From Haliotis cracherodii (lineage: Eukaryota): a stretch of DNA of 64,000 nucleotides. This document shows, in pieces, positions 1-64,000 of the stretch. The stretch's first letter is position 1. Every line of letters begins with the position of its first letter. Made by a program: the position numbers and the translations under genes. The stretch is taken from NCBI RefSeq assembly GCF_022045235.1, contig NW_027266265.1, forward strand, positions 45,570,001 to 45,634,000, read 5' to 3'. The notes beneath the pieces are model-generated. The model was not told the origin of the DNA and searched no databases. It saw nothing but the letters and a program-made list of their open reading frames with translations.

Positions 1-25524: not shown

Positions 25525-26659
25525 ACTCACTCACTCACCCGCACACCCACCCACCCACTCACTCACTCACTCACTCACTCACTCACTCACTCACTCACTC
25601 ACTCACTCACATTTTTTCTGTTAGCGTTTTTGCACAAGTAGAATATCCTGTATCAACTTCATAATACAGGGAATGTATGTGTTGTGGTACAGATCCGGGA
25701 AGAATTTTGAGGGTTCTTAAAGAAGAGGAAAAACTTACATTTTAATATACCACCTGTCTGATACGCGTTAATTCTAAGCCAGTTTTGGTGTTTGTCGCTT
25801 TAGCAGAAATTTCTTAAGGTTATGGAGGGAGTATGGTGTTACTCTGTTTTAACAACATTCCAGCAATAAAACGACGCGGGACACCACATCCGATCTTCAC
25901 ACAGTGTACCCATGTGGGGAATCGAACCCGGGCCTTCGACGCGAGGAGCGAACGCTGTAACTACTTGGCTACAATAATACTGCCACTCATTTAGAAACAT
26001 ATTCACGGTGCGACATTTAACCGATCAAGTCGTCTCAAACCCAAATCCAAAACCCAGCGTACATGACAACGCACACACGCACGGGGTACTTTCCGTCACA
26101 CAAGTGTACACAAAATATATCACAAGGTTAGCCCATAAACAGTACTAACTTCAGCAATACTAATTCTTTATCATTATCTTTCTCCGCGATCCACCTGTCA
26201 CAACGTGTGTTGTGGTTGACTGACTTTGTGTATTGCATGCATTGGAAACAGCTTGTCAGATATCAGTGCTATATCAAATGATCTTAAGCCCTTCTCTCCA
26301 TGGCTTCTCAAGGACTACAGCTGTAAGCTGTGTGTATTACCCCATAAAGAACACATCTGACATAGACTTCAACAGCTTACAGCCATTCCACCTGAGGACC
26401 CACGCCTACCTTGCAGTCCTCGTTGTTGCCTAGCTCTCAATTCATAACATGCAACTAAATACTTCCATGTCACTATGAATAGCTTCGAGTTCCTCTGTCT
26501 TTCTCTCTGTGTGTGTCTCTCTGTGTGTCTCTCTCTCCCTCTCTCTCCCCTCTCTCGCCCTCTCTCTTTCCCTCTCTTTCCCTTTCTCCCCTATCTCTCT
26601 CTCCTCCCCTTCTCTCTGTCTTTCTCTCTCCGTCACTCTGTGTGTGTCTCTCTGTGTGT

Positions 26660-26800
26660 NNNNNNNNNNNNNNNNNNNNNNNNNNNNNNNNNNNNNNNNN
26701 NNNNNNNNNNNNNNNNNNNNNNNNNNNNNNNNNNNNNNNNNNNNNNNNNNNNNNNNNNNNNNNNNNNNNNNNNNNNNNNNNNNNNNNNNNNNNNNNNNNN
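26660..26800. other. Assembly gap (others: 40326-40461, 56496-56626, 59230-59368)
   Basis: N runs next to microsatellites or SINEs. Confidence 0.99.
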
Positions 26801-27339
26801 TACTTCGCGTAACCATACTTGTCACTGTGTGAGAGTGTAGACACATATAATTACTGGTCACATATGTATGAAAACGCAATTCAGCATCTTATATAATTCT
26901 AATAAGCTGACAGTTCTAATTAGAAAAAAACTCGTTATTTAATACATACAATTTGCCGCAAACTATAGCTTAAAGCAATATCAACGAAATTTCTTTGAAA
27001 ATACATTCCTTGGGATCAAGCGATCACAGTCGAGGTATCTATGCTCCAGTTATATTTATGCCTCAGTTACCACGCCTGTGAATGTCGGTGTAATACCTGA
27101 CGTCCGTCCGTGATGTTGTTAAGCTCCCGTGTAAGCGGTAATGGTGATGGGGGAGAGGATGGACTTTGGAGGATGAGATGTACGGTTTACCGTATATACC
27201 AGACAGACAGACAGACAGACAAATGTATTCGGTACTACAGGCCACCGGCCCATAATACAATGGAAATATACTGTATATATATTTGCATGCTGAGTAGATT
27301 TAATCATGATTTACCGTTCCACACTGTGTTTCCTTTCAA

Positions 27340-27730
27340 TGTTCATGACTTGGGAGAGAAATTTACCTAAGCCTTTTATAATTTGTTCGTTTTCAGCTGA
27401 CATAAGTCTTATAAAATTCTCAATAGAGGGAGGGGTAACGAGACGCTTGGGAAAAGAGTTTCTTCTTGCTCTCGAATACTAGTCACAAATCATAAGAACA
27501 TGGAATTCATCTTCTACATGGTTATGTCCCTTTGAAAAACAGAAAGTGCAGACACGTTCCTTATGTGGGATGTTGTTGTGACGCCCCAGTTCAACAGCAA
27601 TTCTGAAATTATTACATCGGAACATGGCTATAAGTCTACGTTGGTAAGAAGACATATCACAAGTAATATATGATTCCACATTTAGTAATGACTTGAACTG
27701 TGAGCAGTAATTGCATTTCGTTGATGATGT
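27340..27730 (-). mobile_element. 3' remnant of a CR1/L2-group LINE ORF2
   Basis: FRCNNFRIAVELGRHNNIPHKERVCTFC...VEDEFHVLMIC C-terminal knuckle. Confidence 0.7.
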
Positions 27731-27909
27731 CAGGGAAAAGTGCCAATTTTGAGTGAGGCAGTATAGACCGTATATACCGTTCTATAAGAACAAGGTTTAC
27801 AGTATTCAACTTACCACAGGAAAAACTCACCTTTGAACAAACACGGTTAACTGAAAGTGTTAAGATATTCCTCACCGTATTTTATCAGTTAAAGCTCACC
27901 TAAATCGTA

Positions 27910-29855
27910 ATGCCATAAGAAAAGGTCCACCGCATACACCATGTCATAAGTAAAGGTTCACCGTATACACCATGTCATAAGTAAAGGTCCACCGTATACG
28001 CCATGTCATAAGTAAAGGTTCACCGTATACACTTTGTCATGAGTAAAGGTCCACCGTATACACTATGTCATAAGTAAAGGTTAACCGTATACACTATGTC
28101 ATAAGTAAAGGCTCACCATATACACCATGTCTTAAATAAAGGCTCACCATATACACCATGACATAAGTAAAGGCTCACCATATACACCATGTCATAAGTC
28201 AAGGCTCACCATATACACCATGTCATAAGTAAAGGCTCACCATATACACCATGTCATAAATAAAGGCTCACCGTATACACCATGTCATAAGTAAAGGCTC
28301 ACCATATGCACCATATCATAAGTCAAGGCTCACCATAGACACCATGTCATAAATCAAGGCTCACCGTATACATCATGTCATAAGTCAAGGCTCACCGCAT
28401 ACACCATGTCATAAGTAACGGATCACCGTATACACCAAGTCATAAGTCATGGCTCACCATATACACCAAGTCATAAGTCAAGGCTCACCATATACACCAT
28501 ATCATAAGTCAAGGCTCACCATATACATCATGCCATAGGTAACGGTTCACCATATACACCATGTCATAAGTACAGGGTCACCGTATACACCATGTCATAA
28601 GTAAAGGTTCACCATATACACCATGTCATAAGTCAAGGCTCACCGTATACACCATGTCATAAGTAAAGGTCCACCGTATACGCCATGTCATAAGTAAAGG
28701 TTCACCGTATACACTTTGTCATGAGTAAAGGTCCACCGTATACACTATGTCATAAGTAAAGGTTAACCGTATACACTATGTCATAAGTAAAGGCTCACCA
28801 TATACACCATGTCTTAAATAAAGGCTCACCATATACACCATGACATAAGTAAAGGCTCACCATATACACCATGTCATAAGTCAAGGCTCACCATATACAC
28901 CATGTCATAAGTAAAGGCTCACCATATACACCATGTCATAAATAAAGGCTCACCGTATACACCATGTCATAAGTAAAGGCTCACCATATGCACCATATCA
29001 TAAGTCAAGGCTCACCATAGACACCATGTCATAAATCAAGGCTCACCGTATACATCATGTCATAAGTCAAGGCTCACCGCATACACCATGTCATAAGTAA
29101 CGGATCACCGTATACACCAAGTCATAAGTCATGGCTCACCATATACACCAAGTCATAAGTCAAGGCTCACCATATACACCATATCATAAGTCAAGGCTCA
29201 CCATATACATCATGCCATAGGTAACGGTTCACCATATACACCATGTCATAAGTACAGGGTCACCGTATACACCATGTCATAAGTAAAGGTTCACCATATA
29301 CACCATGTCATAAGTCAAGGCTCACCGTATACACCATGTCATAAGTAAAGGCTCACCATATGCACCATGTCATAAGTCAAGGCTCACCATATACACCATG
29401 CCATAAGTAAAGGTTCAACGTATACACCATGTCATAAGTCAAGGTTCACCATATACACCGTGTCATAAGTCAAGGCTCACCATAGACACCATGTTATAAG
29501 TCAAGGCTCACCATATATACCATGTCATAAGTCAAGGCTCACCATATTCACCGTGTCATAAGTCAAGGCTCACCGTATACACTATGTCATAAGTCAAGGC
29601 TCACCGTATACACCATGTCATAAGTCAAGGCTCACCATATACGCCATGTTATGAGTCAAGGCTCACCATATACACCATGTCATAAGTAAAGGCTCACCAT
29701 ATACACCAAGTCATAAGTCAAGGCTCACCATATACACCAAGTCATAAGTCAAGGCTCACCATATACACCATGTCAGAAGTCAAGGCTCACCATATACACC
29801 AAGTCATAAGTCAAGGCTCACCGTACACACCATGTTGTGTTATAAGTCAAGGCTG
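27910..29855. repeat. 31-bp minisatellite (CACCATATACACCATGTCATAAGTCAAGGCT)n
   Basis: About 62 units; 682-bp higher-order duplication. Confidence 0.96.
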
Positions 29856-30664
29856 AACAAGGGGATGCTCAATTACTAAAAAAAATATAGTTCGCTTTTA
29901 ATCACACATCTTGCACACTGAAGTCGATATTGACTTTCCGCTCTCGATGAAATAATTAAATTGAAACCAATATAATGTATAGAGTCGAGATAGGGGTAAT
30001 CAGAGACTATGTCGGTATATGGTCTTTGGAGTAATACAAAAAGAAGAAGACCCGAGAAGATCCGGGGTAGAATAGGTCTTTAGCAATCCATGCTTGCCTT
30101 AAAAGCGACTATGCTTGTAAGAGGCGTCGAACGGGATCGGGTGGTCAGGCTCGGGGACTTGGTTGATGCATGTCATCGTATCCCATGCATGGATCGATGC
30201 TCATGATGTCAATCACTGGATTGCCTCGTCCAGACTCGATTATTTACAGACCGCAGTCATACAGCTGGAATATTGCTGAGTGCGGCGTTAAACAACAAAC
30301 ATACACACAAACAAAACAGGCTTAAGAACACAAGAAAATGAATACCGGGTGAAGATGTGACAGTTCACTCTCCAAGCGCCTCCATGTACGGATCATTTAA
30401 GGACAATGCACCCCATGATTTCTCTTTGCGGAATGTACTGGTTGAGTGAACATGGATAAATTCAAGTCATAATCATACACCATGACAGTGAAAGCCTACA
30501 CTGACTCCGTCCTGGATAATTGTAAATTGACACATGGTTAAAACAAGCTGTCGCGTTGGAAGCCCTGGTGCCTGGACACATCGCCGACCAGAACACAGGG
30601 CTGTCAGTATAGGAAGTGTATAGTCCCAGCATCCGGGCTCAGTTCGGACAGCGTATCCGGCGAG

Positions 30665-30740
30665 TTTGAGCAATCAGTTAACGACAGGGCTGTTGAGGAT
30701 ATAAGAGGACCAGGACACTGTGTGGTCAAATCAGAGACTG
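30665..30740 (+). promoter_or_regulatory. Candidate TATA promoter for the TG-2 MGNLFS exon
   Basis: GCAATC about 30670, TATAAG 30700-30705, Inr-like TCAGAG 30731, ATG 30763. Confidence 0.5.
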
Positions 30741-30762
30741 TGGGATTAACGCGCGCACAAGG

Positions 30763-30785
30763 ATGGGGAACTTATTCAGTCGAAG
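30763..30785 (+). CDS. TG-2 candidate first coding exon MGNLFSR (N-myristoylation motif)
   Basis: ATG GGG AAC TTA TTC AGT CGA AG|gtgagg; phase 2 matches the acceptor at 35349; TATA box upstream. Confidence 0.7.
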
Positions 30786-33700
30786 GTGAGGCTGAATTAT
30801 CTTGACCTTAGATATATTTGATGTTGACTTCATCATGTGTAATTGGTAACGGTTGATGTAAGTTTAGACTTATGACAAATTTCGCTGAGATAGGGATTTG
30901 CAAACTAGTTACTTTTCTTCTTTTAAGTAGAATGAAAAATCTTGTTTCAATGTTTATCTCATGACCAGAGCACGTATAGTCACGGGTTTCATTATTATTA
31001 CCGTTAATGTTTGTTGTTCTATGTAAATATGTGACCAAAATGTACAGTATATGTAAATCAATATATATTCTGTCAATTATATGTATAATAACACAGACAT
31101 GGCCAACATATGGTGTATGTAATACATTGCTATGAATTCTACAAATATCGGCGTGTTCACTCAGCTACGGTTTCAATGAATACCTTTTAGTGAGTTCATG
31201 GGTGGCCTAGTAAGGGGAGACAATTCACCGTGCGGTGTTACCTCACTTATTTGTTCCAGGATCAGTTGACCGCGTGTTCGAATATCCGATTACTCCGATC
31301 ATGGTTCTTGCCCTGTACGCGTTATTTTCGTGTGATCGACCACAGCAATACATGAGTCACCATCGTCCCACAGTAAACTCATATACTGTGATAATGCGAA
31401 ATAATGCTCAAAGTAGCTTTACATCCATCTGACGTTGTATACACTGACCGCAATAGTGTTTTTAAGAAAACGTACAACTTTATGGATAACAACTTCTGGT
31501 TTAATGCATATAGTGACTGAACTCCAGCTTGATAGCGGTGAACGAATTACCCTCGAAACGTCGCTATATGCGATATAGAAAACTAGAAGCGAGGAGTAAA
31601 TTTTTACGCCGCTTTTAGCAATATTCCAACAATATCACGGCGGGGGACACCAGAAATGGGCTTCACACATTGTACCCATGTCGGGAATCGAACGCGGGTC
31701 TTCTGCTTGACGAGCGAACGCTTTAATCACTAGGCTACCCCACCGCCTTAAACCACAAGTGTTATCTATAAAGTTATACTTTTTCTTATTTATTCATCAC
31801 CTTCAGAATGCCAGTGAAACATAGTTTTGAAGGGCAGTTATAAAAGTACGTTTTATTAGAAGTAGAAGTACCAAGCCATATCATCTGCAACGCATTATCC
31901 ACCACAATGCGAGACTGTCAGAACATTAAACATTCTACGGAAATGGCCTTTTTCGGAAACAATGTAGCCATGGAAAAATAACCTTGCCCCATTTCTTAAC
32001 ATGTATATGCGTATACCATGTCCTTGACCTTCGTGCTTTTAGGCGTATATACGTATTTATTCCGTATGTCAAAGTTGCCTTGCTCGTTGGTTTGGAAACG
32101 TGTAGCGTATATTATTTCAAGATTGGATAATAACCTTGTTCCTTGCTTTTAAAGTTGTGCACCCCTTACTGGTATGGCTATGAGAGGTTTTCTCTATCGC
32201 AGGTCCAAGATTAGATGGTCAGTTTTGTACGGTGTCATGTGTCCAGTGATACCTTGACCCCAACTATTCCATGTTTGAACTGTTTTCTATGACTAATGTG
32301 ATATGACATGCAGACCGCATTAGTTCAAACGCTGTGAGTATAGGCCGACCTACACGTAACGCTCTACGAGTTAGGCTTATTTGTGGAATGTCCATTGTCC
32401 CGCGTCAACACAGCAACAAATAACAAATAACAACAAAACAACATGGTTTGCATGTTACTCGTCATATAAAGAAGAATATCGATATCTGGTTTAGGAAAAG
32501 CATGCACTATAATATAAAATACCCCATGAAATCGTCAGAAAAAATCTCTTGTGTGACAAATGCACTGCAATGACGGTCACGCTGTATGATTTGGCGTGAC
32601 GGTAAGTGTACTGTGAAGATATAGGTCAGATATAATACAGTTGTTCTTACCACAGCTGTTGGCGGTGCATATAGTCAATCAGTTTCCACTATTAATATGA
32701 TTTGTGTTTATTGCAAGCTCGGCAGACCATCATTGCAACGACGCCCCTACCTCTGCTGAAGTGTTATTGTCGCTCTGCTGATTGGGAAAATTGAAACATC
32801 ACCACTCAACTAAAATTATAGCGTCACTGTAAAATTCACCAACGGTATCAACTGATGTTATGATGCTCATATGTGTATCACTGAATATTCACTGCGGGGT
32901 TTAACAAAAAAAAGGGGCGTAGGGTAGCCTAGTGGTTAAAGTGTTCGCCTGTCACGCCGAAGCCTCGGGTTCGATTATTCGCGATCGGGTGTCCCGGTGG
33001 TGATATTATTGGAATATGGCTTAAAGTGACATTAAACACACTCACTTACTCCGGAAACAAATTTGAAGGTTTAATTGTCATCAGGGTTAACCTTAGATAT
33101 ACATGTATATCGCCGGGCATACTGGGTGCCCTGAAATTTGTGTTGTGAAAAGAAATCAAATTAAAAAATACCTGCCTCTTATTAATGTCTATATGTACAT
33201 CACTTCATATTGGACGTGTTGCACTTTACCCATGGGAGTATGAGCCGTATGAATTTAAACTGTCGGGCAAAAAAACTATATACCTGAAAATTAGATTTGA
33301 CCAAAACAATATAAACGTTTACAAAACAGTCGCCGAAACATTGTAAACTTAAGTCTCAAACATCAGCATCGAAGAATAATTGCTTGTTTGTTTCATCATT
33401 ACCTACGGCCACCATCAAATACGTGTGTATACTTTCTTTTGCCCGGCACTTTACCTAGTACCTTTTAGTGTGACAACTTTTATAGCTGTGAACAAGAACT
33501 GAGAAAATTTAGACTCTTGATATATTGATTCACGTGTCACAATTGCGAAAACTTATGTGCAAATTATATCACTGTAATACACTTAGTCGTATATTTTGTT
33601 CACAGCATCTTATATAATTACTTGTTTTTTTTAACTGAAGGTGCTCTTCTGGTTTCACGTTTGTTATGATGTAATTGTGTTTGCATTTATTAACTAAACT

Positions 33701-35839
33701 TTATATTATGTCAATAAAGATGAGTAACATCTACAATACATTCTATCATGTTTCAAGAACCAATCAAGTCAATGTCTCAATTTTTAATTACCAAAGAAGT
33801 TACTTTACGCCTCGTAGGACCAAAATAGATCCAAATAAATATGAGGAGATTAAATTAAGGTCTCAGTTCACTTCAGTCCATTTCTCCAAAATCCAGTCTC
33901 ATTTTCAGGCAACATGTATACTGACTGAAAAGTTCAGTCAATATGTACATTGCCTGAGTGAATCAGTCAATATGTACATTGCCTGAGTGAATCAGACAAT
34001 ATACATATTGCCTGATGATAGGCATTGATTGTGAGATATTTGCATAACACCCGGTACTTTATGTCTGTTCACTACTTGCTAATAGACAACAATTGCTTAA
34101 ACACCTGGCTATTAACATGTATATGTATAATTCGCATGCAGAACACGGTGTATGTAACAGATTATACCCATATCTTTAACACCAGCCGGTGGGGGGAAGT
34201 ATTCACTGATAGATAACACTTATGGCGATTTATCACTAACTTCAATAAAAGTATTTGACTTTTATTTTTCAATTATATATTAAACTTTTTCATTACAGTA
34301 AACTACGGTTATAACGAACACGCTTATAACGAACTTACGGATATAACGAACTTACTTTTTTGGTCCCGACTATTTGCTGTAGTTATGGTGTATATATGCT
34401 TATAACGAACTACGGTTATAACGAACTAAAATTAGTAGTCCCTTTGAGTTCGTTTTAACCGTACTTTACTGTATTTGAAAGAGGAGTTAATATCGTTAAC
34501 TGTTCAATCGCTTTTGTTCATCAACCTCGCTATATGGCTGAAATAATGCTGATGCGACGTTAGATTTAAACTCACCTGTTCATCAACAGTATACCTTCCA
34601 CTAACATGTATCAGTCGAACGATGCACTAGGTTAAACACTGTAGTTGTACAACGTGAGGTGTTTACTGATGTATGGACAATAATTAAGAAATGACTTATT
34701 GTGTAGTTTATGTTAATTATAACTCTCTAAACACAATAATATATAAGTTAATACAATAAATACAACAATAATATCTTCACAGACTGCTAATTTAATCTTT
34801 AAAACAAAGAAAACTGTAGACAGCGTTACGAAATCAGTGCAATAATGCGACGCAAGCCCCGCCCCCTATTATCAACCAATCAGGAAACAGTTGTCAGCTA
34901 GTGGGCGCGGCCTAATTTTCTTTTTTTTTGGTTTCTGGAAGCGTAAGCGCAAACAATATTGCTTGTTTAGCCAATCAATTGTAATTGAATCACTTGCAGT
35001 TTATAATTTGTGTGTCAACGTATATGTGTATATGCGTCAGGGTGTACGTGTGTACACTCCTGTTTCGTTGTGAGTACCCACTTAGCTTCGTGAAACTGGA
35101 TTTTTGACCTTAGCAGATTTTGACAAAATTTAGAAAATGAACAGCCAAAGACAAGTTAGATAGTCGGTATTGTTTCAGTGTTTTCCTAAATCTAGGTGCA
35201 TGTACTTTGTACGCCTATTGTCCTTGTCGAAAGCAGGACGGGTATATTTCAGTTTCGGTTTCACGTAACTGCCTGGCGATCAGGAGCATATTGTGTACGT
35301 CTACATCACGTGGTGGGCAAAGTGATTATTGGTAATTTGTCGTTACAGTGATTCAGGGGAGATCACCCAGCCGCGACTCACGTCTGCTCAGCCCATAGGA
35401 GACCCAGCACCACAGCCACCGCCACCAGCAACAGCAGCAGCAGCAGCGGACGACTTCGCCATGTACCGACATCGATACAGGGGCTACAGGCCAAGCTACA
35501 CTTTCAATCCAAACAGGTAGGGTTGACACAGTGGGTGGGTTGGTGATGGAGTATAAGGTAGTTATTAAAGTTATATCACACCAAAGGGAGTGGACTTTTC
35601 TCCCACATGAAGCTGACACGCCGTGGTATAACTGGAATATTGTCCAAAGCGGCGTTAAACTCAACTAACTCACTCACTCAGTTAACCAACTTTCCGAGGC
35701 AAGTGTGTTCACTAGAATATATCAAAGTCTGGTAGAAACTACACCTTTGGTATAGGCTGGTGATCACTCTTGCTTCGGGAAGATGTCACCGTAAGGGGTA
35801 GGAAAAGTCAGGCAGGTCGTAGACATTTACCGTTGTTTG

Positions 35840-35887
<48 letters not shown>

Positions 35888-38800
35888 CGTTTCCCTGGCC
35901 GGTGGTTTGATTCCCCGCTAAAGTGTGGTATGTTGTGGTGTCGACTTAACGGGCTAATACAAGGACTAAATTTTCGGAGTCAGTAAACATAGTGTGTCTA
36001 AGTAGGGTATTTGTGTTAAACTGAGACATGGTATCTCCGTGGGCTAGAACTTTGAAACCGGCATAGTACAAACAGCATCACACACGTACGAGCGCGTCGC
36101 TGTTGGAGGGAAAACATCCTGAATGCGAGGTTAAATCCTATTTCCCTTACCTCATCACCATCGTTGTTGTTATTGTTGTTGTTCATGCTGTTGTTGTTGA
36201 TCAGGTCCAGCTACTACAGATATGCCCGGCGATACCCATCCTACAGCTATCCAAGATGGCGCCCACGGGCGAGCGAGCGTGACCGACGTTTCCTCACCTT
36301 CCTCAACGACGACAGATACAGGAACAGAGACTTGAACAGAATACACAGACCTAGTACGTGACGGCGTTGCCGCGATCTACGACAGTCTTTAAAAAGACAC
36401 TAAATAATATTCGTCCACTAGAAATTATTAGAAAAAATACACTCACCGCCAAGAGAAATGCGAATACCATACATGTTGGTTAATATAATATTTTATGAAG
36501 AATTACTAATATTCAAAATATATTAGATTAGTTTGATGTACAAATGAACATACTGGCATGCTGTGTGAACCGACGCTCATAAACGCATCACATGTGACGT
36601 CATAGATCCATAATTCGAGATGCACCATTTGTCTCGTTCAGGATTAGCGTGTAAAGTTTGAAATCACGTTTAGCAGATCTTGATAAGAATAAAGACACTC
36701 TGTGGTAACGCTTGACTGATTGTTAGTTTTCTCATAAATTGGTACACATTGGAAACATATTTTCTCAACGTACATACTTCTCTATATGTTTCTATGGATC
36801 GCGTTTCTTTTGGCGGTGAGTATACATTGTGTTGATACAGTTAGTGAACAAGTACATAACACGATATGTTGTTTATGTGAACAGTTTTATGTTCGTGTAA
36901 ACAAAGGGGAATGATGTTTCACCTTGGTATGAAATTTGAGATAATTGAATGATGAAGTTTACAAAGAGAGGATAGCTTTGATATAGTCTGACTCTCTGAA
37001 CAGAAAATATTTATAGAGGGAGTGTTGATATTTTAAGTGCTGGTGTAGTTGCACGTTTTGATCAGACGAGAAAAACCGTGTTGATGTATACAGAGTCGGG
37101 ATAGTGGGACTTTCTGTACAGAAAGAATAGATAGAGGGAGTGTTAATATATACAGAGTCGGGATAGTGGGACTTTCTGTACAGAAAGAATAGATAGAGGG
37201 AGTGTTAATATATACAGAGTCGGGATAGTGGGACTTTCTGTACAGAAAGAATAGATAGAGGGAGTGTTAATATATACAGAGTCGGGATAGTGGGATTTTC
37301 TGTACAGAAAGAATACATAATTATATAGGAAGCTTGGTTATAGCCACATGGTCGGAATAGCTACCGAGAGGTTTGTGAACGCGGTACTAAAGTCACAGAT
37401 GACTTCGGGGGCAAGACACTTAGTTGCCGGCATAGTGGGGTTGATAGTTGTGGTAGGACGTTGTGACAGTGATGTAACCGACATGTATGTATGTCTACAG
37501 GTGACGAGATAGAAGCAAGCCAACCCGAGGTCCCAGTGGCAGAAGTTGCCACAAGGCTACACGTCAAGGGCGTCGACCTGCACATCGAAGACAATGGACG
37601 CAACCACGTCACAGACATGTACGAGTGTACGTCTGCCCGCACTGCAAGGGATGGTACCCGCAAACCGGCGGAGCTGGTCATCCGTCGGGGCCAAGAGTTC
37701 ACCCTGACCATCAACTTCGACAGGCCGTATGACGTAAAGAAGAATGATATCTCACTGACCTTCAACCTCGGTAAGAAGACTTGTCTTCAAAGCATGTCTT
37801 TCATCTTGCTGGATCGGTAACATATCCAGATTCTCAGGATTCTGGAATAAGATTATCGATATCAGAATTCAACGATTCCGGATTAACGAGCATTTTCAGG
37901 TTGAATAACATTCATTCGGATTCAAAGAGTCCCAGAGTAATGAGTGAGTGAGTATGGTTTTGTGCCGCTTTTAGCAGTATGCCAGCAATATAATGGCGGG
38001 GGACACCGGACACCAGAAATGCAATGGGATTCACACATTGTACCCATGTGGGGAATCGAACCCGTCTTCAGCGTGACGAGCGAATGCCACTAGGCTACCC
38101 TACCGTCCCTGTAGAGTAATGAGGTTGTTCATACCAGTAACATTAGAAGTTTAGGATACTTTCCTGAACTTAATGTAAATATGAAATGTCAAACACTAAC
38201 CATAGTTAGATAAATACCGATGCGACTTTAAATAAACTCACTCACTCACACTTTGTCCACGACAAATAAGCATTGTTTTATCTCCCTTGGGGGTGTTAAA
38301 ACATAATTTAATTATATTTGATTTAATCTAGGGGATGATTACAAACCAAAGAAGAGTATGAACGCGACGTTCAAGGTGGATGAAACGGGCAGCAAGAAAT
38401 ATAAGCCCAAAAAGTGGGGCGCGTCGTTGGTGTCGCAGAAGGGAAATTCCCTCACCGTCTCGGTCTTCGCTCCCGCCTCCATCCCAGTAGGAGAGTGGGA
38501 GTTCAGCGTCAAAACTATCGTGGACGTCAAGGACGGCAAAGATCTCATCTGGCAATACAACCACAATGAAGACATCAACATCCTCTTCAACCCTTTTTGT
38601 GAAGGTAAAAGCAAAACCATTGTGTTGTCACTTCCGACTCAGTTTGTAGTCATATATACACTCAGTAAACTACGTTTATAACGAACACACTTATAACGAA
38701 CTGTCGGATATAACGAACTTATTTTTAGTCCCGACCATTTGTTGTATATATGCTATATATATGCTTATAGCGAACTACGGTTATTACGAACTAAAATTAG

Positions 38801-41166
38801 TGGTCCTCTCGAGTTCGTTATAACCGTAGTCTACTGTAACCCCAAATACTGTCACGTCTAACCCAGTATATTGTCACGAAGTTCTCTCTGTGAACAGTGA
38901 TTCGGGGCATGTGGAGCTAGATGTATAGTGTCCTGTTGTCCTTTCAATAGGACATGGTGCATGTGGAGGCAGAGATTCTGTGATGTCCCGTTGTCCTCCC
39001 AAGAGGAATGAGTGTAGGTGGAGGGAGAGTTTCTGTAATGTCCTGTTGTCCTCTCAATAGGACATGGTGCATGTCGAGCGAGAGTTTCTGTAATGTCCTG
39101 TCGTCCTCCCAAGAGGAATAAGTGTACGTGGCGCTAGTACTATAATGTCCTGTTGTTCTCCCAAGAGGAATAAGTGTACGTGGCGCTAGTACTATAAGGT
39201 CCTGTCGTCCTCCCAAGAGGAATAAGTGTACGTGGCGCTAGTACTATAATGTCCTGTCGTCCTCCCAATAGGACAAGGTGCATGTGGAGTGAGAGTTTCT
39301 GTTATGCCCTGTTGTTCTCCCAAGAGGAATAAGTGTACGTGGCACTAGTACTATAATGTCCTGTCCAGGGTGTACGTGGAGCGAGTGTTTCTGTAATGTC
39401 CTGTTGTCCTTCTCAGAGGACAGGGTGTAGGTTGAGCGAGTGTTTCTGTAATGTCCTGTTGTCCTCTCAATAGGACATGGTGCATGTCGAGCGAGAGTTT
39501 CTGTAATGTCCTGTCGTCCTCCTAAGAGGAATAAGTGTACGTGGCGCTAGTACTATAATGTCCTGTTGTTCTCCCAAGAGGAATAAGTGTACGTGGCGCT
39601 AGTACTATAAGGTCCTGTTGTTCTCCCAAGAGGAATAAGTGGACGTGGCGCTAGTACTATAATGTCCTGTTGTTCTCCCAAGAGGAATAAGTGTACGTGG
39701 CGCTAGTACTATAAGGTCCTGTCGTCCTCCCAAGAGGAATAAGTGTACGTGGCGCTAGTACTATAATGTCCTGTCGTCCTCCCAATAGGACAAGGTGCAT
39801 GTGGAGTGAGAGTTTCTGTTATGCCCTGTTGTTCTCCCAAGAGGAATAAGTGTACGTGGCGCTAGTACTATAATGTCCTGTCCAGGGTGTACGTGGAGCG
39901 AGTGTTTCTGTAATGTCCTGTTGTCCTTCTCAGAGGACAGGGTGTAGGTTGAGCGAGTGTTTCTATAATGTTCTGTTGTCCTTCTCAGAGGACTGGGTGT
40001 AGGTTGAGCGAGGATTTCTGTAATGTTCTGTTGTCCTTCTCAGAGGACTGGGTGTACATGGAGGACAAGAGCTGGCTGCAAGAGGTGGTGTTAAATGACA
40101 AAGGTTCACAGTATTACGGCACCTACACAAAGATGGGAGCCAGGAGTTGGTTCTTCGGCCAGGTAAAGAACGTCTCAGGTCACAGTGGTTGCATTATATT
40201 GGAATATTGAAAAGTTGTTGACCTTTGTACAGATAATAAACTGAGAAAGGGAAATAAGCGACCCCGACCACAAACTGATAATCTGACAGAAAAGTTTGTG
40301 AGTATCAGTGAAGTCTTCTCTGTCANNNNNNNNNNNNNNNNNNNNNNNNNNNNNNNNNNNNNNNNNNNNNNNNNNNNNNNNNNNNNNNNNNNNNNNNNNN
40401 NNNNNNNNNNNNNNNNNNNNNNNNNNNNNNNNNNNNNNNNNNNNNNNNNNNNNNNNNNNNNAACCCGGGTCTTCGGCGTGACGAGCGAAAGCTTTAACCT
40501 CTAGGCGTCCCCACCACCCCTACTATTTATTGAATGTATTTAGGGAAATATTATTTCTTCTCTAAATATAAGCGACAAAACTCCTTCCATATTAATAACA
40601 AATCTTTGCTATAAGCAGAGTCGATTGTACTATTCCGACTATATGATGAGCATGTATCTAAGAATCACTATTAAATAGTGATGATACCAGGTGTTCGCGA
40701 AAAGGTGGACGTATCCTGTCCCTTCGTCATAGACACATGCAAAGGCAAATCCAAACTTTGTTAACAAAGGACGAATGGGGACTAGTTTTTTAACTTCATC
40801 TATGAAATATTAATCTAAATACATTCATGAGCAAGTCCGTGATTTATGATGATATTAAGCATACCTTCTACATTTGCTTCGAAAATCAGCTATTCCCTCG
40901 TTTATGTAAAAAAATAGAATGAAAACATCGTAATCAGCCTCACTGTCACATTTTAATTGTACATGTAGTGTTAGAATATATCGAAAAGAACACATTTTGT
41001 CATTTTTACACATGAATTTCAAATACATTGTTATGAGAAGGGAAGTAACTCATTTGATTTGTCTTGTCATGTCGGCCTCAGTCCATACGACTACTACTAC
41101 TACCACCACCACTACTGCTGCTGCTACTTGTACTATTACTTAGTCTACTACTTCTACGTCACCTTT

Positions 41167-41243
<77 letters not shown>

Positions 41244-42124
41244 ATTGTACTACTACCCCTGCTTTCTGGTGTCCCCCGCCTTGATATTGCTTGAATATTG
41301 CTAAAAGCGGCGTCAAACCATACTCACTCACTCACTACTCCTGCTGCTGCTGCTGCTGCTACAGCTACTGCTCCTTATTTTGCTACTACTACTACTACTT
41401 CTTTTACTACTATCACTACTACTACTGTTGATGTTTTTACTACTACTACTACTACTACTACTGCTACTGCTACTGCTACTACTACTTCTTTTACTACTAT
41501 CACTACTACTACTGTTGATGTTTTTACTACTACTACTACTACTGCTACTACTACTACCACCACCACCACCACTACTACTCTTTCTACATAGGACATGCAG
41601 CATTTCACATGACAGTCTCACAGGTCTTGTACACAATGGAAGATTTGTTGTAGTTCGAGGACGGCATTCTGGACGCTGCGTTTCATCTGGTGAGGAAGGG
41701 GTACGGGTACCGCACCACACCCGACATGGGCAACGCTGCATCTGTATCGAGGATCATCTCCCAGATTGTAAGTAATCCCGGGGTCATGAAGGATCAAATT
41801 CTTGTGCAAAGAACACCAGGACCAGGGTCAAAGAACACCAGGACCAGAGTAATCTGTTTAATGTATTTTGGAGAATATTGTACCATAACCATATATTACG
41901 ATAAAATGAAAATGGATTATTTTTAATATTTTTTCGCCCCACATATTTCATTTTGAGATAATTCATTTTTCTGATTTGATAGCTTGACAAAAATCATAAT
42001 ATTTCGGGACATGCAATCGAGTCGAACACGGATATAAAAATATCACAACAGTGTCGTTATAGGGGAGGTGAGGTGAAATTGGGACGTCCAAGATTATTGC
42101 ACTTATATAGCGACGTGCATGAAC

Positions 42125-42160
<36 letters not shown>

Positions 42161-45100
42161 CTGCTTGTACTAGTCCGGACTGATGCCGATTTATAATGCT
42201 AGCCCACTGAGATACCATGCCGCAGTTTTAACATGAATACCCCACTCAGACACAGTATACTGACTCCGAGCCGACCAGTCCTTGTTTTAGCCCCTTAATG
42301 CCGAGCTCCAGACAGGGTAACAACAAGTACCATCTTTTAACGTCGTTTGGTATGACGCGGCCGGGGATCGAACACCGGACCTTCCGCTCTCCGTGCGGAC
42401 GCTCTACCACTAGACCACGGAGGCGGTCTCCAGTGTCGTTATAAGTTGAAGGTAGACTAGCAGTAACATACTCTACGTGTATACGCTCCATCACCTATCT
42501 CCTCCGCTCCCATTGGCTGTATCTATTGGTCGATGAAATCTACTCTGCTTTACATACACTCTGCATTGCAATACCGATCGTCATCAGGTAAACGCCCCCG
42601 ACGACGACGGCGTGTTGATGGGCAACTGGAGCGGCAATTACGAGGGAGGGACGCGCCCCACCAAGTGGAACGGCAGCGTCAAGATACTTCGTCAGTACAT
42701 GGACACGGCTAAACCTGTCAAGTACGGCCAGTGCTGGGTCTTTTCTGGAGTCGTCACGGCAGGTATATGCTGTCCCAAAGCTGATTTCTTACATCTATCC
42801 AAAGGCCTCCATAACAGTTATATCATGATCGTCCAAAGACAGTCATGGCAGGTATATCGTGATTGTCCTAAGAAAGTCATGGCAGGTATATATTGATTGT
42901 CCTAGGGCAGTCGTGGCAGGCATATATTGATTGTCTCAAGATCGTCATGGTAGGTATATATTGATTGTCCTAAGACAGTCATGGCAGGTATATCTTGATT
43001 GTCCTGAAACATTCATGGCAGGTATATATTGATTGTCCTAAGACAGTCGTAGCAGGTATATATTGGTTGTCCTAAGACAGTCATGGCAGGTATATCTTGA
43101 TTGTCCTGAAACATTCATGGCAGGTATATATTGATTGTCCTAAGACAGTCGTAGCAGGTATATCTTGATTGTCCTAAGACAGTCATGGCAGGTATATCTT
43201 GATTGTCCTGAGACATTCATGGCAGGTATATATTGATTGTCCTAAGACAGTCGTAGCAGGTATATCTTGATTGTCCTAAGACAGTCATGGCAGGTATATA
43301 TTGATTGTCCTGAGACATTCATGGCAGGTATATCTTGATTGTCCTAAGACAATCATGGCAGGTATATCTTGATTGTCCTAAGACAGTCGTAGCAGGTATA
43401 TCTTGATTGTCCTAAGACAGTCATGGCAGGTATATATTGATTGTCCCAAGGCTGCAATAGTTTTATCTCATAAACTTATAAACTCTAAACAACCCTCACA
43501 GAGGTGTCTCAAACACCATGTACGTTATCATGTTTTCATGATTGATTCAGTGTGCCGAGCTCTGGGTCTTCCCTGTCGCAGCATCACCAACTTCGCCTCT
43601 GCCCACAACACCGACACCGACCGCCTCAGTATTGACGTCCTCATGAAGGTGGACGAAGACGACAATGAAACCAATTTGAGCGATGATTCAGTGTGGTACG
43701 TAAAGAAAAAGTCAAATTACCCCGTCCCAGCTATCTATTGCTTGTCGTTCCATATGGACCTGGTGCCCAGGCTCCGTGACGTGGTTGCGTACCCCGAGGA
43801 TGTCGGATGCTCGTCTTGCTACCATTCGCTGGTCTGTCTGATACAGGCTCGATTAATAACAGGTCGTAAAGATATACGAAGGGTGGTTGGAAGGTTCTGA
43901 GACTAACTATGATGGACGGTGTTCATGAAGTATGTTGCTTATTATGTTTTTTCAACACACTCCCGCTCTGATATTCACAGGCAGTTACCAAAGTAGCGTA
44001 GCATTTGCCGTTAATGGACTGATCTTACGAGAGGTCGTCCACCGATACGGTTCCTTTGGAATCTCACCATTCCAGCTAATGGAAGAGATTTTGCCTACTC
44101 AGGAGAAGGGGACGTAAGATGTTTCCAACGGCTTTGATTGTTGTAGAGTCTCTGGCTGACAGCAGAATAGCATCTGCCATTTTTTGTCTGATTTTTTCGC
44201 GAGGTGGTCCACCGATGGGATTCCTTTCGAATATCCCCTTCCCAGCTGATGGAACAGACTTTGCCCTCTTCGGAGGAGGGGACGTTAGATGTTTCCACGG
44301 CTTTGACTGTTGCCTAGAATCTGGCAGATAGTGGGAAACCCAAGACTTAGTGGACTTAAGGTGCTTACATAGGCTTCGTTCTTTCAGGAACTTCCACGTG
44401 TGGAACGAGGTATGGATGAGTCGGCCTGACCTGAGTGACTCCAAGGAGTGGGATGGCTGGCAGGTGATTGACGCCACTCCTCAGGAGTACAGCGACGGTA
44501 GGTGGAATCTTAGGATCTTATATTCGTGTTCATGTCATACTATGTTTTTATTACTTGCCCGTGAAGAGATCACCCGTTTAATAAACATACAGCTGTATTA
44601 CACATTGTGTAATACCAAAACGCGTGCTTATGTACTCTCGGAACACGTTTCACGAACAAATATTGAAAGCTCTCAACATCCCTTGGCTTATTCAACGACA
44701 TTGCGTGTGGAGTTGATAGATCACTGAGAGGAGCTTATGCACACTCGATGACCCCAGCAACCTTGTTGCTAGGCTGACGTCACATGGCATTGTTTCGCCG
44801 ATGGATCTTGCATCAAAATTCCACAAATTACGTCATCGGGTATTGTGACGTTATTGAAAACTTTGAAGGTGCAAGGCCAGTTCCACAAGGCGATCGTATT
44901 GTAGCGCAACGACAGTCGTTGGTCTAAGTTAAAGTATGTGAGATGCGAAAGTCTTAGCCCTACGATAATTTTGTGAATTCTAAAGGTAGACCCGTTGTAT
45001 GGTATGAAATTCATACGTTTCAACTTTTGACATGTTTGAAGTATTATTCTGTTAAACTCAATTGGACTATGTCGTGGATCATGTAGGTGTCAGCCTATTC

Positions 45101-48100
45101 ATACTCCACGGTATAATTAAAAAAACGTTATAAATTGCAGGTAATAAATAAAATACTAAACTCGCTCCCGTGTAAAATCAATTTTATGAAACTCGTGAAT
45201 AGTTGTGGTATCTAACTCTTCACTCGTTTCATAAAATTGGTATTACACGGGAGCTCGTTTAGTATTCTATATATAACACGAGTATCTACCTTCGGAATTT
45301 AGGCAAGTGCAAATGACCCTAAAGGAACCAACCTTTTTTCAATATCATGGATCCACCCGTGATTATAACTGTGTCATCATTGTCAAGGAGTCTACTGCTG
45401 CGGTCCTGCCCCGGTCAAGGCCATCAAAGAAGGGGAGATAAATGTTGGCAAAGACGCAGCTTTCATATTTTCTGAAGTAAATGCTGACCGCGTTGAATTC
45501 AAAGAGGATCCTTGCTCAGGGGTGATGGTGGAGATAAGCAGGAGAACCAGCAGGTAAGCAGTGCCCCTTGTGATTAAAAGCAACATAATCCTTTGCGGAA
45601 TCATGAATAATCTCTGATAACAGCAGTCCATTAGACCATAAGCATATGTTCATGGACCGCTATCAAATACTGATCATATTAGGTATTCGCGAAAAGGTGA
45701 CTGATTATCCAAATCAGAGGTTTCAATCCACAGTAAAAGAGCATCCACCTTAAAAGATCGACGTCGGACAGAAATCTTGATAGGTTTTTGGTGTCTCTGT
45801 TTGTTGTTTTTTTCTTCCTTTTTGTTCTCTTTTGTTTTCTTTTCATTTTTTGAGGGGGAGGGGGGTTGTTTTGTTTTTGTATGTGTCTCAATACTAAACG
45901 AATTATTTTTTTATGCTACATTGAACCGCTGTACTATACCTGAGAGGCCTCGATTGAAAGAGCTGATTTTACGTCCGCTTCATCACGGTTTAATAATTCA
46001 GCGATGTCAAATCTACAGGCAACATGGCTCTAAAGTTAGCGAATGTGTTTATCTTGTAATTGATCTATGTTTCAGCGTGGGCAAAAACATTAGTACACAC
46101 ATGCCGACGGGTAGGGCGTACAGGGGCGCCTCCATGAGAAGGAGGGGGGTTGAAAGCGAAAGCGAGAACCTGGAGCGTCTCGACGTCACTGACGAGTACA
46201 AGTATAAGGAAGGTTTGTTTGTTTGTTTGCTTGTTTGTTTGTTTTTGTTTAACGCCGCACTCATCAATATGTCAGCTATATGACGGCCGTCTGTAAATAA
46301 TCGAGTCTCGACCAGACAAGCCCGTGATTGATATCATGCATATCGATCTACGCAATTGGGATACGAAGACATATACATCAACCAAGTCGGCTTGACCACC
46401 CGATCCCATTAGTTGCCACGAGGAAGGTAATCTATCTCATGGTTCAGTAGGGATCGGAGGGACACAATGTATCCTTAGTGTGGGAAGATCAACTGGTAGG
46501 TCTAGACATGAATAGCCAGTGTTACATATGGAATCTTAGGAGTGACATTGTCGCATTGTCCGCCATACAAAACCAAGCAAGAAATTATAAAATTATCCAA
46601 ACGCGAATTTCGACAAATTGTCACGTTGTCGCATTGTTCCGTTTTAATTAATATATTTTGTTTTATATATAACAAGGCGTGACAATCCAACGGTTGGTCA
46701 AAATGCCCTTTGATGATGTGGTCACTTTTGACTGATACAATGATCTGCCCATTCCTAACGTCATGTTCATGGACTATGTACAATTAAATATTTCTTCATG
46801 TGACAAAAAACACTTCGTACTTCAATCAATTGATTGACATAATGACCATCGATCCATGAATTTGGGAAACGATGACATGTATCAACCAACTCAGCGAGTC
46901 TGACCACCCGATCCCGTTAGTCGCCTTTTACGACAAGCATGGGTTGCTGAAGACCTATTTTACCCCGGATCTTCATGGGTGATTTCAGGTAGTGAAAAAG
47001 AACGAAGTATTGTGAAGAAGGCAGAGCGAATGTTTCTCCTGGCACACTGTGGCTTTGAACACGATGATGAAGAGGAATTGGATGTCCTTCCGCTTGAGGT
47101 AAGGACTAAATACATCTAACTTGACGCCTTCCGTCCTGGAAGTCTATGTCAAACCAAGTTGTGCCTTGGAGACCGACTGACCATTTAATAACCATCGGAA
47201 CAATTGTCTTTTGACCCACAGCACGAGCCATTAGGCATGTTTATAGGTGGACACATTGTGCTTCAATTTTCCTAAATGATTGATGTGTGGACAACCTGAT
47301 AAAGGTTCTGACTGAAGGCAAGTATCTATTCACTAACCGTCACCAGCTATTTCCATAGTGCTATATTGCAGCACCGTGACATCACGATGGTCAGTACTCT
47401 GTATTAATAAATAATAATAATAATAATGATAATATAGTTTATTATTGTGTCATGTGTACATAATACACCTGGCCATTACTGGCCTAAAAGACATCTAAAA
47501 TTATACAATCAATAAAATACATAAATAAAACATTATAACTAATAATATCTTCACATGATTACAGCAACCACCACCCTCCCCCCGCCCCCCTCCACAGACA
47601 CATACTCTCAAGCAAGTTCAACTTAGTCACTAGTTCACACACCTTAGCACACAACACCGCCCCCCCCCCCCCCCCCCCCCCCACCACCACCACCACCACC
47701 AACCAACCCCCTCCACCCCCTTCCTCCATATACGTGTCCCAGATCAGCGAGTCATAAAAATTCAACTCGGTCACTCAATTACACGCGACATTTTATTGAC
47801 ACTTTTTAAACTTTATTTCACACAATTACGTAGGCCACGGATCAATAATAATAATAATAATAATGGTTATATCAATAGAGATATGGTTCCCAAAACAGAG
47901 ACACCTATGCTTCTTACGAGGAATACAACATATTACAAACATTATGTCCATTTAGATGTTTGTATTATCAGCAATATCTGTTTTCCTCAGATCCGTGAAT
48001 ATCCGGGTTAGAAAAGGACTTTAGGACCTTTAACATGCGACACTGCTTGTCGTAAAAAGCGACTAACGGGATCGGGTGGTCAGGCTCGGTGACTTGGTTA

Positions 48101-51100
48101 TATGTCATCGTATCCCAGTTGCTATCAATCACGGGATTGTCTGGTCAAGGATCGATTATATACAGACCGCCATCATATAGCTTGAATATTGCTGAGTGCG
48201 GCGTTAAGCAACAAACAATCAACCAATCAACAATGTTTTCCTAATTACAAGATTATAAATAAACATAAAGTGATATTCATCTTCAATGTATGACACTTAC
48301 AGATCCTCGTAAGATTACGTTCTCAGCTCCGTTGGTTCGTTATGGTACCAGCCTGTTTTAATTCTTTTGGGACCCATATCTTAACCGCGCCAAGCATTTG
48401 CAATGGTAATAAATTTCAGATATGACACTGAATGACCAATACACACACTTCATCCGAAACTCCGTGGGGAATATTTCCCCATCGGTTTAATGCTGGTTGT
48501 AAGAGGCGACTATGTTTTATCGGCTTGTCTGGCTATGCGATCATTTTATATTATTATATTTTGTTACTGGCTGTGCGACCTTTTTTTCTGGCTATGCGTC
48601 CTGACTATGAGACATCTCACCTAAATGAGTTGATCAATGCTCAATATTTCAGTTACCAGCGTGCCTTGTCCAAACTTGGTACTAAATTGGTCTCTGTCAT
48701 ACACACAGTTGAAATATTGCTAACTGCGGCGTTGAACAACATTCACTTACTCACTTCATCCAATGACATGACGTATAACTTTGTAACGATGTATTCAAAC
48801 AGGACATCGAAATTGAAATTGAGGAGATGGATGACATATTTGTGGGTAACGGGTTCGAGTTCACCGTGCACGTGAAGAACAAGGGTAAAGAAGACGCGTG
48901 CTTCAAGGACATCACCCTGAGGGTGCTCTACAAGACGTACCATGACACGTGCCAGGGGGTCGCGGCCTTGAGGAAAGTCAAGGACATTCAGCTGGGCCCG
49001 AACCAGAGTACGGCCAATGCATTTCAGTATAAAGTAAAACCTCAATAATGGTTCACTCTTTATTTATTTTGTACCTATAAAAGTGTTTCTGGTCTATTCC
49101 AATGTGGTTTGTGATCCGGGGTAGAATAGGTCTTCAGCGACCCATGCTTGCCTTAAAAGGGCGACTATGCCTGTCGTAAGAGGCGACTAACGGAATCGGG
49201 TGGTCAGGCTCGCTGACTTGGTGTATGGCATGTGGACGATCTTATTTGCGTTGATCGATGCTCATGATGTCAATTAATGGATTGTCTGGTCCAGACTCGA
49301 TTATTTACAGACCGCCGTCATATAGCTGGAATATTGCTGAGTGCGGCGTTAAACAACAACAACAACAACAATGTGGTTTGTTAAAAGGATAAATTTCAGT
49401 TCATAGTAAAACCGAATGGTAATCCGAATGGGTCAATTTCTATTCATCATGTATGGATAAACGAGTTTCTGGTCCAGTTCTGGTTTGTGAGCGATAAATC
49501 ATGAACAATCTTGTTTCTTTCTGTCGAGTTTTTGATTCCTTGATTAAGAGGTTCCGGTTTTAGTTTGTATGAACGTGAATATGCAGGTGTGAAACATACG
49601 CTCATTCATGTATAACGTCCGAGTCGCTCTTCTTGAAAGTTTTATTACTGAATCTCCCTTTATATACTTCCGTTTCTCTAGCCGAGACGTTGACGATTGA
49701 AGTGGACAAGGACCGCGCCACTGCCTATCCAAATTTGGGGTTCAACTTTGAACTGAGAGCAATCGCGACCTTCTTCCACACATACAACGTCGTCAGTGAA
49801 AGCGAACTGTTCAGACTGAGGCGACCGGACATTGAAGTGAAGGTAAGTCTTGGTTACCTCCCTTGCCGATATAGAACTCCTGGCAGCGATATTTAACGTA
49901 GTCAGTGAAAGAGACTTTTCCGACTGAGACTATTTGGGCTGGGACGGGTAACTCGGGTACCCGGGTCGGGTGGGTACTGAGTAAGACCGGGGTACCCACA
50001 GGACTACCCGGACCCATGGTAAGCCACGTGATATTTTGTTTAATGACAAAAGAATTCTGGAACTCTATACACTACAAGTCACTAATGTTTCTCTCTGACT
50101 ATGCACCCATTACTCCTGACTTTTCATAAGGTTAAATAAATAATTATATAACTTAAGTCAACTTCATTGTAAGCATGACCAGATCGTTTAATACACGTAT
50201 CTAAATACGTTTTGCAAGTGCTGTGGTTAGTAAAAAAGTCCCAATGGGACATTTTGTATCTCTTGAGACCCACAGTGGGTGCCCGGCTAGGGTTGGGTAA
50301 TGGGATGGCTGGATACCCGGGTAGTAAATTTGGGGTGGGTGGGTACCCGGGTAGTAAATCTGGACTCGTCCCACCCCTAGAGATTATTAAGAAGGACTAC
50401 ACGGGGGGTGAGTCGGGTACTTATCGGGAATGTGTCGGGTATATGTCGAAATCGAGTCGATATATGTCAGTATGTATTTCAGGGTCCCGAGACGTGCCGC
50501 CTGTCTGATGTCATCAAGGTGGAGCTGACCTTCACCAACCCTTTGGATGTGGTCCTGACCGAGTGCGAGATCGACATCGAGGGGGGTCTGGAGTGCGTGG
50601 ACCCCGATAAGGACACGTTCCCCGTGCCGTCAGTATTCACCTCTCTCTCACTTACCACGTTCCCCGTGCTGTCAGTGTTCACTTCTCTCTCACATAACAC
50701 GTTCCCCGTGCCAGCAGTACTCACACCTCTCTCACATAACACATTCCCCGTGCCAGCAGTACTCACACTTTTGTCACATAACACGTTCCCCGTGCCAGCA
50801 GTACTCACACCTCTCTCACATAACACATTCCCCGTGCCAGCAGTACTCACACCTCTCTCACATAACACGTTCCCCGTGCCAGCAGTACTCACACCTCTCT
50901 CACATAACACGTTCCCCGTGCCAGCAGTACTCACACCTCTCTCACATAACACGTTCCCCGTGCCAGCAGTACTCACACCTCCCTCACATAACACGCCCCT
51001 GTGCCAGCAGTACTCACACCTCTGACATTTGGTTCATCTACGGTGATGTATAGTTCACCAACATCTACAAATAACGTATGCGCTATCATCTGGTTCACAA

Positions 51101-51411
51101 ACATTTCCACATAACGTCTACGGTAACATTTGATTCACAAAAATCTAAAAAAAAACGTCTACGGTAATGTTTGGTTCAAATGACTCCGCAACATTCACCA
51201 TTTTGTCTCACACCTACTGAGACTTGTCAAACAGAATCTCATGGTTCGATATTCCAGGGATATACAACCGAAGGGGTCATGGAGCCGCACCCTGAGCATG
51301 AAGCCACAACGTCACCCCCGGGGAAGCAAGGACAGAGACATCAGCATCGGATTCGACTCCAAACAGTTGTCGGACATCATAGGCTACTATGCTGTGGAAA
51401 TCAAGTCGTAA
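30763..51411 (+). CDS. TGM: Transglutaminase paralog TG-2, complete, about 874 aa, 17 coding exons: 30763-30785, 35349-35516, 36205-36353, 37501-37770, 38332-38604, 40044-40162, 41654-41767, 42588-42762, 43551-43695, 44388-44497, 45388-45553, 46076-46212, 46989-47098, 48803-49007, 49682-49842, 50483-50628, 51258-51411
   Basis: Joined exons total 2625 nt in an open frame. N-terminal beta-sandwich ([15 protein letters not shown]), core (GQCWVFSG Cys 42732-42734, [19 protein letters not shown]) and two barrels. The first exon is less certain; an alternative start is ATG 35461 (about 829 aa). Confidence 0.95.
33258..33451. mobile_element. Tc1-type MITE (ACTGCCGGGCAAAAGAAA TIR family; other ends at about 637 and 55980)
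   Basis: Inverted termini aactgtcgggcaaaa / ttttgcccggcactt. Confidence 0.6.
34296..34471. mobile_element. pogo/Tigger-like MITE, copy 2
   Basis: ta|CAGTAAA...TTTACTG|ta. Confidence 0.78.
34856..35069 (+). promoter_or_regulatory. Candidate alternative TG-2 promoter and first exon
   Basis: GCCCCGCCCC GC box 34856, CCAATC at about 34876 and 34971, consensus donor |gtgagt at 35070. Confidence 0.5.
35349..35516 (+). CDS. TG-2 exon 2 (DSGEITQP...[23 protein letters not shown]...)
   Basis: ttacag|...|gtaggg; contains GCCATG at 35461, equivalent to the TG-3 start. Confidence 0.82.
36205..36353 (+). CDS. TG-2 exon 3, Arg/Tyr-rich
   Basis: atcag|...|gtacgt; phases 2 to 1 fit; YPSYSY similar to TG-3 YPTYSY. 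Confidence 0.83.
36438..36823. mobile_element. Tc1-type MITE, same family as 12296-12656
   Basis: Same TIRs and internal sequence in reverse orientation. Confidence 0.8.
37088..37315. repeat. 62-bp tandem repeat, about 3.7 copies
   Basis: TACAGAGTCGGGATAGTGGGAC... at 62-bp spacing. Confidence 0.9.
37501..37770 (+). CDS. TG-2 exon 4 (beta-sandwich, LVIRRGQEF)
   Basis: tacag|...|gtaaga; 270 bp. Confidence 0.93.
38332..38604 (+). CDS. TG-2 exon 5 (...PVGEW...ILFNPFCE)
   Basis: ctag|...|gtaaaa; 273 bp. Confidence 0.93.
38663..38836. mobile_element. pogo/Tigger-like MITE, copy 3
   Basis: Same termini and body. Confidence 0.75.
38905..40060 (+). repeat. 55-bp minisatellite derived from the TG-2 exon 6 acceptor junction
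   Basis: Units of TAATGTCCTGTTGTCCTTCTCAG|AGGAC.GGGTGTA end in the real acceptor at 40043. Confidence 0.92.
40044..40162 (+). CDS. TG-2 exon 6 (DWVYMED...WFFGQ)
   Basis: ctcag|...|gtaaag; 119 bp. Confidence 0.93.
41086..41580. repeat. (CTA/TAC)n compound microsatellite interrupted by a SINE A tail
   Basis: Direct reading. Confidence 0.9.
41654..41767 (+). CDS. TG-2 exon 7 ([10 protein letters not shown]...ISQI)
   Basis: gtag|...|gtaagt; 114 bp. Confidence 0.93.
42065..42428 (-). mobile_element. SINE family C copy
   Basis: TSD cagtgtcgttata. Confidence 0.85.
42588..42762 (+). CDS. TG-2 exon 8, catalytic Cys
   Basis: atcag|...|gtatat; 175 bp; YGQCWVFSG. Confidence 0.96.
42825..43450 (+). 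repeat. 34-bp minisatellite derived from the TG-2 exon 8 donor junction
   Basis: Units of GTCATGGCAG|GTATAT.TTGATTGTCCTAAGACA match the exon end GTCACGGCAG|GTATATGCTGTCC. Confidence 0.92.
43551..43695 (+). CDS. TG-2 exon 9 ([18 protein letters not shown]...)
   Basis: ttcag|...|gtacgt; 145 bp. Confidence 0.94.
43900..44347 (-). mobile_element. Mariner transposase fragment with internal duplication
   Basis: [35 protein letters not shown], typical of mariner after the first D; nucleotide similarity to 62240-62410. Confidence 0.7.
44388..44497 (+). CDS. TG-2 exon 10, catalytic His/Asp
   Basis: ttcag|...|gtaggt; 110 bp. Confidence 0.95.
45152..45266. repeat. Long palindrome or hairpin (MITE-like), arms about 53 bp
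   Basis: ATACTAAACTCGCTCCCGTGTAA...TTACACGGGAGCTCGTTTAGTAT. Confidence 0.8.
45388..45553 (+). CDS. TG-2 exon 11 (VYCCGPAPV...SEVNAD)
   Basis: tcaag|...|gtaagc; 166 bp. Confidence 0.93.
46076..46212 (+). CDS. TG-2 exon 12 (VGKNISTH...YKYKE)
   Basis: ttcag|...|gtttgt; 137 bp. Confidence 0.92.
46989..47098 (+). CDS. TG-2 exon 13 (GSEKERSIV...)
   Basis: ttcag|...|gtaagg; 110 bp. Confidence 0.9.
48803..49007 (+). CDS. TG-2 exon 14, barrel 1
   Basis: aacag|...|gtacgg; 205 bp. Confidence 0.92.
49682..49842 (+). CDS. TG-2 exon 15
   Basis: ctag|...|gtaagt; 161 bp. Confidence 0.9.
49934..50379. mobile_element. hAT-like MITE
   Basis: TIR T(T/A)GGG(C/G)TGGGACG; 8-bp TSD gagactat/gagattat; subterminal GGGTACCCG repeats. 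Confidence 0.7.
50483..50628 (+). CDS. TG-2 exon 16, barrel 2 (FTNPLDVVL)
   Basis: ttcag|...|gtcagt; 146 bp as in TG-1. Confidence 0.91.
50615..51022 (+). repeat. 42-bp minisatellite derived from the TG-2 exon 16 donor junction
   Basis: Units of ACGTTCCCCGTGCCAGCAGTACTCACACCTCTCTCACATAAC; the first unit spans the real donor. Confidence 0.93.
51258..51411 (+). CDS. TG-2 terminal coding exon (...[11 protein letters not shown])
   Basis: tccag|...TAA; 154 bp. Confidence 0.92.
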
Positions 51412-52146
51412 CTGACACGCTCACAGAAACATTTCTCTGTCGCTGTCTGTGATTCCTGAAACCTGACTGAACCAATATGAAATCTTTCCATGACAACTGT
51501 CTCCGTGGCATACCCTTGGGAGTCCTCACTCCCACCCTTCCAATAATGTATTATATAAGACCGGATCAGCTGTCTGTATGTTGTGAGAGTATAACTCAAG
51601 TTATGCGTCGTATTATATTTCCAAGCAATTTGTCATAGGTTATGTTTTATCATGACATCGGAACATACGTACCTCGACTTGTACTTTTTACAATTGGCTC
51701 ATACAGTTACTATACCAGGTATATGCTTCTCGTCTATATTAATTGTTGTTTTTATCAAACTAAACTGAATACAATCACTGTTCAAGTTTGAATATCGACG
51801 CGTATAATCCAGATTGATTTAGATAGTTAAATGTAAGTTTATCTGTCAAAATTGGGATTTGAGCCCCAGGTAATACTGTCAGTATGTGAGATGCACGTCA
51901 CGTCGCGTCGCGTCGCGTCGCGTCTGTGCAAAAAATGTATGTTTCTTGTTGAAATGTTTTTTTATGTATTCAAGTGCCCTTCTAAAGGCTTATTTGTTTT
52001 CTACAGTGTTGAAATAAGTTATTTCACTAACAATATTTATGATATGCTATGCTCAAAGTATGCAATATTTTCACATTGTTGCCTGTTGAATATGTAACCT
52101 ACCACCCAGCTCTATTCATAAAGTATAAACGTATTTGTATATGAGT

Positions 52147-52152
52147 AATAAA
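52147..52152 (+). terminator. Candidate TG-2 polyadenylation signal
   Basis: AATAAA about 740 nt after the stop. Confidence 0.45.
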
Positions 52153-55025
52153 TTCTATCTCAACACACTCGAGTGATGGACAATGTGATACATTTATTGG
52201 CGCAATTAGTGTCCCGTTGAGTTATGATATATATCTAGCAGTATCGGCGCATAGGGCATGATGATCACCACAAGCGGAAATGAGGTACATCCTCGATTTT
52301 CCAGTGTATCACATTTCCATTCTATAACGATGAATACCCCGAGCCCAAAAGTTACCATCGCGACATTTGAAGTCCAACTCGGGATGGTGGGGTAGCCTGG
52401 TGGTTAAAGCGTTCGCTCGACACGCCGAAGACTCGGGTTCGAATCCCCACATGGGTACAATATGTGAAGTCCATTTATGATGTCCCCGCCGCAATATTTT
52501 GCTAAATACGGCGTAAAACCGTGCTCAATCACTCGCTCATTAAGTCCGAATAACAACACGATGCTACAAATGACCGTCTACTCAAATAACACCCACGGAG
52601 AGAAATTCTGTGCGAAGTTACTGATAAGAGTCAGTGAGTGAAATGGGCTTCACACTGCCTTTGGCAGTATTCCAGCAATATCACGGTGGGGGACACCCGA
52701 AATCTGCTTCACGTATTGTACCCTAACTGACAAGAGGTAGTCAGTTCCGAAGCTACAACTGTACAAAAAAATACGTACGTTACGTTAGTCTATTACTAAA
52801 CATTGTTTATACATTGAAGGTCTGTGTACGGTAATAAACAACATTAGAAGAGTCCAGGGTATTTATCCTAATAGAATCTAGATATATGACACTGGACAAA
52901 CGAGGATGGGTAACATGCATAATGTGACTATGGCTGTATTTTATAGCCAGTAGTTAATGGATTTCCCTTGGGAGCATATCATCTTCTAGTACAAAATATT
53001 TCCCTTAGTAACATATCGACATTTATCTTATACATTTTGGTAGCAACACCTTCATGTGAGTTTTTTTTCTTTAAATGATATATCCTATCAAAGCAATAAA
53101 TAGTACTTCTTTACTGTTTCTGTGGTAGTATTAATGTTACAAGTGAAATTTCACTGTTTTGATAAACTTTAACGCTTTTACGCTTTCCATTGTTCAAAAA
53201 CGCGTTATTCCTCAAAATGTTCACAAACACAATAAAGCTACAAAAATGATTACTTGTTTTGGACAAGGATAGGTTTGTGTGGGATATAAAATCTGAAATG
53301 GGATACTCTCTCCAGAAAAAAAATCTTTGAATTTATAATAGTTTGGAATATAATAAAATAAGCCCCTTTGAAGGAAGAAATTCAGCACTAACAATTCTAT
53401 ATAAGAGAACATTCATGTTTCCTGTTGTTCATCCGAAGAACAAATATTTTTTTTGCTGTGGCCTGCATAGTTTTACCATGGCAACGGATGTGTTTATAGG
53501 TTGATGATCTCGTCTTGTCTCTCTTGTGATACCATATTGGGACAGATACGATATATTATATATTTTCAGGTTATAGTATTTTATAGCTCTGTTTCACAAT
53601 CCATATATATCTATGTACTTGTTAATAAAACACTTTCAGTTTGAAAAGAAGTTTGTTTTTATATGACTTCCTGCAGTCCACATACAGAATATATGAAGAT
53701 TATGTACAGGATATGTCAAATTCACATACAGGATTCATCAGCTACCCATGCTTGCCTTAAAATGGTGATTATGCTTAAGAGGCGGCTAACGGGATCGGGT
53801 GGTCAGGCTCGGTGACTTGGTTGATGCGTGTCATCGTATCCCAATTGCGTGGAACGAAGCTCATGATGTCAATCACTAGATTGTCTTGTCCAGACTCGCT
53901 TATTTACACACCGCCGTCATATAGCTGGAGTATTGCTGAGTGCGGCGTCAAACAACAAACATACAAACGTTAATATTCCACCGACAGGGGCAATGTCCCA
54001 GCCCCAATCGTAACCACTCGCCCCTTTCCGTGCCCCTATCGATGAATGTTATGTGCGAAATTACGACAAACCAATCAGAATGCGCGCATGATTTCAAGTT
54101 CTTCGTCAAAGAATCCCTCAGAAATAATTTTTGATTTTCCATATGTCTTGCATCTAAAAATATACCCAAGACACAGTTACATGTGTTCAATCATACTGTA
54201 TAATCCCGCATGTCCTGATGTGCTTTAAATTGCATCTGAAATATATATAATATATGGGGAAATACATGTTAACCATTACGCAACGAGTTGACAGTTGTTT
54301 TGGGTATGCCCGTTTGCGCTAAGACTGAACCTGGTCGCAAAAATGGCCATGATAGGAGCACGAGTCGCTAATCGGCTTGTCCCGGAATAACACGAGTTGG
54401 TCACGAATGGTCCCAGTCCCACACAGAACATCGCCATCACCCAGACAGCAGCAGGACAGTGGAGCCAAGTCTCTCCATACATAGATGTAACGTATAACTA
54501 ACACCACATATGGATGGCACATTACTGATCCGGCGATATACACAAGCTCGATAACATCAGGCAACGGATGTGTGGCCGATGTTGCTGGTCGCGGCAGCTG
54601 GTGCTGGCACCACACATAATGCACCAATCACACCACCAGCGTTTACTGTTTTGTCGAGTTGTAATGTTTGAAAGGCATTCTATTAGCTGACAGTGTATTG
54701 TAATAAAACAAAATTATGGATGACTTATGGATGTACGTTATTTTGAAGACGTGGTCGTAAAATTGATTTGTGTATAACTGTGGACTGTGAATGATAACCA
54801 TGGCCTGGTGATCCACACACCGCCGATTTCTTCGAAGGGAAGTTATTAAAGACTCATCCCGTAGGGTGCGATGATTCACAATGAGCCTCATCACACATTG
54901 TAACCATCCGAAGTCGTCGGTTCAAAGGACATGCATGATGTACTGGGAATCTGTTCCGTTCCTTGATACCCCGAATGAGTGAGTGAGTGAGTGAGGATCT
55001 TACCCGGATCTTCACAGAGGATAGC

Positions 55026-55296
55026 GACCCGTGAAGATCCGGGGTAGAATAGGTCTTCAGCAACCCATGCTTGCCGTAAAAAGGTGACTACGATTGTTGT
55101 AAAAGGCGACTAACCGGATCGGGTGGTCAGGCTCGCTGACTTGGTTTATACATGTCATCGGTCCCAATTTCGTGGATCGATGCTCATGGTATTAATCGCT
55201 GGATTGTCTGGTCCAGACTCGATTATTTACAGACCGGCGTCATATAGCTGAAATATTGCTGAGTGCGGCGTTAAACAACAAACCAGCCAACCAATC
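55026..55296 (+). mobile_element. SINE family B full-length copy
   Basis: TSD acagaggatagc. Confidence 0.85.
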
Positions 55297-58200
55297 AACA
55301 GAGGATAGCCAGCCTAGATTTTCTGCCGAAACAGATTCTATTTGGGGTAAGGGGCCAAATATCTGTGGACATTATATGAATGGACCACTGACAATCAGTG
55401 ATGACACCAGGGTAAGCATGTCCCGCCTAACCGCTAGCACCGCCATTCATACAGCTTGCATGAAAAAGTAAGTATATATTGCCTGCCGCCGCACAACGGT
55501 ACTCCTCTAAACAAACCAGACAATCAAATGATCGATGAACCAGAAAATCCAGTGACACGGGAGTACCTTAACTGATTGTGTTGAAATTATAAAAAACGAT
55601 ATATTAATATGTGTACAAGAGCAGAGATTTTGCTGCTTATGAGTAAAGAAAAAAGAATGAATACACTTGAATTAACTAACACATAACTAACGTCATCAAA
55701 ACGTTACTAGGCTAAAAAAGAATGAGTACACTTGAAAGAACACATAACTAACGTCATCAAAACGTTATTAGGTTAAAAAAGAATGAATACACTTGAATTA
55801 ACTTAAACATAACTAACGTCATCAACACGCTTGAAACAGTCTCGTAAAACTGCAAACGTAAGGTCCAAAAATCATTTAGGGTACCCTTATCAAATACATC
55901 CCCATAGAAAAAACATTTCCTGTTTGATTCATTTTCAGCCACCATTAAACATGGGTGTATACTTTCTTTTGCCCGGCAGTAAGTGGGTTGCAGCGTATAT
56001 ATTATAAACTGTAAATAAGGATGGCACGAACTTTGGGTGTGCTTAGAGTTCATTATATCCATAGTCCAGGCTCACGACTGACAAAATTAATTCAATTGGG
56101 ACATATTATGCGTCATTTCTCCGTGCTTGTACGTTTTTCTATGGAGTGCTAAAAGGGGTATTGTCGCCCTTCCAAAAACAAGCATTTGTCGTATTGTCGC
56201 CCTTTGGTAAAAGTAAAAACTATTATTCAAAGTGCGACAATGCGATAAATGGCAAAAGGTATCCTTGTCGCATTCTGGGATTCATATTTTTCTCAAACTA
56301 CAGACCGTCGCCGTGGTCTGGTGGTAGAGCATCCGTCCAGAGCGCTGAAGGTTCGGGGTTCGATCCCAGGCCGCGTCATACGTAGAGACGTTAGAATATG
56401 GTTAGAATATGGCCTTGCGCTTCGCATGAAGGGGCTAAAATCAAGGACTGGTCGGCGGGATGATATCTCAGTGGGCTAGCACTATAATTTCGGCANNNNN
56501 NNNNNNNNNNNNNNNNNNNNNNNNNNNNNNNNNNNNNNNNNNNNNNNNNNNNNNNNNNNNNNNNNNNNNNNNNNNNNNNNNNNNNNNNNNNNNNNNNNNN
56601 NNNNNNNNNNNNNNNNNNNNNNNNNNACGTTAAACCCCATTTCACCTCACCTTCTAAATACACAACTGACTATGAAGACACATAACAATCAGTTTACGCC
56701 TTATTCCAACCAGTATTAAACGTATGGCTCATAACTATATATTCACCACTAGACTAGTATGAATACGTATGCTATGAATATCAATGAATTAGTAAATGCA
56801 CTGCCATAAAATTCGAAGTTAACTCATGCATCCTGGACACGCGCGGCCACGTGCCCGGAATATGTGTTATCCATCACATCCACACAGGCCGCCATATTAA
56901 CCAGAAGGTAAGAGTTTAGATATTAACTTTGCTTGAAAAGGGAGCTGAAAGTAGTCTTCAACTTGCTGCAACACAATCTGGCGCTACTTCTTGAAAAACA
57001 TCAAACCTGGTATGTAGGCAGAGTTCGAGATAACTGATCACCTCGGGGCTGCTGTTTGTTTTTGGCGGACTGTAGGACATTTTCGTCTCCTGCCCAGTCC
57101 AATATTTCACGTTCAACTTATCTCACCTAGTTTACGGTAAAATTTGCGAAGTTTGCATTTAATTTTTTATGTTTAATATAGTTGGTTAAAAATCTAAGTT
57201 TAGTTTACATGAAGTTGATTTTAACAGCAAAGCTAAGCATTCGTGTGTGACCATGCATTTGCTTATACCACGATTCATCTTACTGCTGTCTTGAGAGGAA
57301 GCCCAAATTGATGCAGTTGATGGACGTGTACCACTTTAGTGAAACCCATGAGCATGGGCATGGTGCTTACAAACCTAAAACGGTGAATCGGTGATTCGAA
57401 CCCACGATCATAGCTTTTTGGCAAAGCAAAGTGACACAACTGAGTGACGAGCACCAATGTTAATTCTGAACGCAAAACATTCTGCATGGATGGTTTCAAA
57501 TGGAAATGTTTTCACTGTTATCCTCCCAGGCAATAGCAGCGATACGTATCGCGCACTACAATGAAACTTCTTTAATCTGGACGTACCCATACTAGTGAAA
57601 TCGTCGGGATAAAAACAGTCCGGGATTTACAACACATTGATACAACGCAATGCACATAGTGTATAACAGCAGTGAAGATCCGGGGTAGAATAGGTCTTCA
57701 GCAACCTATACTTGTTGTAAGAGGCGACTAACGGGATCGGATGGTCAGACTCGCTGGTTTAGATTGGAGTATTTACAGACCGTCGTCATATAGCTGAAAT
57801 ATAAACATAGTTGGTGTAAATGCAGCAAGATGTATCAAAGCACGCGTTAGCAAGGGCGTTGTTTTGGACAGCGGGGTTTCACTGTATCTCTTCACTACAA
57901 GTATTTGTATTTGTTGCGGACTGTAGGCATATTAATTTGTTATCTGGTATATATAACACTGTGACGATTATCATTCTGGCTAAGAACGAAGCCATGGTTG
58001 GGTTACTGTCAAGGATACAATCATGCTGTCCCGTTACGATGTGACTAGGGTAGAGCGTTAAAGCAAGCAGATTCATTCACGCCTGCAATATGTATTCAGC
58101 TTCCCTAGTTGCGGGATTTGATAGACGGGGATTGGAGGCCCTGTAGCCTGTGCCGCATTTCGCCGTACATAGTTGTCTCGCTTCGTGGTGCCAGGATCCG

Positions 58201-58411
58201 CTGTACCAGATTCGCCCCGATTATGATCCTTCATCTGTCTGCACCATACCCGTGTTCATGTGTAAACACCAAACAAACTATAATTTTCCCTCAATAAGCT
58301 GAAAAATCTAGTTATAACTGAAGTATTAGTTGAACCCACCTCACTCGCTCATCCCTTTTAAAGGTATTCTTGAGGTTGCAATTTACACCGACGGGAGTAA
58401 AGACCGCCGCC

Positions 58412-58464
58412 ATGTTCAGACGGTACGGGGGGAACACGCCACGCACGTCCACCAGCAGACCACG
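58412..58464 (+). CDS. TG-3 first coding exon (MFRRYGGNTPRTSTSRP)
   Basis: Kozak GCCGCCATG; acceptor at 58363; donor CG|gtacgt phase 2. Confidence 0.75.
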
Positions 58465-61400
58465 GTACGTACTGAATAGTTTCTATATGAATAAATTCGG
58501 GGAAACCTTCATACAAAAAGGTTCTGCATCGTATAGGATTGGAGGGTTGGAAGGTTTTCATAAAATATCTGAAGTTTGAGAAAAGTCACTTTTTTATTTA
58601 CGTTTTAAGATTGTATTGAAATCAATTTATAAATCAACTTAAACGTAACAAAGTAGACAAATTTGGACTAAGACAAATAACTACAAGGTGAGCTGACTTA
58701 GTAGACAATGCTGCTATGCGACTTTGGGACCTGGTAATCTTTCCCAGATTAGTTCCGTATGGAATAACGTGTTCTGTTAGGTTGTTGGGTCTGTGTTGAT
58801 TGTTTATGGCAAGGCTTCTGCGACAAGTATATTGTGTGAATAGGGTGTTTATATAATTGCTGCGCTTGTACGCCTGGTACAATTGCTTGAGACACTAAGA
58901 TATCACCGGACGTCATCAAACACTCGATTTACTAAGCTGATGTTATTGGAGATGTTGTTTGAGGCTTTATATGCATCTACTCTTCCAGAACACATTCCTT
59001 GCATTAAAACGTGTTTATATCCAGTCAATATTCTCCAACCACCCTACATGTGAAGCGCGTCTGTTTTCAGAGTGATCCCGAGTGACGACAGTGTCTACCC
59101 CACCTACTCCTATGGACGACGTCGAGCTCGAGTGTGGGACCGTGACAGAGTCTTTTGGGGGCCCAACGACATTAGGCTCTACTGCGGTATATCTCACTCA
59201 CCTTAAACAACAAAACATAATATAAAATTNNNNNNNNNNNNNNNNNNNNNNNNNNNNNNNNNNNNNNNNNNNNNNNNNNNNNNNNNNNNNNNNNNNNNNN
59301 NNNNNNNNNNNNNNNNNNNNNNNNNNNNNNNNNNNNNNNNNNNNNNNNNNNNNNNNNNNNNNNNNNNNGACAGACAGACAGACACACATAGGAAATTCAA
59401 ACCAAGAATAATCATGGTCAGTCTCGATTATCTGCCGAAACTTTTTTGTTTTTTGTTTGTTGTTTAACGCCGCACTCAACAATATTCCAGCTATATGACG
59501 GCGGCCTGTAAACAACTGAGTCTTGACCAGACAATCCAATGAAAGCTAAGGGTAGTGTGAGCTGTTCCCACACATCTTACAATGTTCCGAAAAGTTATCT
59601 TAGCGTTACGACAGTTGCATGTCAATGTTACGTATAGTATGGGACTAACGATTGTCGGTGTGCCAAGATCGCTTTGACATTTTTGGGGTAAATCTATGCA
59701 AAATATTTATCATTAAAACCGGCGAGCAAATGTTTTTGACAATTTTATTCCCATGAATGTCCCATGCTTTGTTGCCCATTGTTCACGGGTTAGAAGAGAT
59801 CCGGGTTAGAAGAGGTCCGGGGTAGAAGAGATCCGGGTTAGGAGAGGTCTTCAGCATCCCATGCTTGCCCTTAGAGTCGACTAACGGGATCGGTCGGTCA
59901 GGCTCGCTGACTTGGTTGGTGCATGTCATCGTATCCCAAATGCGTAGATCGATGCTCAGTATGTAAATCACTGGATTGTCTGGCCCAGGCTCGAATATTT
60001 TCAGACCGCCGTCATACACTGGTATACGCTGAATGTGGCTTTATACAACAAACAAACAAAACACTCCAGTTATAGATATAAATGTTTCATATATAACATC
60101 ACACTTTGAGAGAGCAGATAAACTCAATGGTGCCTAACACAAGTTGAATAAAACTTTCTAGGACAAGAAAAAAAGAAAATAAGAACTCGCTAGGACCGCC
60201 ATTTTGCCTGATGCCAGTACCCGTTAAGGATATAGGTTTCCATACATTACGCTGTCAGCTTGTTCGGTCGATGACGAGAGAAATACCTGTTTATGAATCA
60301 TGAGATGTTGAAGTTATGACTGTCAATGTTGTCTAGATTCTGATGAGGACGAGAACGAGGAGGAATGTATTTCCGAAGTGGTTGCCCCCCTGCTCGAGAC
60401 TAAGCTGCATGTGACGCACGTGGACCTGCACGTGCCGGACAACACAGCTGCCCATCACACTGACCTCTATGAGTGTACCGGAGACAGGGTCAGTGACGGC
60501 ACGGAGCACAAGGCACGGCTTGTCCTCCGTCGAGGGCAGGAGTTCAAGATGACCCTTCACTTCGACAGACCTTACGATATTCCTAAGAACGATATCACGC
60601 TTACCTTTCATTTGGGTATGTACCAAGCCTGAAAAGAACCATACAGGTCAAATGATATTCTCAAAACATATTTACGAGGTGTTTCATTTTATATTTTACA
60701 AACACAAGAGAATGAAAAATGTAGACCCGTCATAGTTACTTTAGTGAGTGAGAGAGTAAGAGAGTGAGTGAGTATGGTTTACGCCGCTTTAAGCAATATT
60801 CCAGCAATATCACGGCGGGGGACACCAGAAATGGGCTTCTCACATTGTACCCATGTCGGGAATCGAAAAGGGGTCTTCGGCGTGACGAGCGAACTCTTTA
60901 ACCACTAGGCTACCCGACCGTCCAGTTACTTTAGTAATGTCAGGTAGGCAGTGGTTAGAACTTTTGCTCATCCGACTGAAATTCTTATTTGGAAGGATTT
61001 ATGAAGGTAATTATTTGTGCCCAAAGCAAGATTGATTTGAAACACTCGTCTCTTAGTAGAGACAACCTAGGTCAGTGGGTTGTGCTTGTTGGGTTCAAAA
61101 GTGGGTTCGATTCTCGCTTGGTGATTTATGAGGCCCACGATTATTGATTGATTAAACACTGTCGTCTTTTAGTAGTGGACAAAAAGGTAGGCAGTGATAT
61201 AATTTGCCTTGAGTTTTAGGTGGATTAATTTATTATTTGTGTCTCAAGTTAATTGCTTGAAACGGGATTAAAACCATTCTCTTCCACTCACTCACTCTAT
61301 CAATTTTACAGAGGGCAGCTACAAGGCAGCTCGGACCACCAGCGCCACCATCAAGGTGGACGAGTCTGGATATACAAGCTTCGACAAGAAGACGTGGGGC

Positions 61401-63256
61401 GCCTCCGTGGTTCGACAGGAAGACAAATCTCTGACGCTGTCCGTATTCGCGCCTGCTTACATCCCTGTTGGGGAGTGGGACTTCAGTGTGACTACCATCG
61501 TTGATGTCGAGGACGGTGAAGACCTCATCTGGGAGTACAAGCACAACGAACAAATTTATATCATCTTCAACCCCTGGTGTAAAGGTACACGTTTGAGAAG
61601 CAGCATTGGGTCGATCAGCACATCGCGAGCTTGACGCTGCCACCATTCTTTAATTTGTGTATGCAAAGATAGTCTGTATGAAAAATATGTTTTGTTCTGT
61701 GGTCAGTGTGTATCCATAAACGACTCATCACAATCCGGATTGCTTAAGCAAACTATTTTTGTATGTTCTGATTCACAGGCCTGGAACAACACTTAGTTCG
61801 ATTATTATATGCGTATTGAATACGGTAAAATGGTCCCAATTTGCTTAATCGCTATTGCAGGTTTTTTGCGAAACTTTAGGGTGCTGAAAGATTCTGAGCC
61901 TAATTCTGGTTTACTGCGTTGATGGAGTTGTTTGCTAATTTTTTTTATCATAATCCCCTCCAAGGTCCACACACTTCTGGCAGCGATGCTGGGGTGCCTG
62001 GATCCTACTGATGTAGAAAGCTTGCCATTTGAGGTGTACGTTATTGCCATTTCCACAATCTTGCCAGACAGTTCTTTTTTCAAATGTGGGAGGAGCTGCC
62101 ACATCTGAAGAATACGGAGGATGTTCAATGCGTTCAAAGTCAGTCATGCATTGTACTTGGAGTGGATTTTCTACGACGTTGCTTTGCTATTCTGTCTGTT
62201 GCCGCAGCAGATTAGCATATTATTGTTCATTAATTTATTACCTCTCGGGAGGTAGTCCACCAGTAGGCTTCCTTGGGAATCCTAGAAAACCGAAGCTATT
62301 ACTTTGTCAGTTCATGTAACAGACTTTGCCTTCCCTGAAGGAGGAAACGTTAGATGCTTCCACTGCTTTGACTGTTGACTCCCATTGATAGTATAGAATC
62401 CAAGACTCATCCATAGTTACAAATCGTTCAACAAAACCAGCTGGATCTGCTTCTGACGAGATGTGATTAACGTAGAACGTTTTGTCATCAGGAGTCTGAA
62501 GACCTGGAATCCGGTGTGCTGAAAACTGTCATGCCCAGTTCTCAAAAATCTCATTAGAGATGCCCACTGTATTGGTTATTTAACGTGTGGCGAGTCGCCG
62601 ATCATCCATAGAGGTTATCACGCGAGTGTGTTTGGGGATGGTAAATATCCTGAATTAGGAATAAACATTGTATTTAGCGAGCCTTGGCATCTTCAAAGCC
62701 CTCGCTTCCCCTCCGCTGCCCGCCTCTTAACAGTGGCAAAGGAGTATTATCTCTCATTTTGCAGCCATGTACACATGGATGGTTGATGGCGCTAGCCCAT
62801 TTGCTTGGAGATGCTTAATGACAGGGCGTAACCAATTTTGTCTACAGAGAATACATATTAATTAATTTGGTGCTTGCAGAAATGTGCTGTCTGGTTGTGT
62901 ACTCGGTTCATATGCAGCCTGTGAGCATGGAATGTATCGTACTTAATACATGCAAACAGTTAGGCATGTACTGTACATGTAGTTAGGTTCAGAATGTTTT
63001 AGCCACCCATCGTGTACCTAAACCGACTCGAAAGACACAAGGCTCAGTCGTCATTGAAGAACAACTGAACAGTAACATTTGCATCGTGGTTCGTGATGTA
63101 AGTGAGCCCTCAGTCTCCACCCTCTGCTCTATTACAGATGACTGGGTGTACCTTGAACATGAGGACTGGATGAAAGAAGCTCTTCTCAGTGACTCGGGAG
63201 TGTTGTATTTTGGCAGCCCATCAAGAGTCGGTGCCCGTCCTTGGTGTTTCGGTCAG
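58412..63256 (+). CDS. TGM: Transglutaminase paralog TG-3, 3'-partial: 58412-58464, 59071-59186, 60337-60615, 61312-61584, 63138-63256
   Basis: GCCGCCATG start. Spliced frame reads MFRRYGG...LVLRRGQEF...IFNPWCKDDWVYL...WCFGQ. Exon sizes 273 and 119 equal TG-2. Catalytic exons lie beyond the window. Confidence 0.9.
59071..59186 (+). CDS. TG-3 exon (VIPSDDSVYPTYSYGRRRAR...)
   Basis: ttcag|...|gtatat; phases fit. Confidence 0.78.
60337..60615 (+). CDS. TG-3 beta-sandwich exon (LVLRRGQEF)
   Basis: ctag|...|gtatgt; 279 bp. Confidence 0.92.
60746..60923 (-). mobile_element. SINE family A copy
   Basis: Full-length reverse copy with 12-bp TSD. Confidence 0.85.
61312..61584 (+). CDS. TG-3 exon (...PVGEW...IFNPWCK)
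   Basis: tacag|...|gtacac; 273 bp. Confidence 0.92.
61860..62800 (-). mobile_element. Degraded mariner transposon remnant
   Basis: Minus strand ERFVTMDESW (first catalytic D) and HPPYSSDVA (YSPDLAP-like); many lesions; ends approximate. Confidence 0.72.
63138..63256 (+). CDS. TG-3 exon (DWVYLEHEDW...WCFGQ)
   Basis: tacag|...|gtaata; 119 bp. Confidence 0.92.
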
Positions 63257-64000
63257 GTAATACAGCTACTGTGTGCTGGCCGGTCTGTTCTTTTATTGCC
63301 CCGGATTCTTTCCGAAGAGACCTCGAACTCGGTTAATCTGAAATATATTAATCTCAACTTACTCACTCACTCACTCACTCAAAAGTGTATAGTTATAGAG
63401 AAAATTACCAGTTTATGATACATGTAAAGAACCCAACCAATACCGAAATATTTCAAATTTTGAGTTCGTTTTGTTTTGATCTTGAGCCCAATTCATCACC
63501 AGTAGAGTTTAAATGTATAAAAATAAAAAATAAAAAATGTTGCTTTATGCGCTTCAAATATTCACAGTAAACTACCTTTGCCTCCGCGTATACTCTGAGT
63601 ACACGACCCATAAAGATCCTGGGTAGGTCTTCAGCAACCCATGCTTGCCGTAAAAGGCGACTATGCTTGTCGGGTCGCTGACTTTTGTTGATGCATATCA
63701 TCGCATCCCAAATGCGTGGATCGATGCTCATGATGTCAGTCAGCGGATTGTCTGGTCCAGACTCGATTATTTACAGGCCGCCGTCATATAGGGGGAATAA
63801 TGCTGAGTGCGGCGTTAAACAGCACAAAACAAACTCTGGGTATGCACATATCCAACGATGACCCCTCAAAATCCACTAAGTCCTTTGCATGAGTTCCAAA
63901 CTTGCAATGGGTACCAGCCATTCTCTGTCTTGCGTTACGTCGCTATGTGGCTGAAACAATGCTGATGCGACGTTAAATTTTAACTCACTCACAAACACAC

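Follow-up and report, generated by a model that had tools for sequence, protein, structure and literature searches.

The window, a stretch of 64,000 nucleotides, is part of a transglutaminase gene cluster of the abalone Haliotis cracherodii and contains the 3' part of one transglutaminase gene, the whole of a second (30763-51411, + strand) and the 5' part of a third. When a catalytic exon was used as a query against the genome, 13 matches were obtained among 14 candidates, nine of these in C2:45.39-45.68 Mb. The middle gene, which the first-pass annotation called 'TG-2' as the second gene in the window and not after mammalian TGM2, has an exon 100% identical to RefSeq annulin-like isoform X1 of H. 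cracherodii, and its 17 GT-AG exons (30763..51411), spliced and translated, reproduced this protein of 874 aa letter for letter. Isoform X1 contains Transglut_N and Transglut_core domains (PF00868, 98.4 bits; PF01841, 48.2 bits; both above the cut-off) and an intact Cys-His-Asp triad, with C421, H482 and D507 aligned to residues 314, 373 and 396 of factor XIII, which we take to be the catalytic positions. As for the C-terminal beta-barrels, PF00927 was not reported for X1; the factor XIII alignment extends to residue 810, and protein P0002 has PF00927. Judged by its domains and triad, the product is an animal transglutaminase of the factor XIII/TGM family. The features considered below are the following (positions in the window, with the basis of each in brackets):

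30700..30706, + strand: TATA box (TATAAGA) of exon 1A (sequence)
30763..30785, + strand: coding part of exon 1A, 23 nt, phase 2, MGNLFSR+S, with the motif G2-N3-S6-R7 (X1 in four species; paralog exon of the same size)
30786..30791, + strand: donor of exon 1A, GTGAGG (AAG/GTGAGG), joined to 35349 (exact X1 exon chain; contig pattern)
34717..35004, no strand assigned: interspersed repeat copy holding a GC box (34856) and CCAAT boxes (34876, 34971) (genome similarity search)
35005..35069, + strand: candidate exon 1B, ATG 35032, donor 35070 (sequence)
35349..35516, + strand: exon 2, an acidic Pro/Ala linker (residues 8-45), then internal Met46 (exact X1 chain; spliced contigs of runs X5 and X6)
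35461..35463, + strand: internal ATG (Met46), the RefSeq X2 start, common to many mollusc transglutaminases (RefSeq, alignment)
36205..36353, + strand: exon 3 (exact X1 chain)
37501..51411, + strand: exons 4-17, transglutaminase N, core (C421, H482, D507) and C-terminal region (exact X1 translation, Pfam, factor XIII alignment)
58412..58414, + strand: start annotated for the downstream paralog, MFRRYGG, which corresponds to Met46 (alignment)
17234, 25307 and 32601: candidate donors for an X2 first exon (donor sequence)

No Rfam matches were found in 30000-36000.

A coding exon of 23 nt, preceded by a TATA box and in phase with exon 2, had been proposed in the first-pass annotation; this exon is real, its chain being exactly that of RefSeq X1. 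With the A at 30733 of an Inr-like TCA as the predicted start, exon 1A would be about 53 nt long. The exon 2 acceptor ends at 35348, and the spliced reading is MGNLFSR/SDSG. X1 proteins of all four Haliotis species (H. cracherodii, H. rufescens, H. rubra and H. asinina) start with MGNLFSRSDSG; the conservation in relatives on which the proposal had depended was checked, and residues 1-11 are invariant (11/11), against 20/34 in the linker and 249/326 in the core. Ten candidates in 334 kb of the cluster start with MG in phase 2 and end in a GTRAG donor, and only two among them measure 23 nt; these open the coding sequences of this gene and of the upstream paralog, the exon of the latter (G000:C2:45559212) having the same phase, the same first nine bases and the product MGNSAGVK. 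This paralog exon has a pyrimidine-rich acceptor 21 nt before its ATG (L025:9191-9234, G000:C2:45559191) and looks internal, not first. A fourth paralog (L030:2534-2574, G000:C2:45666534) possesses a TATA-preceded phase-2 first exon that encodes MWN, one base from MGN, with the donor AG/GTGAGA and an internal MYSARF; a relative in H. asinina starts with MGFF, and the MWN exon may be an MGN exon in which Gly2 was lost.

In each of the four Haliotis species, RefSeq annotates X1 with Gly2 together with X2 starting at Met46 (XP_071092231.1 and XP_071092232.1, annulin-like X1/X2, in H. cracherodii; two accessions for one identical X2 protein in H. asinina). This agrees with the earlier suggestion of a Gly2 first exon alternating with a form lacking it, the motif being strongly conserved. 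No ATG is found in exon 2 upstream of 35461, and that of Met46 stands in a good GCC-ATG context. Its alignment with the start of the downstream gene, also noted at first pass, was confirmed (Met46 against ATG 58412), and similar starts are annotated in other molluscs (MYSR in Lottia, MYRR in Gigantopelta, MYGR in Mya and MYRD in Aplysia). This Met probably served as the original start, to which the leader was added before part of the abalone duplications took place, as read from outgroup gene models that may miss MG exons. X2 is an automated gene model and is probably made from another, non-coding first exon. Among the candidate donors listed above, the one at 32601 (ACG/GTAAGT) is the best-scoring in intron 1 and has a TATA-like stretch about 90 nt upstream. 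Before the downstream gene, a candidate non-coding exon (approx. 56800-56907) was compared with exon 1A as a possible homolog, scored no higher than background tiles and was dropped. None of 384 candidates was a short protein with residues 1-125.

We found 22 sequencing runs, 18 of them guessed to be RNA and all available as contigs, and compared five (runs X1, X2, X5, X6 and X7) with the locus. The first comparison was swamped by repeats, with none informative among the best 15 of 585 joints. Exons 2-5 are joined as expected in contigs of runs X5 and X6, both of which are guessed to be RNA. A contig of run X2 covers 30383-30783 unbroken and carries 30 further letters lying off that stretch, a second contig of the same run crosses the intron and ends at 35375, and further contigs start at 35347 in runs X2, X5 and X6, the pair from run X2 fitting a k-1 overlap with the start at 35347. 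With letters common to both sides assigned to the right-hand side, the convention used at every other joint, the ends at 30783, 35375 and 35347 form the pattern expected from a 30785-35349 joint (two AG-ending predecessors), which is indirect evidence for this joint.

Runs X1 and X2 contain contigs that pass from the intron into exon 2, and given these, unspliced RNA or DNA could be an alternative source of the 5'-short X2 model. It might be that there is one promoter only, that all mature mRNA begins with exon 1A and that X2 reflects either a model of unspliced reads or leaky scanning to Met46, for which the unbroken contigs and the good context of Met46 would speak. X2, however, was annotated independently in four species, and ATG 30763 lies in ACAAGG-ATG-G; A at -3 with G at +4 is a strong start context under the Kozak rule and should limit leakage. 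We consider a single promoter unlikely. Whether the MGN exon is a first exon at all was also weighed, since it might be a cassette skipped from a common upstream non-coding exon, as the acceptor of the upstream paralog's MGN exon would suggest. In run X7, the contig reaching into exon 2 has before it a leader of 261 letters, lying off 34520-35346; this is more than the 53 nt that the TATA box would predict and would suit a cassette, but 30380-30762 contains no AG with a pyrimidine tract of at least 60%, the TATA/Inr-like spacing fits a first exon and the contig over 30383-30783 is unbroken. The cassette is, in our estimation, highly improbable.

The first-pass annotation had also placed a second promoter, with GC and CCAAT boxes, at 34856. 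The boxes are present, but they are those of an interspersed repeat copy, and the promoter is unsupported. The copy at 34717-35004, which probably extends leftwards to approx. 34630, gave 40 of 40 scored matches including itself (39 other copies; 503 candidates) at 73-78% identity, with a sharp common end at 35004; two further copies lie within the cluster, downstream of the catalytic exons of two paralogs. Two copies contain a long imperfect palindrome, which suggests that the repeat is a non-autonomous transposon. The interspersed repeat, of about 300-350 bp (also in L003-L007, L015 and L022), combines a conserved CCAATCAGGAAACAG core and a sharp end with a long palindrome near the other end.

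Promoter B could nevertheless be real if this repeat copy had been co-opted, as repeats can act as promoters, with a short exon ending at 35069 feeding exon 2. A start past 35032 (e.g. near 35039) would then yield X2, and a start before 35032 would yield a protein beginning MRQGV. The in-frame ATG 35032 and the consensus donor at 35070 (GTT/GTGAGT) described earlier do exist, and the MRQGV isoform built on them is unsupported: the annotated short form starts at Met46, and none of the eight annotated isoform proteins starts with MRQGV. ATG 35032 has T at -3, and another ATG, out of frame, stands before it at 35024. GTGAGT has 475 copies in 333 kb. In a donor matrix from 15 internal donors 35069 ranks 94 of 332 against 7 for the true 1A donor, a ranking biased by a training set without G at +3 and therefore discarded. 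The donors of 1A and 1B share a 30-nt flank with TTGACCTTAG (rank 4 of 1649 GTRAG sites), which argues for promoter B, and this 10-mer, presumably resembling a nuclear-receptor half-site, occurs at 30802-30811 and 35104-35113 as the only two places in 333 kb of the cluster; against it, the 10-mer is altered at 35111 in a related animal. The contig of the related animal shows one difference over the 71 nt of 35005-35075 versus 21 over the 273 nt of intron that follow, in favour of an exon (two-sided p 0.058, post hoc and resting on 40 of 42 rows). GTRAG is found within 100 nt of the repeat end in none of five other copies, and the leader of the X7 contig, lying off 34520-35346, likewise speaks against promoter B. 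No joint was listed in any of four runs, and 34940-35324 had no cover in runs X5, X6 and X7; since contigs drop short tips and rare forms, the missing joint and cover are no evidence against exon 1B. Taken on both sides, promoter B appears doubtful, and the MRQGV start represents a slim share of that already low chance.

As claimed in the first-pass annotation, MGNLFS fits the myristoylation consensus: Gly2, Asn3 and Ser6 match the MGxxxS/T pattern and the Asn3 rule set out in the accessible portion of PMC4736023. Gly2 is found in all four X1 proteins, where Asn3, Ser6 and Arg7 are invariant, and myristoylation of Gly2 after methionine removal is likely from these residues. The first Cys of the four proteins is at residues 156, 156, 158 and, in H. 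asinina, 69, none near Gly2. Myristate alone is a weak membrane anchor (PMC8173174, available text). An Arg/Tyr-rich stretch at residues 46-114 (the end of exon 2 and exon 3), present in both isoforms, holds 19 R and 11 Y with a net charge of +14; this basic stretch is 45 residues from Gly2, behind a linker of net charge -3. The missing Cys, the weakness of myristate by itself, and the distance of the basic stretch and its presence in the short form weigh against the reading preferred below. Such a low-complexity stretch (69 aa; window 35461-36353) is common to many mollusc transglutaminases, and it could be a membrane-, nucleic-acid- or condensate-binding region. An oyster transglutaminase is described as mainly cytoplasmic in the available part of PMC13583783, which may count against a membrane-leaning abalone form.

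The reading we prefer, with a probability of roughly 0.55, is that the conserved 23-nt exon gives a likely myristoylated, membrane-leaning X1, and that X2, started at Met46 and probably from other, non-coding first exon sequence, would be without the anchor. Exon 1A would place MGNLFS at the N-terminus of the long isoform; Met would be removed and Gly2 myristoylated, so that the long form would lean to membranes, its weak myristate anchor being aided by the Arg/Tyr-rich stretch and not by palmitate. Such a myristate-plus-basic anchor would be reversible, the short form would be mostly soluble, and promoter choice would act as the isoform switch. Membrane targeting is the usual role of N-myristate, and nearby Cys residues are found in other MG-starting transglutaminases (6 of the 15 surveyed below); both points argue against the alternative in which the two isoforms exist and share one location, and the myristate acts in protein binding, in N-terminal stability or within an internal pocket. 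That alternative, very unlikely in our view, would be favoured by the lack of a palmitoyl Cys and by the sequestered myristate and switch behaviour known from the accessible text of PMC8173174.

Shibata et al. are said to have derived, in 2017, Drosophila TG-A and TG-B from alternative first exons of Tg. The abalone gene is similar to the fly's in having two N-termini from one transglutaminase gene, one with and one without Gly2. In the available parts of PMC7448892, PMC7884776 and PMC11854935, TG-A is myristoylated, palmitoylated and sorted to multivesicular bodies, its exosome release needs palmitate, and palmitoylation of TG-B was undetected. Of the parallel drawn at first pass, the switch with its two starts holds, whereas dual acylation fails: unlike TG-A, the abalone leader has no palmitoylatable Cys, and exosome secretion is therefore not to be assumed. 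In contrast to the fly pair, the short abalone form is truncated at the N-terminus, beginning at an internal Met that is conserved, and the quick tree (below) suggests that the leader was acquired during the abalone expansion. Mammalian TGM1 is acylated (PMC11854935, seen in part). It resembles the abalone enzyme in an N-terminal extension before the beta-sandwich and a lipid anchor (predicted in abalone), but its anchor is an internal Cys cluster (Cys47-53), and that of abalone would be Gly2 from an optional exon. In sperm hexokinase HK1S an isoform-specific Gly2 N-terminus moves the enzyme to the membrane; Cys5 is needed as well, and membrane location was lost in a C5A Q6S mutant that matches the MGxxxS consensus (PMC4736023, available portion), which calls for caution with the myristate-only leader of abalone.

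The two proteins of this gene are already in RefSeq as annulin-like X1/X2, with orthologs in the other Haliotis species, under names that do not mention acylation; the two gene models and the switch principle, the latter from the fly, were thus known, and what is new is its occurrence in a mollusc, the lack of a palmitoyl site there and the repeated appearance in several phyla. No acylated mollusc transglutaminase isoforms were found in the literature covered, with subscription journals mostly outside it. Transglutaminases have no signal peptide, and the question is how the invertebrate enzymes get to membranes or leave the cell to act in clotting, wound repair and matrix hardening. If the leader is myristoylated, exon choice would set the working place of this protein-crosslinking enzyme, much as in fruit flies. 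The abalone, a farmed mollusc, has a conserved pair with and without Gly2 but not the palmitoyl site on which the fly depends, and offers a direct test of whether myristate and a basic patch suffice.

The family survey comprised 141 Met-starting representatives of the 150 best. Fifteen of them start with MG, and Ser6 is present in 11 of these 15 versus 13 of the 126 others (p 3e-7, the rows being phylogenetically non-independent), an excess indicating that such leaders recur in the family. Among ten MG-type clusters examined, four of which have a single member, two hold an MG/non-MG pair. A cuttlefish cluster of six has three members of 742 aa starting with MGAHYS or MGGHYS and three of 715 aa starting with M[FY]ERLG; a Nematostella pair has MGTNIS versus MSQPEF. 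The recurrence of such pairs in other phyla points to a general means of redirecting transglutaminase. In a quick tree of 28 rows chosen from approx. 187 proteins, with N-terminal extensions trimmed, abalone is represented by 13 rows, which group together (99) with the outgroups around them, and the two genes with MGN do not pair as sisters. It is possible, and we propose it tentatively, that the transglutaminases of abalone, cuttlefish, sea anemone and fly each gained an optional myristoyl leader on their own; the abalone 23-nt exon would read through an old 5' UTR to the ancestral MY-R start, with myristate and the Arg/Tyr patch replacing palmitate, and the tandem copies would have split the states, the upstream one MG only, this gene both and the downstream one without MG.

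Some minor observations concern the surroundings of the gene. A 276-aa open frame in the window at 21515-22345 (- strand) is Tc1/mariner transposase-like by eye, and broken retrotransposon frames, reverse-transcriptase-like by eye, lie at 1290-2850 in an intron of the upstream gene. Two paralogs at C2:45456869 (- strand) and C2:45526025 (+ strand) have equal scores, a common repeat insertion and opposite orientation, and by these features the pair is a recent inverted duplication.
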